From the IMG/VR virus record IMGVR_UViG_2724679654_000001, positions 15,221 to 79,220 of that record: a stretch of DNA of 64,000 nt. The stretch is one strand, 5' to 3'. The notes below the pieces were generated by a model. It searched no databases. It saw only the letters and a program-made list of their open reading frames with translations, and was not told the origin of the DNA. Source of the DNA: a virus (taxonomy: Duplodnaviria; Caudoviricetes). The position numbers and the translations under genes were made by a program. How positions within the stretch are numbered: position 1 is the first letter of the stretch; each line of letters begins with the position of its first letter. Below, one piece after another: positions 1-64,000 of this stretch.

Positions 1-227
1 TTTTTTGTTTTCTCGGTTCCTGGTACTTCGCCATAAATTAAATATTCAACCGACACATTTAATAACTTACATAAATTCATTAAGTTACTAAGTTTTAAAT
101 TGGCAGTTTGCCCACTTTCCCATTTTGTTACAGCTACCCTGCTTACTCCTACTTTTTTTGCGACAAAATCTTGAGAGTATTCATATCCCTCTCTTAGTCT
201 TTTAATTCTTTGTCCTATTGTCTCCAT
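1..227 (-). CDS. cI: Phage CI-like repressor, XRE HTH N-terminus (runs off window start)
   Basis: Manual translation from ATG 227: METIGQRIKRLREGYEYSQDFVAKKVGVSRVAVTKWESGQTANLKLSNLMNLCKLFNVSVEYLIYG; divergent from a cro-like gene. Confidence 0.85.
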   Translation of the reverse strand, partial: METIGQRIKRLREGYEYSQDFVAKKVGVSRVAVTKWESGQTANLKLSNLMNLCKLLNVSVEYLIYGEVPGTEKTK

Positions 228-292
228 GTGAGCATGGTTACATAAATTATCGAAACTATAATTTGCATTTATTAGGTAACTATGGTTACAAT
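228..292. promoter_or_regulatory. Immunity region with three 14-bp operators and a PR-like promoter
   Basis: GTAAC-N4-GTTAC palindrome at 276-289; degenerate copies at 228-241 (gtgagcatggttac) and 252-265 (gaaactataatttg), 24-bp period; TTGCAT 263-268 and TACAAT 287-292. Confidence 0.7.
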
Positions 293-299
293 GATCAGT

Positions 300-503
300 A
301 TGGAACATAAAAATTATTCTAAGTTAATTGATGATATGGGCGGAACAGTAGCTGTTGCGAGGTTATGTAATGTGTCGTCGCAAGCTGTTTCAAAATGGAG
401 AAATGAAGGTATTCCTGAGGCAAGAGCTATGTATCTGGAGCTTTTGTTCCCGGATTTATTTGCTTCATTCAAACTGAAAACAAACTCTGAAGAAGCGGCA
501 TAG
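300..503 (+). CDS. cro: Cro-like HTH protein
   Basis: IDDMGGTVAVARLCNVSSQAVSKWRNEGIP Cro/YdaS-like HTH; ATG 300 lies just after the -10 box (probably leaderless); the track starts it at 282. Confidence 0.8.
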   Translation: MEHKNYSKLIDDMGGTVAVARLCNVSSQAVSKWRNEGIPEARAMYLELLFPDLFASFKLKTNSEEAA

Positions 504-571
504 TTTTCCATGATCAGCATGATCAATGATTATGCGCAGCACTTAAAGGCGAACAAAATAAGAGGATCGCT

Positions 572-1042
572 GTGAGACACACATCAATAAACGCTAAACA
601 ATCATACCGGGCGCTATTTTTAGCGCTACAGGCTGATGCAAAGAAATATCCCGGTGGGATAAGGGCTCTGGCAGAAATCATTGGTGTTAACGGAAGCACG
701 TTAGCGAATAACCTTAATCCGGATCACGAATCACTCCCGCCATCATTCGCCACAATCATAGAAATAATCATCCAGACGCAGGGCAAATCATCGGTTTTTG
801 CAATTTCTCAGTTTGTTGGTCAGGTGCCAATGGATTTGATGCTTGATGATAGTAGCTTGAATGACAGCAATCAGATTACGGTGTTTTTGAAGCTGGTTAA
901 AAGAGCGTCGGATCTGCTTGGTAAGGGTTCAGAGGCTGCGAGCGATATGCGTTTCGATGCTGGTGAACGAAGAGAATTACTTCCACTTTTGCTCGAACTG
1001 ATGCAGGTTTCAGCGCTTTTGTACAAATCATTCAATGAATAA
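572..1042 (+). CDS. CII-family phage regulatory protein
   Basis: YPGGIRALAEIIGVNGSTLANNLNPD motif; follows cro; GAGGA RBS. Confidence 0.7.
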   Translation: MRHTSINAKQSYRALFLALQADAKKYPGGIRALAEIIGVNGSTLANNLNPDHESLPPSFATIIEIIIQTQGKSSVFAISQFVGQVPMDLMLDDSSLNDSNQITVFLKLVKRASDLLGKGSEAASDMRFDAGERRELLPLLLELMQVSALLYKSFNE

Positions 1043-1154
1043 ACAGACTCATACCTTCCTTTATGAGATCTCACCGCAGAGGCCAGCGCACAACATATCG
1101 TGCGTAGTCGGATGGCACTCACTAATTCGCGTGTCTTTTGGGCACGCAATCAAA

Positions 1155-1227
1155 ACCCCTGTAGCTCAGTTGGTAGAGCGGTCATGATAATGCTGATAGG
1201 TCGCAGGTTCAAGTCCTGTCAGGGGCG
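1155..1227 (+). tRNA. Degenerate tRNA (probable pseudo-tRNA)
   Basis: Acceptor CCCCTG/CAGGGG, D-arm GCTC-agttggta-GAGC, T-arm GCAGG-TTCAAGT-CCTGT; anticodon arm mispaired, A:C at 1:72, CCC instead of CCA. Confidence 0.6.
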
Positions 1228-1364
1228 CCCAATTCCGAACTACCGAGGATTACTCGTGAGTTTATACGATGTTGTACTGCGAGGCTTTGCCGTGGCGTTA
1301 ACTTCCCTTTTCGCTACGGCTTTTTTTGTGATGTTATGCCACACAACCTCTCACGCTCACGCAT

Positions 1365-2297
1365 ATGACTGCCTACTACAACGAATTTGATCCGAAAACC
1401 GCAGCTTGGCTGAGGGAATTGATAAAGGAAAGATTGATTGCAAATGGTGAAGTTGATGAAAGATCAATTCTCGATGTCTCAGCAAGCGATTTGCGAGGAT
1501 ACAGCCAGCACCACTTTTTTGCCGGTATCGGTGGATGGTCATGCGCTCTCAGGCTTGCGGGGTGGCCAGATGATGTTGGAGTTTGGACAGCCAGCCTCCC
1601 TTGCCAGCCCTTCTCTGCTGCCGGTAAAGGGCTTGGAAAATCGGACGAAAGACATTTTTTGCCGCACTTCCTTGAGTTGGTCAGACAGTGCAAGCCTACA
1701 ACGTTGTTTGGAGAGCAGGTTCCAGGAGCTATTAAACACGGTTGGCTCGATGATATATACGCAGAAATGGAAGCGTTTGATTACGCCGTCGGGTCGATCA
1801 TATTGGGCGCACACAGCATCGGCGCGCCGCACATCAGGCAAAGATTGTACTGGGTGGCCGACAACATCAGCAACAGACCACAAGGGCGGATACCATGGCG
1901 GCAGGATCAGGAATGGGAAGCTGTCGGTGGACAGATTAGATGTGGCGGCACAATTAGCCGGTTGGGCGACCCCGAGAGTTACGACAAACGCCGGTTGCGG
2001 GAATCCGGAGCGATCGATGGACGGGAAGAGTCGCTTGGAGGATCAGGTGTATCTCGCAGAATCCAATGGATCGGATGCAGGGACGGAAAACAAAGGCCAA
2101 TTGAACCCGGCATTCAGCCGCTGGTTGATGTCGTTCCCAAAGGAATGGTGCGAGGCAGCGATACGAGCGCACAGATCAATGCCAACGCAACGGCGGAAGC
2201 GCGCGCTATGAGGTTAAAGGGATATGGCAATGCGATAGTGCCGCAATTGGCTGCTCAGTTTATTGGTGCATATATGGCCATTATGGGTGATCGATAA
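1365..2297 (+). CDS. DNA (cytosine-5) methyltransferase, alpha chain
   Basis: Motif I FFAGIGG, IV SLPCQPFS, VI GEQVPG, VIII HIRQRLYW, X RLKGYGNAIVP; no motif IX in this frame. Confidence 0.9.
   Translation: MTAYYNEFDPKTAAWLRELIKERLIANGEVDERSILDVSASDLRGYSQHHFFAGIGGWSCALRLAGWPDDVGVWTASLPCQPFSAAGKGLGKSDERHFLPHFLELVRQCKPTTLFGEQVPGAIKHGWLDDIYAEMEAFDYAVGSIILGAHSIGAPHIRQRLYWVADNISNRPQGRIPWRQDQEWEAVGGQIRCGGTISRLGDPESYDKRRLRESGAIDGREESLGGSGVSRRIQWIGCRDGKQRPIEPGIQPLVDVVPKGMVRGSDTSAQINANATAEARAMRLKGYGNAIVPQLAAQFIGAYMAIMGDR
1438..2211 (+). CDS. Nested +1-frame ORF, putative beta chain (TRD and motif IX) of the C5 methyltransferase; start uncertain
   Basis: 257 open codons inside the MTase gene; GWPTT/GWATP repeats and LNPAFSRWLMSFPKEW (motif IX-like). 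Confidence 0.7.
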   Translation: MQMVKLMKDQFSMSQQAICEDTASTTFLPVSVDGHALSGLRGGQMMLEFGQPASLASPSLLPVKGLENRTKDIFCRTSLSWSDSASLQRCLESRFQELLNTVGSMIYTQKWKRLITPSGRSYWAHTASARRTSGKDCTGWPTTSATDHKGGYHGGRIRNGKLSVDRLDVAAQLAGWATPRVTTNAGCGNPERSMDGKSRLEDQVYLAESNGSDAGTENKGQLNPAFSRWLMSFPKEWCEAAIRAHRSMPTQRRKRAL

Positions 2298-3164
2298 ATG
2301 CATTACTACCAGCACAACATTGGGGACTACAGAAGGGACACGGTTCATTTGTCACTTCTTGAACATGGCGTTTATCGTCAGTTGTTGGATATGTATTACT
2401 TATCGGAATCACCAATACCCAAAGAAACCCAGCAGGTTATTCGTAGGTTATCAGCAAGAACCCAGGATGAAATAAGTGCAATAGAAATCATCCTTGATGA
2501 GTTCTTTACTTTAACTGATGAGGGATGGATTCATAAAAGATGCGATATGGAAATCGCTGATTACAGACATAAAGCAGAGAATTCAAGGAAAAACGGAAAG
2601 AAGGGCGGTAGGCCAATGTCAATACCAGAGCCTGACAAAACCCAGCAGGTTATTCTGGGTAACCCAGAACATAACCAAAACAAACCTGAACGCATTAACG
2701 CATTAACCAAAGAACCAATAAACCAAGAACCAGAGGATATAACACACACTTATTATCCCTCCCAACAGTGTAGCGATGAAGTTGAGAATTATTCTCAAAA
2801 ACCAGAACAGACCGCAACAGATCCACCGAAAGCACCCGGCAAGCAAACCCCAGCGGCAAGCGTGTGCCTTGCCATCAAAAAAATTGGGATCATCGATGTA
2901 AATTCATCGCATCCAGAGCTTTTGATGATGATCGAGGCTGGCGCAACAATCGATGAATTTGTCTACGCAGCACGAACCGCGAAGGATAAGGGAAAAGGAT
3001 TTTCGTACATTTTGGGGATCGTTAGAGGACAGAGAACCGAGGCTTTGCAGGCTAAAGTAAAGGTTCTGCATGGCAAGATTCCGAACAAAGCAGATCGGAT
3101 ATTGCAAAGCAACATGGATGCTGTAAGTGATTGGGAACCTCCAGAAATGAGGGTAGAGAAATGA
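2298..3164 (+). CDS. Phage replication initiator (DUF1376/YdaU-like, lambda O position)
   Basis: MHYYQHNIGDYRRDTVHLSLLEHGVYRQLLDMYY N-terminus; NGKKGGRP motif. Confidence 0.85.
   Translation: MHYYQHNIGDYRRDTVHLSLLEHGVYRQLLDMYYLSESPIPKETQQVIRRLSARTQDEISAIEIILDEFFTLTDEGWIHKRCDMEIADYRHKAENSRKNGKKGGRPMSIPEPDKTQQVILGNPEHNQNKPERINALTKEPINQEPEDITHTYYPSQQCSDEVENYSQKPEQTATDPPKAPGKQTPAASVCLAIKKIGIIDVNSSHPELLMMIEAGATIDEFVYAARTAKDKGKGFSYILGIVRGQRTEALQAKVKVLHGKIPNKADRILQSNMDAVSDWEPPEMRVEK
2425..2735 (+). repeat. Iteron-like repeats inside the initiator gene (candidate ori)
   Basis: AAACCCAGCAGGTTATTC at about 2425 and 2638, followed by AACC(C)A-rich repeats; lambdoid origins lie within gene O. Confidence 0.45.
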
Positions 3165-3820
3165 CTGAAAAAGACTTTGAAAAATTCCGCGATGGATTGG
3201 CAGGTGTTTATGGATTTTACGATAAGGAAATCAATACTTTCGCGCTTGATACCTGGTGGAATGCACTAAAGCAATTCGATCTGCCAGCAATCGTGCAAGC
3301 CTTCAATCGGCATGTGGTAAACACCGAATCAGGAAGGTGGCTACCAAAACCGGCTGACATTATTCGCATGTTGCAAGGTTCAACTCAAGATGCGGCAATG
3401 GTGGCATGGGCAAAGGTTGATAAAGCAGTGCGTCACAAGGGGACATACGTTGATGTGGTCTTTGATGATTCATTGATTCACCGGGTATTGCATGACATGG
3501 GCGGTTGGATTGCTTTGGGTCAAAAAAATGAGGATGAATGGCCGTTCGTGGCAAGGGAATTTGAAAACCGGTACCGTGGTTTTCGTGAGCGCAGCGAGAT
3601 ACCGGAATACCCGGCTGTATTGACAGGGATAGCCAATGCATACAACCGAAGCAAGGGACAGACGATACAGCCTTGCGTGATGATTGGTAATGAAGCTGCT
3701 TGTCGGCGTGTGCTCTCTGGCGGCACTGACAAACCGCTGGTTGGGTTCACGCAGGTCGATAAGGCGATACCTGAACTTAGTCTTATTTTTGATGCAAGCA
3801 GAAAAGACAAAAAAGCATGA
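3161..3820 (+). CDS. Replication accessory protein / helicase-loader position (DUF6475-like)
   Basis: WLPKPADII and LIHRVLHDMGGW motifs; ATGA overlap with the initiator. Confidence 0.7.
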   Translation: MTEKDFEKFRDGLAGVYGFYDKEINTFALDTWWNALKQFDLPAIVQAFNRHVVNTESGRWLPKPADIIRMLQGSTQDAAMVAWAKVDKAVRHKGTYVDVVFDDSLIHRVLHDMGGWIALGQKNEDEWPFVAREFENRYRGFRERSEIPEYPAVLTGIANAYNRSKGQTIQPCVMIGNEAACRRVLSGGTDKPLVGFTQVDKAIPELSLIFDASRKDKKA

Positions 3821-4026
3821 CTGAATGCCAGTGCATAGATTGCTCAGAAACGCCAGATCCAAAATACAGCGAGCAATACCGGCACGAAACCGAAGTAAGG
3901 GAAGTGATTCGGAGAGCCAGAACCGAATAGAAGATTGAATCATACCTGGAAGGTATAGAGAAGAAGCGGGGATTTGCGGCGATGCAACGATTGAGAATGG
4001 ATTTGCTGAAGGAAAGGCGCAAGTAG
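3817..4026 (+). pseudogene. Small phage protein interrupted by an in-frame TAG (3928-3930)
   Basis: MTECQCIDC...YSEQYRHETEVR...RTE*KIESYLEGIEKKRGFAAMQRLRMD; ATGA-coupled to the upstream gene and open after the stop. Confidence 0.55.
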
Positions 4027-4101
4027 ATCAGGAAATTAGAATTTATAAAAGCATTTATGGGTACTTCGGGCGGACGTTTTTGATAATGGCGCCTGCATTT
4101 A

Positions 4102-4133
4102 TAGCCGGGCTTTAATCGGCTCGGCTACTTTTT
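4102..4133 (+). terminator. Rho-independent terminator
   Basis: TAGCCGGGC-loop-GCTCGGCTA followed by CTTTTT. Confidence 0.55.
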
Positions 4134-4152
4134 AATATCGATATTTAGCAAA

Positions 4153-4818
4153 ATGAACCAGCAAATCATCAAAACATCGACGATCATGAATGTTGACTGC
4201 ATGGAATTCATGCGCACGGTACCAGATAGTTATTTCGATCTTGCTGTGACAGATCCGCCGTACTTTGATGGCCCGCAAAAGCCTGGATATTACGAAGGAT
4301 CGAAGCAAAGATCAAAGACTGGTAACTACAAGGATATTTCAAAAACTTGGGCGGTACCCGGTCAGGAATACATGGATGAATTGGTTCGGGTATCCAAAAA
4401 CCAGATTATTTGGGGAATAAATTACTACGATTTTGCCGCTCCTGGTGGCCGGATTATTTGGATAAAAGGCGAGCAGGGAAGCCCGTTCAGTATGGCAGAA
4501 ATCGCCTATCAGTCATTTTATAACCGGATTGATATTTTTAAACACCTTTGGTCTGGTTTCTGGCAAGAGCCGGGAGTACAAAAAGAAGTCAGGATTCACC
4601 CGACACAGAAGCCGGTGCGGTTGTATGAGTGGATATTGAACAAATACGCCAAGTCAGGACAGAAAATTTATGATTCGCACTTAGGGTCGGGATCATCTGC
4701 AATTGCAGCAAATAACATGGGTTTTGAGTTTGTCGGGTGTGAGCTGGACGGTGATTATTACAAAGCTGCGTGTAAGCGTATTACGGCAAATGAACAACAA
4801 ATGAGGTTATTTGCATGA
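4153..4818 (+). CDS. DNA N6-adenine/N4-cytosine methyltransferase (beta class)
   Basis: DLAVTDPPY, HPTQKPV, YDSHLGSGSS. Confidence 0.9.
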   Translation: MNQQIIKTSTIMNVDCMEFMRTVPDSYFDLAVTDPPYFDGPQKPGYYEGSKQRSKTGNYKDISKTWAVPGQEYMDELVRVSKNQIIWGINYYDFAAPGGRIIWIKGEQGSPFSMAEIAYQSFYNRIDIFKHLWSGFWQEPGVQKEVRIHPTQKPVRLYEWILNKYAKSGQKIYDSHLGSGSSAIAANNMGFEFVGCELDGDYYKAACKRITANEQQMRLFA

Positions 4819-5315
4819 GCCAGCAAGTAAACGAATTCTTAGTAAAGCCAAAGCGTAGACCAGAGAAAATATATTTGCGTGTGGCAAAAAATGGTCTAGT
4901 TCCTGCCGATCCTTATGCAGAGACCAGATTGAGGGAAAAGAAATACAAAGTAGGGGATGTTTTATCGGCTCAATTATCGAAACTTCGCAAACCAGGAACG
5001 CATAAAAACGCTCACAAAATCGGCGTGTTGATGATGCAAAGCCACGATGATTTTAGGTATTACGTGAGCGCGCATGACGTATTGAAGCGACTACAAATTG
5101 AATCTGGTGCGGCGTGCGAAGAAATAAAAATTAAAAAGCGCGGTGGAGATTGGGATTTGCATCGATACCCTCTAAGCCTAAGTTTTGACAATTTAGGAGA
5201 GGCTGAATTTAATGAGGCTATGAGAGTTATCTGCAGGTACATAGTTGATGTCTACTGGCAGGACTTAGATCCTGAAGAAATTGAGGAAATGGCAGAGAGA
5301 ATGCCAAATGAGTAA
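4815..5315 (+). CDS. Nin-region phage protein (DUF1367-like)
   Basis: PLSLSFDNLGEAEF C-terminal motif; position in the early operon. Confidence 0.5.
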   Translation: MSQQVNEFLVKPKRRPEKIYLRVAKNGLVPADPYAETRLREKKYKVGDVLSAQLSKLRKPGTHKNAHKIGVLMMQSHDDFRYYVSAHDVLKRLQIESGAACEEIKIKKRGGDWDLHRYPLSLSFDNLGEAEFNEAMRVICRYIVDVYWQDLDPEEIEEMAERMPNE

Positions 5316-5607
5316 CAGGATTACCGAAAGCGCAAGAGGCAAGCAATGCCAAATAAGGATACCGGGCGTGTGCAATCACAACCCGGAAACAGTTGTCTGG
5401 TGCCATGCAAACGGTCTGGCTTCTGGTAAGGGTGTTGGTAAGAAAAGCTTCGATTTGGGTGGAGCTTATGGCTGTCATGCCTGCCATGATGCTTATGATA
5501 GGAGAATAAATACTTATTTGCCTTATGAGTATATCCAGGTGTGTTTTTTTGAGGGTCATTTGAGGTCTTTGCAAATATTAATAAACGAAGGATTGATAAG
5601 GATATGA
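5308..5607 (+). CDS. DUF1364/YbcO-like zinc-binding nuclease-fold protein
   Basis: SARGKQCQIRIPGVCNHNPETVVWCH...GAYGCHACHD. Confidence 0.85.
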   Translation: MSNRITESARGKQCQIRIPGVCNHNPETVVWCHANGLASGKGVGKKSFDLGGAYGCHACHDAYDRRINTYLPYEYIQVCFFEGHLRSLQILINEGLIRI

Positions 5608-5897
5608 CTGATTTCGTTACAGCAAACACAACACCGGTTAATGAAACCGGCTATGCATGCACGTCAAGAGATTTGCGCCAAGAAGCAGAAAAACTTGATG
5701 AGTTAAATGACGGTAATACCCTGCAATTCATAGAACAAGATGATGGTGTTATCAATATAAAGCATGAGTGCGGCAGTGCTATCGGTGACTTAGTAAAGCG
5801 CGATGGGAAGTACCGATTAACATTTTTGTATACCTATGACAATGCTGATGGGCTGTATCAAATTGCTGACAAATTAAAACAGTTGAACGGTAAATGA
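5604..5897 (+). CDS. Hypothetical phage protein
   Basis: ATGA-coupled on both sides. Confidence 0.6.
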   Translation: MTDFVTANTTPVNETGYACTSRDLRQEAEKLDELNDGNTLQFIEQDDGVINIKHECGSAIGDLVKRDGKYRLTFLYTYDNADGLYQIADKLKQLNGK

Positions 5898-6379
5898 CAG
5901 CTTTTTCTCCAGCATTCAGGAAAAGCATTGAGGAGCGCTTAAAAAGCGGCACTCTGAGGGTGTCCGGGCAATCTGTTCAGTCAGTTCCAGCAATCAGTAA
6001 TCGCCGCAGCATCTCAGGAAGCGAATCAATGCGCAACATGCAGGCGCTTGGCCGCATGAAAACCGGCAAGATGAATAAAACAGAAGCCACGTACTCACAG
6101 TACTTGGAGGCATTGAAAGCGTGCGGTGAGATTGTCTGGTGGAAGTTTGAAGCTATAAAGCTGCGGTTGGCAGATAACACGTATTACACGGCAGATTTCT
6201 TTGTCATGAAAGCTGACGGTAAGCTAGAAGTTCATGAAGTTAAAGGATTTATGCTTGAAGATGCAAATGTAAAAATTAAGATCGCGGCAGAGATTTTCCC
6301 GTTCAGGTTCTTCCTGATAAAAAAAAGAAAAAAACATCCCGGCCAATGGGACATTAAAGAAATTGGAAATGGTAATTAA
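5894..6379 (+). CDS. DUF1064-like PD-(D/E)XK nuclease
   Basis: MNKTEATY...YTADF...EVHEVKG. Confidence 0.8.
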   Translation: MTAFSPAFRKSIEERLKSGTLRVSGQSVQSVPAISNRRSISGSESMRNMQALGRMKTGKMNKTEATYSQYLEALKACGEIVWWKFEAIKLRLADNTYYTADFFVMKADGKLEVHEVKGFMLEDANVKIKIAAEIFPFRFFLIKKRKKHPGQWDIKEIGNGN

Positions 6380-7079
6380 TGGCACAACGGTACCAATATC
6401 GACAAACAAACGAGGTAAATTGTTAATGGCCGACAACAGACCGCCCCTGGATATTCCAAAAGCAACTACGCGCGCAGCATTGGCCAAAAATATAGGTATC
6501 AGATTGCGCGCAGCAAGAGAATCAATCGGAATGCAACAAAGTGACGCGGCTAGACGGCTAGGATATGCCAATTCATCGAAATTGGCCAAGATCGAGGGCG
6601 GAACAGACACAAATTCTGTTCCGCATTGGATGATTCTGAGAGCCGCCAGACTTTATGAGGTGTCGATCGATTACATTTACGGTGAATCGGATGACTGGGA
6701 GTTGAGCGCCAGAGCTTTGCAAGAAAGGGATATGGCCAAATGGATGATGGAGGCGTGGGAGGCTGGTCGCCAGCGTGATATGGAGACATTGAAGAGGCTC
6801 AAAATCAGGCTTGATGCTATCAGTGAATCAGCCGCTTTAATGTTCTCCGCATCGCAGGATGTGAATGACGCATTTAATAGATTCGTTGAGCTTAATTCAG
6901 AAACTTTTGATGACATGCGCGGAGGAAGCAGACTGCTTTCTGCTATCGGCCGCTTGTTGGACGTATCCGGTACCAGCAAAAGGAAGGTCACGAGGTTTAG
7001 CAGTGAGTGTGCGGTCCCTGGTATTGGGCAGCTTATCGTGTCGCAGTCTGATAATCCGATTCAAAAGAAATTGTTGTGA
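6369..7079 (+). CDS. XRE-family HTH regulator; candidate late-gene activator
   Basis: IGIRLRAARESIGMQQSDAARRLGYANSSKLAKIEGG; immediately upstream of the terminase genes. Confidence 0.75.
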   Translation: MVINGTTVPISTNKRGKLLMADNRPPLDIPKATTRAALAKNIGIRLRAARESIGMQQSDAARRLGYANSSKLAKIEGGTDTNSVPHWMILRAARLYEVSIDYIYGESDDWELSARALQERDMAKWMMEAWEAGRQRDMETLKRLKIRLDAISESAALMFSASQDVNDAFNRFVELNSETFDDMRGGSRLLSAIGRLLDVSGTSKRKVTRFSSECAVPGIGQLIVSQSDNPIQKKLL

Positions 7080-7083
7080 TTGT

Positions 7084-7950
7084 ATGGCAGCAAAACCAAA
7101 ATTAACACTGGAAGAGTGGGCTAAGGTACGAGCGGCCTGGGAAGCCGACCCGCGCGAAGGATATGCGTGGATTATTGAGGAATTATCGCTGCCAGTATCT
7201 GCGCCGGGTGTACGCAAGGTTTCTATTCGTGATCAATGGAAAAAGAAAAGCAAGAAACCATCAAATAAGGATGCCGCAAAGCTATCAAATCCCAAGAAAA
7301 CAGCAGAAGAATCAAGCAAGTTAATACCTAAAAGAAAGGTTTCCAAGGTTTCTAAGGAAAACCATGCAAAGGTTTCGGAAACCATCGATATAGAAACCAT
7401 CAATGATGAGCCGGAAACTGATAATGAAGCAGGAAGTGGATCCGCGGGTAGACCTACGTGTTACAGAGAAAAGTATAATAAACAGGCGTATAGGTTATGC
7501 CTGTTGGGCGCAACAGATGACGAGCTGGCTGAGTTCTTTGAGGTCGATGTTAGCACCATTAATAGGTGGAAAATTGATCACTCGGGATTTTACGAGTCAT
7601 TAAAAAAGGGAAAGATGTCCGCTGACTCCAGAGTGGCGGAGAGATTGTACGAGAGAGCCATGGGTTACTCGCACCCTGAAATCCACGTGAGTAATCATCA
7701 AGGAGAAATTACTCAAACCGAATTAATTAAGCATTATCCGCCCGATACTGCGGCCGCATTTATTTGGTTAAAGAACCGTCAGCCTGGGAAATGGCGCGAT
7801 AAGATCGAAGTCGGTATTAATGTGAAACTGGACCGGGAAACATTGATTCAGATTGAGCAAACCTTCATGGAAAAGATGACGCAGGCAAGGGAGCGTCAAA
7901 AAGCCTTGCTTGTGGAGCGCGGCATCCTGATAGAACACGGTCAAGATTAG
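7084..7950 (+). CDS. Terminase small subunit (PacA position)
   Basis: GRPTCY...LCLLGATDDELAEFFEV, HYPPDTAAAFIWLKNRQPGKWRDK; ATG 7084 (the track extends to 6865). Confidence 0.85.
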   Translation: MAAKPKLTLEEWAKVRAAWEADPREGYAWIIEELSLPVSAPGVRKVSIRDQWKKKSKKPSNKDAAKLSNPKKTAEESSKLIPKRKVSKVSKENHAKVSETIDIETINDEPETDNEAGSGSAGRPTCYREKYNKQAYRLCLLGATDDELAEFFEVDVSTINRWKIDHSGFYESLKKGKMSADSRVAERLYERAMGYSHPEIHVSNHQGEITQTELIKHYPPDTAAAFIWLKNRQPGKWRDKIEVGINVKLDRETLIQIEQTFMEKMTQARERQKALLVERGILIEHGQD

Positions 7951-7953
7951 CCA

Positions 7954-9525
7954 ATGGCAGTGCCCGGTTTGATATTCAATGACCCAAGGTATCCGGAATT
8001 TATAGAAAGATATCACGCAGATCCGCTACGGTTTGCAGTCAATGTATGCGGTCTGGTGCCATCGGAAGATCAAGAGGAATTGTTTCATGCAATCGTTCCT
8101 GAGAACGCGAAAGTAAGCGTGGTATCTGGTACTTCGACCGGGAAAACCGCAGCGTTTGCAAGAATATCGCTATGGCATCTGCTTTGTCACCCGATAGCAT
8201 CCTATGAGGGCAAGATCGAGATAGGCTCCAACACTTACATTGGTGCGCCCAGGATAAGCCAAGTTGCTGACGGCATTTGGAAGGAAATGAATGATGCCTA
8301 TCTTGGTATTGCTTATGGACCATATAGCTGGATAAACGATTACTACGAAATAACCAAGACCAGCGTTCACGTAAAAAGATTTGAAGAGCAATGGTTTATT
8401 TCACAGGTTGCTATGCAGAAGGGGCAGGCAATCGGTGTGGCCGGTAAGCATAGGCACTGGCAGTTAATCATCATCGATGAGGCGGCCGGTGTGCCGGATG
8501 ATCACTATGATGTTATTGAGGGCACCCAAACGCAGGCAGGCAATAGAACGTTACTGGCTTCTCAAGGTGTCAGGAATGCCGGGCGTTTCTACGAAACGCA
8601 CCATAATCTGTCAAAAACCAATGGTGGATCATGGGATAACCTGAGATTTAGCTCTGAAAGATCGCCTTTTGTAACCCTGCAATGGCTTAAAGATAGGGAA
8701 GATGAGACTGGAGGCAAGGATTCGACTGAGTACAAGATCCGGGTAAGAGGTCTTTTTGCTGAAGATTCTGGAAGCAACCTGCTATCCAGATCGGAATTAG
8801 AGAGAGCGTTTGAACCACGAAAAATCATCCAGGATGATGAGCCTTATGGCTTGTTTGTGCTGGCCGACGTGGGGCTTGGTGAGTATCGGGATGAATCGGT
8901 TGCTGTTGTTGCAAAGGTTATTGGATATGGAGACTTTGGGGACGATGCGCGGCGCGTAGAGTTTATTGAAATACCCTATTGCACGAACAGTAAGAATGAA
9001 ATCGTTTTCGCCGGTGATCTGGTTAACCTGGTGGGCAAATTATCCAACGCTACATTACTGGTTGATAACGGCGGTGTGGGTGCCACGGTGAATAAGCTGA
9101 TAGAAGCATCCGGGGTGCCGGTCGTAAGGGTCAATTGGGGTAAACCATGCTTTAAGAGAGAGTACCAGGATCGTTTCTATAACCGCCGGGCGTGCGCGAT
9201 GGTGAGATTCCGTGATGCGGTCAGATCCGGGCGCGTAGTGCTACCGCAAAATATTGATAGAAAGTTGCGTGAAAAAATACTGCTACAGGGCGCCAGGTTG
9301 CCCTATCACTTTGCAGAAGCGGGTGGGTTGAAGTATGTGATGGAAAAGAAGGAAGAAATGCGAAAGCAAGGGATAAAGTCACCAGACATTATTGATGCGA
9401 TGAGTTTTGTATTCCTTGAGGATGCCACAAGTTATATGGTGTCCGCTGATGCTGAATCAGGAGGCGCAGGGTCAATAGCAGCAACCGCCCAGGGAAAGGT
9501 TGATGATATGTTTGCTGATGTTTGA
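7954..9525 (+). CDS. Terminase large subunit, P1 PacB-like
   Basis: Walker A VSGTSTGKT, Walker B LIIIDEAAGV, nuclease LADVG and KSPDIIDAM. Confidence 0.9.
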   Translation: MAVPGLIFNDPRYPEFIERYHADPLRFAVNVCGLVPSEDQEELFHAIVPENAKVSVVSGTSTGKTAAFARISLWHLLCHPIASYEGKIEIGSNTYIGAPRISQVADGIWKEMNDAYLGIAYGPYSWINDYYEITKTSVHVKRFEEQWFISQVAMQKGQAIGVAGKHRHWQLIIIDEAAGVPDDHYDVIEGTQTQAGNRTLLASQGVRNAGRFYETHHNLSKTNGGSWDNLRFSSERSPFVTLQWLKDREDETGGKDSTEYKIRVRGLFAEDSGSNLLSRSELERAFEPRKIIQDDEPYGLFVLADVGLGEYRDESVAVVAKVIGYGDFGDDARRVEFIEIPYCTNSKNEIVFAGDLVNLVGKLSNATLLVDNGGVGATVNKLIEASGVPVVRVNWGKPCFKREYQDRFYNRRACAMVRFRDAVRSGRVVLPQNIDRKLREKILLQGARLPYHFAEAGGLKYVMEKKEEMRKQGIKSPDIIDAMSFVFLEDATSYMVSADAESGGAGSIAATAQGKVDDMFADV

Positions 9526-9740
9526 ATAGATGCGCTATGACTAGAAGAGAAAACCCGGCACAAACAATAGCTATAGCACAGCCAGTTAAAATCAGCCACA
9601 ACCGTTCCCAAGATCTATAAAAATCTTACCCGGTCATCACCATCTTCAAAAATGGCTTCGTGACCTGACCCCTTGCTGCTGTGCATCTCAACTTCTGGCT
9701 CTGCCAAGGTTGAGATGCGAACGACCTACTCCTTTTTGTA

Positions 9741-10319
9741 CTATTTGAAGAACGTAGTAGGAGATGGTGAAGGTGAAGATTTCGGCAGGGGGGGAATAAT
9801 TAAAGGCTCTCCTTCTTTCCTTGGTTGAAGATACGGATTAAATCCAAGATTCCAAAGGTTATCTATGTTTTTTAAATAAGTAGAAACTTTTTCATCGTTA
9901 TCCATAATGATACCAACGTCAGATTCCACTACGTGTAACTCAAAATTAAATCGGTCGCCGCGTACATTGGTACAAATCTCTTCCCAGGCCATATTATAGC
10001 TTACCCAATCACCTTGGATAATTTCGTAAAATTCCTTATCCACGACAACTGTCAAAAATGCTTTTCTCTCACTAATGTAAAGAATAGGTGCAAATATTCC
10101 GCGCATATAGGCGCGTTCAGCGACATCGATAACTCGTTCATCATGGTCCTCGTCCCAAATAACAGCGAACCGCTGTATGCCTGGAAATGGAAGTAATTTC
10201 TTCCGCTTATCTACCCACTGGACTGCGCCAAGGATCGAATAGTGGGTGCCTCGACCTAGTTTACCTACGGGGTCTTGTTCGTCGTAGAGGGTGTGAAACA
10301 GGGGGGAGTAGTTCTGCAT
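9741..10319 (-). CDS. Hypothetical accessory protein
   Basis: 192-aa ORF from ATG 10319 with GGAG RBS (track start 10445). Confidence 0.65.
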   Translation of the reverse strand: MQNYSPLFHTLYDEQDPVGKLGRGTHYSILGAVQWVDKRKKLLPFPGIQRFAVIWDEDHDERVIDVAERAYMRGIFAPILYISERKAFLTVVVDKEFYEIIQGDWVSYNMAWEEICTNVRGDRFNFELHVVESDVGIIMDNDEKVSTYLKNIDNLWNLGFNPYLQPRKEGEPLIIPPLPKSSPSPSPTTFFK

Positions 10320-10684
10320 GTGGATCTCCATTTTGTGTTTTCTGGCACAAGCGAATTGCCTTTCGAGCAACACGCGGTCAAGTACAAGAATAGTAAACGA
10401 ATCTTGCGGGATCATCAACCCATATTCAAAAATCAAGTGCACCACCGTATCCTAAGCGCCACCGGGGTCAGGCCATGAATCAAGAATAATTGTTCTTGCG
10501 GCATTAGGGGGATAAATTAAAAAACACGTAGATTTCACAATGCGGTAAAGGGTGTATCAGCACTTCAAGTGATGCGGCTACTTTTATGGACACTATGGTC
10601 AATGCTATTGGATGAGCAAAAATCCAGAAAAATAATCTGAATATGATCTGTTAAGTCCTAATCACACATAAGTTATCATGTGTC

Positions 10685-11103
10685 ATGTGCGGCGGAATCC
10701 AATATCAAGATCATAAAATCTACTTTCCACAGCCCGAAGCCAGATTACCTATAAGTCTCAGGCATGGCGGTGTAACTTGGGTTATCTGGGGTAGACGTAA
10801 GGACGAGTCAGTAGGTAAATTCCCCAACGGTGGATGGGCGCGAATTGATTCCATCAAGATGGGTAAATGGAAACCTTGGCATCCCAGACCCGTATTGATC
10901 CCTGCAGATAGTTTCATGGAAAAGGATCAAGAAAAGCAATCTCATTGGATCACTCTTGCACCTGGTATGGCTATTCAAGCGTTGCTTGCAGAGCGAGACG
11001 GTGAAAAAGGGGGTATATGGTTACTGAAGAAACTCCATTTGAGTATCACTGGATTCATGATAGATGGCCAAGATTGAGGAAGATAGCTACTGTCGCGGAT
11101 TGA
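10685..11103 (+). pseudogene. SRAP-like (SOS response-associated peptidase) gene with a frameshift near 11005-11013
   Basis: N-terminal MCG, LIPADSFME; the family C-terminus YMVTEE...IHDRWPRL is in the -1 frame after GAAAAAGGGGG. Confidence 0.65.
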
Positions 11104-11155
11104 ATTTGGCGGCATCCTTCTAAGCACTTTACTACGCAATTTACAGGGCAAAACC

Positions 11156-11425
11156 ATGCAAATAACCTGGGCTAAATTCTCTGAGAAGATGCCTCCAAAA
11201 TCGCCAAGAATGAAAGTAATATTAAGAACTAGCGGGAGTCATTACTCCGATATTTCTGCATTGGCCGCGTACGTAACAGTAGTTATAATGTATTTGCCGT
11301 ACAAGATTATGAATAGAGATATATTCCAAGATACATCATGGACACCATTCACCAAAGAAAAATGGAACTGGTTGCATCAAATCGACGCAAATAATACGCT
11401 AGAAAACGGCGATTCTGTCAAGTAA
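11156..11425 (+). CDS. Hypothetical protein
   Basis: 89-aa ORF only. Confidence 0.4.
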   Translation: MQITWAKFSEKMPPKSPRMKVILRTSGSHYSDISALAAYVTVVIMYLPYKIMNRDIFQDTSWTPFTKEKWNWLHQIDANNTLENGDSVK

Positions 11426-11725
11426 TCGTGTGATTCTGGATTGATTCTGTCAACTGGGGCAATTACGGTATCATTAAATTAGTAAACTTTTATCCTAATG
11501 GTAACTCCAATAGTGGACGTAGTTATGGAAGTAGTAATAGAGAAGGTGCTTATGTAGCTTTATTTGAGCCTTATCTAGCAAATATTAAAGCTATTATATT
11601 AAGCATGATGCTATTAAATATACAACTATATAAATTTTATGGGTGTAACATAGGATATCGTGGCTATTGACGCAGCTGTCCCTTGGAATAGATAATTACG
11701 TCCCATTAATAATAACTAACAAGAA

Positions 11726-12100
11726 ATGACAGAAGATGAAAAAATTGAATATTTTGGTGACGATAATATTCAACGGGAAGTCGAAAGTTACTGGAATGAT
11801 GTTTATGAAATAAGTTTGGCAATTATTCGTAACACAAAGATATTTGATTTTGCCAATATAGCTTTAGCTAAACCCAATATTCATGAAATGATTGCTACAT
11901 TGAAGTTTATCAATGGGACATTAAATTTAATACTTTCATTGAATAGATCGGGGAGAATAAATGTCGATGATACAAGGCAAATTCATAATGCAAAGCAACA
12001 AATATTGATGATGCAACAAATTGCAATAGCATTAGAGAATGAGGATAGGGATGCTTACAATTATGCGGTAGAACGCTTACAAAAGCAGGCTCCATTTTGA
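11726..12100 (+). CDS. Hypothetical AT-rich moron protein
   Basis: 124-aa ORF in low-GC DNA. Confidence 0.65.
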   Translation: MTEDEKIEYFGDDNIQREVESYWNDVYEISLAIIRNTKIFDFANIALAKPNIHEMIATLKFINGTLNLILSLNRSGRINVDDTRQIHNAKQQILMMQQIAIALENEDRDAYNYAVERLQKQAPF

Positions 12101-12124
12101 TAAACCACGTAAGGGAGATATTTC

Positions 12125-12280
12125 ATGAGAAAGAATTTATTGGACAAAGAAACCCTTCAGGCTAGGGTAGAGTTTATGAAGCAATTAAAAATTGCTAAGA
12201 ATGAAACTGAAAAGCTTAAATCACAATGGGAAGAAATAAGTAGCATATTGAGTTCAGATAGCCACAAAAAAGCTGCTTAA
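12125..12280 (+). CDS. Small 51-aa coiled-coil protein (below the track cutoff)
   Basis: AAGGGAG RBS; MRKNLLDKETLQARVEFMKQLKIAKNETEKLKSQWEEISSILSSDSHKKAA. Confidence 0.6.
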   Translation: MRKNLLDKETLQARVEFMKQLKIAKNETEKLKSQWEEISSILSSDSHKKAA

Positions 12281-12303
12281 TAACAACCTGACAGTTAGAA
12301 ACT

Positions 12304-12326
12304 AAACCCGCTTCGGCGGGTTTTTT
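12304..12326 (+). terminator. Rho-independent terminator
   Basis: AAACCCGC-TTCG-GCGGGTTTTTT. Confidence 0.85.
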
Positions 12327-12744
12327 CGTTTCAAACTATTATCGTCAGGACAAGCTGTAATTCCGTGAAAAATTATTCAAAAATTATTCCAAACTGAATT
12401 ATGTGTTACAGCGCAAGCATAAAATCGCAGTTTGCGAAATTGTGCAAGTTGACCAATTGGCTAATTTAGAGGGTTGCTGATGGCAATGTTGATTTCTCAG
12501 CCCTCATTTGTGGTCAAAAAAATTAACATTGCTATTTAATACATTATGAATTTTTCTTTCAAAGCTTTACATTTCCACCATTCAAGCTTTACATTTAACC
12601 GAATTCCTCAGCATCACCGCTTGACTCAATCAGGCGTTTTTTTGTCTGCGACATATTGGTAATACCGGCGCTTAGTGGATGGATTGCGCGTGTAACGAGA
12701 TCTGCCAGTACAGATTGCGAAGTTTTGAAAACACAATACAGTCT

Positions 12745-13320
12745 TTAAACAGGTGGATTGAGGGAATCCATTATTTTATTGTGGACAGATTCAAGATGAT
12801 AATTTGATCTACATGGAAAGCGAATTAGTTTCAGACCGGCGGTCTTGCAAGCCTTTTCAACGAAAATATCCCTTGCGCGCGTCTTGCTAAGACTATGGCT
12901 TAGGTCGTCCAATTCGATAACGGCAAGAACAGCGAGTGTATGCTTGTCGCAAACCACATAATCAAAATGCTTTGATGATATTTTATAGAATGCAGTATTC
13001 CAATTTCTTCGACTTAATGCGTGATCAGGAACCAGTACGTCAGCAATGCGCACTTTTGCAAATATTTCATAATCATCATTTGATAAGGCTTGTTTCAGCG
13101 CCAAGAAAAATGAATGTTCGGCTTTAGAAAACAAGTTTCCCAGTGATTTATATTTAAAATTAGTAAATCCACCACTAAGCTTTATAACAAGTTTCAGTAA
13201 AAAAGCCAGAAAAACAATTGTGAAAACAAATATCCAGATATCAACTAACAGAGGCTGTTTCGCTATCATATCGGTGAATGTTTTAGCAACAATAGTCATA
13301 TTCGGAGAAAGATCCATCAC
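12745..13320 (-). CDS. DUF2726 domain membrane-anchored protein
   Basis: TM helix, then LFSKAEHSFF, IFAKVRIADV, KHFDYVVCD, IELDDLSH. Confidence 0.85.
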   Translation of the reverse strand: MMDLSPNMTIVAKTFTDMIAKQPLLVDIWIFVFTIVFLAFLLKLVIKLSGGFTNFKYKSLGNLFSKAEHSFFLALKQALSNDDYEIFAKVRIADVLVPDHALSRRNWNTAFYKISSKHFDYVVCDKHTLAVLAVIELDDLSHSLSKTRARDIFVEKACKTAGLKLIRFPCRSNYHLESVHNKIMDSLNPPV

Positions 13321-13631
13321 ACCACCTGCAGATTTGAGAAAAGAAGATTAGCGGCAAGCAAAACGAAATATAAACCTGCTTAGCAATATGACCAAATCAG
13401 AAACAATAAACATCATGTTATTATTATGCATTTGCAGTCTCTCGGTTACTTGAATGGAGAAAACTAAATGGCGCGTTTATACTTTATATTAGAAGCTATT
13501 CTATTCTAAAGTTAATTAAGTAATAAGGACTTAAGAACTCATAGCCAAGTTATTTGACATTCCGTTCCAGATTATGAGGCATTTTTTGTCGTATATATTA
13601 CGTTAGGCTTCACAAACCCACCCCGCGCGAT

Positions 13632-14204
13632 ATGAAAATGTCAATTACACTATTGAACGACCTTAGTTTCGTGATCGGACTTATCGGACTCGCGGAAATG
13701 CATGAGCGAACAGAGGTATCGCTATGGCTTGCGGATGAGACAGGATCGATTGCAGATCCCCGCGAACAATCCTCAGAGCTTACGGAACGCTCGGTGCGAG
13801 AGCCTTGCCATGAAGATGAAGTATTAAAACCAGTTGCTACCGATCAGGAACCCGCCAAATTAATTCCGGACGGAGACGAACCGCAATGGATGAAGTTTCT
13901 GGTACTAAAGAAGTGGCACTTCACTTTAGGCGATGTTGATTGCGTACCGTCCGTTCCGCACGGTCACGAGAACGCAAAGACTCAATCCTGGCCAAAATTG
14001 AACCCGTATACCGGACGTGTATTTGCTGCAATACATCAGGAAGATGTGTCGCAGAGACTCGATAGAAATGAAATGCGCCTAATGTGGCGAAACAAAGACT
14101 TTGTAGAGCGTTGTCATCGTCAAGTTAACTGGTATGCCAATAACTTCCCAAGCTTCCCATTCCGTCATGCTAGGCGCGGTCTGCTGCGCTTTCCAAGATG
14201 GTGA
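13632..14204 (+). CDS. Cassette 1: hypothetical protein
   Basis: 190-aa ORF filling the cassette; WHF...D..PSVPHGH motif. Confidence 0.7.
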   Translation: MKMSITLLNDLSFVIGLIGLAEMHERTEVSLWLADETGSIADPREQSSELTERSVREPCHEDEVLKPVATDQEPAKLIPDGDEPQWMKFLVLKKWHFTLGDVDCVPSVPHGHENAKTQSWPKLNPYTGRVFAAIHQEDVSQRLDRNEMRLMWRNKDFVERCHRQVNWYANNFPSFPFRHARRGLLRFPRW

Positions 14205-14251
14205 AGCCTCTAGCCCTGCGCCCCTGAGCTTGAACGTTAGGCATCAAGATC

Positions 14252-14698
14252 ATGAGCCTCAATCCACAGATAACGGGTAACCTGGGCTTGTACTACTGCT
14301 GCTACAAGCTTTCATTGCTGGGCTGGAACGTTATGCCTACAACAAGAAATGCGCGGGGCGTGGACATCATTGCCTACAGCAGAGACGCCTCTCGCTTCAA
14401 AGGCATTCAAGTTAAAGCCCTCAGCAAGCGCGCCCCTGTGCCGCTCGGGCAGTCGCTGGACAAATGCATGGGTGACTATTGGGTCATCATCAACAAGGTG
14501 GCGTCCGCAGCACCGCAGGCATTCATTCTTACGCCGTCCGAGGTAAAGGAGCTTGCCCATCGCGGAGAGAAAGAAGGCCGCGTTTCTTTCTGGCTGCAAC
14601 CCAATAGCTATGAGCAGCCTCAGTTCAAAGAGGCATGGGAACGCATCGGTCACGGTGGCCTTGATGCCCAACCCGGCGCCTCTGATCTCCAACGTTAA
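14252..14698 (+). CDS. Cassette 2: PD-(D/E)XK-family nuclease
   Basis: RNARGVDIIAY...GIQVKALS; reads through into the attC remnant. Confidence 0.75.
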   Translation: MSLNPQITGNLGLYYCCYKLSLLGWNVMPTTRNARGVDIIAYSRDASRFKGIQVKALSKRAPVPLGQSLDKCMGDYWVIINKVASAAPQAFILTPSEVKELAHRGEKEGRVSFWLQPNSYEQPQFKEAWERIGHGGLDAQPGASDLQR

Positions 14699-14705
14699 GT
14701 TTTTC

Positions 14706-15368
14706 ATGCCACTGACCGAAGCCATCCAAAAAGCACAAGCTCAATCACCCTGGCATGTTGGAAATGCTGTTCTATATGAACTATGCAGCTCTCATCCAAA
14801 ACATTCCCAAGAGCCTGACGTCATTGCTAAAGTTTGGCTGGTTGGTCGAGCATATGCCGCAGCAATTGAACGTAGAAAAAACAAGTCAGACGAAAACGCT
14901 AATTTTTACGTCACCAAAGTCGCGCCTGACATCGCTAAGTCAGCCATCGATGCATGGATTGAAGAGGCCAAGCAATACGACCGGCCATGCCAGGAATCGT
15001 GGTCAACGTTGCTTCACGTTCATCACGAAACCACGCAACTGTTTAGCTCAATAAGTGGACTTGAGAAGCGTTCGCTGGCATCGAAGTATCTACACTTCCA
15101 TGTGCCTAAGCTTTTTTACATCTACGACACCAGAGCTAGTCAAGCCATCAGCATGCTTAGCGGCGTATTGAAGCGGGCTGGAAAGTCGAGCGCCAAAGTT
15201 GATAACGAGTATCGTAAGTTCGCCGAAAAATGCTTGTCTCTGCATGAGCATGTCGAGAGTCGATATGGTGTCAGCCTCAACCCGAGAGAAATTGACAACT
15301 TACTGCTTTATGTTCACGAAAAAAACCTAATCATTCGTTCAACGGGACTGCCTACGGCAGCTCGTTAG
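14706..15368 (+). CDS. Cassette 3: hypothetical, possibly a helix-hairpin-helix glycosylase-like fold
   Basis: AKVWLVGRAYAAAIERR, RSLASKYLHFHVPKLFYIYDTRA; ATG 14706 just after the core site (track start 14553). Confidence 0.65.
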   Translation: MPLTEAIQKAQAQSPWHVGNAVLYELCSSHPKHSQEPDVIAKVWLVGRAYAAAIERRKNKSDENANFYVTKVAPDIAKSAIDAWIEEAKQYDRPCQESWSTLLHVHHETTQLFSSISGLEKRSLASKYLHFHVPKLFYIYDTRASQAISMLSGVLKRAGKSSAKVDNEYRKFAEKCLSLHEHVESRYGVSLNPREIDNLLLYVHEKNLIIRSTGLPTAAR

Positions 15369-15374
15369 AATTAT

Positions 15375-15460
15375 CAAAAGGCGTTCTGCAATAAAGGGAA
15401 GTCTGGATAAAGATAATTCGCATTAGGGATCGGGCAGCATGCCCCCTGTGGGGCCATACC
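15375..15460 (-). repeat. 86-bp element, copy 1
   Basis: Reverse complement aligns ungapped to 53968-54053 with 10 mismatches (manual count). Confidence 0.9.
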
Positions 15461-15492
15461 ATTAGGTGTTAGTTGTTGACACCGCATAGCTA

Positions 15493-17496
15493 TCAATTGC
15501 TTAACCCACCAGTAACAATATGCGCAATCCGTCTATCCTTAACATCCTGACCTACTTCTTGCTGTGCTGAAGCAATAACCGTTTGATTCCTGCTTCCCGT
15601 GCTTGCCAATGGCTCTACAATTGATGGCTCATCCGCTGGCAATTGAGGCGCTGGCATTCGGGGTGATTCTGGCACCTGTGCGTGAGCGGTTTGAACATTC
15701 ACAACGGTTGCGGCATAGCGTTTATCCAGTGCAATACGGTTGGTATCAATGTACTCGGATGCCGTTCTGCTATTAGCGCCATAATTCAGGTTCATTGATC
15801 GCTGAGTGTTGGATGATAAGTCATCCTTCGATTTTCCACCCTCAGACCCGCGTATGATCTCTTGCGCAGCACTTGGTCCAAGTTGGTGCATCATGTATAT
15901 GTTTTCTGCAGTGACCGGCAATCCTGCTTTTCTAAGCATGGCCATGTTCTGGCTGGTTAACTTCATCCCGCCTTCAATGTTCTGATCAACATCGAAACGA
16001 TTCTTTATTCCCACACCTGACGCTGTTTGTCCGGTGAATTGATATAACCCGAGCGCGCCAGTCTTGCTGATGGCATTGGGATTGCCGCCGCTCTCCATTG
16101 CCGCTATTTTCTGCATCATTACCGGGCCAAGTCCATATTTCTTAGCCTGGGCAGATATCTTATCCTGTATTTCCTGCGATATTCCGCCCGGAATATTGGC
16201 TGAAGTGTTGGCAGCACTGGTCTTTAATGTCTTGATGCGCTTGGCTTCGGCATCGGTATAGGTTCCATATCTTGATAGATCCTCACCGCCCTTGATGCCG
16301 TCAAACATCGCTTTGTGACGGTAACCTTTTAGCGTTACATTCTCTAATGCAGATCCTGCCCCGGCCTTTGCAACATCGTATGCGCGCTTTGTGGCCGAGG
16401 TAATGCTTGATACTTTATCGGTGATAGGCTTGATTGCTTTTGGAATATCAATACCAAGCTTATCTTTTACAAACCTAGTGAATATATTCCAGGATGATTC
16501 TACTTTGCTTCCAATGCTGCTAAGTACATTGTTGAATTTGTCTGTTGTAGAATCCCAGGAATTGATGATTTTTGTAGCCACTGATTTAAAATCAGTAACA
16601 GTCTCATCCCATGCCTTGCCTATTGCTCCACCGGTTATGGATGCACCGGAAGCAATGAATGGCAATGCCATCGCAAGCATAGGTAGAATATAACGCCTCA
16701 ACCAGCTGCTATCACCGCCTGATGGATCTGATGAAGATGTTGTCTCATCAATGTTCTTTAGGCTTTTGTTGGCTGCCTTATTGAAAACCGACTCATCCCT
16801 TCGGAATAGCTTTATTTCACCAAATATCTTTCTAAACCACCGGAAAGTATTCTTTTGTTCACGCCCGGTACCGGCTGTCAGGATCTCATAACCACGCGCC
16901 ATGGGTTGCGCCACTTCACTGAATGCCTTAATTGCCGGGTCAGTTTCCTCCATGCCGCTGCTGGCAGAACTCACGGCATCAGCAATCTTTCCAGCCGCTG
17001 CGCGCACTACCCCATCTTCGGATGGTGATGAGCTAACATATTTGTCATTGCTGCCAGCACTTTCATTTCCGAATAAAGGACTGCTGCTGCCACCATTCTT
17101 TATGAATCGACCGGTTTTGGTGTCTCTTTCGGCGGACTGATTCACTTTTGCAGTCGATCTGACATTTCCCGGTGTTGCGGTTGGTTTTAGTTGTGCCATG
17201 GCAGTTTTGCGAGTGCTGGCAGCCGATGGTGCTGATGATGATGCTTTGGATTTACGCGCGCTTTCATCCCTGCGCTGTGGTATGGCAACCGGTTGTTGCG
17301 GTGCGCGTTCGTTGTCACTCTTGCGATTGGCTGATACCTGCCTGTCAGATGGCAATCCGGATACAACCTTCCCACTGAGTGCCAATCTAACGGCTCTCAT
17401 GTCATTCCTGATGTCACTCCACAGGTCAAACGTTCTGTTTAAGTCGAGCGGTTCGCCTATCAGGAAGCCGTCATTGTCGCTTTTAATGTTTGCCAT
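15493..17496 (-). CDS. Virion lytic transglycosylase / tape-measure-like protein (P1 Sit-like)
   Basis: SLT motifs IAAMESGGNPNAISKTGALGLYQF and YMMHQLGP; W-periodic helical segment. Confidence 0.75.
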   Translation of the reverse strand: MANIKSDNDGFLIGEPLDLNRTFDLWSDIRNDMRAVRLALSGKVVSGLPSDRQVSANRKSDNERAPQQPVAIPQRRDESARKSKASSSAPSAASTRKTAMAQLKPTATPGNVRSTAKVNQSAERDTKTGRFIKNGGSSSPLFGNESAGSNDKYVSSSPSEDGVVRAAAGKIADAVSSASSGMEETDPAIKAFSEVAQPMARGYEILTAGTGREQKNTFRWFRKIFGEIKLFRRDESVFNKAANKSLKNIDETTSSSDPSGGDSSWLRRYILPMLAMALPFIASGASITGGAIGKAWDETVTDFKSVATKIINSWDSTTDKFNNVLSSIGSKVESSWNIFTRFVKDKLGIDIPKAIKPITDKVSSITSATKRAYDVAKAGAGSALENVTLKGYRHKAMFDGIKGGEDLSRYGTYTDAEAKRIKTLKTSAANTSANIPGGISQEIQDKISAQAKKYGLGPVMMQKIAAMESGGNPNAISKTGALGLYQFTGQTASGVGIKNRFDVDQNIEGGMKLTSQNMAMLRKAGLPVTAENIYMMHQLGPSAAQEIIRGSEGGKSKDDLSSNTQRSMNLNYGANSRTASEYIDTNRIALDKRYAATVVNVQTAHAQVPESPRMPAPQLPADEPSIVEPLASTGSRNQTVIASAQQEVGQDVKDRRIAHIVTGGLSN

Positions 17497-17503
17497 GGTC
17501 TAT

Positions 17504-18415
17504 TTACATTTTAATAAAAGTGTCGAGTTGCGAAAATGTCATCTGGATTTCCTGTATCGCATCATCGCGCCGGGATAGGCTTATTTCCAGATTTGACGGC
17601 CTGAACCAGCCAATGCTCTCGTAAGCTTCTGCTGGCGCGCTTGCCCGGGTGATAAAGGAGTGAACAATTTTAAACTGTATCGCATACTGGCTAGGGGTGC
17701 CCATGGTGCCATCCTGAGATATAGTTGCCGCATGATGTTGCTCATACCAGCGTTTTATCGTGCCAAATTGATCATCCATTGTGGTTACACGCAGTTCGAC
17801 CGGCTCGCTGCTTTGAGGAAAATCAAGAACAGCCCCGCCTACCTTGCGTTTGTCTGCTGATATGGTCAGTGGTGTGTAATCAAGCTCCGTGGCGAACAGA
17901 TTGAACCATTGCGATATCCAATCACCCATAAGCGCGCTTGATACCTCAATCAGAAACAGATTCTTTTTCGATAGCCGGGCATTTCGCATCGTTTGGTATA
18001 TTTGCCGGGCTTCGGTAGGCGTGATGCCGCCAAATAATGGCGTTGGTCTACCCCAATACATGGCTTGTGATGCAATTCCGCTCATTCCTGGCAGGAAATC
18101 ATTCAATAATCCGGAATCAAGCACGCGCAGTCCGGCGCCACTGATATCTCCGCGCATCAGATCACCTACGACACCGCCACCTACATTCAATGCTCTATGG
18201 GCTTCTATCGGTATGTGCTGGTTAATCGCATTCCGGACGACATTGGTTGCCATGGCTCCACCAATGTTTGATACGGCTTGAGCTAATTCACCGCCGCCCA
18301 TCATATTAGCGGTCTGTTTGCTGATCCCGCCCGTGATAGACGTGGTACCTGAAATAGTGGCTCCAATCGTTCCTTGTCTGGATAGTGCTTGCGATACGTT
18401 GTTGTATAAGGACAT
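17504..18415 (-). CDS. Putative tail/baseplate morphogenesis protein
   Basis: Co-transcribed between the portal and Sit-like genes; tube-like C-terminal half. Confidence 0.5.
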   Translation of the reverse strand: MSLYNNVSQALSRQGTIGATISGTTSITGGISKQTANMMGGGELAQAVSNIGGAMATNVVRNAINQHIPIEAHRALNVGGGVVGDLMRGDISGAGLRVLDSGLLNDFLPGMSGIASQAMYWGRPTPLFGGITPTEARQIYQTMRNARLSKKNLFLIEVSSALMGDWISQWFNLFATELDYTPLTISADKRKVGGAVLDFPQSSEPVELRVTTMDDQFGTIKRWYEQHHAATISQDGTMGTPSQYAIQFKIVHSFITRASAPAEAYESIGWFRPSNLEISLSRRDDAIQEIQMTFSQLDTFIKM

Positions 18416-18419
18416 ATTG

Positions 18420-20060
18420 TTACCTGCCTTTTCTGCGGCGTTGTTTGCGGTTCTGGATAATTGGAGTATCTGTTTCTATCACGCTATCCATTTTTTCTTG
18501 ACCGAATCCTTGCCCACCTGGTCCGTCACCCGGGTTTTCATCCTTCGTTTCTACAATTGGCGCATACAGTTTTGCCTGATCTTCATCGAGCATCATGGTC
18601 TTGGATAAGAACTCTTGCATCATTTCTTTAGTAGCGCCAATATCTTTCATTTGCTGCATGGCTTGAACCAGTATCATCCCGGAATTCATCGAATCAGCTT
18701 TCGTGCGTTGCTTCTCAGCTTCTAATGCTGAGATAGAACCGTAGAAATTAACAGTAAATGGCCGTTCATGAGGATGAAACACCGTTCCATACTTGTGCAT
18801 CGTATGGATATCAATAGCGTGATAAATAAATTCTGATAATGAGTTACGAATAATCCTTGAGTTTTCTGCTGCCTGAGCCGACATTCTGAAAAATCCACCT
18901 TCACCAAGACCGCCAGCCAGTTGGTCGGCAAAACCAAGCATAGCCAGATCAACGCCAATGGCACCGGAATACATGCGGGCGTGAAGCATAATATCTTCAA
19001 TGCTGATATTGTTTGTTCTACCAGACTGACCACCATTTGCGTTACCCACGGTCGTGAGTTGTTTTTCATTGAACGTAGGAATAATGTGCCTGATCCGTTC
19101 CAATACCGGCTGACCGTTCTTGACAGCATCTTCAGCACGCAGTTTCGATGCGGTCAGCATGGCTTTAATAGATGCCAGGAATCGGTTTTGTTGCTCAATC
19201 GACATTGACGTTAGGTTAACAGTCAGCATTTGTTCGTCTATCGAATCCAGCCACCGTTGGCCAACAATACCGACAAGTGATGAATACAGATTGTCGTATG
19301 GGCCTTCAGCGTTATAGAACAGCGAGCCACCGGCCATGCTTGGCATGATTGGTAGATTCTCAATGTTATCTTCGGTAATTGCTATCCTTAACGCCTTCTC
19401 TACAACCCCAAACTGTGGCACCCATTGCGTGCGCGGCATTTTGAAGCGTGCCATCTGTGAGATATCCAGTCGCTCGAAATTGCGCGCCCCGGTATAGACC
19501 GCATAGCCAATTGTTCTATTACCCTTCTCGAACGGCTGCACCAATTGCGGCCTGATCATTTCTCCGGTGTAAAGATCCACAACTCCGCGCGATCTTTCTG
19601 CATAAATTCGCGCGAAAGAGTCGCCAAAAGCTGCCCCGGTGTACGCCACTGTGCGCGCCTCACGGTTAATCAGTGGCGATAATGAAGCCGATATCTCATC
19701 AGCAATAGCAGCCAATCTTTTGTTCTTTTTGGCCTCCGCCGTCTTTTCGATAAAGACCAGATCACCGCTTGTTTCGTGCCCACCAAGCGCGCAAGTAACC
19801 AGCAATCCTATTGCGGTCGATCCAATCGGATCTGATTCCATACTCGACCATTTGTTATAAATCTGCTGGCGTGACCTGGCGGCGCGTCTGTCAGTCCCCA
19901 GCAATGACGAGACAGTGGTCTGTCCTGATCCGTAAAGATACGCATCGGATTCTTTTATTTCCTTGGCCGCCGGGAGATTGGATTTAGCCCATTTACTGGA
20001 TGTCATTCCAATACTGGCAAGAAAGCTGTTCTTTTTGATGTGATTTTCTGACTGCGGCAT
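18420..20060 (-). CDS. Portal protein (P1 Prt-like)
   Basis: 546 aa; RQQIYNKWSSMESDPI, GGLGEGGFFRMS; divergent from the protease. Confidence 0.75.
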   Translation of the reverse strand: MPQSENHIKKNSFLASIGMTSSKWAKSNLPAAKEIKESDAYLYGSGQTTVSSLLGTDRRAARSRQQIYNKWSSMESDPIGSTAIGLLVTCALGGHETSGDLVFIEKTAEAKKNKRLAAIADEISASLSPLINREARTVAYTGAAFGDSFARIYAERSRGVVDLYTGEMIRPQLVQPFEKGNRTIGYAVYTGARNFERLDISQMARFKMPRTQWVPQFGVVEKALRIAITEDNIENLPIMPSMAGGSLFYNAEGPYDNLYSSLVGIVGQRWLDSIDEQMLTVNLTSMSIEQQNRFLASIKAMLTASKLRAEDAVKNGQPVLERIRHIIPTFNEKQLTTVGNANGGQSGRTNNISIEDIMLHARMYSGAIGVDLAMLGFADQLAGGLGEGGFFRMSAQAAENSRIIRNSLSEFIYHAIDIHTMHKYGTVFHPHERPFTVNFYGSISALEAEKQRTKADSMNSGMILVQAMQQMKDIGATKEMMQEFLSKTMMLDEDQAKLYAPIVETKDENPGDGPGGQGFGQEKMDSVIETDTPIIQNRKQRRRKGR

Positions 20061-20092
20061 GTTTCGCGCACCATGAACATGATAATTCCATG

Positions 20093-20133
20093 ATGTTATG
20101 GTTTTGCAACCCCAGAAATGCCTTGATTTTCCG
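20093..20133 (-). promoter_or_regulatory. Late promoter motif (portal operon)
   Basis: CGGAAAA-N28-TAACAT on the minus strand. Confidence 0.65.
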
Positions 20134-20150
20134 CAACAGACGCGCGTTAC

Positions 20151-20191
20151 CGGAAAACTGCGGGTGAGAGCGTTTTTTCAAAAGGCATTAT
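20151..20191 (+). promoter_or_regulatory. Late promoter motif (protease operon)
   Basis: CGGAAAA-N28-CATTAT. Confidence 0.65.
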
Positions 20192-20221
20192 TGACTCAAT
20201 TAGATAAAACAAGGAGTCAAT

Positions 20222-21070
20222 ATGCCTATATCTACGCCAATGATTCAATATTCCCTCAAAGAAAGAGGGCGGAAACATACCGGGCAGGTGCGAAATTTTA
20301 ATACCAGATTGATATGTGATGCTATTAATAGTCCGGCTTGTCAGGAAATGGTTTCTTCCAGAGGGATGGTTGGATATTACGGTCATTTCCCCCGCGTGCG
20401 CTTTGGCATGATGCCATCCGAAGGCGGCATGGATGGCGGCAAATATGTGCCGGTCGACCCCGCGTTCGTTACCACACACTTGAGCGCAACACCTGATGGG
20501 ATCATCAGGCATCAGGCCGAATTTCTGGATACCGCAGCCGGTTTGGTTGCGGCCAAGGCATGGAATGGCAGGGTCGGTGGATTTTCTTCAGCGATCGACG
20601 AAGCCAAGCCTCAGTTCTTTGGTTTTGATTACGTGTTACAGCCTAACTATCTTGATAATTCCTTCCGTGGCGTTGTTTTGGATGATGTCATGGGCGGCAA
20701 TTATGGTGATCTGACTTACGACGATATCTACGCGGCTGAACAAGACGAACAAAAACAAGCAATGATTGTATTGCTGGATAGCTTGGATCGTGAGCGCGGT
20801 GCAGCCAGCGAAGCAATTGAGCGACTGCAGCAAGAAAACGAGCAACTTCTATCAATGCTGACAAAGAAGGGTATCGATCCATCAATGGTACTTGATGCGG
20901 CTTTTGTTGCTCCCATAACGGTATCCGGTGGAACCCTTGACTCAATCCAGCGAGATATTGATAGCTTCAGGAAAGCGGAATCGCTACCGGGATTCGTTTC
21001 CCCTGTGAAAGAGAAAAAGGAAGAGGTTAATTCCGTTGCCAATCGATTAATTAGCAGATTTACACGGTAG
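20222..21070 (+). CDS. Prohead processing protease (P1 Pro-like)
   Basis: GYYGH, VGGFSSA, FFGFDYVLQPNY (H/S/D triad pattern), coiled-coil tail. Confidence 0.75.
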   Translation: MPISTPMIQYSLKERGRKHTGQVRNFNTRLICDAINSPACQEMVSSRGMVGYYGHFPRVRFGMMPSEGGMDGGKYVPVDPAFVTTHLSATPDGIIRHQAEFLDTAAGLVAAKAWNGRVGGFSSAIDEAKPQFFGFDYVLQPNYLDNSFRGVVLDDVMGGNYGDLTYDDIYAAEQDEQKQAMIVLLDSLDRERGAASEAIERLQQENEQLLSMLTKKGIDPSMVLDAAFVAPITVSGGTLDSIQRDIDSFRKAESLPGFVSPVKEKKEEVNSVANRLISRFTR

Positions 21071-21078
21071 GGCTGGGC

Positions 21079-21804
21079 GTGTTAGAGCCAGTCAAAGTAG
21101 CTTTTGGTGAGTATATGGGAGCATTTTATGCGGAGATAGCGCCCACCACTAGCGGATTGCATGAATATGTTGCGCGCGGCCTTGCGAAAAGCATTGTGTG
21201 GGCACCTTCAAGAATGGTTGATGCTGTAGAGGAAATGCTTTCATCATGGCAGCGCAATGATACGGATGGCGCGCCCACACAGCCCGCAAAGATGCCGGTT
21301 ATCTTTGTGGCAATCGCAAAAGATTACACGCCATCAGGTCGTGATTATACGCGGCAAATTTCTGAGCAAGTGGAAGTTATATTACCCAGCGACACCAAAG
21401 AGCGTGATTTTAAAGTGCGTGTAATTGCGGGCGATATTCGTGCGCAAATTGCATTCTGTGCCCATGACGAGCCAACCGCCCGGTCATTAGCGTCACAGTT
21501 TCTGTTATATCTGGATAACATGGAGAACAGACGGTTTTTCGCCACCTACACGTTTGCCGATCAGAATCTCACTTGGCCGGTGCAAATTGAATCACCAGAC
21601 AACCCCGCCATGTCCATTCAAACGGACTCGAAGAATTTAACAATACTGGCATGTGATGTCACATTAAAAGCATCAATACCATTATTCAGCGCACCTGCTG
21701 ATAGTGATCCTAATGATGGCAAAGGTACCGTTGGTGATCCTGATGATCCGTCCGGATATCAGGTTGTTGTGCAGGTTAACTATACCGAAGAGGATGTTAT
21801 TTGA
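21079..21804 (+). CDS. Putative tail completion / morphogenesis protein
   Basis: Position in the late operon. Confidence 0.5.
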   Translation: MLEPVKVAFGEYMGAFYAEIAPTTSGLHEYVARGLAKSIVWAPSRMVDAVEEMLSSWQRNDTDGAPTQPAKMPVIFVAIAKDYTPSGRDYTRQISEQVEVILPSDTKERDFKVRVIAGDIRAQIAFCAHDEPTARSLASQFLLYLDNMENRRFFATYTFADQNLTWPVQIESPDNPAMSIQTDSKNLTILACDVTLKASIPLFSAPADSDPNDGKGTVGDPDDPSGYQVVVQVNYTEEDVI

Positions 21805-22058
21805 TGGGAATTTACATAGACGCTGATGTTGATTTGATTAACAGCATAGCTATAGCTTGGCTGCTAATCGGGTTGATCTGGACGCTAATCGTGCTGCGGG
21901 TATGTGCCAAGGATCAGGATGACTATGAGTTTATAAGCCAGAAACTTGGGATCGTTATTCTCACCTCAGTTATCGCATGGCCTTATAACCTGTTCTGCTG
22001 GATATTCTCATGGTCTATTTGGTTAACGCCGCTTAGTGAGCTATTTAGACGTAAATGA
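21801..22058 (+). CDS. Small two-TM membrane protein
   Basis: Two hydrophobic helices; overlaps both neighbours. Confidence 0.5.
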   Translation: MMGIYIDADVDLINSIAIAWLLIGLIWTLIVLRVCAKDQDDYEFISQKLGIVILTSVIAWPYNLFCWIFSWSIWLTPLSELFRRK

Positions 22059-22543
22059 TAAAAATACAAGCAACATTTATTGGTTATGGCGGGCGCGCCT
22101 GTACCCTGTTTTCTGCTATCGATCCGGATTCTAATGTTCTGGTTGTCAGTGTTGAATCTGACTATAGGGCAGATCGCATGGATGGCTGTATCGTCATGAC
22201 CAATAATCCTGAAATACCTTACGACAGCCTATTTACTGATGACGACATCAGGGCGTCAATATCGGCCTTCTTTGCGCTCAAAACCGGTTTTGCCAATGAC
22301 AATAAAAGCCAAAGATTGGTTTTTTCTGAGCGGGCGACAAGATCAAATCCAGAGCAATCGATTGAGAAGGATGGGATGGATTCTTCCGGACAGCGCTTTC
22401 GTATATCCGAAGGCGTTACCTGTGGACAGATGGCGGCTCTAGCCACATGCCTGTATGCATCTCGTTCCAGCGCTATCAATAGCGCCCTGAATATGTTCGA
22501 TGATCTTAATGCACTTTCGCGCGGTGAAATTATCACTATTTGA
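22055..22543 (+). CDS. Hypothetical phage morphogenesis protein
   Basis: Operon position. Confidence 0.55.
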   Translation: MIKIQATFIGYGGRACTLFSAIDPDSNVLVVSVESDYRADRMDGCIVMTNNPEIPYDSLFTDDDIRASISAFFALKTGFANDNKSQRLVFSERATRSNPEQSIEKDGMDSSGQRFRISEGVTCGQMAALATCLYASRSSAINSALNMFDDLNALSRGEIITI

Positions 22544-22554
22544 GAGCCAATCTG

Positions 22555-22890
22555 ATGATTGATAAAAACTCCACTGCGGCCAAGAATTTCTACAAAGAGA
22601 TTCGACTATTCTCTGAAAGAACCAAACCTTGGGAAGCGCAGGTATCTTATGAAACCAAGCCAGACGAAGCGCATGACCTGACGCTAGTTTCGCAACGTGT
22701 TTATGGTCGCCGCGATGAATTTCTGGTGATTATGGCCGCTGCCGGTCTGGATATGGTCGATCAGGAATTGCCACAAAAGCGCTTGACGCTCCCAACTGAA
22801 GCGCAGCTATACGCCATCAAGCGGCGTACCGGTTTTGAATCAAAGGCAGATAACCGGTTCAATTTTTCGCCAACATGGGCGAAATCCTAG
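22555..22890 (+). CDS. Tail protein X / LysM-like baseplate protein
   Basis: YETKPDEAHDLTLVSQRVYGRRDEFLVIMAAAGL. Confidence 0.6.
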   Translation: MIDKNSTAAKNFYKEIRLFSERTKPWEAQVSYETKPDEAHDLTLVSQRVYGRRDEFLVIMAAAGLDMVDQELPQKRLTLPTEAQLYAIKRRTGFESKADNRFNFSPTWAKS

Positions 22891-22893
22891 ATT

Positions 22894-23979
22894 ATGGCCA
22901 ATGTATTTTTAGGCAAGATCAAAGGGCATATAAGCGAAGCCAAAAGCAGAGCCAAAGCAGATAAACTTGAGCGAGAAGCTGCAGAGAATCATCCCAGATC
23001 AATAATACTCACGAAGCGTGAGGTTCAAGGGGAATGGGACGCAAGCCGGGTGCTTATGACAACCATGGGCGGGGCTCCGCGCCCAATTACAACCAATGAT
23101 TTAGCGCAATTCCGTCACAACATGCGGATGGCGCAAAAAAACTTCAATGGCGATGGTATTACAGCCCGTCAAGTAATCGATCTGGCATCTTCAAAGCCCA
23201 TGCCTGGGGTTGGGGCTGATACGGATATCGACCGTGCAAGAAAGCAGATCACCATGGCCGTCCCTGTTTCCGCAGTCAATAATGAAATTAGGTTCATCAC
23301 CAACGCCGGTCCTGATTCCGATGTGAACCGGCATCACGTTCTGGTGCGCTTCAATGCGTTTGCTGAAGCCGCCAATAAGCTGATGGCATCCACCGCCAAA
23401 GAGCGTAAAGATCCCAAACAAACCGCCAATTGGCTCAGAAAACAAAAGCTGGCATTCGATTGTGATTGCGGTCGGCACCGGTACTGGTTCCGTTATATCA
23501 GCACTATCGGCAACTTTAACGCCGGTCGAAAAGAGCTTGGCTTCCCAAAAATACGAAATCCTAATCTGAAGGGCGTGGCGTGTAAGCATGTTTTGCGCGT
23601 CATGTCGGAGGTCGAATCATCTACTTCGGTGTTGAATTTTCTGGCAAAACACATGGAAAAGCTGCGTGACTCGCAAGACAACACAGCCAGGCATCGAATA
23701 AAGCAGAAAGAGCATGACGATGAAATTAAAAAGAAGGCGTCGTCCCGAGCAAAACCAATTAAAACAAGTGATCAGCGTGCAAAAGAGCGGCAAAGAATCA
23801 AGGAGCGAGAATCGCTCCATAAAAAAGCAAAGAAGACGACAAGGATGACCAAGAAACCAGCCGCAACACGCAGAATTGAAGCGGCTATGGCATCAGGTAA
23901 ATTATCCACTTCAGACCTGGAAGTCCTGCGCAGGCTAGGATTCACCGATAAACAGGTTGCTGCAAAATTTAAAGAATAG
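22894..23979 (+). CDS. SWIM zinc-finger protein with a basic C-terminus
   Basis: FDCDCGRHRYWFRY...RNPNLKGVACKH. Confidence 0.7.
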   Translation: MANVFLGKIKGHISEAKSRAKADKLEREAAENHPRSIILTKREVQGEWDASRVLMTTMGGAPRPITTNDLAQFRHNMRMAQKNFNGDGITARQVIDLASSKPMPGVGADTDIDRARKQITMAVPVSAVNNEIRFITNAGPDSDVNRHHVLVRFNAFAEAANKLMASTAKERKDPKQTANWLRKQKLAFDCDCGRHRYWFRYISTIGNFNAGRKELGFPKIRNPNLKGVACKHVLRVMSEVESSTSVLNFLAKHMEKLRDSQDNTARHRIKQKEHDDEIKKKASSRAKPIKTSDQRAKERQRIKERESLHKKAKKTTRMTKKPAATRRIEAAMASGKLSTSDLEVLRRLGFTDKQVAAKFKE

Positions 23980-23986
23980 GATCGAT

Positions 23987-24469
23987 ATGTTAACGAATGT
24001 ACCGACAGGAATTAATCGCATGGCGCGCAATATCGTCATCAATCACCCCAATTCTTTTGAATGTCAGATGTACCGCAAATCTGTAGATCGAGCGAATGAA
24101 TCAGTTGTTTCCGGCATGCCAACTATTGGCGGACTGGGTGTTATCAGCGCGGAAGACGAGGAAAGTATTTCTTACGAACTGCTTGGAAACGGATACGCGC
24201 TGCAGGCAGAACCATTTTCACCGTCGTCAATGATGGAAAGGCAAGACGCTAATAATGGATTTGCCAATGAATTCCGCTTCTTGATCGAACCAGAACAGCC
24301 TACCGGTGCAGTTGGCAGCTTCATGATAAAGAAAGGCGATGTGATGCTTATCGTGATATCCGATGATGTCCGGCTGGCATACGAAGTAGTTGACACAGAG
24401 ACTGTCATGAACATTAGTCCGTTCGCAATGCGCTATGTAACAAATCGTCGGGGTGATTTGGATATTTGA
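23987..24469 (+). CDS. Putative head-closure/neck protein
   Basis: Size, beta-rich pattern and position. Confidence 0.45.
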   Translation: MLTNVPTGINRMARNIVINHPNSFECQMYRKSVDRANESVVSGMPTIGGLGVISAEDEESISYELLGNGYALQAEPFSPSSMMERQDANNGFANEFRFLIEPEQPTGAVGSFMIKKGDVMLIVISDDVRLAYEVVDTETVMNISPFAMRYVTNRRGDLDI

Positions 24470-24688
24470 TTGGTATGCGGCGAGTCAGTGATAACGAATA
24501 AAGAGAAAATGACTTTGTTACTTCGGAATTTATGCCTGATTCGATGAGGCGTTTTTTACTTCAAAACATACCGATAATATTTGCGCCTCGTTGATTTGTT
24601 GCGCGTGTATCGGATTTGCCAGTAAAGATGACTAAGTAATGTAAAATCTGGCATTGATGAAATTCAAATAGCAAAATTAGAATTTGAT

Positions 24689-25444
24689 ATGAAAATAGAA
24701 TACATTGTCGGTAAATTGCCAGAATATCAATACGTTGGATTGCATAAAGATGAATTACCATTCTTTATGGGGTTAAATAAAAGACTAATGACATCCACGT
24801 ACGGCGAAGGATCACCTCAAATATTTCATTATATTGTGACTCTATTTGATGAGCATGAGTTTAAGTTATCAAAAAACCCTAAAGCCGCAATGTGGTTAAA
24901 AGCATTAAAAGATAAAATTACTCAATTAATAGTTATTTATAATTCCTTCTTAGAAAAAATAAATGTGTTCAATAGGGAAATTAATCAACATGCTAGTTCA
25001 GAAAATAATGAATTAACAATCCAGTTGAAAGACAATTATTTTATTTTTATTTCTGAAGCTGAAGCAATAATCTTAAAAGTAAGTTCGATACTTGATATCG
25101 CAGTTCAGTTGTTTAGCAATATCACAGGTAAAGAAATTGATAATTTTGGTAAATGGGTAAAAGTAAATGATGAAAAGTTTGTATATGATATCGATAAATA
25201 TCTGCAAACTCTAACACGCACTTCCGTTACACTGATGCTGAACCATAAAATCAACAATAAAATTAAGCATCATGAAAGCTTAAATTTGTGTATTTTTTAT
25301 AATTCAAATAGATGGTCTATTTGCTTAACAGGAAAAGCATGTGAAAGCAAAATACTTCTTCTAGACAAATACTTAAAGTCTAATGTAAGCGAGCTAATAG
25401 AGTTTTTAATTGAATTAAACGGAAGTATCAGAACAAGGATTTAA
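24689..25444 (+). CDS. AT-rich moron protein, possibly HEPN-like
   Basis: Low-GC insertion before the capsid gene; helical protein with SILDIAVQL and INNKIKH. Confidence 0.6.
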   Translation: MKIEYIVGKLPEYQYVGLHKDELPFFMGLNKRLMTSTYGEGSPQIFHYIVTLFDEHEFKLSKNPKAAMWLKALKDKITQLIVIYNSFLEKINVFNREINQHASSENNELTIQLKDNYFIFISEAEAIILKVSSILDIAVQLFSNITGKEIDNFGKWVKVNDEKFVYDIDKYLQTLTRTSVTLMLNHKINNKIKHHESLNLCIFYNSNRWSICLTGKACESKILLLDKYLKSNVSELIEFLIELNGSIRTRI

Positions 25445-25519
25445 GGAATATTACGTAGTAACCTATTCTATGCGGTTAATTCTAACTTCATAAAGCAAAG
25501 TCAATCGTCTAAATAAAAC

Positions 25520-25560
25520 CGGAAAAACCCCCGTTTCAGCAAAATTCCAGATTCCAGAAT
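25520..25560 (+). promoter_or_regulatory. Late promoter motif (capsid operon)
   Basis: CGGAAAA-N28-CAGAAT. Confidence 0.65.
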
Positions 25561-25645
25561 AGGCACTTGCCAATGTTTTAAAAACATTGGAGGTGCCCGG
25601 TCATCCGTCCGGGTGAGAAATATTAACCATAGGACAGAAGAAATT

Positions 25646-27343
25646 ATGACCAAGCGAACGGTTCACCAAGAATATCTCAAAAAACAAACCGCTGAAGTAG
25701 CAGTATTTGCGGAAGCGTTGCGAGATCATGGCACAAACAAAGAAGGCACCTTCGATTCTGCTGCTGCTAATGATTTTATGGCAACGGCGATCAATCAGAA
25801 TAATGCTGGTGTAAAAGTGCCGGAAAACCTGCAGATAGTCCTCGATGAAATGCCGTCTGGAGAAAAAGGCGATGCTGCGCGAAACGCGGTTACGCGGGCG
25901 ATTCTTGACGGTATTGATATCTACGAATCGCAGCACGGTTGCAATGCCCCGGCAGATGTTATTGAGCATGGCCTGCATCTGGCATTCTCAACTACTGATT
26001 ACGCGAAAAGAAAGTACAAGCTTCTCGACTCTGCAACATCAGATCATCAAGACAATCTTGGATTGCAGCCAAATCGCGCCGTGCTTGCCATATTGTCTAC
26101 TATGGGTGACGCAATTCCTTTTGCACATTATCTGCCAGCCGATATTGGTTCTAACAAGGGTGTTCTGGCTGTTATGGCGCATCAGGCAGGCAATACCTAC
26201 GGTCAGTACGCTGCGGGCGGATCAATGGATGGCGCTAATTCAGGAAATTCTTATATCTCGGCATCGCGCGTTCACGTATCTATGCCAGCGGTTAGTACCG
26301 GCGCCGTTACCGGTGCGTTAACGGCGGTTCAAGCAACTGACGAAACTTGTGACTCAGCAGCAGCAACAATTAAGCTGTTGCGTGGCAGAACGTTGGTTTA
26401 TGTTAACGGCATGGTTGCTGCAAAAGAAGTGGATCAAACAGGATCAGGCAGCTCCACGGTAAGCGGAACGATCAACCTGGGCGGCACTGATTACGTCATC
26501 GGTGGATCAATTAATACCGATACCGGCGTTTATTCACTGACCACAACCCCGGCATTGGGTACAACCGTTCCTGTTGCGGTTGAGGGTTTCATTGATTACG
26601 AACGCGCGCCAGAATTCACACCATCGATCATAGCTTCCGCTACTACATACGATCTGTATGCGTCCCCTTGGCGAGCGATCACCCAAGTCACCATAGATTC
26701 GGCCACACAAATGGCAAACGAACTGGGACTTGACTCGTATGGCGAGAGTATTCTCACTATCCAAAATCAGTTTGCAAATGAGCGGCATTTTCAGGTTCTG
26801 CTCAAGGCTCGTCGTTTGGCGAAAAATAACAGCATTGATTATGACTTTGACTGGCCAAATCAGAAAGGGCAGAAAAACCGCGCGCAGATTTGGCTGGATT
26901 TTGCCACCCCACTGGGCGCAGCCTCGCAGCAAATGGCTGTCGATACGATGGATCACGGTATTACGCATATGTATGTGGGCAAATACATTGCTTCTCAATG
27001 GATGTCACTACCGCGCGAGATATTCGAGCCTTCTGGAATCGCTGAAAGACCCGGCATATTCCGTATTGGTCGTTTGTTTGGACGTATTGATGTGTATTAC
27101 ACACCAAAAGGTTTGACTGATACCGCAGCGGCTGGGCAAATTCTTTGCATCGGCAAAGCCACCAATGTTGCTCTCAATCCGTTTGTCTTGGGTGATGCTA
27201 CAGCTCCAATCGTGCAGCCATTAGCTGTAAATGCGGATATGAAGCGTGGAGCGGCGTTCTATGCCCGTAATTTCAATGCAGTTAACCCATACAAGCAAGC
27301 CTCATTAGGATGCGCAATTATCAACGTTACAAACATGATCTAA
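25646..27343 (+). CDS. Major capsid protein precursor (P1 gp23-like)
   Basis: 565 aa; prodomain ending near LLDSA; PGIFRIGRLFG; first gene of a late operon. Confidence 0.8.
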   Translation: MTKRTVHQEYLKKQTAEVAVFAEALRDHGTNKEGTFDSAAANDFMATAINQNNAGVKVPENLQIVLDEMPSGEKGDAARNAVTRAILDGIDIYESQHGCNAPADVIEHGLHLAFSTTDYAKRKYKLLDSATSDHQDNLGLQPNRAVLAILSTMGDAIPFAHYLPADIGSNKGVLAVMAHQAGNTYGQYAAGGSMDGANSGNSYISASRVHVSMPAVSTGAVTGALTAVQATDETCDSAAATIKLLRGRTLVYVNGMVAAKEVDQTGSGSSTVSGTINLGGTDYVIGGSINTDTGVYSLTTTPALGTTVPVAVEGFIDYERAPEFTPSIIASATTYDLYASPWRAITQVTIDSATQMANELGLDSYGESILTIQNQFANERHFQVLLKARRLAKNNSIDYDFDWPNQKGQKNRAQIWLDFATPLGAASQQMAVDTMDHGITHMYVGKYIASQWMSLPREIFEPSGIAERPGIFRIGRLFGRIDVYYTPKGLTDTAAAGQILCIGKATNVALNPFVLGDATAPIVQPLAVNADMKRGAAFYARNFNAVNPYKQASLGCAIINVTNMI

Positions 27344-27400
27344 GCGTCAGATTAATAACTGAAGCAAATTAAAAGTAACGTTAATAAGGAGTTAGAAATT

Positions 27401-27901
27401 ATGGCAAGAAGAATAGAACTGGGATCACCTTCATTCGTGAAGGTGGCTCTGGCCAGCTTAATCGGGGCATTCGCTGATGCGAAATACCCGGTTAAGGTGG
27501 TTATCACAAACTACATGCCACGGGATATTTCCTTGCCTGACATTGGATTATTCCTGCGGCATGTATGCAACCCAAACGGCGAGAACAGGCGCGAAGTTGA
27601 GATCAAAAACTTTGATCAAATTCAGCGCCTGGCCTCGAATATCGGGCAGATATCACTGCTGAATGATTACCAGTATGCGGCTATGACCGTTGAGGAAGTA
27701 GTTGATGAGCCTGAGCAAGATGATTCTGAAGTTGAAGCCAAAGCCAAAGCGGAAGCGGAGGCTGCAAGGGTTCAAGCTGAACTTGAGGCCGCCGCTGAAA
27801 ATGCCAAGGCTGATGCTGAGAAGGAAGCGGCTGAAGCTGAAGCTAAGGCCAAAGCAGAGGCAAAAAAAGCGTCTCATTCTCACAAAACTAAGGGAGTGTA
27901 A
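27401..27901 (+). CDS. Hypothetical virion protein with an Ala/Glu/Lys-rich tail
   Basis: AAGGAG RBS; EAKAKAEAEAA repeats. Confidence 0.65.
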   Translation: MARRIELGSPSFVKVALASLIGAFADAKYPVKVVITNYMPRDISLPDIGLFLRHVCNPNGENRREVEIKNFDQIQRLASNIGQISLLNDYQYAAMTVEEVVDEPEQDDSEVEAKAKAEAEAARVQAELEAAAENAKADAEKEAAEAEAKAKAEAKKASHSHKTKGV

Positions 27902-27907
27902 TAAACC

Positions 27908-29773
27908 ATGTCCGTTAATTTTGTTAGACAGCTTGGCTCTGAAGTTGGCGTGCAGCTTAACCCGCTGCGCGACAATTCAGAAATACCAGCCTCTGGAAAT
28001 GGAGATCAGGTATTTGCCATCATGATGCGTTCTCTACGCGGTCGAATCGACAAACCTTTCAAGGTGGATCGTGGAAACGTGAAAAGAAAGCTCGGTAATG
28101 GTGAGCAAATACGGTTATCGGCACTGAATGAAGCGTGGGTGCATGTGGTGGAGGCATTGAATAATGGCGCGTATGAAGCCGTTGTTCAACGCCTTGTTAC
28201 CAGTGATGCGGTGCTTAAATGGGCGGTAATAACAGCCGAGACCGATACACCAGCATTTGCCACTTCTCATACACCTGCTGTTTTAACGGCAACTGTCAAT
28301 GCCGGGGCTGTCAGTGCGGTGACCGTGGTCAGTGGCGGCAAGGATTACGCCGGTACTGAAACAATCACTGTCGGAGGTCCAGGTACCGGTGCGGTGCTTA
28401 CTCCGGTATTCACCGATGGGGTTATTACATCAGTAACGGTAACAACGCCTGGAACTGGATACACCACAGCCCCAGCATTGACGTGCTTGCCAACTGCAGC
28501 GGAGCCAGTGGGAACGTATCTGATCGCAGTTAAACATCTGGAATGCTTTAACGACGGCATTAAAGTAGAAATTCGCGCGGATGAAAAGAAATCCGGTGGA
28601 GTGGCGGTAGCAAACGCTATGCTTACTTTGCGCATCAAGGATAAAGATGGTTTATTGCTTTATGAATTTACCGGCTCATTAGATCCGCTTGCGAAAGATG
28701 ATTTTGGCGCGTCAGCTTATCTTCCTGATGTTGTAGCAGCAATCACCGATGTTGTTGTGGTGAATGTTGGTGTAATAGATGCCGGGGCAGATATTGAACC
28801 CACCTCGGATGCTTATGGTTATGACTCAGGTGGCAAGGAGAAATGGGCGAAATCAAGCGTTCTAACGTGTTTTATCGAGGGCAGTACAACATATTCAAAC
28901 GATGATTACGCGGCCGCGCGAATTAAGCTGAATGATACGGTTCACGATTACGCTTATATTGCTTCGGGTGGATCTCAGTCCGTGACATTGTTAAGTGAAT
29001 TGGCTCAATTGGCGTTTGATACTAACCGTCAACTGCGTTTCGATGTACCAGGAAATCTTGATGTGGATGCAGCTATCGCCTTCGTTGAGCAACTGAATAT
29101 GGGTGCCAGCCAAACATCACACTTGTTACACGCTTTCTGGACTCCGATCAAGTCAGTCGACCCTACTGGCATCAATCCCAAGGGATATTTTGGCGCGGCC
29201 ACGCTTAATATTGCTTATGCGTGCCTTCGTAACGCACAGAAAAACGCCAGGGGCTTCTCTCCTAAAAATTACCCAATAGCCGGGAAAGAATGGCCTGTTC
29301 GAAGAGTTGGTATGGCTCAGACTTATTTTCCAGGCAATCAGGAATTGAATGCTCTTGCGAAAGCCAAGATAAATCCAGTGTTATGGGAAATATTCTCAGG
29401 TGGCGGAAGCTTTGTGTTCAGGGACGAATTGACATCTGCTTTGGTGGATAACAGCTTGAAGAAATTGATCTCGGTAGCTGATATGTCAACCAGTATCGAT
29501 GATGCTGTTACCCGCTATGGCAAGGATGTTCTGTTGTTGCCGATGCAGGTGGCTATAAATCGAATGAATAGTTATCTCACCCTATTGTTTGAAGGTGCGG
29601 AAGCTTCCGGGTGGCTGGTTCCAAGCGATTCGCCAGATATGGGTGGCAATGCGTGGAAATTTGATGTTCGCCCTAATGCAATACGGCCATACGACAACAT
29701 GGATGTTTCGTACTGGCTGCGTTACGACGGGGTTGTTAGACAGATTTTTGTCACCCAAACATTGTCTCGGTAA
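27908..29773 (+). CDS. Contractile tail sheath protein
   Basis: 621 aa; ELNALAKAKINPV, C-terminal YDGVVRQIFV; inserted VTVxxGGxxY repeats. Confidence 0.8.
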   Translation: MSVNFVRQLGSEVGVQLNPLRDNSEIPASGNGDQVFAIMMRSLRGRIDKPFKVDRGNVKRKLGNGEQIRLSALNEAWVHVVEALNNGAYEAVVQRLVTSDAVLKWAVITAETDTPAFATSHTPAVLTATVNAGAVSAVTVVSGGKDYAGTETITVGGPGTGAVLTPVFTDGVITSVTVTTPGTGYTTAPALTCLPTAAEPVGTYLIAVKHLECFNDGIKVEIRADEKKSGGVAVANAMLTLRIKDKDGLLLYEFTGSLDPLAKDDFGASAYLPDVVAAITDVVVVNVGVIDAGADIEPTSDAYGYDSGGKEKWAKSSVLTCFIEGSTTYSNDDYAAARIKLNDTVHDYAYIASGGSQSVTLLSELAQLAFDTNRQLRFDVPGNLDVDAAIAFVEQLNMGASQTSHLLHAFWTPIKSVDPTGINPKGYFGAATLNIAYACLRNAQKNARGFSPKNYPIAGKEWPVRRVGMAQTYFPGNQELNALAKAKINPVLWEIFSGGGSFVFRDELTSALVDNSLKKLISVADMSTSIDDAVTRYGKDVLLLPMQVAINRMNSYLTLLFEGAEASGWLVPSDSPDMGGNAWKFDVRPNAIRPYDNMDVSYWLRYDGVVRQIFVTQTLSR

Positions 29774-29806
29774 TTTCTTGGTTATTTATTAAAAGAGGAT
29801 TAGAGC

Positions 29807-30505
29807 ATGAACTTAGCAAATAGAGGAATGAGTGAAGTATTGCGAGATGTGATGAAGAGCGGCGCGTCAAATAAGCCTGTTTTGGATTCTGCGGAAGATG
29901 CTGGAACTAATCTGGTAGGCGCAGATGACTTTACGCTGAAAGATATTAAATTATCTGTTGCCGCAGTCATACAGCAATGGGTGGAAACTGATGATCTTGA
30001 TGATGGTGAAACGTATGCGGATCGCTTGCTGGCATTAATGGTTGGAATCGCTGATGAAAATCATGATGGCGATATCACTGATGATGAGCAAGGCGTTCTG
30101 GATATGGCGCTCAATGCAGCATGGGACTATTTATCCAGTAAAGGCGCTTCAGATGAGGATCTTGACGTGCTACTAAATGATTGGGATGGAGATGTTGCTG
30201 ATCGCGTGCGTGATCTGGTGGCATCGGTATTGCCAGAGGGTGAAGATGAGTCGGATTCGGATATTGATGACTTCGCCTTTAGTGCTGGTGATCAGGAACC
30301 TGCTTTGGACGCGGCATACAAGATGAAAATGGCGATTCGCAAGGGTAAAAAAGTGCGTATCAGAAAGCGTGTTTCTGGAACTGTGCGATTGAGCGCAGCC
30401 CAAAAAGTTGGGCTTCGTAAAGCGCGCATGAAAAGTCATTCGGCAACTGCACGGATGCGCAGAGCCAAGTCAATGAGGATTCGCAGAAAATCCGGAATTA
30501 AGTAA
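29807..30505 (+). CDS. Prohead core-like protein (acidic body, very basic tail)
   Basis: D/E-rich, then RKARMKSHSATARMRRAKSMRIRRKSGIK, reminiscent of T4 gp68. Confidence 0.55.
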   Translation: MNLANRGMSEVLRDVMKSGASNKPVLDSAEDAGTNLVGADDFTLKDIKLSVAAVIQQWVETDDLDDGETYADRLLALMVGIADENHDGDITDDEQGVLDMALNAAWDYLSSKGASDEDLDVLLNDWDGDVADRVRDLVASVLPEGEDESDSDIDDFAFSAGDQEPALDAAYKMKMAIRKGKKVRIRKRVSGTVRLSAAQKVGLRKARMKSHSATARMRRAKSMRIRRKSGIK

Positions 30506-30532
30506 ATAACATTGATTCACTTGCAGCCACCG

Positions 30533-30573
30533 GGCGCTACCGTATCGATAAAAACGTTCGGTAGCGCCTTTTT
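30533..30573 (+). terminator. Rho-independent terminator
   Basis: GGCGCTACC...GGTAGCGCC followed by TTTTT. Confidence 0.7.
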
Positions 30574-30588
30574 ACATCTATATTTATT

Positions 30589-31395
30589 ATGAATAGAACA
30601 TCATCGCAGCCGCCCAGCCTGGAAGGGAATTCACTCTCATCGCTTTGGGATGGTCTCTCACCGCATTTGATAGCCAGCTTCTACGAGATCAAAAGAAGTG
30701 ACGAAGGCGTGTGGTCGAGAGCCAAAGCAGATCCCGTGGCCGTACTTGCCCCATTGTCTGAAGCCAGCATGGAGATATCATTGAGCTGGCAAAGCCCGTT
30801 TGAGCATGCCGGGCCTGAATCACGCGCGCCCACGTTGCTTGCAATGCTGCAATCGGGTGCATTGATGCCATTAATTGATGCCATTCTGAAAGGTGACGAT
30901 GCATCAAGCATGGCTTCCAAGGCGCAGCAGCGATCAAATGATTTTGTTCGTCAGTTTGAAGGCAGAACCGGCATTACCAAACTGAATTCCACACAGGTAT
31001 TCAATGGAATGCCGCCTGTTAAGTTCCAAATTACCGCTTTATTCCGGGCGTGGAGCGATCCTTTTGCTGAAGTAGAGGCACCATTTAACAAGTTAATGGA
31101 ATGGGCATTACCAGTAAAGCTTTCACCCGATGGTTCGGTATTGGCAAGATCCGCCCAGGCTGTCAAAGGCAATACTGGATTTATTGATGCGTTGGTGCCA
31201 TCTATCGCACCCACCACAGTCGCTATGAAGTACAAGAACCGCATCTATTCCCCGTTGGTTATTGAGGCCATAAATGACCCGATAGCATCACCGGTTGATA
31301 GAAATGGGCGATACGTTGAAAAGGCGGTAACGATGACACTGGCAACGCTTACGGCCATTGATCGGGATGATTGGGTTAAATACGGAAGTTTGTAA
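30589..31395 (+). CDS. Putative baseplate / tube-initiator protein
   Basis: WQSPFE, LNSTQVFNGMPP, PLVIEAI; tail-region synteny. Confidence 0.5.
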   Translation: MNRTSSQPPSLEGNSLSSLWDGLSPHLIASFYEIKRSDEGVWSRAKADPVAVLAPLSEASMEISLSWQSPFEHAGPESRAPTLLAMLQSGALMPLIDAILKGDDASSMASKAQQRSNDFVRQFEGRTGITKLNSTQVFNGMPPVKFQITALFRAWSDPFAEVEAPFNKLMEWALPVKLSPDGSVLARSAQAVKGNTGFIDALVPSIAPTTVAMKYKNRIYSPLVIEAINDPIASPVDRNGRYVEKAVTMTLATLTAIDRDDWVKYGSL

Positions 31396-31396
31396 T

Positions 31397-31540
31397 GGCT
31401 ATGTAACAATTGGTTGTTGAAAATGATTTGCAAAATAACACGATTTATTTTTAATCAACTGGTTATATGCTTTTATGGTTATCAGAAAATCATTTGTCAT
31501 CATTGAATTGAAAAATTCAACAGTTAACTGTTACATAGCC
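31397..31540. mobile_element. 144-bp MITE (IS1595-like ends)
   Basis: 25-bp terminal inverted repeats GGCTATGTAACA... (21/25 match) flanked by the 8-bp direct repeat TTTGTAAT (31389-31396, 31541-31548). Confidence 0.8.
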
Positions 31541-31624
31541 TTTGTAATTTTTAACTGCGAAATATTCCACAAATTATTCCAAATTGAACCTTGTATTTGA
31601 GTTTCTCTGTTAAAAAAGTAATAG

Positions 31625-31665
31625 CGGAAAATCCACCAAATTCCATCAGCGCAATTTAGCACAAT
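31625..31665 (+). promoter_or_regulatory. Late promoter motif (baseplate/lysis operon)
   Basis: CGGAAAA-N28-CACAAT. Confidence 0.65.
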
Positions 31666-31694
31666 CATGGCATGTAGTTCATGACCAAAGAGAG

Positions 31695-32483
31695 GTGTTG
31701 CTGGTGATTTATTTTCCTGTTCTCAGAATGCGGCGTTTGACGGTGCAACTACGAGAGCTATCAATTGGTGAATCGATAAAGATAGCATCAATTCCCGTGC
31801 ATTTGGAAGAAGCGGCTATTACCGCCATGCTTCGGTGTGTTGTCGAAAGCGTGAAGGGCAATGATATTGTCGAAGATCCCGCGCATTGGACAGTTCAGGA
31901 ACGCATTATGGCGGTATGCCACTACCTGGCATCCATTTCCGATGGCGAGCCGGATTTCGTTATTGGTATGGGTCGTTATTCAGATTATTTGGATGGCGGT
32001 AATGATGCCGGGGTAATTGAAAGCGATATCAATATCGGTGAAGTTGGTGGAGATATCTGGCATATAAGGCTCCTGACCGGCGCTATGGCAGAATCGATTG
32101 AGCGTCTGAACGGCGAAATTGATGGAGTAACTGGAAAGCTTCATTGGTTGTTGGGTGGAATGGCGGCGCAATTGACGATGGAAGGCGAAAATAGTCCAAG
32201 CCCGATAGATGGTGAGGGCAATTTTGATCAATTCCTTGTTGATCGGATGAAAGTCATGGCCGGTTATCCTGAGAGTGATTTTAATGCATTGCTTGGTCTG
32301 TATTTCTCCGGGCGCGAAAAACTACACCACTTATTCCACATAGAATTCGATAACAACGGAATTGTTTCACTACCAAAAGGAGGGGCGGCAAGCGATTTGC
32401 CACCCGCCCGATTTCCGGTTAGTGCCTGCCTCTCGCGCGTCGTGCTTAACCTGGTCAGAGTCACTCATGAGCCTGGCATCTAA
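31695..32483 (+). CDS. Putative baseplate hub / tail assembly chaperone
   Basis: WTVQERIMAVCHYLA; late operon position. Confidence 0.45.
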   Translation: MLLVIYFPVLRMRRLTVQLRELSIGESIKIASIPVHLEEAAITAMLRCVVESVKGNDIVEDPAHWTVQERIMAVCHYLASISDGEPDFVIGMGRYSDYLDGGNDAGVIESDINIGEVGGDIWHIRLLTGAMAESIERLNGEIDGVTGKLHWLLGGMAAQLTMEGENSPSPIDGEGNFDQFLVDRMKVMAGYPESDFNALLGLYFSGREKLHHLFHIEFDNNGIVSLPKGGAASDLPPARFPVSACLSRVVLNLVRVTHEPGI

Positions 32484-32691
32484 CATCAGTCTTTATTCTC
32501 ACACCTCTTTGCTTGACGCATTGAATCTGCCTGCAAGTGTTGCAAAAGATTTCTTTGATGGCAAACCGTTTGGAGATTGGAAGAAAGGCCGTGAAGCCGA
32601 AGCCAAAACACAATCGGCAATTGTCGGTCGCCTGAATTCAGTAATTCGGGCGATTGGCATCCTTGCCAAGATAGCAGCAGGGAGGAAATAG
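32467..32691 (+). CDS. Small tail-assembly-type protein
   Basis: ATG 32467 overlaps the upstream gene; 74 aa. Confidence 0.45.
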   Translation: MSLASNISLYSHTSLLDALNLPASVAKDFFDGKPFGDWKKGREAEAKTQSAIVGRLNSVIRAIGILAKIAAGRK

Positions 32692-32693
32692 AC

Positions 32694-33026
32694 ATGGAAA
32701 CACCGCAATGCCCGCACGCCATGCAGATAGGATCGTGTGAAGCCAGAATAACCGCTCTCGAGAAAGGCACTGGTGATCTTAAAAAATCCATTGCCGATCT
32801 TGAAAACTCTCTTGAAGCCAAGATCAATGAAGTGACATTAATGGCTCAAAATAACGCGGTAAAAATACTAGAAGAGAAGGCAAAGCAGTCTGGATTCATT
32901 AAGGGTATGCACATGACAGCAACGCTCATTGGCTACTCAATAATCATTGTTTCGCTGATTCTGGCTGGCAAGTTCACGGGCGCAATAGAGTCAGTCCTAA
33001 AGCTATTAAGTGGCAAGGGGTTATAA
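32694..33026 (+). CDS. Coiled-coil plus C-terminal TM protein (holin/antiholin-like)
   Basis: GGAGG RBS; directly upstream of the endolysin. Confidence 0.5.
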   Translation: METPQCPHAMQIGSCEARITALEKGTGDLKKSIADLENSLEAKINEVTLMAQNNAVKILEEKAKQSGFIKGMHMTATLIGYSIIIVSLILAGKFTGAIESVLKLLSGKGL

Positions 33027-33029
33027 AAC

Positions 33030-33494
33030 ATGGATCTGAACACCAAATTATCGCCACACTTTAAACTTAAAGAATTAATCCGTTCCGATAAGGCAATTAA
33101 GCTTGGTATTGACAATACTCCTCCTGCTGAGGTGATTAGCAGTCTTGCAAGGATATGCGTAAGTATCCTTGAGCCGGTTCAATCTCATTTCTTGGTTCCG
33201 TTTAGCGTAAATAGTGGTTACCGGTGTCCGGATCTTAACAAGGCTCTTGGCGGCAGCAAGAATTCTCAGCACATGCTTGGTCAGGCCGTGGATTTTGAGG
33301 TCCCTGGCATATCGAATTTTGACCTGGCTTATTGGATTTCAAAGAATCTTTTTTATGATCAACTGATTCTTGAGAACTACGAATCAGGCAAACCAAATTC
33401 CGGCTGGGTGCATGTGTCGCTCATCAGCGGAGTAAACAGGATGCAATTGCTAACCATCAAAGGAAGCTATAAGCGTCAAGGATTAATTGCTTAA
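33030..33494 (+). CDS. Endolysin, peptidase M15A family
   Basis: LSPHFKLKEL, SGYRCPDLNKALGGSKNSQHMLGQAVD, WVHVS. Confidence 0.9.
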   Translation: MDLNTKLSPHFKLKELIRSDKAIKLGIDNTPPAEVISSLARICVSILEPVQSHFLVPFSVNSGYRCPDLNKALGGSKNSQHMLGQAVDFEVPGISNFDLAYWISKNLFYDQLILENYESGKPNSGWVHVSLISGVNRMQLLTIKGSYKRQGLIA

Positions 33495-33509
33495 TTTAAC
33501 GGAGATACC

Positions 33510-34022
33510 ATGAAAAAAACATGCTTAGTAATTCTGGCTCTGGCTGTTGTTAGCTTTACTGTGGGGTGCCAGACAGTCTTGAACCAAACTGATGATTTAG
33601 CAAATGCCGCCATTGCAAATGAAATGGTAACAACTGGCCAAGTTGCCGAAACAATAAAGAGAATTGAATTGAACGAAACTGAATTGCTGACGGTTAATCA
33701 TGCCATTAATAACTATTCATCATTTGTTTCCAGGTGGAAAGAATCGATTACTGATCTTGACTCTACCGCGCCAATATTTAGTGAGTTTTTGGCTGATTAC
33801 TCCAGCTTGGTTAACCAGTACAAAGCTGTCGAATCAATTGTTCAGAAACGTTTTAATGTTTATTCGGAGCGCGACCAAGTGATATTGCAAGATTATCAGC
33901 GGAGAGCGCAAAAAATGAATGATTCAGTGGAGAATCTCATTGAGGCCGGGAATCGTTATCAGGCTTTATTGGACGCGCTATCTTTCGGTCGAATAATGAT
34001 TGGGTTGGCGCAGGCATTATGA
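33510..34022 (+). CDS. Lipoprotein in the lysis cassette
   Basis: Signal peptide ending FTVGC; helical. Confidence 0.6.
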   Translation: MKKTCLVILALAVVSFTVGCQTVLNQTDDLANAAIANEMVTTGQVAETIKRIELNETELLTVNHAINNYSSFVSRWKESITDLDSTAPIFSEFLADYSSLVNQYKAVESIVQKRFNVYSERDQVILQDYQRRAQKMNDSVENLIEAGNRYQALLDALSFGRIMIGLAQAL

Positions 34023-34333
34023 TCTATTTGGATAATTACATAGATACCTCAGAAGTCATCAGGATATCCATATTCGTCGCATCTGGCTTGCTTGGTATGT
34101 TCTATGCTTATTGTGGCAAATGGGCTGAATTGCATAATAACGTTGGCCTATTCGATTATATGTTCGGTAATCCGCAAGCAACAATGAAGGCTGTTTTAAA
34201 GCTCATAGCCATGTGCGTAGGAGCTGGCGGATTATCATATCTGGATACGTTGACAATGAATCAAATCATGATTGCCGGTGCCGGAATTGGGTTGCTGGTT
34301 CCGCAGTCCGTGGGGGAGAGTAAAAAATTATGA
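34019..34333 (+). CDS. Putative holin
   Basis: 104 aa with three hydrophobic segments. Confidence 0.5.
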   Translation: MIYLDNYIDTSEVIRISIFVASGLLGMFYAYCGKWAELHNNVGLFDYMFGNPQATMKAVLKLIAMCVGAGGLSYLDTLTMNQIMIAGAGIGLLVPQSVGESKKL

Positions 34334-34902
34334 TACAGAGATCAAATTCTTTAAGGTGGATCACTGGATTCAAATACAGAACCACGGAGCCCTATTGGCT
34401 GTTTACAAATTTCAGGCCAAAAAAAGCAATTCAGTTAAACCGAATTCACCTTACCAGAGAAGGTCTTTTGTTTATCGAGCCGGGATATTCATCCGATGGC
34501 CCGAGCGGACCAACGATAGATACACCTGATATCATGCCCGGCGCCACCGGCGCGCATGACCCCGGTTATGAATTGCTGCGTAATGGAATGATGAGCGTGG
34601 CTGTTGATATTGTGCAGCCAACCTTTCGCCCTGGTGAAGGTGTCATTTACAACACTCCGGAAGAAGATAGGGTGATTAAGAATGCAAGTCACGAACAAAT
34701 CAGGCACGAATTAGACAAGCTCCTTGCAGATTTGATGCTGCTTGATGGGCAAATTGTCAGCGGAAAATTCGATAAATATCCTCGTTTCAGGAAATTACTT
34801 GAGCGCCTGCTTGTATTCAGAGCGCAATACTTCTATGACGGATTGAGGGTGGGAGGCGTATCTTCTGCGGTTGTATGCCGAAAAGAATACGCAGCGCCTT
34901 GA
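34330..34902 (+). CDS. DUF1353-like protein
   Basis: GYSSDGPSGP...AHDPGYELLR. Confidence 0.6.
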   Translation: MIQRSNSLRWITGFKYRTTEPYWLFTNFRPKKAIQLNRIHLTREGLLFIEPGYSSDGPSGPTIDTPDIMPGATGAHDPGYELLRNGMMSVAVDIVQPTFRPGEGVIYNTPEEDRVIKNASHEQIRHELDKLLADLMLLDGQIVSGKFDKYPRFRKLLERLLVFRAQYFYDGLRVGGVSSAVVCRKEYAAP

Positions 34903-34953
34903 TACATCTATAAATCTGCAATTCCAATTCCCCCGAATTAGGGGGAATTAAAC

Positions 34954-34994
34954 CGGAAAAATAGCCGGTTCTCGCTATATTGATAAGGCAAAGT
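34954..34994 (+). promoter_or_regulatory. Late promoter motif (tail tube operon)
   Basis: CGGAAAA-N28-CAAAGT. Confidence 0.55.
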
Positions 34995-35039
34995 TCAGTT
35001 CATCAGATGATTCATTTAATGAACTACAGGGCCGCCATC

Positions 35040-35540
35040 ATGACCGTTTCCAATTCAGAATACCTAAAAGGTTTTTATAACGTTACCCAAGCGCTTGGTG
35101 CAAAGGTCGTTTCAAGTGATTTCACGTTTGAAATAGAAGGCTTCGAGCAAAACTACCTACTCTGCAAACAAGCGCCGTGGGCACAAGTATCGGTTGCTGG
35201 TGAGATAGAGATTCCTATGCCTCTTGGTTCTGCAGGATGGCAACCGCAGCAAGCAAAAGTTAATCATCAAGGGCAGATTGCTCTTGAGGAAACCGTGGCG
35301 GGAAGTATCGACAATATGCTGATCAATCTCATTACCCGTGGCGGGCAGTTTAACGCAAAAATTTACGAAGGAACGCCCCAGAGATTTTTGCGGGCAAAGC
35401 CCTATAGGAACTGTTTTATACAGTGCGATAACCCAGACAGAGATTGGGAGAACAGGTCACAGATATTGCTATTTACTGGAACACTGTTCTTTCACTACTT
35501 CGGCGAAGTAATTCCTGGTAATTCCGGTAATTACAGTTAG
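35040..35540 (+). CDS. Tail tube protein (P1 Tub-like)
   Basis: 166 aa; SSDFTFEIEG, FNAKIYEG, GTLFFHYFG. Confidence 0.6.
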   Translation: MTVSNSEYLKGFYNVTQALGAKVVSSDFTFEIEGFEQNYLLCKQAPWAQVSVAGEIEIPMPLGSAGWQPQQAKVNHQGQIALEETVAGSIDNMLINLITRGGQFNAKIYEGTPQRFLRAKPYRNCFIQCDNPDRDWENRSQILLFTGTLFFHYFGEVIPGNSGNYS

Positions 35541-35575
35541 TTTTTATTTAATCAACCATAGATAGGAGCATTAAT

Positions 35576-35938
35576 ATGAGCGGAAACGCGCCATCATTTC
35601 TGGGCTCGGCACTTGCTGTGCTGCCCGGAGAATCTGGAGACAAAGCAATCTCACAAGCGGGTGTTGAAAAATTCTTCATGGGCAAGGCATCGCCAAAGAT
35701 CGATGAAGGTTCGAATGCGGCAATGGGTACAGCTACGCTGGCGGCCGGTACCGTGACCGTAGCAAATACCAAGGTCAAGGCAAATAGCCGGATTTTTCTG
35801 ATGTCGCAGTCTGACGGCGGCACCCCCGGTTGGTTGCGAGTATCTGCCCGTGTTGCTGATACCAGCTTCACAATTTTATCAAGCAGCAATACCGATACCA
35901 GCGTTGTTGCGTACTTAATACTTGAACCAAACGCATAG
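35576..35938 (+). CDS. Small beta-rich structural protein
   Basis: AGGAG RBS; GTATLAAGTVTVANTKVKANSRIFL. Confidence 0.6.
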   Translation: MSGNAPSFLGSALAVLPGESGDKAISQAGVEKFFMGKASPKIDEGSNAAMGTATLAAGTVTVANTKVKANSRIFLMSQSDGGTPGWLRVSARVADTSFTILSSSNTDTSVVAYLILEPNA

Positions 35939-35952
35939 TTTGTTTTTAACAA

Positions 35953-36339
35953 ATGGCTACAATAAACGATCTAGTTAGCAAATTTCTTAACGATGAGCGT
36001 CCCATTGCCGTCATTTTAGATCCGGCCACCGTGCTTGCCCAGGCGGTAGCCGCAACCGAATTTTATGCTGGATATGCCAAGCTTGAGGCTAACGATTTGA
36101 TCGCGCCGCCATATCCAGATATCACAGACGCCACAACTATCAGCCTTTCTGAATGGGCTTTGATTAAACCTCTCTTTCTGCTCTATGTTGAGCGAGAAAC
36201 GGCTCCTCAATTGGAGGCTTCTCGTATGCTTGGGGTTGATGTGTTTGGCCGAGCAACCAGCGAAATACAGCAGGATATCAATCAAATGCTACTTGATATA
36301 CCGCAAAAGGCATTTCTGCAAGCCATCATAACAGTGTGA
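35953..36339 (+). CDS. Putative head-tail adaptor
   Basis: Helical 128 aa; EWALIKPLFLLYVERE. Confidence 0.5.
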   Translation: MATINDLVSKFLNDERPIAVILDPATVLAQAVAATEFYAGYAKLEANDLIAPPYPDITDATTISLSEWALIKPLFLLYVERETAPQLEASRMLGVDVFGRATSEIQQDINQMLLDIPQKAFLQAIITV

Positions 36340-36349
36340 TATTGCCCTT

Positions 36350-37258
36350 GTGATTCTATACCTCAATAGTGGCGAACAGATACGGGGCGACCTTATAAAA
36401 TCAGCCATAATTCGCTCAGATATGTCTCCCATTCCAGTCACGCTCGAAGCTGAGATCCGGGCTGACGAAGATATGGTTAAAAAATTGGCCGAAGGGGAAA
36501 TCATAACGGCTGGCGGAAGTTCTGTATCGTCAGGCGATACACTGCGCATTATCAAATCCACATTGGTGGAGAATAGGCTAGTGCAAGGCAGTCGTGAAAT
36601 GGATGTGATTCAGATCACTGCAATGCTTGATGCTTGCCATGGCATAGCTTTTGTGCGCAGCCGGGCGATTATCAAAGAAAACGCTGTTTTGTCGGCAATC
36701 TACCGCGCATCTGGCGCAACAATCAAAGCCGTTGATGCAGATTTCCCGGTACCACGTTTCTATTGCCCGGTAGGTGATACACCAAGCTTTCATATTGCCA
36801 GGGCATTGCAGGAAGAGGGCGGTATCGTTCGGTGGAAGGATGGCCGCTTGAAGTTCTTTCGCTTGCCCGATCTATTCAAGCAAGATCCTATCATTGAATT
36901 GCCAGAAAACGCATCGGATTATATTGATAGCGGATTCTTGGAGCGGCATGAAATACCGTGGTTTTTTTCACTGGACAATTCCGGTGGTTTTGTGTTCGGA
37001 GATCAAAGGAAACCAAGAAGTGTGCGTTACGCCCCGTTCAAGAATGCGCAGCGTTTACGCAATATGTCGCGGTGCCTGGTGCAGCGCAAGATATCAAAAA
37101 TAAACCTGTCTCCAGGTGTTGCGGCCGGTGATTTGATTAATTTTGCAGCGCGTGATCCGTTGTGCGTTGTAACGGCTGCGCACGCTTTTTTTAGTGGCAC
37201 CGATGGAAGTGGAAGCAATCAGTACAGCCGCTTATGGTTAGGCAGTTTGGAGGGATGA
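36350..37258 (+). CDS. Baseplate hub protein
   Basis: Directly upstream of the spike gene. Confidence 0.55.
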   Translation: MILYLNSGEQIRGDLIKSAIIRSDMSPIPVTLEAEIRADEDMVKKLAEGEIITAGGSSVSSGDTLRIIKSTLVENRLVQGSREMDVIQITAMLDACHGIAFVRSRAIIKENAVLSAIYRASGATIKAVDADFPVPRFYCPVGDTPSFHIARALQEEGGIVRWKDGRLKFFRLPDLFKQDPIIELPENASDYIDSGFLERHEIPWFFSLDNSGGFVFGDQRKPRSVRYAPFKNAQRLRNMSRCLVQRKISKINLSPGVAAGDLINFAARDPLCVVTAAHAFFSGTDGSGSNQYSRLWLGSLEG

Positions 37259-37262
37259 TGCG

Positions 37263-37769
37263 GTGAATGATTACGGGACCATGCCAGGGCGCTATCCAGG
37301 GATAGTTAAATCTTACGATAAAAACCGCAGAACATGCCGAATTGAGATACCTGGTTTAACGGACGGTGCTGATGTGCTACCAGAAGCAGAGATTGAATAC
37401 CCAATTGGCGAGAAATCCAGAACCGGAAGCCATGCAACCGAAATTGAAATACTTGCTGGCGATACGGTATGGATAGCATTCATCGGTGGAGATCCACGCT
37501 ACCCAATTATTACCGGATACCGAAACCCGCAATCCGGGAATTCAATCGATTGGCGGCGCTTTCACCACGCAAACATTGAAGTGACCGCAAACGGCACATT
37601 GAAACTGAATGCAGCCACGCTTGAGATTAACGCTGCCACCGTAACCATTAATGGAACCAATACGACCATCAATGGCAGTTCACTGAAACATAACAGCAAA
37701 AATATCGGTGACTCTCATCATCACGGGAATGTTACGCCAGGGTCAAGCAGTACCGGCGTGCCAGATTGA
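37263..37769 (+). CDS. Baseplate central spike (gpV/gp5-like)
   Basis: OB-fold GDTVWIAFIGGDPRYPII, beta-helix, C-terminal HHH...TGVP. Confidence 0.85.
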   Translation: MNDYGTMPGRYPGIVKSYDKNRRTCRIEIPGLTDGADVLPEAEIEYPIGEKSRTGSHATEIEILAGDTVWIAFIGGDPRYPIITGYRNPQSGNSIDWRRFHHANIEVTANGTLKLNAATLEINAATVTINGTNTTINGSSLKHNSKNIGDSHHHGNVTPGSSSTGVPD

Positions 37770-37772
37770 TAA

Positions 37773-37813
37773 CGTAAAAGCATCAATTTTCGGTGTTTTT
37801 GCTGGTGTATTCT
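37773..37813 (+). promoter_or_regulatory. Late promoter motif variant (hdf)
   Basis: CGTAAAA-N28-TATTCT. Confidence 0.55.
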
Positions 37814-37849
37814 GGGCATTACTTAGTAATCTAATTATGAGTTTAAAAC

Positions 37850-38335
37850 ATGAAATCTTTGCTATTCAGTTTCGCTGATCTATCAGTCAAGGATAAGGCT
37901 GCAAAAGAAGCAATGAAATACTTCTCTCGCGCCGGGGCTAATGTCGTTCAGCAAGACGTATCGACAGCGGTTAAGCGTAATGCTGGTGTGAGCTATCGGG
38001 AACTTACACTTACTTTTGCCGATTCGCAGAAAGTAACGATGCGTGTGAAGCAGACGGGAGATATCTTTCAAGTTCTACTGAATAACAAGTTATTGCCAAT
38101 TAAAAACCAGGATGATCACGTTGCCGCAATCTCGGAGATTGTGAAGGCGATGGACTCCGGGCGTTCAAAGTTCCAGAAATTACTTGCTGCAGCCAAGGTT
38201 AGGCCACCCGCAGGCATGCGTACGGCCGCGCCAAAGATGGAGCAAGTTTTGATGGGTAAAAGGGATGCTCTGAAAGCGGCAATTGCCGAAGTAAGAGCGG
38301 AAATAGCAATATACACAGGAGCATTAACAGCATGA
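37850..38335 (+). CDS. hdf: Hdf / DarA-N-related defence-against-restriction protein
   Basis: KRNAGVSYRELTLTFADSQKV...GDIFQVLLNNKLLP; resembles the DarA central domain. Confidence 0.65.
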   Translation: MKSLLFSFADLSVKDKAAKEAMKYFSRAGANVVQQDVSTAVKRNAGVSYRELTLTFADSQKVTMRVKQTGDIFQVLLNNKLLPIKNQDDHVAAISEIVKAMDSGRSKFQKLLAAAKVRPPAGMRTAAPKMEQVLMGKRDALKAAIAEVRAEIAIYTGALTA

Positions 38336-38799
38336 AGAATTTTTTGAATGGATTTTTCCTATTAGGTTTTTGTTTAATGGTACCGCTATCACTATCTGCA
38401 TGCTCAGATTCGGTATATGCCGGTACTGTGATTAAGCCGGATTCGGTGGTAAAGGTGCATGATGGAGATACATTCAGCGTCAATATCGCCGGTTGCCCGG
38501 AAGTATTGTGCCAAGCACTTTCTGTGCGCATAAAAGGCATTGATGCGCCTGAAATGAGGGGGAAATGCTCTCAAGAAACTGCTGGCGCGGTTATTGCCAA
38601 GAAATATCTTTCCGATCAGATGCTGAGTGCCAAGGATATTGAGTTACGCAATCCGTCGAGAGACAAGTATTTCAGGCTAAATGCTGATTTATTTATTGAT
38701 GGTCGTGATATCGGCCAGGATATGATCATCAAAGGAATGGCTCGAACGTATACAGGCGGCAAGCGCGCAGGTTGGTGCAATACCAGTAATACTGTCTGA
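38332..38799 (+). CDS. Thermonuclease (SNase) family lipoprotein
   Basis: LSAC lipobox, VHDGDT, VRIKGIDAPE, DKYFR. Confidence 0.85.
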   Translation: MKNFLNGFFLLGFCLMVPLSLSACSDSVYAGTVIKPDSVVKVHDGDTFSVNIAGCPEVLCQALSVRIKGIDAPEMRGKCSQETAGAVIAKKYLSDQMLSAKDIELRNPSRDKYFRLNADLFIDGRDIGQDMIIKGMARTYTGGKRAGWCNTSNTV

Positions 38800-38831
38800 A
38801 TATCTGGTTAACACAACCAGATTAAATAAGA

Positions 38832-38860
38832 AAAGCCCGGTTATTCCGGGCTTTGTTTTG
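38832..38860. terminator. Probable bidirectional terminator
   Basis: AAAGCCCGG-ttatt-CCGGGCTTT. Confidence 0.7.
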
Positions 38861-39112
38861 TTAGGGTCATGACTTTGGCGGTGTCCAGCTAAAAGTGCTA
38901 TCAGATCATCACGAATTTGCTTTTCTCGCGTATCAATTACACGCCTATCAACAATCTCCACGCTGTTGATGCAAGTACAATCATGAAGATCGCTGCAATC
39001 AATAAATTTACCGTTTTCATTGTCGTTTTCATTGCGTTAAAAAAATTACTAAAGTTTATCTACGCCTGCCCGTTAAAACATTTGCATCATGATATCTCCG
39101 CCCGGCCAATGC

Positions 39113-39373
39113 CTAGAACCCATTGCCGGGCATTTTATTCATCCAGCTCTTCTCCGGTGCCATGAGGCATATTGCACCGAAACACGACTCCTCGATTGAC
39201 GGCACGGAGTTATATAATTTCGATGCCTGTTCTTTGCTGTCAACCAACATCACAACATCGTCATCTATTGCTAAAACATTCTTCTGAGTGGGATTTGTGT
39301 TGTGGAACATTTTCTTTCCCCTGCCTGCTACCGGGGCGTCGGTGGTTAAGATCATCTCAACCATGGAAGCCAT
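39113..39373 (-). CDS. Hypothetical small protein
   Basis: 86-aa ORF with AGGT RBS-like sequence. Confidence 0.45.
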   Translation of the reverse strand: MASMVEMILTTDAPVAGRGKKMFHNTNPTQKNVLAIDDDVVMLVDSKEQASKLYNSVPSIEESCFGAICLMAPEKSWMNKMPGNGF

Positions 39374-39450
39374 TACCTATATTTTGATAAATATGCAATA
39401 CCATAATCAAAATATTTTAATACTCCTGAATCCTCATTGCTTTTTGTTAC

Positions 39451-39491
39451 CGGAAAACCCACTAAAAATAACGTCATAGGCGGCTTAATAT
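39451..39491 (+). promoter_or_regulatory. Late promoter motif (darA operon)
   Basis: CGGAAAA-N28-TAATAT; ATG 39499 lies 8 nt after it. Confidence 0.65.
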
Positions 39492-39498
39492 GCTGTTT

Positions 39499-41829
39499 AT
39501 GACGCACTCAACCGATAACACTTTTCTAAAAATCGAAAACGCTGCCCATGGCGGAGCTTTCGGCAGGAATCCTATCCCAGAACCCACGGAAGCACAGTGC
39601 AAGGCAGGGAATTACAAAATGGGAAGGGTCTCTTTCCAGGGTCTCTCAATAGCCATAGAACAGCCGCGCGGCACATATCGAACCGGTATTGACCTAAAGA
39701 CTGGCAAACGCTGGACATCGCGCATGGCGGCGCACTATGGATATATTTCTCAAACAAAAGGAAATGACGGGGACGGCGTTGATTGCTTCGTTGGGTTTTA
39801 TCCGCAATCCGAGGTTGCTTACGCTATCAATCAGCACATAGGCGGGCGCTTCGACGAACATAAAATTATGTTTGCATTTCCCGATGAAGAAACGGCAAGA
39901 AACGCTTACCTGCATAGCTATGAGCGCGGCTGGAAGGGTCTTAAAAGCATAATTCCACTATCGATTAATCAACTCAAATGGTGGCTCAAGCACGGCAATA
40001 AGAGCCAGCCTATCAAATCAGAAAATTTACCACCGGAAGGATTAGAAGCCATGACAAGAAAAGTGCATTGGGATGAAAACGCGCAGCCATATAACGCCAC
40101 TATCGATCAGGTGCTGTATGAGATACGACAATCAGATTCAGGCGAAAACCTGCTATTGGATGCCGTGAGCATTGATGAAATTATTGCTGATTCTGACGGT
40201 ATTCTGGCACTTGATGCGCTGGTTACGCCTTACATCAAACTGCAGCGAAAAATGGAAGTATTGCAAGGCGTTATGGAGCGTATGGGCGCAGGAATTAAAC
40301 CTGCAGCAATGCAAATAACCGAGCCATTCAAGCAATTTGGCGTGGCCAATGTGGCCGTTGTTTATGAGCTTTCTGACGGGCAAACGGTGTCGATCTATTT
40401 TCACAATCCTGATGTAACGCCAAACAAGATGGCTCCCAATGATGATGTTATTTCTTACAAATGGTTGTTAAACAAGAAAGATATCACGATTGTTGTGGCA
40501 CCTGAGCGCGGACAGGATCTGAATATCCGTGAGGTGGCGCGCCGTATCCTGAAACTGGCTGAAAAGAATAGTCCAGCTTTTGCTCGCGCGAATGCAAAGC
40601 GTGCGGATCGTATGCAGAACATTCAATCTTTGAAGGATGAAATTGTTGTTTTGGAGGGTGAATTGAAAAGCGCGCAGAATGAATTGGAAATTGCCAAGGT
40701 TGCTGCTGAAGATCGAAAACAAGAGAGTTCACGAGCAAGCGTGTACCGAATCGTTGGAAGGCCACCGAAAGAGATATTGACTATTTCCAGCGATGGGGCC
40801 GGTGGCTTTGTGGTTGGTATTAAATTTATGAATGAAAACATAAATGAAACATGGAATTCACTTGAAGAAGCATTGGTAAGGATCAAGAACGTTATTGGTG
40901 TTAGTGGTTCCGTGGAAGATTTGATGAATGCTCTAAATCATGTTAGCGGTGATGACATTATTTCGGCGCTGATTGAATCATCCAAAGTTGCAACTACAGA
41001 AGCTCAATTAAGCCCAACATCCCCAGAAGGTTACGCCAAAATCATGGCCGATCCTGAATTGCAGTTGAATTACCAGGATGTGCTTGATTCCTTCTTTCAA
41101 GAGCGAATTATTGCGGTGCGTAATGCGTTAAGAGAGTTGGGCTGGGATGGCGAGCGATTTAAAGACCTCAGTAAAAACGGAGTGGTGGCAAAATTTACGT
41201 TCAAGCAAGTTGGTGCTGGTGCTAATTTGGTTGGATACAATGTAAACGGAATTGTGGATGATTTGATCAAAACCCCAGAACAGCTTGCTGCTGAGATTGA
41301 TGAGTCTGCGCCTGCCGAGACAATCGTAGATCCCACCCAAGAGCAGATTAAATCTGCTGCATTATGGAAGGGAGCAACTATGAAAGTTGCTGCCATGCTA
41401 GAAGGCGATAAGAGAGCATCGCTAGAACTGAGCAGAATGACCACTAAGGGCGATCTTGATGCTTATCTGATGCGTAAGTTTGGTATTGACGAAACGGCGG
41501 CAAGGGATATTTCAAACATACTGACAGCGCAGGACATACCGGCAGATATGACGGCAAACTTGGATGATTACAAGGATGAATCTTGGTACTCATTGATACC
41601 TGTCGCTTCGGAAATCGAAGTCGAATCAGAAGATATGAAGGCCGCCAGAGAATTCCTTAAATCAGTCGTAGATGGCGACAAAGACAAGGATGACCTAATA
41701 GCCTTGCTGGATAAAATTGAAGCATCTGCCAATGCGATTATTGAAGCCGGTAAGAGCGAAGAATATGACGCACTTATTGGGCAGGCTGCTGAGAAATGGG
41801 CGGCGCTTGACCAGCAAGTTAATGGGTAG
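39499..41829 (+). CDS. darA: DarA-like internal head protein with an N-terminal inorganic-pyrophosphatase-like domain
   Basis: PTEAQCKAGNYKMG...HYGYI..TKGNDGDGVDCF; ELSDGQTVSIYFHNPD...WLLNKKDIT. Confidence 0.75.
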   Translation: MTHSTDNTFLKIENAAHGGAFGRNPIPEPTEAQCKAGNYKMGRVSFQGLSIAIEQPRGTYRTGIDLKTGKRWTSRMAAHYGYISQTKGNDGDGVDCFVGFYPQSEVAYAINQHIGGRFDEHKIMFAFPDEETARNAYLHSYERGWKGLKSIIPLSINQLKWWLKHGNKSQPIKSENLPPEGLEAMTRKVHWDENAQPYNATIDQVLYEIRQSDSGENLLLDAVSIDEIIADSDGILALDALVTPYIKLQRKMEVLQGVMERMGAGIKPAAMQITEPFKQFGVANVAVVYELSDGQTVSIYFHNPDVTPNKMAPNDDVISYKWLLNKKDITIVVAPERGQDLNIREVARRILKLAEKNSPAFARANAKRADRMQNIQSLKDEIVVLEGELKSAQNELEIAKVAAEDRKQESSRASVYRIVGRPPKEILTISSDGAGGFVVGIKFMNENINETWNSLEEALVRIKNVIGVSGSVEDLMNALNHVSGDDIISALIESSKVATTEAQLSPTSPEGYAKIMADPELQLNYQDVLDSFFQERIIAVRNALRELGWDGERFKDLSKNGVVAKFTFKQVGAGANLVGYNVNGIVDDLIKTPEQLAAEIDESAPAETIVDPTQEQIKSAALWKGATMKVAAMLEGDKRASLELSRMTTKGDLDAYLMRKFGIDETAARDISNILTAQDIPADMTANLDDYKDESWYSLIPVASEIEVESEDMKAAREFLKSVVDGDKDKDDLIALLDKIEASANAIIEAGKSEEYDALIGQAAEKWAALDQQVNG

Positions 41830-41835
41830 CCAGTC

Positions 41836-42207
41836 ATGCGTATCTTATCCAAGATTCTGCTGGCTGATGACCTGAATAACCAACTTTCGTTTATGTGCCC
41901 TGGGTGCAAGGAAGTGCATTTCATTAAGCATGGCGATGATTCCGGTCCAAGGTGGGCGTGGAACAAAAATACTGAACATCCTACATTTTCGCCATCTATT
42001 CTAGTTCGAGGTAAAGCGCTTACTGATAAGGGTAATCGTGACATTGAGGCTTGGCGTGAGGCTGGTTTCCCAAAGCGAGATCAGCCGTTCGAGTCTGTAG
42101 CAACCGTCTGTCACTCATTCGTTACCCACGGGCAGATTCAATTCCTGACTGATTCCACCCATGAGTTGGCCGGTCAAACTGTCGATCTTCCGGAGTGGAC
42201 AGAATGA
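41836..42207 (+). CDS. DUF6527-like zinc-binding protein
   Basis: FMCPGC...PTFSPSIL...CHSFVTHGQIQFLTDSTHELAGQTV. Confidence 0.75.
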   Translation: MRILSKILLADDLNNQLSFMCPGCKEVHFIKHGDDSGPRWAWNKNTEHPTFSPSILVRGKALTDKGNRDIEAWREAGFPKRDQPFESVATVCHSFVTHGQIQFLTDSTHELAGQTVDLPEWTE

Positions 42208-44111
42208 TAGCCGGTGCAGAAAAACTCAAACTGGTACGTGAACTTGGGATTATCCGCAAAAACCTGCCGGAAGTCGCCGGGGTAAATAAGCTTACCCTAG
42301 TCAAGCGCGTGCGCGAGATACGGCAATTGCTGTCTGTTTCAAACGGTGAGCCTGCTGCAAGTCTGTCGATTGATCCATCAAACCCGACTGAATCGCTCAA
42401 ATCATTAGCTGATTACGTAAAAAATGGTCTTGCTGGGGTTCCTGAAGCATTGCGAGGTGTTGAGGCCGATATCGTAGCAAAGATATACCACTTGTTGCCA
42501 AGAGAACGCGACGAAGAACATGAGACGGCCAGAAAGGATCTTTGGGATGCTCTTTCAGAAGCAGCACGGGGCAATGGCGATAAAACTCAAGATGAATGGA
42601 TGATTGCATCATTTGATCACTTCAAATCATCGGGCGATGTGTTTGATGTTGATGCGGATATGATCAATGCAACTGAAGAATCAATCAAAGAATTGACCGC
42701 AAAGCCACTGGAAGAAATTAGTCCGAAAATAACCGCACAGATGAAAGAGGCTCAAGAAGAATATGAAAAATTGAGGCTGACTTTGACATCTCTGCTGTCG
42801 GTAAATGAAGCCAATGGCTTCAATATGGATGAAATAAACAAGGCTTCGGATGAATTCGAGACCATTTCCATAAAGAAACAATCGGTTTGGAATAAATTGA
42901 TAGAGCTGGATAGGCAAAAGTATGTAGAAAAGGAAAGCCGCATCAAGGAACTAAAAGACAGCATTGCGCCTATCGGTCAAAAGATCATAGATACCCTGCT
43001 GGGTGGCTCAAAAGTAACCCAAGAACAAGCGAATTCGTGGGCTGGTAGCCAGATTATCGAAAAGTCAGCGATAACCAGGCTAAAAAAGATGGGGTACCAA
43101 GAAGCTGATGTACGTCGCGATATGTCTGAATTCTACCGCATTACTGGCGGAAAACTCAGGCAAGTTAGGTTAGAAACAAATGGGGGCAAGCGCGCCAATG
43201 CAAGCGGCATAGGTCATTTCGAGGATAACGTTATTCGCCCCGGAAGCAGTTTCAATAAAACCGTTCTGTGGCATGAGATGGCGCACCATCTTGAAGCTGA
43301 TTCTGCGGCCAAAGCTGCATCCAATGGATACCTATTAAAAAGACGAAAAAACGAAAAAGTTTATTCGCTCAGATCGTTGACCGGCAATCGTGGCTATCGC
43401 AGTGATGAGGGTGCTTATGATGATAATTTCATTAATCATTACATCGGCAAGGTGTACCGGGATAAAACCACCGAAGTGTGGTCAATGGGTGTTCAGTACC
43501 TTGCAAAACCATACGATGCAGCAATGATGCTTGCCAAAGATCCGGAAATGGCGGCATTGATGGCTGGATATCTTCAGGCTGATCTAACCCCGGCCATGAA
43601 AGCACTTCAAGCTATTCAAGATAGCGCTCAGGATAAAGCCCAAGAAAAGCGCGAGCAAATCAAAAGTGAGTATGAGCAAGCGCTAGACAAGCTGGCTGCC
43701 GGTGTTGAGATCGTTGATGATGGCTGGTTTGGTGCGCTAGATCCTGTCGATCAAGAAAATCAACTTAGCCGGTGGGGTGGATTGGGAGACCCGGAGGCTA
43801 AATTCATTGGATCATGGGGCGGATACCGGGCATTTACTGGAAAGTTCAAAGATAAGCTGTCAAAGCGAACAAAGAAAGGGTATGCGGTAGTTTTCACAAC
43901 GATGTCAGGATCATTCGTAAACCCAGACGACAGCAAAAGAAGATTTATTCCCAATTCAGCGCCGGTATACGGTGACGAGCGTTTTCTCAAAGCCTTTATG
44001 CGTTTGGCAAGCATGCGTGCAGACAGTGTTTACACCGTGCTTTACCACGTAATTGGAGATGAATCTAAGGTAGTTGAAGAGGCCAATAAATTATCAGGTG
44101 AACAGTCATGA
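42204..44111 (+). CDS. DdrB-like virion protein with a zincin metallopeptidase motif
   Basis: LWHEMAHHLE (HExxH), YIGKVY...TEVWSMG; position in the dar operon. Confidence 0.65.
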   Translation: MIAGAEKLKLVRELGIIRKNLPEVAGVNKLTLVKRVREIRQLLSVSNGEPAASLSIDPSNPTESLKSLADYVKNGLAGVPEALRGVEADIVAKIYHLLPRERDEEHETARKDLWDALSEAARGNGDKTQDEWMIASFDHFKSSGDVFDVDADMINATEESIKELTAKPLEEISPKITAQMKEAQEEYEKLRLTLTSLLSVNEANGFNMDEINKASDEFETISIKKQSVWNKLIELDRQKYVEKESRIKELKDSIAPIGQKIIDTLLGGSKVTQEQANSWAGSQIIEKSAITRLKKMGYQEADVRRDMSEFYRITGGKLRQVRLETNGGKRANASGIGHFEDNVIRPGSSFNKTVLWHEMAHHLEADSAAKAASNGYLLKRRKNEKVYSLRSLTGNRGYRSDEGAYDDNFINHYIGKVYRDKTTEVWSMGVQYLAKPYDAAMMLAKDPEMAALMAGYLQADLTPAMKALQAIQDSAQDKAQEKREQIKSEYEQALDKLAAGVEIVDDGWFGALDPVDQENQLSRWGGLGDPEAKFIGSWGGYRAFTGKFKDKLSKRTKKGYAVVFTTMSGSFVNPDDSKRRFIPNSAPVYGDERFLKAFMRLASMRADSVYTVLYHVIGDESKVVEEANKLSGEQS

Positions 44112-45571
44112 TGAATAGTGTTTATAAAGTTCTTACGCCTGCCGGTCAATTCGATGCGATTTTCGCTGAAGATGAGGATATTCCAATCGAATACAGTGGT
44201 GATGAACTGGCAATCAGCTTCTTTAAGGATTGGTTATTCATCAATCAGGTAAGCGGCGAACACGGCCACTTGCTGGATAGCCAGCACCTTACACCCAGAG
44301 AGCTATACGGATTCTGCCAGCCACGCGGTGGTGTAATTGAAGTGATGCCGCCCTTCGAGGATCTACTGGCATACATTCAGGAAGATGCCGCGAATCAAGC
44401 TGAAGATAACTTTGAACAACTACAGGAAGAAAATACTATGCATACCATGATTACCAATGATTCTGCAATCACTGACGATGTGGTGAAAAACATGGCTGAT
44501 GCAACTCTTGATAGCATATCCGGTATTGAAAAAATCAAGATGATTAAGGAGGCCGGTAGCATCCGTGCGAATCTGCAAACTGTTCAATCCGGATTGGAAA
44601 AGCTGAAGCTGGTTAAGCGTATCAAGGAAATTCGTGATGCTTTGGGTGTTGGTGATGGGCTAGAAAAAGACGGGCTTGACGCTGATGGAATGTGGCCAAT
44701 GACCAAGGCTGAATACGACAAGATTCACAGCGACTACAAAGGAACATTCCCGGATGGCACACCTCACGCTCTCAAGTTGATCAATGGCAAGACTTCTATT
44801 GTGCCTGTACGAATCACTGATGCGCAGCCGAAAACTCAAGAGCCAGAGGTAAAGCCGCAAGTCACCATAGAAGATATTAACAAAGTCATGCCGCTATTAA
44901 AACAGTTTATCGGCAAGGCTCAGTTATCTGCAATCGGTTCCGTCATTCGTGGCGAGGAAGGTCAATTTTTCAAGGATAGGTTGATCGAAGTAGCCAACGT
45001 AATCCAGGCCATGCCAAAAACTTACGGCCAAGATGGTATGGGCGATAAGGCGATTGCTTATCTGCACTACTTCAAAGGCTCAGGTGACTGGCATATTACA
45101 GAAAAGGATATGGAAGATGAGCAATTGCAGGCGTTTGGGCTTGCAAACCTTGGTTATGGCGAGGAGCTTGGTTATATCAGCATTCAGGAATTGATTGATT
45201 CTGGTGTTGAGCTTGATTTGTATTGGACACCAAAGACTATTGGCGCGATAAAGGGTGTGGGTGTAAGCAGTGAGGATGAAAACCAGGGCACTGAAACTGG
45301 TGGTGATGAAACCGGTGGTGAATCGACAGAAATCCAACAATCTTTCGAAGTGCCTCAGACTATAAAGCCAACTGATACCATCGAAGCGGGATTCATAGCC
45401 GAACTGGAATTACTCAAAACAGAAACCGATATCAACCGCTTTAACGAACGCCTTGATGAAATTGCGGCAAGGATTGAGCAAGCCGGTTTAATGGGAGCGT
45501 TGGATAAGGAACTGAATAATGCGGCTGATGTGCTTACCGCGTTACTATCAGCGGCTGAAAAAGTCAGTTAA
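44108..45571 (+). CDS. Multidomain Dar-associated protein with a DUF2958-like domain
   Basis: HYFKGSGDWHITE...AFGLANLGYGEELGYISIQEL. Confidence 0.6.
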   Translation: MMNSVYKVLTPAGQFDAIFAEDEDIPIEYSGDELAISFFKDWLFINQVSGEHGHLLDSQHLTPRELYGFCQPRGGVIEVMPPFEDLLAYIQEDAANQAEDNFEQLQEENTMHTMITNDSAITDDVVKNMADATLDSISGIEKIKMIKEAGSIRANLQTVQSGLEKLKLVKRIKEIRDALGVGDGLEKDGLDADGMWPMTKAEYDKIHSDYKGTFPDGTPHALKLINGKTSIVPVRITDAQPKTQEPEVKPQVTIEDINKVMPLLKQFIGKAQLSAIGSVIRGEEGQFFKDRLIEVANVIQAMPKTYGQDGMGDKAIAYLHYFKGSGDWHITEKDMEDEQLQAFGLANLGYGEELGYISIQELIDSGVELDLYWTPKTIGAIKGVGVSSEDENQGTETGGDETGGESTEIQQSFEVPQTIKPTDTIEAGFIAELELLKTETDINRFNERLDEIAARIEQAGLMGALDKELNNAADVLTALLSAAEKVS

Positions 45572-45596
45572 AGAATATCTACCAGAAACTTCACAC

Positions 45597-45625
45597 AAGC
45601 CCCACTAAACCGGGGCTTTATTTTT
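45597..45625 (+). terminator. Rho-independent terminator
   Basis: AAGCCCC-loop-GGGGCTT followed by TATTTTT. Confidence 0.65.
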
Positions 45626-45628
45626 GCC

Positions 45629-45669
45629 CGGAAAACCAAGCAAATTGAGGACTGTAGCGTCTCTATGAT
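45629..45669 (+). promoter_or_regulatory. Late promoter motif (darB)
   Basis: CGGAAAA-N28-TATGAT. Confidence 0.65.
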
Positions 45670-45704
45670 GATGATCATAAATTGCCATCATCAGGACGAC
45701 AATA

Positions 45705-48700
45705 ATGATCTCATTTGCAGAAAAAAGAAAAATACAAAGCACAATATTAGAACAAAACAAGATTCTTGCCAGCAATCCATCGTTTATCAATAAACGGCAG
45801 GCACAAAAGACCAAAGCAGAGGCTATGATTAAGCTTGGTTTGGTTGGTACCGGCCAGCAGGCACCCATTGCCGAAACAGAGCAGCCAGACGAAGATAAAC
45901 CAATTGAGCGCAAATCTACTGCACGCCTGTACGAATTCGACCCAAACCGCAAGCCAGCGCAGCGCAGGAAAGACAATACCGCAGCAATGGCATTGCTTGA
46001 CCGCATTGATTCCGGTGAAATTGATGCAAATAGCCTGACCGATGAGCAGAAAGCCACTTTAGCAAAATATTCCGGTACCGGTGGAGCATTGATCGGGGCT
46101 GATGGCAAAAAGGGCAGTGCTTACGAATATTACACACCCAAACCGATAGCTGAAGGTATCTGGGATCTGATGAGCGAATTGGGATTCAATGGCGGCAAAG
46201 TTCTTGATCCATCCGCTGGCGTGGGTGTTTTTGGAGCCGTGGCACCAGCAAATGCCGCGATTGATGCTATTGAGCTGAATGAAACATCCGGGCGTATTAA
46301 TGGATTGGTAAATGATGGCGCTGGCTACTCGACCACTGTTTCAGCGTTCGAGAAGGTTGCGGCCAATACCCCCGAGGAAATTTACGATGCAATAATCACC
46401 AATGTCCCTTTCGGTGGCGTTGCTGATCGTGGCGGCAATCAGTTATTAGATAACCGGTACCAGAAAGAACCGCTGCAAAATTATTTCATATTGCGTTCAC
46501 TGGAAAAGTTAAAACCGGGTGGATTGGCTGTATTTATTACTCCGCCTCGTTGCGTGTCGGGGAAAGGCGGCAAAGAAGAGGAGCTCCGCGTTAAATCCAG
46601 CTTCATGGCTGAATTCCTGGGGGCGTATCGCTTACCCAATTCAGTATTCGGGACCGCAAGCGCTGACACGATGGCGGACGTTATCGCCTTCCGCAAATAT
46701 AGCCGTGAAACACTGGATAAAATCTCAGAACTGAGAGAGCAATCACCACAAAGCCTGATTGATGCCAATGTTCAATGGCAGGAATTTATTGAAGGCCATT
46801 ATTTTGTTGGTGAAGGCAAGCGCTTTATCCTGGGTGAATTTGTACCCAAAGATCCCAACAAATTCAGAGACGTTGACCGCGTGATTAATCCGGCCAATGT
46901 TGCAGAAATAGGCCGCATGCTTAAACGATTCCCCGGTTCCAGAATTAACTGGGATCTGCTGGGAGCCATCGAAACATCGCCAATTATCTATCGTGATGGT
47001 GACACCATTACCCAATCCGGGCAAACCCTTCAAATGCAGGGTGGCCGTTGGGTAGCCATGGCGCGTACGGAAGAAAGCGTGGATATGGCTGAACTTGCTG
47101 GGAATATGGCAACGCCCTACAAGGCTTTTGAGAACAAAGTAACTTGGGCTGGTGCAATCAAGTTCTTTGACTACATGACTGAAACCTCTCAGGCGCTTGA
47201 TATTCCTGCATGGGCGCGCGGAGCAATTAATGAGATCAAGCGGTTATCTGATGAGGGTGATCGCGGCAAATACTGGAATGCGGGTGTGGTTGGCATGTCT
47301 GTTGCGCAAGTATTGGAAGAGCGGCTTGGTGAAGAGGTGGGGGTCAAGTATGTTGACGAGTACCCCGCATTGTCGGACGCAATGCAGCGTGTTTCAGCGA
47401 TTGCAAAAGGCCGCCCGTCATCCATTGGCGGCAAGGTTAAAGATGGCTTGCTGGCGATTGGCACTCATTACCAGAAGAAAACCGGATTTTCTGCGGTATG
47501 GCGTGGTGATGTGCAGCAAGACGTTACCACAATGGAAATCACGGCTGATTCCAGCTTTGAAGGATTGCGCTACAAAACCAGATCGGCATGGGTAACGCTC
47601 GATGATGCCAAGGGTATCTATGGTGATGACTTTGACCCGGCTGGAGATCAAGCCTGGTGCGTTTCGCCTGATGGTAAATCAGTCACGCGCGCGGATGATT
47701 ACTATGTGGGCAACTATGCTGAATTCTTAAAGCGTGTCGATGCTGAGATTGCGGCGGCTAACGATGACAAGGTGCGCGATAAGTTGCTGCGGCAAAAATT
47801 GGATGCAGATAGCCGGGTAGATCGGATTGATGTATCAAAGCTGACCTTTAATCTGTTTACTCCTTATGTCACGCATGAAGAAAAGGCTGAATTCCTGCGG
47901 AGATTTGTTCATCCTGCAGCGGTGGTTGTCTTTGATGAAAAAACCGGTGAAAAGCGTGTTGATATCGATATCCCTGGCAGCAAGTTAACTGACCGTGAAA
48001 AGCTGATTAATCGTATAGGCGATTACCTGAAGAACGGCACCATTACGCTCGGTGGCGCGAAACTTGACATGGAAAAGGCCAAAGCCCTTCAAGAATTGCG
48101 CAGAATGATCAATACTGCCAATGAGCAATTCAACGGCTGGGTGCGCGGCAATAGCGTGATTATGCGCAGACTTGAGGGAATCTCTTCTGATCCTACAAAA
48201 TTGCGCTTCCGTCAAGTTGAAGATAGTTCGCCCATGAAAATACAGGGAATGAGCGATTTGATAACCCCGCATGGATACCAGTTTGCTGAGATCCGCAGAC
48301 AAAGCCGGGAATTTGGCGGTATTAATGGGTTTGGGGTCGGGCTTGGGAAAACCTTAACTTCTTTGGCTGCCGTGCAATATGCGCAAAGCATAGGTGTTAA
48401 GAAGAAAACCTTTATTGTGGTACCCAATTCAGTGCTGTCGAATTGGCGCAAAGAGGCCGTGCGCGCGTACACGAATCATGATGATTTGCTGTTTGTTGGT
48501 TTGCGGGTTAACAAAGGCAAGGCATTGGTTAATTCGACCAACTTTGATGCTGATCTGACCGCAGTCATGGAGAATCGCCACAGCAAGATTTTTATGACAA
48601 TGGAAGCATTCGAGCGTATCCGACTGCGAGATGAAACTATTGCTGAATATGAGAAATTCTTGCGTAAAGTAGATGCCAGTTTTGCTGAAAGCGAGGATAA

Positions 48701-51700
48701 AAAAGAGGACGAGCGGGCGAAGAGTAAACAAGCCGGTTTGGTCTCTATTTTGTCTAAAAAGACCGGCAGCGCGCCGTATCTTGAAGACTTAGGCGTTGAC
48801 AGTATCGTGATAGATGAGGCGCATTGTTTCCCGGCTGGCACTATGGTTGATGGCGTTCCTATCGAAGAAATAAAAGTGGGCGATACAGTCAGATCCTTTA
48901 ACCATGACACTGAGAGTATCGAATACAAAGTTGTTACTGATGTGATGCGTAGGGTGCCTGCTGGTCTTGTTAAGGTCAACTTGAAGAATGGCAAAAATAT
49001 CGTTTGCACTCATGACCATGAGTTTTTTATTCCTGGAACTGGTTATGTTGCAGCAGAGTTTTTGAATAGTGGATACAATGTGCTAATCAATTATTCAAAA
49101 ATGGATTTGCCAGATGAAGTGTTCAACATGCAACAAGGAGTTTCAACCGAGTTATTACCAGATAAGGAAATCAGAGGAATTTCCAGAAAGCCCAATGTAT
49201 TGCAGCAAACCTTGCGTAAAACAGAAGCGATTTTTGATACCGAAACAAAACCTACCTTGCAGTCATTGCAAAACAGAGTTTTATCCATCAATGGAACAGC
49301 GAAGATCGCACAAGAAGAATGCTTCGATATTCTGCTCTCAGAAATGCTTTGCGGACAGCAAGCGCAAAAAGGTTCCAATACTCAAGAATTGCGAGGAGTG
49401 CGGGGAACTATTCGAGCTGAATCATGTGCAGAATTGGAAATCTGCAACAGGGAAGGCGGACAAATTTTATTGCGGGAAGTCCTGCGCGATGACATGGAGA
49501 AGCAAGCACTCGATCAATTTAAAGGCGGCGCAGAAGAGCGAGGAAAGGAATGCGAAACGCAGGGGGGCGCTAAAGAGGCACAACTGGTTACAGACACCAG
49601 AAGCCGTGGAGAAGAACAGACTGACTCGAATATCCAGAGGAGTGGGGAAGGGAGTGCCAATAAAGAACCGTGGCGGGAACGGAAAGGGGGCTACGATTCC
49701 GCAAGAAATGCTGGCGAATTCTCTGAATTGGACAATGGAGTACATCTTAAAAACCAATGTACCGAAAGGGAACGGGATACCGACACATTACAAACTGGAC
49801 TTGGCGAATCCTCACTTGATGATAGCAATAGAGGTGGATGGGAGATCCCACAGCAGCTTGACGGTCAAGGAGAAAGATGCCAAGAAAACAAACTTTCTGG
49901 AATCATTGGGGTGGACAGTGTTGAGATTCTCGAATCAGGAAGTGATGGAAGATTTGGAGGGGTGTGTCCAGACGGTTATGTCTACGACATTACAGTTGAA
50001 GGAAACCACAATTTCTTTGCAGAGGGAATCTTAGTACATAATTGTTACAAAAACGCCGCCCAGACAATCGATTTCAAAAGCGCGAAATTCCTCTCTTTAT
50101 CACCTGCTTCGCAACGTGGCTTGGATGCTCAAGCAAAAGCCTGGTTTATTCGTGGCAGATCGCAACTTGGGGATGGCGTGTTATTGTTAACCGCCACAGC
50201 AATATCTAATAGCCCCCTAGAGGTTTTTTCCATGCTGTCTCTGGCAGTGGGCCATGAGCGCGTGAATGATATGTGCCTTGGTATCAAGGGTGCGGATAAC
50301 TTTATGGAAGTATTTGTCCAGAAAGATAATCAAGATGATGTAACGATTGACGGCGTTGCACGCACAACTGATGTGTTTGTTGGATTGAATAACGTAAGCA
50401 TACTGAGAAAATCCATTGGTGAGGTTGCTACCATCAAATCGGCTGAAGATGTCGGTGAGCAAATCATTGTTCCTGACCGTGAAGAGAAGGCATCAGCCGT
50501 GACATTGACAGGCGATATTGTTGATCGCCTGGTCATATACAAAAGAGCGTTCAGATTTGCAATCGATACTCTGGCTGGCAAAGAACCTAATCGTGGCGGC
50601 AAAGAGGCGTTTGATGCGGTATCCGCTCATTTTGGTGAGGAAATGGATCTAATTGGTCATCCCTTCAACCTGATTAATAAAATGACCTTGCTGATCGCAG
50701 ACCCAGAACTCGATCAAAGAGCTACCTTCTACAGCTTTATTGATGCGCAGGCAGACAAGGCTAAGGATGCCGTGAACCAGTTCAACGCCAAAAATTTCAC
50801 TGAGGAGCGGCCAAGATTTACGCCAATGTCATCAGAATCATCCGTTGTTAGCCGAAAAACAACCAAAGACGAATCTGGCAATGAAGTCACGATAATGAAA
50901 ATTAAGGTGGTGGCCAGTATTATTGACGGCAACCGAATTGCCATTGATACCATGACCCCGGAAACCCAAAGCGCATTCGAGGATATTGCGAAAAAAATTG
51001 GCTTGGATCTGGATGTGTCGGTACCGCCAAAACTTGCCGCAATGCTTGAAAACTTCCAGCATGAGCAGGCCACGCCGCGCGGCATTATGGATGATGGCAG
51101 CAAGTCGCCGGTCGTTAAGCAGATTATTTTCTGTGACATTCTGCCACTGCATAACAAGATCAAACGCTTATTAAACAAGCGCGCCGGGATACCAGCGGGT
51201 GCAATTGCGATAATAACCGGCAAGACCAACAACAAGCCCGATGAAATATTGGCCGTTCAAGATGGTTTCAACGCATTTGGTGAAGATAATAAATACCGGG
51301 TTGTGATCGCCAATGAAAAGGCTGAAGTGGGTATCAATCTGCAAAGGGGAACCCAGGCAATACACCATTTAACCATTGGCTGGACACCCGATAGTTTGGA
51401 GCAACGCAATGGCCGTGGCGTTCGTCAAGGCAATAAAACTGAGCGCGTAAACTCATATTATTACGATGCTGATGGTACTTTCGACACCAGCAAGCGCTCC
51501 ATGGTTAATAAAAAGGCTGATTGGATAGGTCAGGTAATGGATGTTGGCGGTAGCGACAACGTTGCAGTTAGCGGAGGATTATCCAAAGAACAGATGGAAG
51601 CGCTCATTGAAGTTGTAGGCGATGCCGATGCAATGAAGCGCATGCAGGAAACAATCGCTGCCAAAGAAGCTGAGACCAGGGCTGCGACAAACCGCGATAA

Positions 51701-53321
51701 GCAAATGATCAACATTGACACCATCCGCAAGCAGAATGCTTTCCTGCGTTCCAATCCAAGCCCGGTTAATTTCATAATCGACAAGATTCTTGGCTTGTGG
51801 AATCTTGAGAAGCAGATGTTTATGCTAAACGACAGAATAAACAACCCCAAGGCAACAGAATCTGCAGTAGCGCGAAACAAAGGATTGCTTTCCGATGTTA
51901 ATTCCCGCATATCTAGTGTGCGTAACAGTATTGAAAAATCCGCAATCATTTCCAAAAGCGCAGGGTATAACTCAGTTACCAGGCAGAACGAGCAGGAGGC
52001 TACAACCCTTGATGACGTGTTTAAAGCGATTAGATCAAATAGAAAGCAAAAGGAAGATGATATTGTTGAGATGTTACGCGGAAAAGTTTGGCCATCATTC
52101 AAAGTATCTGCCATAGAGGGCGGTCCAATAGTAAACGATTGGCAATCCGAAGTGGATATGGCCAACTCAATGATTGAAGAATCCAAAAACAACTTTATCC
52201 GCCAGGCATCGGAGCATGGCAGTTATCCGGCTGAAGTTGCCAAGATCGTGGCCGAAGGTGGCAGCGATGTGCATGAAGGTAAGCCAATAGTAACCGGCAT
52301 GTTTCTGCGATTCAATGATGGCGTGATAGGTATAGTTGATGTCCCCGGCCAAACCGTTGTGACAGCCAACAAATCCGCTCATTTCCTGAGCTACAGATTA
52401 GCTGCTTCCATCAAGGAGGCTGCGGAATTAATTTACCCAGGATCTTCAGCTTACGATTCCTGTTTAGATGATGCTGCAGAATTAGAGGATAAGGCGAATG
52501 CTGCAGGTGAAGTGCAAAATGGATTCAATAAGCTGGTACCGGTGATCGCGCAGCGCCGCAAGACCGAGGTGCTGGCAGAATACAGCCACTATAACTACGT
52601 TCTTCCTCAACCCTATTTCCCTTTTGTCGTCTTGAGCGGTAAAACGGCAGTAGCAAAGCATATTATGGCTACGCAGAGCGCCATCATCAAATTCATTCGC
52701 GGCAGTTACTTTGCTGTGCCGAGTAGCGTTGCGGTCACAAAAAAGCCTGATGGGCTAAGTAACTATGACGCGCTGCGAGAATATGCAATAGCTCATCATC
52801 TAAAACTGGTAATCGCTGATTTTAGTGAATCGGAATACTGGCTAGGTCAGCAGATCACAAAAACCATCACGGTCGATATGTTTAAGGTTGCCATTACCGG
52901 CTCTACCGAAGAGGAAATCCGTAATCAGGCCACAAACTTTATGTTAAATTCAGTTACGTGGTTTGATTTTGAAGGGATAGATCCTATTGGTAACCACCTG
53001 CTTCCTTATAATCTGCTAAAAGTTCTGAATGCGGCCATCAAAGCGGTGGCACCAGCTCCGGTAGCAGCCACAATCAGTAGTACGGATGCGCCATCAAGCA
53101 TTGTGGGCATCAAGGTATCATCCTCTTCATGGGCTGATATCAATGTCTGGAAAGAGAACATAAAAGCTGCGGCTGTGGCGGCCGGTGATGGGAAGTACAA
53201 GTTTGATGGCAAGACCAAGATATGGAATGTTTTGCAACCAACATGGGATCATCTTATTGCAAACTATCCAGGCGCAGCAGATAAGGTTGAGTTTGTGAGT
53301 GGCACCTTGTCGTATCTATAA
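45705..53321 (+). CDS. darB: DarB-like N6-methyltransferase plus SNF2-type helicase, intein-containing
   Basis: MTase YEYYTP, LDPSAGVG, TNVPFG; helicase GVGLGKT, VIDEAH, LTATAISNS, GINLQ, QRNGRGVRQGN. Confidence 0.9.
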   Translation: MISFAEKRKIQSTILEQNKILASNPSFINKRQAQKTKAEAMIKLGLVGTGQQAPIAETEQPDEDKPIERKSTARLYEFDPNRKPAQRRKDNTAAMALLDRIDSGEIDANSLTDEQKATLAKYSGTGGALIGADGKKGSAYEYYTPKPIAEGIWDLMSELGFNGGKVLDPSAGVGVFGAVAPANAAIDAIELNETSGRINGLVNDGAGYSTTVSAFEKVAANTPEEIYDAIITNVPFGGVADRGGNQLLDNRYQKEPLQNYFILRSLEKLKPGGLAVFITPPRCVSGKGGKEEELRVKSSFMAEFLGAYRLPNSVFGTASADTMADVIAFRKYSRETLDKISELREQSPQSLIDANVQWQEFIEGHYFVGEGKRFILGEFVPKDPNKFRDVDRVINPANVAEIGRMLKRFPGSRINWDLLGAIETSPIIYRDGDTITQSGQTLQMQGGRWVAMARTEESVDMAELAGNMATPYKAFENKVTWAGAIKFFDYMTETSQALDIPAWARGAINEIKRLSDEGDRGKYWNAGVVGMSVAQVLEERLGEEVGVKYVDEYPALSDAMQRVSAIAKGRPSSIGGKVKDGLLAIGTHYQKKTGFSAVWRGDVQQDVTTMEITADSSFEGLRYKTRSAWVTLDDAKGIYGDDFDPAGDQAWCVSPDGKSVTRADDYYVGNYAEFLKRVDAEIAAANDDKVRDKLLRQKLDADSRVDRIDVSKLTFNLFTPYVTHEEKAEFLRRFVHPAAVVVFDEKTGEKRVDIDIPGSKLTDREKLINRIGDYLKNGTITLGGAKLDMEKAKALQELRRMINTANEQFNGWVRGNSVIMRRLEGISSDPTKLRFRQVEDSSPMKIQGMSDLITPHGYQFAEIRRQSREFGGINGFGVGLGKTLTSLAAVQYAQSIGVKKKTFIVVPNSVLSNWRKEAVRAYTNHDDLLFVGLRVNKGKALVNSTNFDADLTAVMENRHSKIFMTMEAFERIRLRDETIAEYEKFLRKVDASFAESEDKKEDERAKSKQAGLVSILSKKTGSAPYLEDLGVDSIVIDEAHCFPAGTMVDGVPIEEIKVGDTVRSFNHDTESIEYKVVTDVMRRVPAGLVKVNLKNGKNIVCTHDHEFFIPGTGYVAAEFLNSGYNVLINYSKMDLPDEVFNMQQGVSTELLPDKEIRGISRKPNVLQQTLRKTEAIFDTETKPTLQSLQNRVLSINGTAKIAQEECFDILLSEMLCGQQAQKGSNTQELRGVRGTIRAESCAELEICNREGGQILLREVLRDDMEKQALDQFKGGAEERGKECETQGGAKEAQLVTDTRSRGEEQTDSNIQRSGEGSANKEPWRERKGGYDSARNAGEFSELDNGVHLKNQCTERERDTDTLQTGLGESSLDDSNRGGWEIPQQLDGQGERCQENKLSGIIGVDSVEILESGSDGRFGGVCPDGYVYDITVEGNHNFFAEGILVHNCYKNAAQTIDFKSAKFLSLSPASQRGLDAQAKAWFIRGRSQLGDGVLLLTATAISNSPLEVFSMLSLAVGHERVNDMCLGIKGADNFMEVFVQKDNQDDVTIDGVARTTDVFVGLNNVSILRKSIGEVATIKSAEDVGEQIIVPDREEKASAVTLTGDIVDRLVIYKRAFRFAIDTLAGKEPNRGGKEAFDAVSAHFGEEMDLIGHPFNLINKMTLLIADPELDQRATFYSFIDAQADKAKDAVNQFNAKNFTEERPRFTPMSSESSVVSRKTTKDESGNEVTIMKIKVVASIIDGNRIAIDTMTPETQSAFEDIAKKIGLDLDVSVPPKLAAMLENFQHEQATPRGIMDDGSKSPVVKQIIFCDILPLHNKIKRLLNKRAGIPAGAIAIITGKTNNKPDEILAVQDGFNAFGEDNKYRVVIANEKAEVGINLQRGTQAIHHLTIGWTPDSLEQRNGRGVRQGNKTERVNSYYYDADGTFDTSKRSMVNKKADWIGQVMDVGGSDNVAVSGGLSKEQMEALIEVVGDADAMKRMQETIAAKEAETRAATNRDKQMINIDTIRKQNAFLRSNPSPVNFIIDKILGLWNLEKQMFMLNDRINNPKATESAVARNKGLLSDVNSRISSVRNSIEKSAIISKSAGYNSVTRQNEQEATTLDDVFKAIRSNRKQKEDDIVEMLRGKVWPSFKVSAIEGGPIVNDWQSEVDMANSMIEESKNNFIRQASEHGSYPAEVAKIVAEGGSDVHEGKPIVTGMFLRFNDGVIGIVDVPGQTVVTANKSAHFLSYRLAASIKEAAELIYPGSSAYDSCLDDAAELEDKANAAGEVQNGFNKLVPVIAQRRKTEVLAEYSHYNYVLPQPYFPFVVLSGKTAVAKHIMATQSAIIKFIRGSYFAVPSSVAVTKKPDGLSNYDALREYAIAHHLKLVIADFSESEYWLGQQITKTITVDMFKVAITGSTEEEIRNQATNFMLNSVTWFDFEGIDPIGNHLLPYNLLKVLNAAIKAVAPAPVAATISSTDAPSSIVGIKVSSSSWADINVWKENIKAAAVAAGDGKYKFDGKTKIWNVLQPTWDHLIANYPGAADKVEFVSGTLSYL
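48825..50042 (+). mobile_element. Intein (406 aa) in DarB
   Basis: DEAH|CFPAGTMV...CTHDHEF (block B)...VYDITVEGNHNFFAEGILVHN|CYKN; removal restores DEAHCYKN. Confidence 0.95.
49114..50034 (+). CDS. Zinc-finger + DUF559/Vsr-like endonuclease nested in the +1 frame of the intein
   Basis: Three CxxC...(Y/F)CxxxC repeats; YKLDLA...IAIEVDGRSH...KDAKKTNFLESLGWTVLRFSN. Confidence 0.85.
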   Translation: MKCSTCNKEFQPSYYQIRKSEEFPESPMYCSKPCVKQKRFLIPKQNLPCSHCKTEFYPSMEQRRSHKKNASIFCSQKCFADSKRKKVPILKNCEECGELFELNHVQNWKSATGKADKFYCGKSCAMTWRSKHSINLKAAQKSEERNAKRRGALKRHNWLQTPEAVEKNRLTRISRGVGKGVPIKNRGGNGKGATIPQEMLANSLNWTMEYILKTNVPKGNGIPTHYKLDLANPHLMIAIEVDGRSHSSLTVKEKDAKKTNFLESLGWTVLRFSNQEVMEDLEGCVQTVMSTTLQLKETTISLQRES

Positions 53322-53335
53322 AAAGGAATTGAATT

Positions 53336-53752
53336 ATGGCATTTACAGAATATTTATTTGATCCTGAGAAGATCAAGGCACAGGTCGAGAGCCGCACGCA
53401 GAGCCTGCGCGCGAATAAGGGATTCTCAGATTTGCTGGGATTTGGACTCAAGGTTATCAATGATCGTCTCAGTAATGATCGTAAGCGGTACCGAGACTAC
53501 GGACCATACTGGCCTGCATTAAAGGAAATCCTAAATGCGAACGGCTACAATTTTGGCGACCAATCAGATCCGATAGTTAAAGCTGTGTATCACGGCGATT
53601 CGGATGTTGAAACGCTGGTTATGGCCGATGAGTTCAGAACCGAATACTTAGCAACTACCATTGTGTATACAAACCGATTCATGCTGGATGGCAAGACCGG
53701 TGAATTCTGGGTGTTGTTTGATTCTGATATGGAAGATCCCGCAGCAAAATAG
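53336..53752 (+). CDS. ulx: Ulx-like protein
   Basis: Follows darB; YRDYGPYWPALKEIL. Confidence 0.6.
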   Translation: MAFTEYLFDPEKIKAQVESRTQSLRANKGFSDLLGFGLKVINDRLSNDRKRYRDYGPYWPALKEILNANGYNFGDQSDPIVKAVYHGDSDVETLVMADEFRTEYLATTIVYTNRFMLDGKTGEFWVLFDSDMEDPAAK

Positions 53753-53967
53753 CTTTTTCTCTTCATTCCTAACATCGGCTTAGGAAAATTGCCGGTATTG
53801 CTGAGCACATTATCAATACGCCCCTTTAATATGGGGTACACAGTTTGTTACAATTATTTTTTTGTAATAAAAGCGTTCTAAATTGTTATGTAATTTATTG
53901 GTTTTTAAGAAATAATAAAAGTTCTTTGCCTGCACATCCAAGGGTCGCGCCGCCGACCGGCGCGAAG

Positions 53968-54053
53968 GGTATGACCCCATAGGGGGCATGCTGCCCGATC
54001 CCTAATACGGATTTTCTTTATCCTGACTTCCCCTTATTGCTAAACGTCTTTTG
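53968..54053 (+). repeat. 86-bp element, copy 2
   Basis: About 88% identical to the reverse complement of 15375-15460. Confidence 0.9.
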
Positions 54054-54116
54054 GTGGCTATTTTTTGAATATTGGTTAATTACTCAGTTACTATATGGCT
54101 TTTTGTTTGGAATGTA

Positions 54117-55082
54117 ATGAATTCTGGGAAAAAAATATTTGATATAGATGAATCCTTTACTGATGCGCGCGATCTTATCGATTGCTTTCTTGATAAAGAG
54201 AATATATTTGCTCCTACACATATATTTGATGTTAGTGAGAAATTTATTAGTGGTTATATATTTCGGGGTCAGGCGAAAAAAAATTGGCCACTTCTTCCGA
54301 CTGCACACCGGTCTGGTAATCCGTTAAAAATGCACACGCCTCAGCCACCCTATAAATCACTACTTGATAGTGGCGATATCCAGATTCAGGAATTCTTATA
54401 TGGGCATTTACATGCTGAGTTACGAGCAGTACTGCTTTTTCTCGAGGCTGCAGATCGGGTAGGATTACAGACACCTCTTGACTACACCCAGATCTCTGTT
54501 CATCAATCCTTATTTGACGAATTAAGTTCTGGTAAATTTAGCGAGACAAGCTTGGATTTTCCTCACTCATCGTTTCTTCCGAGCGTGGCACTAGCTCAGC
54601 ATTATGGTGTCCCGACGCGCCTTTTAGATTGGACGGAATCGCCGTTGGTCGCCGCATATTTTGCGGCTGAACAAGCATCCGCCTTAGCAAAAAAAAGTAA
54701 GCGTAAAGATTGTGATTTTTCAATAATTGGTCTAGGAATGCCATTGCTCTCGAAAGTAGCAAGTATTCGTTGTGTATCTGTGGCACGTGCAAACAATCCA
54801 TTTCTACGTGCTCAACGAGGTGTTTTCACCATAATAAATAATGCTAGTCAATTCTTTTTGAAGAATAACAAATGGCCAAGTATAGAGGATGTGGTAAAAG
54901 TCGAACGTAAACCAGGAACAATATATACTAAATCCCCTTTAATTCGTTTCTCTCTACCTGCATCCGAGGCTGATCAACTTTTACGATTACTATACAGATT
55001 GGATGTCTCCAAACTTACACTTATGCCTTCTCTAAACAATGCTGCGGAATACTTTGCATACAAACAATTGCTCTGGCCTTAA
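54117..55082 (+). CDS. FRG domain protein
   Basis: YIFRGQ, ALAQHYGVPTRLLDWTESPLVAAYFA, AQRGVFT. Confidence 0.9.
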   Translation: MNSGKKIFDIDESFTDARDLIDCFLDKENIFAPTHIFDVSEKFISGYIFRGQAKKNWPLLPTAHRSGNPLKMHTPQPPYKSLLDSGDIQIQEFLYGHLHAELRAVLLFLEAADRVGLQTPLDYTQISVHQSLFDELSSGKFSETSLDFPHSSFLPSVALAQHYGVPTRLLDWTESPLVAAYFAAEQASALAKKSKRKDCDFSIIGLGMPLLSKVASIRCVSVARANNPFLRAQRGVFTIINNASQFFLKNNKWPSIEDVVKVERKPGTIYTKSPLIRFSLPASEADQLLRLLYRLDVSKLTLMPSLNNAAEYFAYKQLLWP

Positions 55083-55398
55083 TGAAGGAGCTTTCAGCGC
55101 AAAGGGAATGATATTGAACCGGAGAGGGGGAAGCTGCCCGATTTCTAGCACGGATTTACAAAATAACTATCACTATGTAGCCGTTACAATACCGCTGTAT
55201 TATTGCCCTTACTAGTGAATTTGCTCATGCTTCTGTATTGCTCTAAAAACACTGATAAGTAAGTTGATAATTATCATGTTTGAGAAAATTGCATTTGTGA
55301 ATATTAACTTATTGTTTGTCTTACGTAATATGTTAATTTAGAATGCTAAATATAAAATTAGATGGAATTGGATTAAATAGAGTTTTGGAGATTGTGTT

Positions 55399-57096
55399 AT
55401 GAATATTAATGCCAGCATTATTGATCAACGCGTGACAGGGATTATAGAAGATCATCCCGAGTGGCTACCTAGTGGCACTGATATTCATAAAAAAAAATCG
55501 ACAGCTTTTGTTCTTTTGTGCATGGCTACTTGCCTTGATATATCCATGGATGAAGCGTCAGAAATGATCACTGATGGTGGTAATGATGCGGGTGTTGACG
55601 GATTGCATATTAGTGATGTTGAAGATGGGGAATTTTTGGTTACTATTTTTCAAGGAAAATACAAACAAGACCTAAACGGAGTTGCCAAGTTTCCAGAGAA
55701 AGGGGTTCAAAAATCTGTTGATACTTTGAGAGTGCTATTTGATCCATATCGCCAAGTTACCCTAAACGACGAAATTAGACCGAAGATTGAAGAAATTCGC
55801 TCTTTAATACGTGATGCATATATTCCAAATGTACGAGTGATTTTATGTAATAACGGCATAAAATGGACAGATGAGGGACAAGCTTGGATAGATAATGCAA
55901 AAAATAACTTTGGTGACAAAGTCGATTTTATTCACTTTAATCACGATTCGATAGTGAATATTCTTCAAAGCAGCAAAAAGGTGAACGATACTTTGTCCCT
56001 TAGTGGTAAAGCAATAGTAGAGGACATGAATTATATGAGAGTCCTAGTTGGCCGTGTTTCTGTTCATGAAATACATCGGCTCTTTACTGCTAATGGTGAC
56101 AAGCTATTAGAACGCAATATCCGCCGCTATCTTGGCCTACATAACAATCGAGTTAACTTAGCAATTCACGAGACCCTTTGCGATTCTAATAAATCAGATA
56201 AATTTTATTTTTACAATAATGGCGTTACTGTTGTTTGTGACAAGTTTGACTATAACGCTTTTCAAAATTTTGATTATAAAGTTCAACTCACAAACATGCA
56301 GATTATTAATGGCGGACAAACTTGTAAAACAATTCAAGAAACTTTAGATGGTGCTCTCCTAGGTATGGTTGGCGAATCTGCTTATGTAATGATCCGAATT
56401 TACCAACTAGCTGAAACGCAGAAGGATTTTGTTCAGGATATTACTTATGCCACAAACAGTCAAAATCCTGTTGATCTTCGCGATTTACGATCTAATGATG
56501 ATATTCAAAAGCAGCTAGAACTTGGTTTGTCCGAGCTTGGTTATACCTATAAACGACAAAGAGAAGAGGGGAGCAGTGGCTCTAATGTCATAACCAGTTC
56601 AATTACTGCAGAAGCTGTTCTTGCAATCTGGAGACAGAGACCACACCAAGCAAAATTTCGTCGTAAAGAACTTTTTGGAAAATTGTATGAGGATATTTTT
56701 CACAATTTGAATGCTGCTCAGGCATTAATAGCTGTTTTAATCTTTAGGGCGGTAGAGAATGAAAGAAAACGCCCAACAATACCAAATTCTCCAGATTTTA
56801 TTCCATATGCATCTCATTACATTTCTATGTTAATGGGTCGTGTCCTTTTGAAAGATTGTGAAATTGAACTTGAAACAGTTTCTCATCAGAATATCAAAAT
56901 GATTATGGAGCAGTTCGAAAATAAACAACTTCATTATTACGGTACTTCAATAGCTTCTGTAACCGAAGCTTTAAACTTTTTTTATGGTCAAAGGGAAATC
57001 TCATTACAACAACTTTCTGCAACTTTTAGACGTGGAGATCTTCTTGACATTTTGCTAAGTGGTGGTGATCCCGTCAAAGCATTTTTAGCTGATTAA
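55399..57096 (+). CDS. AIPR family (abortive infection phage resistance) protein
   Basis: DGGNDAGVDG, ERNIRRYLG, FYFYNNGVT, QIINGGQT, ATNSQN. Confidence 0.9.
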   Translation: MNINASIIDQRVTGIIEDHPEWLPSGTDIHKKKSTAFVLLCMATCLDISMDEASEMITDGGNDAGVDGLHISDVEDGEFLVTIFQGKYKQDLNGVAKFPEKGVQKSVDTLRVLFDPYRQVTLNDEIRPKIEEIRSLIRDAYIPNVRVILCNNGIKWTDEGQAWIDNAKNNFGDKVDFIHFNHDSIVNILQSSKKVNDTLSLSGKAIVEDMNYMRVLVGRVSVHEIHRLFTANGDKLLERNIRRYLGLHNNRVNLAIHETLCDSNKSDKFYFYNNGVTVVCDKFDYNAFQNFDYKVQLTNMQIINGGQTCKTIQETLDGALLGMVGESAYVMIRIYQLAETQKDFVQDITYATNSQNPVDLRDLRSNDDIQKQLELGLSELGYTYKRQREEGSSGSNVITSSITAEAVLAIWRQRPHQAKFRRKELFGKLYEDIFHNLNAAQALIAVLIFRAVENERKRPTIPNSPDFIPYASHYISMLMGRVLLKDCEIELETVSHQNIKMIMEQFENKQLHYYGTSIASVTEALNFFYGQREISLQQLSATFRRGDLLDILLSGGDPVKAFLAD

Positions 57097-57322
57097 TAGA
57101 TTACGATTCTGTGAATTCTCTTAAAACTAACTTTAAATTATTCAGTTCAATTTGATTTGGTTTGATGTTAATCATATTAGCGATGATAAAAACATTACAC
57201 CTGATGTGCAACCTTTTTCACTACACTCAAGATTTCCTCGTATCTTTCTGATTACACCATATTACTGAGCGGGTTTATATTTCATTTTATCTGCCGCTTA
57301 ATTCTGTTTTTTTCCTCAAGAT

Positions 57323-57550
57323 ATGTTTTCTAAGCTGAATAATCTTTATTGGCACATTCGATACACACGCAACAAATCAGTAAAACGTAAATATTACCGG
57401 TATGTTTTGAAGGAAAAAAAACGCCTGATTGAATCAGGCGTTGATGCAGAGGAATTGCGTTTGCTTTGTCGTGCGCTTAGTAACCGACTAAATTCACACG
57501 CCGAGAGAAGGCTTGAACGATACCGAAAAGACCATTTTGTAAGTAATTGA
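57323..57550 (+). CDS. Small basic hypothetical protein
   Basis: 75-aa ORF. Confidence 0.5.
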   Translation: MFSKLNNLYWHIRYTRNKSVKRKYYRYVLKEKKRLIESGVDAEELRLLCRALSNRLNSHAERRLERYRKDHFVSN

Positions 57551-57652
57551 TTATAAACATAATTATATTTATCATTTTACATAATACAAAATATCTGTGA
57601 TGAATAAAAGTTTACCCGACTATTTTAGGTAGAGTACAAACTTTTAAATTTC

Positions 57653-57694
57653 AGGAAAAACCCTCTATAGCACTGTAGCTTTTGCCATTACGAT
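57653..57694 (+). promoter_or_regulatory. Late promoter motif variant (baseplate wedge operon)
   Basis: AGGAAAA-N29-TACGAT; ATG 57701 lies 7 nt after it. Confidence 0.55.
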
Positions 57695-57700
57695 AGGCGC

Positions 57701-57997
57701 ATGGCAAATCCAATTACTGGCAACGACATTCAAGACATGGTTTCTCACTGGCTTCATGTGCCAGTGAACGGCTATCTGGGTTCTTCTTACGGCCAAGACA
57801 TAAATTCACTATTGCATAGACCGCAAGCTGACGGCGCGCCAGAAGCGTTGCTAGAGAGACTGCGCGCTGATGTGCCGGTACTTCAGGCGCTACCAAGTGG
57901 CGCAGTAAACCTTTACAGCGTGCAAACTCTACCAGATAGACTTGATCTGGTGATTGAGGTGGCTGGTCAAGCAATCACGGTTCCAGAGGTGCGTTGA
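57701..57997 (+). CDS. Baseplate wedge protein (gp25/W-like)
   Basis: HWLHVPVNGYLGSSYG. Confidence 0.7.
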   Translation: MANPITGNDIQDMVSHWLHVPVNGYLGSSYGQDINSLLHRPQADGAPEALLERLRADVPVLQALPSGAVNLYSVQTLPDRLDLVIEVAGQAITVPEVR

Positions 57998-57998
57998 A

Positions 57999-59492
57999 AT
58001 GCTGGTTAAAAAAGACTTTCAGCAAGCGATTGTAGATTCTATAGCCGCGTATCCTGCGGTTGCCCCGCTCTATCAAGCCGGTGATCCCCGCATTCTGCAG
58101 AGTTTGGATGCCATGGCTACTATGCTGGCCATGTTCTCTTCTCAAATCGAAACGGCGATGGCGGAACCATTCGAGAAAGTGCGCGATGCTACCGTTCTGG
58201 CCGATGCCGCAATGCGAGGCGTGATCCGCAAGGCAAGCCCAGGCAGGGTGAGAGTAACCGTAAAGAATGGCAATAATACAGCTTTCACGGTCGATACCGG
58301 CAGAACCATCATTGATTCAGCAGGCTTATCGTACATTATCGAAACTTCGGCTGTAATTGCGGCAAATTCCACCGGCACATTCGATGCGGTGCAAATAAAA
58401 CGTGAATCGATCAATCACACAGTATCTGGCAGCGCGCCTTTTTATGCGATTGAGATACCGGCACCAACTGATGATACCTATTTGAGCGGAATTTCAGTGA
58501 GTGATTCAAGTGGCGAATATGAATACCGCGAAAGATATGTAAATACTTGGCCTGATGAGCGTATTTTTCATGTTGAAGTTGATGACAGGCAAGTCATTTA
58601 TGTGCGTTTCGGACAGGATGATATTGTTGGTGTTCAACCGGCTGACGGACAGGTTATAACGCTTACAATTTCACGCTCCGCAGGTGAAATTTCGCCCGCA
58701 TCAGGATCGCCGTTCTCATTTGAGTACCTGCAATCACCAGCCGAATCCGCTGTTGAGTTGTCGCTCAATTCCTTGCTAGAAAAAGGCATAAACCCGCCTG
58801 ATATGGCCACCTTGAGAGACCTGGTTAAATACCCGTCTGTATACAACCACAATGCTGTTTTTCTGGGTGAATTCGACTTCGTTGTGCGGCGCGCGTACAG
58901 CAACACTCAATTTCTTTCTATCTGGAATGAAGCCATTGAAGAAGTGGCGCGCGGGGCTGATGTTGATAACATTAATACGTTATTCGTGGCCTGCTTGTCT
59001 GCGGATGGAACTGAAGATGTTTTGACAGAACCAAATCCAGAAACACCAGTCACGCCCAATTTAATTGCCGAAATAGACTTAACCGCTACCCAGAAAGGTA
59101 TCCGCAGCGTCATATTGGGTGCAGATAACAGTTACCGGGTTAAATTCATGACCCCGGTGCGGTCTGAAATAGCCATGACCATAACAGCCACCATTTCCAC
59201 TGCATACGTTGCCGGTGACGTGCAATCGCAAATAATCGAAACGATACTTGCAGAATACGGTGAAGAGCAACCCGGATCAAAGAGAAGTGCCAATAAACCG
59301 CTATACAAACGGGTTTATGCGTTGCTAAAAGAAAAAATAGCGGCATTATCCGATGCTAACGCAGACATCAGGGTGACTATCGCCGCGCCTGTTGGTGATT
59401 ACCGGCCTGAGCTGTGGCGCTATGTTTCTGCAGCCAGCTTGACGGTCACCGTTACATCAGAAAATGTCTTACCGCCGTCATGGGGTGGGTAA
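57999..59492 (+). CDS. Baseplate wedge protein (P1 BplA / gpJ-like)
   Basis: 497 aa; VRFGQDDIVGVQP; position. Confidence 0.7.
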   Translation: MLVKKDFQQAIVDSIAAYPAVAPLYQAGDPRILQSLDAMATMLAMFSSQIETAMAEPFEKVRDATVLADAAMRGVIRKASPGRVRVTVKNGNNTAFTVDTGRTIIDSAGLSYIIETSAVIAANSTGTFDAVQIKRESINHTVSGSAPFYAIEIPAPTDDTYLSGISVSDSSGEYEYRERYVNTWPDERIFHVEVDDRQVIYVRFGQDDIVGVQPADGQVITLTISRSAGEISPASGSPFSFEYLQSPAESAVELSLNSLLEKGINPPDMATLRDLVKYPSVYNHNAVFLGEFDFVVRRAYSNTQFLSIWNEAIEEVARGADVDNINTLFVACLSADGTEDVLTEPNPETPVTPNLIAEIDLTATQKGIRSVILGADNSYRVKFMTPVRSEIAMTITATISTAYVAGDVQSQIIETILAEYGEEQPGSKRSANKPLYKRVYALLKEKIAALSDANADIRVTIAAPVGDYRPELWRYVSAASLTVTVTSENVLPPSWGG

Positions 59493-60200
59493 GTGGATTT
59501 TCCGAACGCGCAATTACCTGAACTGACGCCGCTCAAGAATAGCTTTGCCGTTGATGATGTTGAAAACGACCTGCGCAATCTGTTTATCGACCTGTTTGAG
59601 TCTTTAATGGCACAAAGCGCCTTCGATCTGAATGTTATTGGTGTTGGGCACCTGGGATCAATGGATTTAATCCGCAAGCTGGTAAACGTTGACGGGCTGG
59701 CATTAATCGATGGCGAAAGGGAAGAAACTGCCACACGTTACCTATTCAAAGCATGGAAATCACGCAACAAAAATGGGCGCGGGTTTCATTTTTTGGCCAC
59801 ATACCTGCAGCTTCTATTTCCCAATGGATACGCCATTGAGCAAATGGCGCAAGAAAAGTCAGGGACGTACCCAAACCAGCTCTCACCATTATTAAGAGCC
59901 GACTCAACAAAATTCTCCACAAGCCGGGTCCGTGTTGCCATCGATTCATCTAAAACAACATGGGAAAACATCGACAAAATGGCCCCCATACTGGCATCTA
60001 TAATACCAGCACGCTTAATTCTTTATTTTGCGATGCTGACAACGTGGCGGAAAACCAACTACATCGGAGCCACCATGTTATCCGGGAGTACAGCAGTTGT
60101 TTACCCGGCTGCATCACAGCCCACTGAATGGGAAAACATAATGCGAATAGGTGCTGCAATGATCGGAATCTCAATTAACACTATTTACCCTAAAACATAA
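59493..60200 (+). CDS. Baseplate protein (gpI-like)
   Basis: GRGFHFLATYLQLLFP, ASIIPARL. Confidence 0.6.
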   Translation: MDFPNAQLPELTPLKNSFAVDDVENDLRNLFIDLFESLMAQSAFDLNVIGVGHLGSMDLIRKLVNVDGLALIDGEREETATRYLFKAWKSRNKNGRGFHFLATYLQLLFPNGYAIEQMAQEKSGTYPNQLSPLLRADSTKFSTSRVRVAIDSSKTTWENIDKMAPILASIIPARLILYFAMLTTWRKTNYIGATMLSGSTAVVYPAASQPTEWENIMRIGAAMIGISINTIYPKT

Positions 60201-60838
60201 TGAGCGTTTATTACACATTACTTACCAATGCTGGCGCTTCGGCAATGGCTTATGCGGCTGCGCATGCCACTCCGGTCGATCTTGCGCAGGTTGCTCTGGG
60301 CGATGGTAACGGGTCTTTGCCTGCGCATACCCCGGCATCAACAGCGCTGGTTCATGAAGTCTATCGGGCAAATATAAACTCAATAACCCAAGATCCTGAT
60401 AATGCGGCTTGGTATATCGTTGAATTGGTTGTGCCACCGGAAGTTGGTGATTTCTGGGTGCGTGAATTCAGGATAGATGATGCTGAAGGCAATCCGATTT
60501 ATATCGGTGTAACAGCACCGGAATTCAAGCCTATTCTGGCTTCTGGTATGACCAGGGATAGCATTTACCGATTGATTGTAGAAACTTCCAATGTGGCGAC
60601 AATTACCTTGGTTGTTGATCCATCTATCGTAATGGCCACGCATGCGTATGTATTGAATGCGGTTGCTGCATACATCCCTCTTACCCAAAAGGCGGCTGCA
60701 AATGGAGTTGCTACGCTGGATGAAGGCAGTAAAGTGCCACTAGGGCAATTACCAGATAGCTTGGCTACCGAAGCAGAGGTGCTTGCGTATCTTAATGATG
60801 CCCGCGCCCGTCGATTCTATTTCGGCAATCTATATTAA
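60200..60838 (+). CDS. Short tail-fibre base protein (P2 gpH N-terminal / DUF3751-like)
   Basis: YTLLTNAG...ALGDGNG...VVPPEVGDFWVRE...DPSIVMAT. Confidence 0.85.
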   Translation: MSVYYTLLTNAGASAMAYAAAHATPVDLAQVALGDGNGSLPAHTPASTALVHEVYRANINSITQDPDNAAWYIVELVVPPEVGDFWVREFRIDDAEGNPIYIGVTAPEFKPILASGMTRDSIYRLIVETSNVATITLVVDPSIVMATHAYVLNAVAAYIPLTQKAAANGVATLDEGSKVPLGQLPDSLATEAEVLAYLNDARARRFYFGNLY

Positions 60839-60853
60839 AGGAGTCTATTTTAA

Positions 60854-61180
60854 ATGCCATCAGGAAAGTTTTATTCTGGCGTGCTGACTGCAGACACTGA
60901 CGTTGATACCGGTGCGGTTGCTACTGGTAAATGCAGGACGGTGAATATAAGTCTTGTTAATGCAAGCACGTCAAGTGATGCTACAGCGCAGATATGTATA
61001 GGAACATCGGCAACTATTGCTGCTGCTGATTATGTTGAATACAACATTTTAGTACCAAAAAATGGCGGTGTTTTCAAGCTAACCGGTGAGCCTGTGGGAG
61101 CTGGTGAACGAGTGGTTCTGCGAGTATCAGGATCATCCAATGTAACAGCAAGAATTTCTGGTTTTGAGGAGACTGCATAA
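60854..61180 (+). CDS. Small tail appendage protein
   Basis: AAGGAG RBS; beta-rich; ends SGFEE. Confidence 0.55.
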   Translation: MPSGKFYSGVLTADTDVDTGAVATGKCRTVNISLVNASTSSDATAQICIGTSATIAAADYVEYNILVPKNGGVFKLTGEPVGAGERVVLRVSGSSNVTARISGFEETA

Positions 61181-62103
61181 TGGCTCGTATTAAAGAATCT
61201 GCTGCATCTGCATTTTCGTTGGCATCTTTTGCCAATACAGCAAAAGCAGTCCCTGCCGGTTATATGGGCGAATACGGCAATAGATTGTGGAGAGTATTTA
61301 ATGCCAGCGGTACCTTTATCGTGCCAGCAGGAATTACTAAAATCCGCGTGAGGGTGCTTGGTGCTGGATGCGGCGGTACAAATGCTGGTCGTGGCGGTTG
61401 CGGCGGCGGTTATGCGCATGGCGAATTTACTGTAACCCCCGCAGCAAGTCACACCGTAACCGTAGGCACGGGGAGTGCTGGCGGCGCATCACCATCTGCT
61501 GGCGGGACATCCTCATTTGGTGCGTTGATATCGGCAACCGGTGGAACTTCATCTGCTGGAGGTACAGGAACGGGTGGGGATTTTCAGGCAACTGGTGGGG
61601 TCTCGGGCAATCTTTCCGGAAGTGGCGGCGGTGGATCTGGCTCTCAATTGGGCGATGGTGGCAATTCGGCTGCTTTTACTGGATCAGGTGGCGGAGCAGT
61701 AGGAGGTAACAGCACTTTAAGCACAACTAACATAACTGGCGGGGCAAGTGCTTTTGGCAATGTAGTTTCCGGATCTGTCGGAGCGCCAGATATTGTTGGA
61801 GCAACAGACGCCACAGCTTCGGCCAGCGGGGTAAGAAATGCGATTAATGCAACTATAAGATTCCCCTTCGATGGTTTCGTTGGCGGTGGAGGTACATCGC
61901 CTGGTGGAATAGGTGGAAGAGGTGCCGGTGGAGCTGGAGCGAACGGATCTGTTGGTGGTGGTGCTGGAGGATCTGGCGGTGGCGGCGGCGGTGTTGCTGG
62001 CTCATTTGCAGGTGGACATGGCGGTCTTGGTGCCGGGGGTGGCAGTTCCAGTGGCGCTACTTCTGGTAACGGTGGTGATGGTTTGGTTATTGTGGAGTGG
62101 TAA
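61180..62103 (+). CDS. Glycine-rich tail fibre protein
   Basis: FNASGTFIVPAGITKIRVRVLGAGCGG...GNGGDGLVIVEW. Confidence 0.8.
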   Translation: MARIKESAASAFSLASFANTAKAVPAGYMGEYGNRLWRVFNASGTFIVPAGITKIRVRVLGAGCGGTNAGRGGCGGGYAHGEFTVTPAASHTVTVGTGSAGGASPSAGGTSSFGALISATGGTSSAGGTGTGGDFQATGGVSGNLSGSGGGGSGSQLGDGGNSAAFTGSGGGAVGGNSTLSTTNITGGASAFGNVVSGSVGAPDIVGATDATASASGVRNAINATIRFPFDGFVGGGGTSPGGIGGRGAGGAGANGSVGGGAGGSGGGGGGVAGSFAGGHGGLGAGGGSSSGATSGNGGDGLVIVEW

Positions 62104-62282
62104 GCGTGGATAACTGCAAAATGTGTAATGTTTTCTTGGCAATTGATGATAAACAAGGTTTTTGTCGCAGATTTCCTCCTACTCCAATACCTGGCAATGA
62201 TGGTGGCATCTACTCACATTTCCCTATGATGTTAAACGATGGCTGGTGTGGTGAGTTCAAATTAAAAGCGGAGTCAAAATAA
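62097..62282 (+). CDS. Small Cys-rich protein (start uncertain)
   Basis: CKMC...GFCRRFPP...WCGEF. Confidence 0.55.
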   Translation: MVSVDNCKMCNVFLAIDDKQGFCRRFPPTPIPGNDGGIYSHFPMMLNDGWCGEFKLKAESK

Positions 62283-62283
62283 T

Positions 62284-62739
62284 ATGAAATATGCTCGCAT
62301 CATAAATAATGTGGCGGTCGATGTTGTTGTTGGAAATCCGTCTGATCTTTTTCACCCAAGCATCGCCTCTCAGTTTGTTTTGGTTCCAGATAATGTTGAA
62401 TCTGGCTGGTTATTAAATACAGAAACAGGGGTGTGGTCTGCGCCAGAGCCTGCAACACCGCCGGGATTGGCAGCAATCCCGCAAAAGATTGATGTCATCA
62501 GCTTCAAGCTTTTGTTTACCTCACCAGAGCGTATCAAAGCCAAAGAATTGCGTGCGACCGATGCTGTTATTGATGATTTCTGGTCGATCCTTGATGATCC
62601 AAGAACGCAAAACGTTGACATGGCACTGACATCAATACAGCAGGCAATCGCGTATACATTGAATGCAATAAATACTGCTGGAGTAGTAACTGACGTTACG
62701 GCTAGAACAGCGGCCATTTTATCCGGCCAAGTGAATTAA
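62284..62739 (+). CDS. Tail fibre assembly / chaperone-like protein
   Basis: MKYARIINNVAVDVV...VPDNVESGW; FKLLFTSPER. Confidence 0.6.
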   Translation: MKYARIINNVAVDVVVGNPSDLFHPSIASQFVLVPDNVESGWLLNTETGVWSAPEPATPPGLAAIPQKIDVISFKLLFTSPERIKAKELRATDAVIDDFWSILDDPRTQNVDMALTSIQQAIAYTLNAINTAGVVTDVTARTAAILSGQVN

Positions 62740-62763
62740 AAAAATACTTGCAAGTAGAAAACT

Positions 62764-62786
62764 AACCCGCTCCGGCGGGTTTTTTT
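62764..62786 (+). terminator. Rho-independent terminator
   Basis: AACCCGC-TCCG-GCGGGTTTTTTT. Confidence 0.85.
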
Positions 62787-62803
62787 ATTGCTAATCAGTA
62801 AAA

Positions 62804-62844
62804 CGGAAATACACCCATTTCTGCCAAAAAAACTCCATTAAATT
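62804..62844 (+). promoter_or_regulatory. Late promoter motif variant
   Basis: CGGAAAT-N28-TAAATT. Confidence 0.55.
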
Positions 62845-62879
62845 TGTATGTAATTAATCACTTTGCAGGAGTAAATCTA

Positions 62880-63197
62880 ATGCCGGAAGACTATTATATT
62901 GTTGATGAAGAGCAGCTTGCTGGATTGAGTTTCGGTCCTTCGACTGGCGCAAAAGTAGGTCCGTTTGTCGATTCAGGCTGGTATCAACTTGTGGCAACCG
63001 CTAATTGCTACATCAAAATTGTTAGCGCTCAAAAGGCGGAGCTGGGGGTTGATGCTGCCGCAGTTTCTGGCGCGAATGGCTGTGATCTTTTTTCCGGTAA
63101 CGGCGCGAAATGGTACATCCCGCAGGGCGGATATCTTGGGGCAATCGGATACGCTGGTAAAACTGGCGACATCAGGATTCACAGGGTGGGCAAATAA
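62880..63197 (+). CDS. Hypothetical structural protein
   Basis: AGGAG RBS; beta-rich 105 aa. Confidence 0.55.
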   Translation: MPEDYYIVDEEQLAGLSFGPSTGAKVGPFVDSGWYQLVATANCYIKIVSAQKAELGVDAAAVSGANGCDLFSGNGAKWYIPQGGYLGAIGYAGKTGDIRIHRVGK

Positions 63198-64000
63198 TGG
63201 CACAGATTAACGTACTTGGGATACTTGATGAGCAGGGTGTTATACGTGCAATCCTTAATCCAGACGGCAGTTACAGCCTGCAACTCGCTAATGGCGACAT
63301 ACTGCAAAGCGTATCGCCGGTCTTTGCATGGCCAGGCATATCGATACCGGGAATCCTCACTCTCCCAGCAGCCAACACTTTTGAAAACGGGGCCAACGTG
63401 CGTTTGCACCCCAGCAACTTTATCGGTGCCGGGGTAAATCCGCTCGGAGTCGAAATACAAGCGGATGCGCTGAATAATATTTGGCGCCCGCGTGGGCGGC
63501 AAATTATTTGGTCGGGGTTTTTGGGTATTTTAGGAGAGTCCACGGTATTTGTAACAAATACTGGCCGATTTAATATAGGTGCTGATCCTGTCCTTCCGGC
63601 CGGGTTGCTTAATTATGCGGGGGCTAAATTGCGATGTTCGGAGCAATACCAGATAGCTAATCTAGCATCAGGAGGATCAGGACCAACTATAGCAACATAC
63701 CTGGGCACCAATCTGGTCACGTACAGCAGTAATCCCACGGTAATGGATAATACAGCCAATGCTAGCAATAACGCGACTTTCCAGCCGGAAACACTCATAC
63801 AAAGAGACGTCATTACCGCCACAAAATTGCTCACAAACAGACATGGCATTAGGGGTGGCACAGGGTCATCCGGATGGCTGCAAAATGTCACATCTGGTAT
63901 TGATTTTGCGGCAGCGCAGATGATTAGTTTCGGAGTAACTAATTTAGGGACTGCAACCAGGATTGATATGCATGGTTACGAAATAGCGTGGGAATACTGA
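63197..64000 (+). CDS. Hypothetical beta-rich protein, possible receptor-binding or decoration protein
   Basis: 267-aa ORF coupled to the upstream gene. Confidence 0.5.
   Translation: MAQINVLGILDEQGVIRAILNPDGSYSLQLANGDILQSVSPVFAWPGISIPGILTLPAANTFENGANVRLHPSNFIGAGVNPLGVEIQADALNNIWRPRGRQIIWSGFLGILGESTVFVTNTGRFNIGADPVLPAGLLNYAGAKLRCSEQYQIANLASGGSGPTIATYLGTNLVTYSSNPTVMDNTANASNNATFQPETLIQRDVITATKLLTNRHGIRGGTGSSGWLQNVTSGIDFAAAQMISFGVTNLGTATRIDMHGYEIAWEY

Follow-up and report, generated by a model that had tools for sequence, protein, structure and literature searches.

Layout of the array and its phage context

The locus described here lies in a 64,000-nucleotide stretch of viral DNA (hereafter, the window), which corresponds to bases 15221-79220 of a 79220-base provirus record. 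Besides DNA methyltransferases and a primosomal protein, the window codes for both terminase subunits, small and large (6865-9525), a portal protein, a tube-like protein and a tail sheath, together with an SLT-domain protein whose gene occupies 15493-20060 on the - strand and whose relatives were found in IMG/VR contigs and Nitrosomonas genomes. Flanked by these TerS, TerL, portal, tube-like, SLT and sheath genes, three co-oriented single-ORF units on the + strand fill an array headed by an attI-like site. The features assigned to this region, with the evidence used for each, were as follows.

13336-13525, + strand: phage-specific left part of the ‘platform’ before attI (BLASTN to related prophages)
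13526-13602, + strand: attI-like site whose last base is the crossover G (G13602 / T13603; profile R2 of attI sites)
13603-14236, + strand: cassette 1, with ORF1 (13632-14204, 190 aa), which belongs to no known family
14201-14242, + strand: junction B, an eroded remnant of the cassette 1 attC (attC model R1, folding, comparison with intact attC sites)
14237-14694, + strand: cassette 2, with ORF2 (14252-14698, 148 aa), for which a PD-(D/E)xK nuclease fold is predicted from a structural model
14663-14700, + strand: junction C, an eroded remnant of the cassette 2 attC (attC model R1, comparison with intact attC sites)
14695-15369, + strand: cassette 3, with ORF3 (14706-15368, 220 aa)
15325-15367, + strand: junction D, the attC of cassette 3, which ends after the hairpin and L' (X2 contig, hairpin folding, R1)
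15371-15463, + strand: conserved phage right flank outside the array, which recurs at 53965-54053 of the window (88%) and in other viral contigs

The units start with the cores GTTAGGC (13602), GTTAGGC (14236) and GTTAAGT (14694), and TTRRRY stands straight after the core G in all three. To assess end complementarity, the reverse complement of the first 12 bases of each unit (11 in unit 3) was matched against the 76 bases around the ORF end, and the best match was compared with those of 20000 random words drawn from the window. The end of unit 2 agreed with its own start at 11/12 bases, a value equalled by 6 of the 20000 random words, and the corresponding values were 9/12 for unit 1 (equalled by 587) and 9/11 for unit 3 (equalled by 196). 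The end complementarity of the units is beyond chance, in agreement with the original prediction, which had described three tandem units each ending in the complement of its own start and whose six quoted strings were recovered exactly at 13602, 14201, 14236, 14663, 14694 and 15321. The motif GTTRRRY alone was not enriched in the window, with 60 occurrences on the + strand versus about 62 expected. A promoter scan returned six promoter-like sites versus 5.2 in shuffled sequences, none of which stands out, and a terminator scan gave no excess over shuffles. The single Rfam match was a tRNA at 1155-1227, with none in the array, and there was no RNA run among the listed sequencing runs with matches to the array.

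DNA homology to the closest relatives of this prophage (L039, L040/L041, L053 and L054) ends near 13601 and sets in again near 15370, with other genes lying between these points in the relatives. The GC content is 0.50 in the array, 0.35 in its left neighbourhood and 0.45 in the whole window. The array thus consists of accessory genes of foreign composition amid conserved phage modules, replaced by other cargo in relatives, as is characteristic of phage morons, and the stretch from the terminase to the SLT gene is accessory. On its left side, the platform is shared with related prophages: positions 2747-2456 of L054, a prophage in a Nitrosomonas metagenome-assembled genome (MAG), align with 13336-13628 of the window (78% over 295 bases), and parts of 13336-13525 also align with L039, L040, L041 and L052 in BLASTN searches. 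The first ~50 bases of the platform are repeated at 57245-57298 of the window (80%). A megablast search of 12500-16500 against the phage collection gave zero matches.

The original prediction had stated that the window holds no intI, and this statement could be extended to the whole record. The profile TIGR02249 gave 0 matches over the 79220 bases, and tblastn with a chromosomal IntI query (E up to 10) returned merely two weak matches, both distant from the array. Having no intI, the record does not contain a complete integron, in which intI adjoins attI, and no divergent intI lies about 150 nt from the attI-like site.

Decay of the attC sites

The junctions were evaluated with an attC covariance model (R1) built from 17 sites (alignment A2), mostly from related bacterial arrays. 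The seeds were picked with a custom Python attC finder, which was at first too loose and then too strict, and were subsequently curated by eye; one member, L153, is mis-delimited. Over 235 kb, R1 found no significant attC in the window (best 13.6 bits, E 2). In a relaxed search of the kind proposed with the original prediction, with filters off and both strands of 12500-16500 covered (8 kb), the three best matches were the three junctions, all on the + strand, although they remained below significance: junction C scored 13.6 bits (E 0.033), junction B 9.4 bits (E 0.33) and junction D 9.3 bits (E 0.34). By the definition in PMC9892861, a CALIN is a cluster of two or more predicted attC sites without intI; with R1 as the covariance model the array does not qualify, as no match had E <0.01 even in the 8 kb.

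Likewise, a foldable attC (R''-L''...L'-R') is absent from all three units. For junctions B (14195-14250) and C (14655-14710), folding was no better than that of shuffled sequences, with z values of +0.9 to +1.2 and 165 to 177 of 200 shuffles equal or better. The hairpin at 15315-15375, with arms at 15341 and 15356, folded beyond shuffles (z -3.9 and -3.4; 0/200 equal). A pairing by R1 of 15325 with ATTAGGG at 15421-15428 was taken as chance, given that this flank is common to phages without cassettes.

Comparison with intact attC sites showed what each junction had lost. Junction B has an altered inverse core and keeps the spacer CCTGC and the right arm (14220), whereas the left arm and the loop are missing. 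At junction C, GCCCAAC is preserved together with the spacer CCGGC and the right arm (14678), but the left arm and the loop are again absent; the inverse-core type and spacer of C are the same as those of the intact attC at L070 2947-3010. Compared with intact family members, both junctions also lack part of the 3' stem. Junction D keeps everything up to L', and its spacer and R' are missing. The attC erosion postulated from the window was therefore borne out by these comparisons, and no junction was recognisable by R1. Since junctions B, C and D cannot fold as attC, none of them should serve as a recombination partner. An accompanying claim, namely that the stop codons expected in the inverse cores of cassettes 2 and 3 had been lost so that their ORFs read through, was not supported. 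The CAA in GCCCAAC is common to the cassette-borne homologues L001 to L003, of which L003 likewise reads into its attC, and in ORF3 the inverse-core TAA is out of frame.

Cassette families and matching contigs

Homologues followed by attC sites, a check proposed for the cassette reading, were found for all three ORF families. ORF1 has 268 relatives in many taxa, every one annotated as hypothetical. Around its homologues at 68 metagenome loci, R1 gave 38 attC matches, all on the strand of the homologue; an attC started ≤45 nt after the homologue at 14 of these loci and was adjacent on either side at 20. Locus L235 resembles unit 1 at both its start and its end, and L259 resembles it at the end; the inverse core is intact in both loci. 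Among genome contigs, no relatives of ORF1 were found, and the ORF1 query found none in 401 genomes of the order of G002, the Nitrosomonas MAG that hosts the closest relative of the phage. For ORF2, 36 related loci from many phyla were found, with up to 87% aa identity. Canonical attC sites were identified by eye at 6 of the 24 loci inspected, and other loci lie outside cassettes. Among the 36, an R1 match stands next to the homologue in L015, in L009 and in L003, the last being a training sequence. The start and end of cassette 2 agree with the cassette ends of L003, in which an intI fragment lies 954 nt from the homologue. ORF3 has two relatives in genome contigs, with an attC at one of the two loci; the L038 homologue has its attC 22 nt downstream (35.8 bits, E 2.2e-5). 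These sequence comparisons, in which homologues of each ORF are cassette-borne, identify all three units as integron cassettes.

Contigs from other samples were consistent with this assignment. In two groundwater studies, contigs of runs X2 and X6 align only to 13601-14209 and 13877-14209 of the window, with 10 and 5 differences, respectively, and the X2 copy of unit 1 is ~98% identical. Past 14209, at the place of the altered junction B of the window, both contigs show a canonical inverse-core end followed by a spacer and the left arm of an attC; unit 1 thus runs into an intact-looking attC there, and its inverse core in the window is altered relative to X2 and X6 as well as to L235 and L259. 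Upstream of 13601, the X2 contig carries other sequence, with no attI. A second X2 contig aligns to 15334-15367 with 2 differences; at the point where the window turns to the phage flank, this contig has a spacer followed by GTTAGGC. A contig of X9, from a fourth study, spans the junction between attI and cassette 1 (13545-13806) with 0 differences. ORF1 differs from the X2 contig at nine listed positions (5 synonymous, 4 not), a split that was uninformative.

With regard to cargo functions, ORF2 is a predicted PD-(D/E)xK nuclease. Its structural model (pLDDT 87.7) resembled chains of Hjc resolvases, the homing endonuclease I-Ssp6803I and the SPARDA nuclease in Foldseek searches (E 5e-5 to 2e-3, TM 0.47-0.58), and a D...QxK motif is conserved in the alignment of the family (A5). 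Family searches with ORF2 gave only weak matches, namely Mrr_cat_2 at 14.4 bits, below the cut-off of 22, and two PHROGs without known function. Searches of Pfam, PHROGs, PADLOC and NCBIfam gave no function for ORF1 and ORF3, and sequence searches of the PDB yielded no usable match. The ORF1 model had a mean pLDDT of 63.3, with <50 in the conserved core, and was left out of the fold search. A protein atlas lead assigning ORF3 to PF27257 (15-19% of members) received no confirmation from Pfam at E up to 0.1 and was rejected. Family searches of the ORFs found nothing indicating an anti-phage role, and a role of the cargo in defence or exclusion would be a guess.

An attI site carried by the phage

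The attI-like site was recognised with a sequence profile (R2; alignment A4) of 18 attI sites adjoining chromosomal intI in Nitrosomonadaceae and Methylococcaceae. The profile matched 13526-13607 with 38.4 bits (E 6.1e-10, 506 kb searched) and the related phage L054, extended as L234, with 39.4 bits. Because the pattern used to find ten of the 18 training sites was itself based in part on the window, the match is inflated over the last 18 positions; the same attI core is seen in the 8 sites found through intI alone. In the 17-base core before the crossover, the window is identical to L085, L086, L088 and L092, and the junction with cassette 1 lies at the canonical G|TT used in chromosomes.

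A host intI with an attI resembling 13550-13608, which the original prediction had suggested looking for, was indeed present. On contig C81 of G002, the intergenic end upstream of intI resembles 13554-13608 of the window, up to ...ATTACG|TTAGGC, and an intergenic end with this motif and ≤2 mismatches in the 17-base core was found at 10 intI-adjacent loci. In eight chromosomal loci, the crossover lies ~152 nt from the start of intI. In a pattern scan, the site appeared in many further genomes of the Nitrosomonas, Nitrosospira and Methylobacter types. An intI above the curated cut-off was detected in 26 of 121 genomes sampled from the family of G002. In G002 itself, the intI on C81 is in two pieces, and the genome of L054 has no intI above the cut-off.

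The phage site is not an exact copy of its chromosomal counterparts. All 18 chromosomal sites have CGAC at invariant columns where the window and L054 have TGAC, and a second upstream attI box is also altered in the phage, while the core beside the crossover is intact. Judged from these substitutions, the phage attI may bind IntI poorly. The same attI type also occurs without intI, often beside housekeeping genes: of the 43 bacterial loci that extend far enough upstream, 25 lack intI. Four viral contigs (L101, L106, L107 and L113) carry the attI core together with significant attC sites. A pattern from the phage-specific half of attI gave three matches in viral contigs, all to unrelated coding sequence. 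In L039, a degenerate attI copy is followed by genes without cassette marks.

In the prophage L054/L234, the 290-nt platform (78% identity) and the attI are found again, but the cassettes are others and a single attC is intact. Its platform sits in another phage slot, between a gene for a 160-aa protein of the structural module and the sheath region. The first cassette, which begins after ...ATTACG|TTAGCC, contains a 372-aa TIR-like ORF (Pfam TIR_2 24.7 bits, below the cut-off of 28; PADLOC TIR-TM 6.5e-8), ends in a 10/10 complement of its own start and is followed by an intact 60-nt attC, which scored 56.4 bits with R1 and belonged to the training set of that model. In the second cassette the attC has shrunk to ~20 nt, and in the third it is partly decayed and was not reported by R1, such that a good attC is limited to the attI-proximal cassette. 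The window and L054 therefore have the platform, the attI and the junction nucleotide in common, but no cassette. This common platform-attI junction points to a single acquisition of attI.

Origin of the array

Taken together, these observations suggest that 13526-15369 of the window is an integrase-less integron cassette array in a myovirus-like prophage, that host IntI acting in trans loaded the phage-borne attI with cassettes, and that attC decay subsequently fixed the cassette genes as morons; we assign this reading a probability of about 0.75. In the proposed sequence of events, an ancestor of the phage group would have acquired attI. Circular cassettes would then have been inserted through attI x attC recombination by a host IntI that acted in trans, either on the prophage or on phage DNA during its replication. 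Loss of the hairpins of attC would have come later, through internal deletions of the left arm and loop at junctions B and C and through truncation at junction D, leaving no partner site for excision, and the cassette genes might have been kept because of a benefit to the lysogen or the phage. The original prediction that a phage captured host cassettes and fixed them as morons is supported, and is modified with respect to entry, for which insertion at an attI carried by the phage itself is proposed instead. Several points sit uneasily with a purely IntI-based history. The phage attI is altered at columns that do not vary among the chromosomal sites, the intI of G002 is in two pieces, the genome of L054 has no intI above the cut-off, and no promoter stands out. 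The right end of the array falls inside the attC of cassette 3 and shows no canonical crossover, so that at least one event not due to IntI, either a deletion or illegitimate recombination, has to be assumed. The two internal deletions postulated at B and C, which are of like extent, also weigh against the proposal. Deletion of attC by replication slippage has been put forward as a route of cassette ‘domestication’ in a preprint (Loot et al., 10.1101/2022.09.11.507474).

Two other readings appear highly improbable. If the units were ordinary morons and the likeness of their junctions to integron cores were a coincidence, the unremarkable frequency of GTTRRRY and the failure of any junction to reach significance with the attC model in the large search would be expected, but the end complementarity and the coincidence of the top three R1 matches in 8 kb with the three junctions, all on the + strand, would not. 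Furthermore, the cassette-borne homologues, the attI profile match and the X2 and X6 contigs, the former ~98% identical and stopping at the cassette ends, contradict a chance origin. It is just as hard to believe that assembly or binning fused a fragment of a chromosomal integron with a phage contig. Such an artefact might be suspected from the best-matching run, X1, which may be the source sample and in which no single contig crosses the whole stretch and gaps remain at 14087-14137 and 14871-14893. However, phage genes lie on both sides of the array, the junction between attI and cassette 1 was recovered without differences in a separate study (X9), and a related phage in an independent MAG (L054) has this platform and attI as well.

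The main rival to IntI-mediated loading is en bloc capture combined with recombinational exchange. Here, an ancestral phage would have taken up a chromosomal ‘attI plus cassettes’ segment by illegitimate recombination and would later have exchanged cassettes with other arrays by homologous or illegitimate recombination, without IntI ever acting on phage DNA. The position of the right end of the array inside attC3 rather than at a crossover would fit such a history, as would the alteration of the phage attI at chromosomally invariant positions. The 25 of 43 bacterial attI loci without intI imply that attI gets copied to new places by some route, and Vibrio prophages were reported in PMC9892861 to have captured pieces of chromosomal integrons. 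In contrast, the window and L054 have the same platform-attI junction and no cassette in common, and yet both first cassettes are joined at the same G|TT. In addition, the restriction of the intact attC in L054 to the attI-proximal position, with decayed junctions farther on, is the pattern predicted by insertion at attI. We consider en bloc capture unlikely on this balance and favour loading of the phage attI by host IntI.

A broader and more tentative possibility, to which we give somewhat less than an even chance, is that phages of nitrifiers and methanotrophs keep integrase-less attI sites as ‘landing pads’, at which host IntI in trans loads and swaps cassettes. IntI is often SOS-induced, as are prophages. 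If this were true, phages would draw morons from the cassette pool and would in turn transport cassettes, and the phage attI would be one case in a wider network of orphan attI sites under one integrase, which would also include the integrase-less bacterial loci and the viral contigs L101, L106, L107 and L113. Should host IntI act on attI sites in phages, then phages would not only use the cassette pool but also carry it, and would do so in ammonia oxidisers and methanotrophs, which are environmentally important bacteria. So far, cassette flow by phage has been documented in few phages only. The host-type attI, the G|TT junction and the cassette ends preserve a record of how a temperate phage gained three accessory genes, and the array illustrates one way in which a phage might draw on a bacterial gene-capture system. 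It also indicates that arrays can outlive their own attC sites, and surveys based on attC models would miss such arrays.

Comparison with known integron and phage elements

Integron parts in phages have already been published, and the present array adds another case. According to Qi et al. (2023, PMC9892861), phage genomes contain three complete integrons, an In0 and 17 CALINs, and one CALIN in a Shewanella prophage has its own attI. Among the titles and abstract openings searched, none dealt with integron parts in a Nitrosomonas phage, and the supplementary tables of PMC9892861 may list more. The array resembles the phage integron parts described in the text of that report in lying in a prophage with a host-type attI at its head and phage structural genes on both sides. 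It differs from them in that the record has no intI, no junction was recognised by the covariance model R1 and the attI platform recurs in a related phage with other cassettes.

With the chromosomal integrons of Nitrosomonadaceae and Methylococcaceae (L070, L084-L092, L117, L126, L144 and others), the array shares the attI type, the G|TT junction and the attC family, as defined by spacer and right-arm motifs. These chromosomal integrons have intI ~152 nt upstream and intact attC sites, whereas the window has no intI and its attC sites are destroyed. Leon and Roy are said to have described an active IntI of Nitrosomonas europaea in 2003.

The array is also similar to CALINs, SALINs and genome-inserted cassettes (Cury et al. 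2016; Loot et al.) in that its cassettes lie away from an integrase, and domestication by attC deletion through replication slippage is put forward in the discussion of 10.1101/2022.09.11.507474. Unlike genome-inserted cassettes, however, the insertion site is a copy of attI rather than an attG-type site, and the replicon is a phage.

Phage morons are genes that lie between phage modules, have a foreign GC content and are replaced by other cargo in relatives. The array agrees with them in all three respects. In contrast to usual phage morons, its probable route of entry can still be read from the attI, the G|TT junction and the cassette ends.

Repeated elements and other genes around the accessory slot

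Beside the array of three gene cassettes, the window and the bacterial genome hosting the closest prophage relative contained the following features:

1155-1227, tRNA gene (Rfam, 48.2 bits), within the provirus record
10685-11077, 130-aa ORF beginning MCG
12745-13320, minus strand, DUF2726 gene (124 bits)
13350-13403 and 57245-57298, first part of the platform upstream of the cassettes, with AAATATAAACC.GCTTAGCAATATG (80% identity)
15375-15463 and 53965-54053, conserved element of ca. 90 nt, two copies in the record (88% identity)
G002:C81:7340-8295 (L066/L070), intI split into two fragments (scores of 311 and 138 bits) separated by 17 nt, in a Nitrosomonas MAG

The ca. 90-nt element ends in a GC-rich hairpin-like stretch and was also found in the viral contigs L049, L051 (two copies) and L052, sometimes as the sole shared DNA. 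This element had no match in an Rfam search and could act as a terminator or mark the boundary of accessory-gene slots. The first part of the platform has one further copy in the record and recurs in L039, L040 and L052, as well as twice in the Nitrosomonas prophage L054. It may represent a phage promoter or regulatory site beside accessory slots.

The DUF2726 gene, located immediately left of the platform within a stretch of 33%-35% GC, is a further accessory gene of the slot that holds the cassettes. The equivalent slot of the relatives L040/L041 (L040 4690-6290) contains two other genes instead of the cassettes. One is long, rich in repeats and encoded on the opposite strand, and the other is a secreted-looking ORF. 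The 130-aa ORF had no match in the family search and shares 75% identity with a homologue in the N. ureae locus L169. That locus includes an orphan attI (i.e., an attI without a nearby intI), and the homologue lies ca. 3.5 kb downstream of it but on the opposite strand.

Distribution of attI sites in bacterial genomes and phage-like contigs

Genome-contig matches to the attI core pattern comprised 80 loci (L114-L193), 49 of which carried the full attI signature. Among the 43 loci with at least 500 nt of upstream sequence, to which the count of intI proximity was limited, an intI or a piece of it lay within 400 nt of the attI in 18 and was absent in 25. At nine of 10 inspected orphan attI loci, the largest upstream ORF was of housekeeping type (among them LeuA-like, NAD ligase, HemN, aldose epimerase and UbiA), and at the remaining one it was an IS1595-type transposase. 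Orphan attI sites thus seem to be common among Nitrosomonas- and Methylobacter-type genomes. The split intI belongs to the MAG hosting the closest prophage relative, and its division results either from a frameshift that made it a pseudogene or from faulty assembly.

Directly after the attI crossover, four loci (L086, L091, L092 and L124) shared the identical start GTTCCCTAAC, and the next 20 bases were also identical in L086 and L091. These loci may have the same first cassette, or an element may have inserted at their attI.

The same attI core also occurred with significant attC sites, all outside the training set of the attC model, in four unrelated phage-like IMG/VR contigs. In L101, primase, TerL, Ant-like and Rha-like genes are followed by a full attI (72 bits) and two attC sites, and in L107, DnaB and TerL enclose three significant attC sites; L106 and L113 contain two and one, respectively.

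Follow-up and report, generated by a model that had tools for sequence, protein, structure and literature searches.

A zinc-finger and Vsr-like nuclease gene nested in the +1 frame of a DExH-box helicase intein: a putative homing endonuclease with many relatives in the same layout

The textbook intein joins a splicing domain to an endonuclease domain in a single reading frame. Whether an intein can carry its nuclease as a separate, overlapping gene is the question raised by a DarB-like gene in a provirus, located within the 64,000 nucleotides of viral DNA that were analysed as a whole and are called the window here. A reading of this locus from sequence alone had proposed that a canonical intein interrupts the DarB-like gene and that the same bases encode a homing endonuclease (HEG) one base out of frame. 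The element is confirmed as a real feature of the window. The gene that carries it and the site of insertion are given below in window coordinates.

45705..53321, + strand: DarB-like precursor ORF of 2538 aa, an N6-methylase plus SNF2/ResIII helicase, split by the intein
48813..48824, + strand: codons for DEAH (helicase motif II), the end of the N-extein
48825..50042, + strand: class-1 intein in frame 0, 406 codons from Cys1 to His405-Asn406 (Pfam, residues, junction)
50043..50045, + strand: Cys+1 codon, residue 1 of the C-extein

The 2538-aa host ORF has domain matches to an Eco57I-type methylase, SNF2/ResIII and Helicase_C, and it aligns with P1 DarB at 28% identity across 259 aa (E 2e-14). 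Its nearest named relative is an intein-less protein of Xanthomonas phage Rb1, with 52% identity. A Ulx-like gene adjoins the host ORF directly downstream; in P1, darB and ulx are neighbours. Abi-like genes are also found around this DarB-like gene, which is a putative anti-restriction gene.

Frame 0 of the insertion falls into three parts that differ strongly in how they are predicted to fold.

48825..49109, + strand: Hint N-lobe with blocks A and B, TxxH at residues 62-65 (AF2)
49110..49889, + strand: frame-0 'linker', intein residues 96-355, open and with no fold of its own (AF2, Pfam)
49896..50042, + strand: Hint C-lobe with blocks F and G and the terminal HN (AF2)

As had been read from the sequence, the intein follows DEAH directly, with C1, a TxxH motif (T62-H65), VHN406 and then a Cys at 50043. 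The sequence, fold and insertion-site hallmarks of a class-1 intein are present, namely Cys1, TxxH, His-Asn, the +1 nucleophile, a Hint fold and a precise junction, and C1, H65 and N406 are invariant across 45 homologues. The Pfam family Intein_splicing (PF14890) matches with an E-value of 4e-15 (56.4 bits against a cutoff of 35.8) and covers only the two ends of the intein. In the AF2 model, residues 1-90 of the N-lobe reach a pLDDT of 95-98 and residues 361-406 of the C-lobe 77-97; the linker between them stays mostly below 50, is predicted to be disordered and yielded no Pfam domain. A search of the frame-0 model against the PDB gave 26 matches at E<=1e-3, all with the Hint fold (mini-inteins, BIL domains and hedgehog autoprocessing domains), and the top Foldseek matches of the N-lobe region are mini-inteins and BIL domains. 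Pfam, AF2 and Foldseek thereby agree with the prediction that frame 0 encodes Hint only and no nuclease domain. Among the matches listed for the N-lobe alone are also inteins of Brucella-phage terminases and Campylobacter-phage ribonucleotide reductases. Frame 0 runs on continuously across the intein; the halves are not separate ORFs as they are in a split intein.

The nuclease is found in the +1 frame of the same bases, where the ORF is open for 306 codons and, as anticipated, encodes three Cys4 fingers followed by a DUF559/Vsr-like domain.

49114..50034, + strand: zinc-finger plus Vsr-like/EDxHD nuclease ORF, a putative homing endonuclease of 306 aa plus stop
49120..49215, + strand: Cys4 module 1, residues 3-34 (sequence)
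49258..49347, + strand: Cys4 module 2, residues 49-78, zf-FCS/MYM/TRASH-like (sequence, weak Pfam)
49390..49485, + strand: Cys4 module 3, residues 93-124 (alignment, AF2)
49669..49683, + strand: RGGNG motif, residues 186-190, N-terminal of the nuclease core (alignment)
49786..49983, + strand: nuclease core, DUF559 match, residues 225-290 (Pfam, alignment, Foldseek)

The AF2 model of this protein has a confident fold with a mean pLDDT of 85.4. Its three modules follow the pattern CxxC...(F/Y)C(S/G)xxC. Module 1 has a low pLDDT because few homologues carry it; module 2 gives a weak Pfam match to TRASH_ZMYM4 and a profile match to the MYM-type finger 2das (E 0.005); module 3 is modelled with a pLDDT >90, and in a 46-sequence alignment its C93, C96 and C120 are invariant and C124 is at least 90% conserved. 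In the same alignment G188, N189 and G190 of the RGGNG motif are invariant, and E240, D242, H246 and D255 of the nuclease core, the candidate acidic and His catalytic residues, are, together with K258 and judged by alignment columns, invariant or at least 90% conserved. The DUF559 match (PF04480) covers residues 225-290 with an E-value of 3.1e-13 and 50 bits against a cutoff of 20.6. Foldseek pairs the core with 3hrl and with 3r3p, the catalytic domain of I-Bth0305I (probability 1.0, TM on target 0.68-0.72), and its matches include 1vsr; the A1 profile finds 3hrl with an E-value of 1.5e-11. Relatives of the nuclease amount to 3258 cluster representatives at E<=1e-3, and every residue that is invariant in the family is intact in the window copy.

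How two such frames coexist can be seen from their stops and substitutions. In 2000 synonymous shuffles that left the +1 protein and its codon usage unchanged, frame 0 of the window acquired a mean of 11.75 stops and was never free of them (0/2000), against 0 stops observed; the third frame has 20. Nine loci treated in this way all have 0 frame-0 stops (9/9) against shuffle means of 4.9-16.7; stop-free shuffles made up a fraction of 0 (of 2000) in eight loci and of 0.0015 in one, and the third frames hold 10-30 stops. Frame 0 is kept open through synonymous codon choice. An example is the frame-0 pair LQ, invariant in 45/45 sequences, which is the shadow of H-Y-K in the +1 frame: the Tyr presumably has to be written TAC, because TAT would turn the frame-0 reading into TAA. 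Since every frame-0 codon has as its middle base the opening base of a +1 codon, that position is largely fixed by the +1 protein.

Within the overlap, only the +1 frame is under purifying selection. The comparison per frame proposed in the sequence-only reading gave, in 9/9 pairs, dN/dS values of 0.10-0.25 for +1 as opposed to 0.92-1.69 for frame 0, and 0.09-0.30 in the frame-0 flanks outside the overlap where computable; such values are biased in overlapping frames and usable only as a contrast between them. Alignment bias is excluded in four of the pairs, as these are gapless along the whole ORF. For the window and its nearest DNA relative, L011, the +1 dN/dS is 0.13 over 315 codons. The overlap extends into the structured end of the intein, as had been noted for block F: the +1 ORF stops 8 nt before the intein ends, and about 46 of its codons overlie the structured Hint C-lobe. 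According to the AF2 models, bases 49896-50034 encode structured protein in both frames, the +1 model placing a strand (268-273) and helices (274-302) over the Hint C-lobe bases. The same bases are read as GWTVLRFSNQEVME in the +1 frame and as GVDSVEILESGSDG in frame 0.

Relatives of the element reveal how widely this layout occurs. Near-identical DNA was not found among phage records with 48600-50300 as query, and relatives had to be sought at the protein level. The nested layout is present in 4/4 isolates (Vibrio CP-T1, Vibrio 1.088.O, Corynebacterium phi673 and Pseudomonas MR14), in 4/4 of the first IMG/VR loci, in 77/80 of the best IMG/VR loci on inspection (78/80 by script) and in 19/19 long matches from prokaryote genomes; the IMG/VR count is based on the 80 best among at least 335 relatives, and 9 near-identical loci are still counted in it as duplicates. 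The +1 ORF is thus intact in homologues, the outcome on which the proposal of a hidden nuclease had been made to depend, and all nested loci have a frame 0 free of stops for 200-320 codons. As a count of nestedness, a strict regular expression for the tail that is the 'shadow of block F' was also tried and dropped, as many of its misses show a looser tail by eye; applied to 251 database proteins, 237 of them with the core motif, it returned 97 matches and 73 misses, with 67 too short. Other forms exist beside the nested one: an in-frame nuclease version in one relative (P0244), N-terminal in-frame fusions in three (L081, P0160 and P0227), a fractured gene (L076) and a free-standing copy (L087).

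Could the shifted frame result from an error in the record? A canonical in-frame nuclease displaced by assembly or sequencing indels would produce such a picture, and the source is a metagenome-derived provirus record. The identical frame relation in four independently sequenced isolates and in about 100 independent contigs speaks against it, as do a nuclease with its own ATG and a frame 0 that is stop-free against strong expectation, and we give an artefact next to no credence.

The next issue is how the nuclease would be translated, which brings the start of the +1 ORF into focus.

49103..49116, + strand: weak SD-like GGA (49103-49105) and the ATG (49114-49116) of the +1 ORF

In the window itself the SD is weak, consisting of GGA only, 8 nt ahead of the ATG. 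Among 73 non-redundant loci, the +1 ORF starts with ATG in 70 and GTG in 3, mostly 2-12 codons before the first CxxC, and the median distance back to an upstream +1-frame stop is 7 codons. An SD-like motif of 4 nt or longer precedes 39/73 starts compared with a background of 23.6% (binomial p 4e-8), and one of 5 nt or longer precedes 22/73 compared with 7.2% (binomial p 4e-9). The AT-rich TACAAT that had been pointed out upstream of the ATG is present (49074-49079), but it finds no support as a promoter; a scan of 48700-50200 for promoters of the sigma-70 type, as distinct from phage-specific ones, gave 0 such sites against a shuffle mean of 2.0 and no -35 partner for TACAAT. With TACAAT lacking its partner and the SD of the window being weak, an uncoupling of the nuclease from late DarB expression is something we continue to infer.

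A programmed +1 frameshift would offer a route with no independent start, either fusing the N-extein and the Hint N-lobe to the nuclease or, with two shifts, rebuilding a canonical intein. The in-frame N-terminal fusions of L081, P0160 and P0227 and the weak SD of the window are in keeping with this. On the other hand, in 70/73 loci the first zinc finger is immediately preceded by the ATG, with SD-like enrichment at that position, a shift site would have next to no space in the median of 7 codons back to the upstream +1 stop, and frameshifting would not require frame 0 to be stop-free over 200-320 codons. We consider the frameshift quite improbable. As far as the sequences tell, the start-site data support a +1 HEG that is a real, separately started gene.

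Mobility of the element is best approached through alleles that lack it. Intein-less darB alleles, which the sequence-only reading had asked for, exist, and their junction corresponds exactly to 48824|50043. Xanthomonas phage Rb1 is without the intein and reads DEGH|GYKN; the 21/21 closest DarB-like loci in IMG/VR are likewise without it, with DE(A/G)H|xxKN, one of them being 93% identical in the C-extein. Altogether, intein-less relatives continue from DEAH or DEGH directly into (I/V/G/A/M/L)(F/Y/L)KN, so the position of Cys+1 is occupied in them by I, V, G, A, M or L. In one environmental contig, 12 diverged letters link 48824 to 50055, so that exactly the intein stretch is skipped, the evidence from environmental samples comprising this X6 contig joint and the long X2 contig. 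Another relative, about 94% identical and from another sample, retains the element. Compared with the intein-less L164 (93% identical), the window has 73-92% nucleotide identity over the first 840 nt downstream and 93-100% from +840 to +1500, with no trend upstream, which is at most a hint of a co-conversion tract beside the insertion site.

These alleles also bear on the activity of the window copy. Even in a real family, the +1 ORF of the window might be an inactive relic that is not yet broken. Its weak SD, the missing promoter match and its provirus location would fit such a state, and a published homing-cycle model expects HEGs to decay after fixation. The family-invariant residues are nevertheless intact, the +1 dN/dS against L011 is 0.13, the relative of about 94% identity from another sample keeps the element, and all of the 21 closest alleles are intein-less and available as targets. 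We regard a relic as unlikely, though as the least improbable of the alternatives.

Alternatively, the nuclease may have been taken over by the phage for a task unrelated to homing, for instance attack on host DNA or anti-defence beside DarB, with the intein only as its carrier. Such a role would suit the location in a putative anti-restriction gene whose neighbours are Ulx-like and Abi-like. The DExH box is, however, occupied by this unit of intein and nuclease in many helicases that are unrelated to one another and come from unrelated phages and bacteria, and the closest DarB-like genes lack it; such a distribution is typical of a selfish element, not of a DarB accessory. The fold relative I-Bth0305I of the nuclease is moreover a demonstrated homing endonuclease (PMC3239194). 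Recruitment appears very unlikely to us.

The reading we favour, and hold to be probable, is that of a contiguous class-1 intein in a DarB-like ORF together with a free-standing +1 nuclease gene that homes. The whole intein would be translated in frame 0 together with DarB, and the Hint splicing domain would consist of the N-lobe (about 90 aa) and the C-lobe (about 50 aa) only. The approximately 260 residues between them would serve as an unstructured tether whose sole constraint is to have no stop codon. The nuclease gene at 49114-50034 would start at its own ATG, one base later than frame 0, and its three Cys4 fingers are predicted to act as a DNA-binding array joined to the Vsr-like/EDxHD nuclease. 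This enzyme most likely cuts intein-less DExH-box alleles, whereupon repair would copy the intein and the nuclease gene (homing), and protein splicing would keep the host helicase functional. The steps that we infer are the start of translation at the internal ATG, splicing across so long a tether, and cleavage at a specific site followed by homing.

Such an arrangement would have consequences beyond this locus, as in a whole family of helicase inteins, with about 100 relatives, the nuclease is maintained as an overlapping gene of its own. The +1 layout could be a stable and ancient design of a very large undescribed family of DExH-box helicase inteins and not a short-lived intermediate, a view to which we assign even chances. 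It is suggested by two observations: although nuclease identity has fallen to about 30% between phages of Proteobacteria, Actinobacteria, Chloroflexi, Planctomycetes and others, the +1 relation is the same in 77/80 and 19/19 loci; and about 46 codons, covering GWxVLRFSN of the nuclease and its helices above the Hint C-lobe, specify conserved structure twice, once in each frame. If this holds, selection would favour a separate, independently dosed nuclease over an intein domain, and the family would be the best natural system for studying long-term overlapping genes on one strand and the transition that connects mini-inteins with full inteins and fractured genes. With in-frame, out-of-frame, N-fused, fractured and free-standing forms, one family already links these three classes. 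It further provides a test case for the translation of nested genes in phages and a source of zinc-finger/EDxHD nucleases predicted to be aimed at the DExH-box region. For annotation it is a reminder that gene callers report one long 'helicase' and overlook both intein and nuclease.

The sequence-only reading was unsure whether the architecture had a precedent. As a class it is known: out-of-frame nuclease genes inside inteins were published by Gorbalenya in 1998, and out-of-frame and antisense HEG inteins are described in two preprints (Gosselin, Arsenault & Gogarten, bioRxiv 10.1101/2025.01.02.630785; Phillips, DeSimone & Gogarten, bioRxiv 10.64898/2026.09.14.751524). As described there, these non-canonical inteins resemble the window in being contiguous, with an interior that is open in the extein frame and a nuclease in another frame, in having low dN/dS in the HEG frame and raised dN/dS in the intein frame, and in their sporadic distribution. 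The window shows each of the defining features, a complete HEG ORF, an open intein frame and frame-specific selection. The Gogarten-lab preprints call out-of-frame layouts rare and propose that they originate when a free-standing HEG invades a mini-intein. The cases reported are an antisense LAGLIDADG, an antisense VSR-like, a frame-3 EndoVII-like HEG and a +2 LAGLIDADG in cyanobacterial dnaX, and the actinophage hosts are polymerase, capsid, terminase and ThyX. The family of the window differs: its nuclease is a zinc-finger plus VSR-like/EDxHD protein read from the sense strand in the +1 frame, its insertion site is the DExH box of SF2 helicases and of DarB, and it is seen in at least 100 loci spread over many phyla. 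The literature text searched contains no Vsr-like family that is encoded in this way, sense-strand and +1, by inteins of DExH-box helicases; Supplemental Table 1 of the 2025 preprint lists VSR-like intein clusters and could include a similar case.

Other known systems share single traits with the element. P1 DarB, a large methylase-helicase associated with the virion that guards DNA against type I restriction, has, like the window ORF, a methylase followed by an SF2 helicase and is only a distant homologue. I-Bth0305I, the prototype EDxHD enzyme and a demonstrated homing endonuclease (Taylor et al. 2011, PMC3239194; PDB 3r3p), has a Vsr-like core, an N-terminal DNA-binding region and a C-terminal nuclease, as does the window protein. 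It is encoded by a group I intron and has NUMOD-type DNA-binding motifs, whereas the window protein, with about 20% identity to it, has Cys4 (zf-FCS/MYM-like) fingers and a shifted frame in an intein. In insertions of the ShiLan type in phage methylases (Arsenault et al. 2025, PMC11855218), a nuclease ORF similarly occupies an alternative frame of an insertion that is open in the host frame, and both systems raise the question of how a hidden nuclease is translated; the ShiLan nuclease is of the HNH type and is accompanied by no splicing domain, whereas the carrier in the window is a bona fide Hint intein. Similar in arrangement are the fractured genes (Dassa et al. 2009, PMC2677866), mainly of phages, which also have a Vsr-like HEG on the same strand between the N- and C-parts of an intein, its 3' end overlapping the C-intein coding region by 6-69 bp in 15 loci. 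There, the HEG sits in a gap with a short non-coding leader and the intein is split; in the window and 77/80 relatives, by contrast, frame 0 has no stop, the intein is contiguous and predicted to splice in cis, and the whole HEG is overlapped. The relative L076 has exactly the fractured form of that study.

The window comes from an IMG/VR provirus record of 79,220 bases and carries a DarB-like gene interrupted by an intein. The features concerned are:

45705..53321, DarB-like ORF (2538 aa) with Eco57I-type N6-methylase, SNF2/ResIII and Helicase_C matches plus the intein
48825-50042, class-1 intein (406 residues) with Cys1, TxxH, terminal His-Asn and Cys+1
49114-50034, ORF of 306 open codons in the +1 frame, one base out of register with the intein frame (frame 0)
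53336-53752, Ulx-like anti-restriction gene directly 3' of the DarB-like gene (phrog_1629, E 1.5e-25)
55399-57096, Abi-alpha-like gene downstream of the DarB-like gene (phrog_1841, E 2.9e-72)

The sequence-only reading had described a canonical intein after the DEAH motif with a zinc-finger nuclease hidden in its +1 frame, and re-reading the window sequence confirmed the dual coding together with all coordinates and motifs. Directly after VIDEAH, frame 0 reads CFPAGT...CTHDH...VYDITVEGNHNFFAEGILVHN, followed by the extein CYKN, and the Pfam intein model matches it at E 4e-15, confined to both intein ends. The +1 product combines three CxxC...(F/Y)C(S/G)xxC modules with a DUF559/Vsr-like nuclease domain (E 3.1e-13). 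The upstream motifs are also present, namely TACAAT at 49074-49079 and a GGA 8 nt before the ATG of the +1 ORF. Similarity of the host ORF to P1 DarB is distant (E 2e-14, with 28% identity over 259 aa), and its identity with a Xanthomonas phage Rb1 protein reaches 52%; given these similarities, the domain matches and the adjacent Ulx-like gene, the name DarB-like is fair. The genes downstream look like a P1-style anti-restriction/defence neighbourhood.

Structure prediction and searches on both frames gave the division that had been expected. The frame-0 model, built with 45 homologues, reaches a pLDDT of 95-98 for residues 1-90 and 77-97 for residues 361-406, with values mostly below 50 for residues 96-355. 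Its structural matches include no nuclease and all have the Hint fold, comprising mini-inteins, hedgehog autoprocessing domains and bacterial intein-like domains. The predicted +1 product has a mean pLDDT of 85.4 from a 46-sequence alignment, and its C-terminal core matches the DUF559-type structure 3hrl, the I-Bth0305I catalytic domain 3r3p and, more weakly, Vsr. Searches with the nuclease-family profile pick up 3hrl (E 1.5e-11) and also a zinc finger of the MYM type (E 0.005). Invariant in the same alignment are C93, C96, C120, G188-N189-G190, D242 and H246, and nearly so E240, D255 and K258. Over 49896-50034, about 46 codons, both models predict structure: the conserved nuclease GWTVLRFSNQEVME and the terminal helices share bases with block F and with strand GVDSVEILESGSDG of the Hint C-lobe. 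Within this stretch, 49909-49986 encodes the nuclease GWxVLRFSN motif in one frame and Hint C-lobe in the other, and is probably where the DNA of the nuclease/intein family is best conserved. As a side observation, several unrelated metagenome runs contain short contigs that match the window here alone and continue into unlike sequence; in one environmental run, X6, the summed depth over these bases is 53.

Selection was compared per frame in nine homologous pairs with nuclease identities of 60-84%. Over the overlap, dN/dS is 0.10-0.25 in the +1 frame and 0.92-1.69 for the same bases in frame 0, used solely as a between-frame contrast because estimates from overlapping frames are biased; the frame-0 flanks give 0.09-0.30 in pairs with computable dS. 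Within the overlap, differences cluster on third positions of +1 codons. The alignments of four pairs are gap-free from end to end of the ORF, which excludes alignment guidance as the cause of the frame contrast in these four. A contig from a second environmental run, X2, about 94% identical to the window, gains a base after 49886 and loses one at 49890; the two indels compensate each other, and both frames are back in register within 4 nt.

Frame 0 is also kept free of stops. With the +1 protein and codon usage fixed, synonymous codons were permuted 2000 times; the shuffled window carries a mean of 11.75 frame-0 stops and no permutation (0/2000) is stop-free, versus 0 stops in the real sequence. 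The third frame of the overlap has 20. Frame-0 stops are absent from the window and eight homologous loci (9/9; expected 4.9-16.7), with a stop-free shuffle fraction of 0.0015 at a single locus and 0 at the other eight. The bases for the invariant H-Y-K of the +1 protein give Leu-Gln in frame 0, without exception in the 45 aligned inteins; we infer that the Tyr needs the codon TAC, because TAT would give TAA in frame 0.

The +1 ORF remains intact across homologues. A tblastn search of phage records with the +1 protein returned 40 records (37 Vibrio, 2 Corynebacterium, 1 Pseudomonas); the four opened (CP-T1, 1.088.O, phi673 and MR14) are each annotated as a single long 'helicase' CDS containing a stop-free +1 stretch of 215-263 codons. 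The same nesting appeared in 4/4 loci of an initial IMG/VR scan. A profile scan then yielded at least 335 relatives, of which the best 80, including nine near-identical duplicates, were classified. A script placed the +1 ORF inside a longer ORF in 78; inspection of one of these, L081, showed a single frame running from N-extein and N-lobe into the nuclease, and L076 and L087 make up the other two of the 80, leaving 77/80 dual-coded. Prokaryote contigs (one genome per species) gave 19 long matches, from MAGs with labels such as Methylococcaceae, Anaerolineae and Planctomycetes, and all 19 are nested in +1 within ORFs that end in ...V(H/S)N|(C/S). Of the shorter matches, four (Roseicella supplies one) are likewise nested, a fifth (L161) is doubtful and without intein motif, and the remaining 49 are ordinary, non-nested DUF559 genes. 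The nuclease family comprises 3258 cluster representatives at E<=1e-3.

Intein-less darB alleles, whose existence had been anticipated, were found repeatedly. Rb1 reads VIDEGH|GYKN, and all 21 closest IMG/VR DarB-like loci pass from DE(A/G)H directly to xxKN, among them L164 (DEAH|IFKN), whose C-extein shares 93% identity with that of the window. In an activated-sludge contig, 48824 and 50055 are separated by 12 diverged letters, which also read IFKN, and a groundwater contig about 94% identical to the window retains intein and nuclease. Absent from several close relatives and kept in this one, the unit is therefore sporadic, a distribution as expected of a homing element. Over the first ~840 nt past the insertion site, window 50043-50880 and L164:3001-3840 share 73-92% nucleotide identity, and 93-100% beyond. 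This may hint at a co-conversion tract, or merely reflect uneven constraint.

The start codon in 73 non-redundant loci is ATG (70) or GTG (3), shortly before the first CxxC (2-12 codons in most), with a +1-frame stop at a median of 7 codons upstream; L053, L081 and L086 are three further loci outside this rule. Shine-Dalgarno-like motifs at -3 to -18 were compared with all positions in the same host ORFs: those of >=4 nt occur in 39/73 loci versus 23.6% of positions (p 4e-8), and those of >=5 nt in 22/73 versus 7.2% (p 4e-9). Start position and enrichment together point to independent internal initiation of the nuclease. The earlier proposal of a separate promoter, and with it of expression timed independently of darB, may hold but finds no support here: the window's own Shine-Dalgarno motif is weak (GGA), and a scan of 48700-50200 found no sigma-70-like promoter.

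Other layouts occur in the same family. L076:1333-3822 is a true fractured gene, in which an N-extein and N-intein ORF closed by a stop is followed by the nuclease ORF in +1 and a separate ORF for C-intein and C-extein. L087:1513-3373 holds a free-standing nuclease with one zinc-finger module, its 3' end overlapping the beginning of an SF2 helicase gene that has no intein, and may be a free-standing homing endonuclease targeting that gene. P0244, an 823-aa UvrD-like helicase among the 3258 representatives, has the DUF559 domain in frame within a canonical intein and no zinc fingers. In P0160, P0227 and L081:1835-3028, one reading frame spans N-extein, Hint N-lobe and nuclease, and the C-lobe is encoded in frame -1. 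Most inteins are inserted at DE^CH(H) of DECH-box helicases; in the window, L011, L032, L063 and many genome loci the site lies two residues later, at DEAH^(C/S)(F/Y)KN of DarB/SNF2-like proteins. The two motif II registers suggest extein switching between related sites. By search match, the Hint N-lobe alone also resembles inteins in 40 records of Brucella-phage large terminases and in 10 of Campylobacter-phage ribonucleotide reductases.

Comparative evidence supports the core reading of an intein with a nuclease gene in its +1 frame, with expression of the gene, DNA cleavage by its product and splicing of the intein all putative. The boldest reading, that the +1 frame relation is an old and lasting arrangement as against a transient state, we regard as evenly balanced. 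The principle itself is known, since out-of-frame and antisense nuclease genes in full inteins have been published, by Gorbalenya (1998) as cited by later papers. The accessible text of a 2025 actinophage survey (bioRxiv 10.1101/2025.01.02.630785) describes antisense LAGLIDADG, antisense VSR-like and frame-3 EndoVII-like genes in inteins; it states that VSR-like genes were previously intein-associated in split inteins only, to which it adds the antisense cases. Taylor et al. (2011, PMC3239194), in the part available, showed I-Bth0305I to be a homing endonuclease. In the main texts searched, no description turned up of a VSR-like gene on the sense strand and in the +1 frame of a contiguous helicase/DarB intein; the family, its nuclease type and orientation, DExH-box target and size appear new. 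A 2026 preprint (bioRxiv 10.64898/2026.09.14.751524) reports, in its accessible portion, a +2 LAGLIDADG gene in a dnaX intein with a dN/dS contrast between frames like that of the window family. Dassa et al. (2009, PMC2677866), from the text at hand, found Vsr-like genes between split-intein halves, the 3' end overlapping the C-intein ORF. Judged from its sequences, the present lineage holds in-frame, out-of-frame, N-fused, fractured and free-standing states, the very ones postulated by Dassa's and Gosselin's models as outlined in the sources available.
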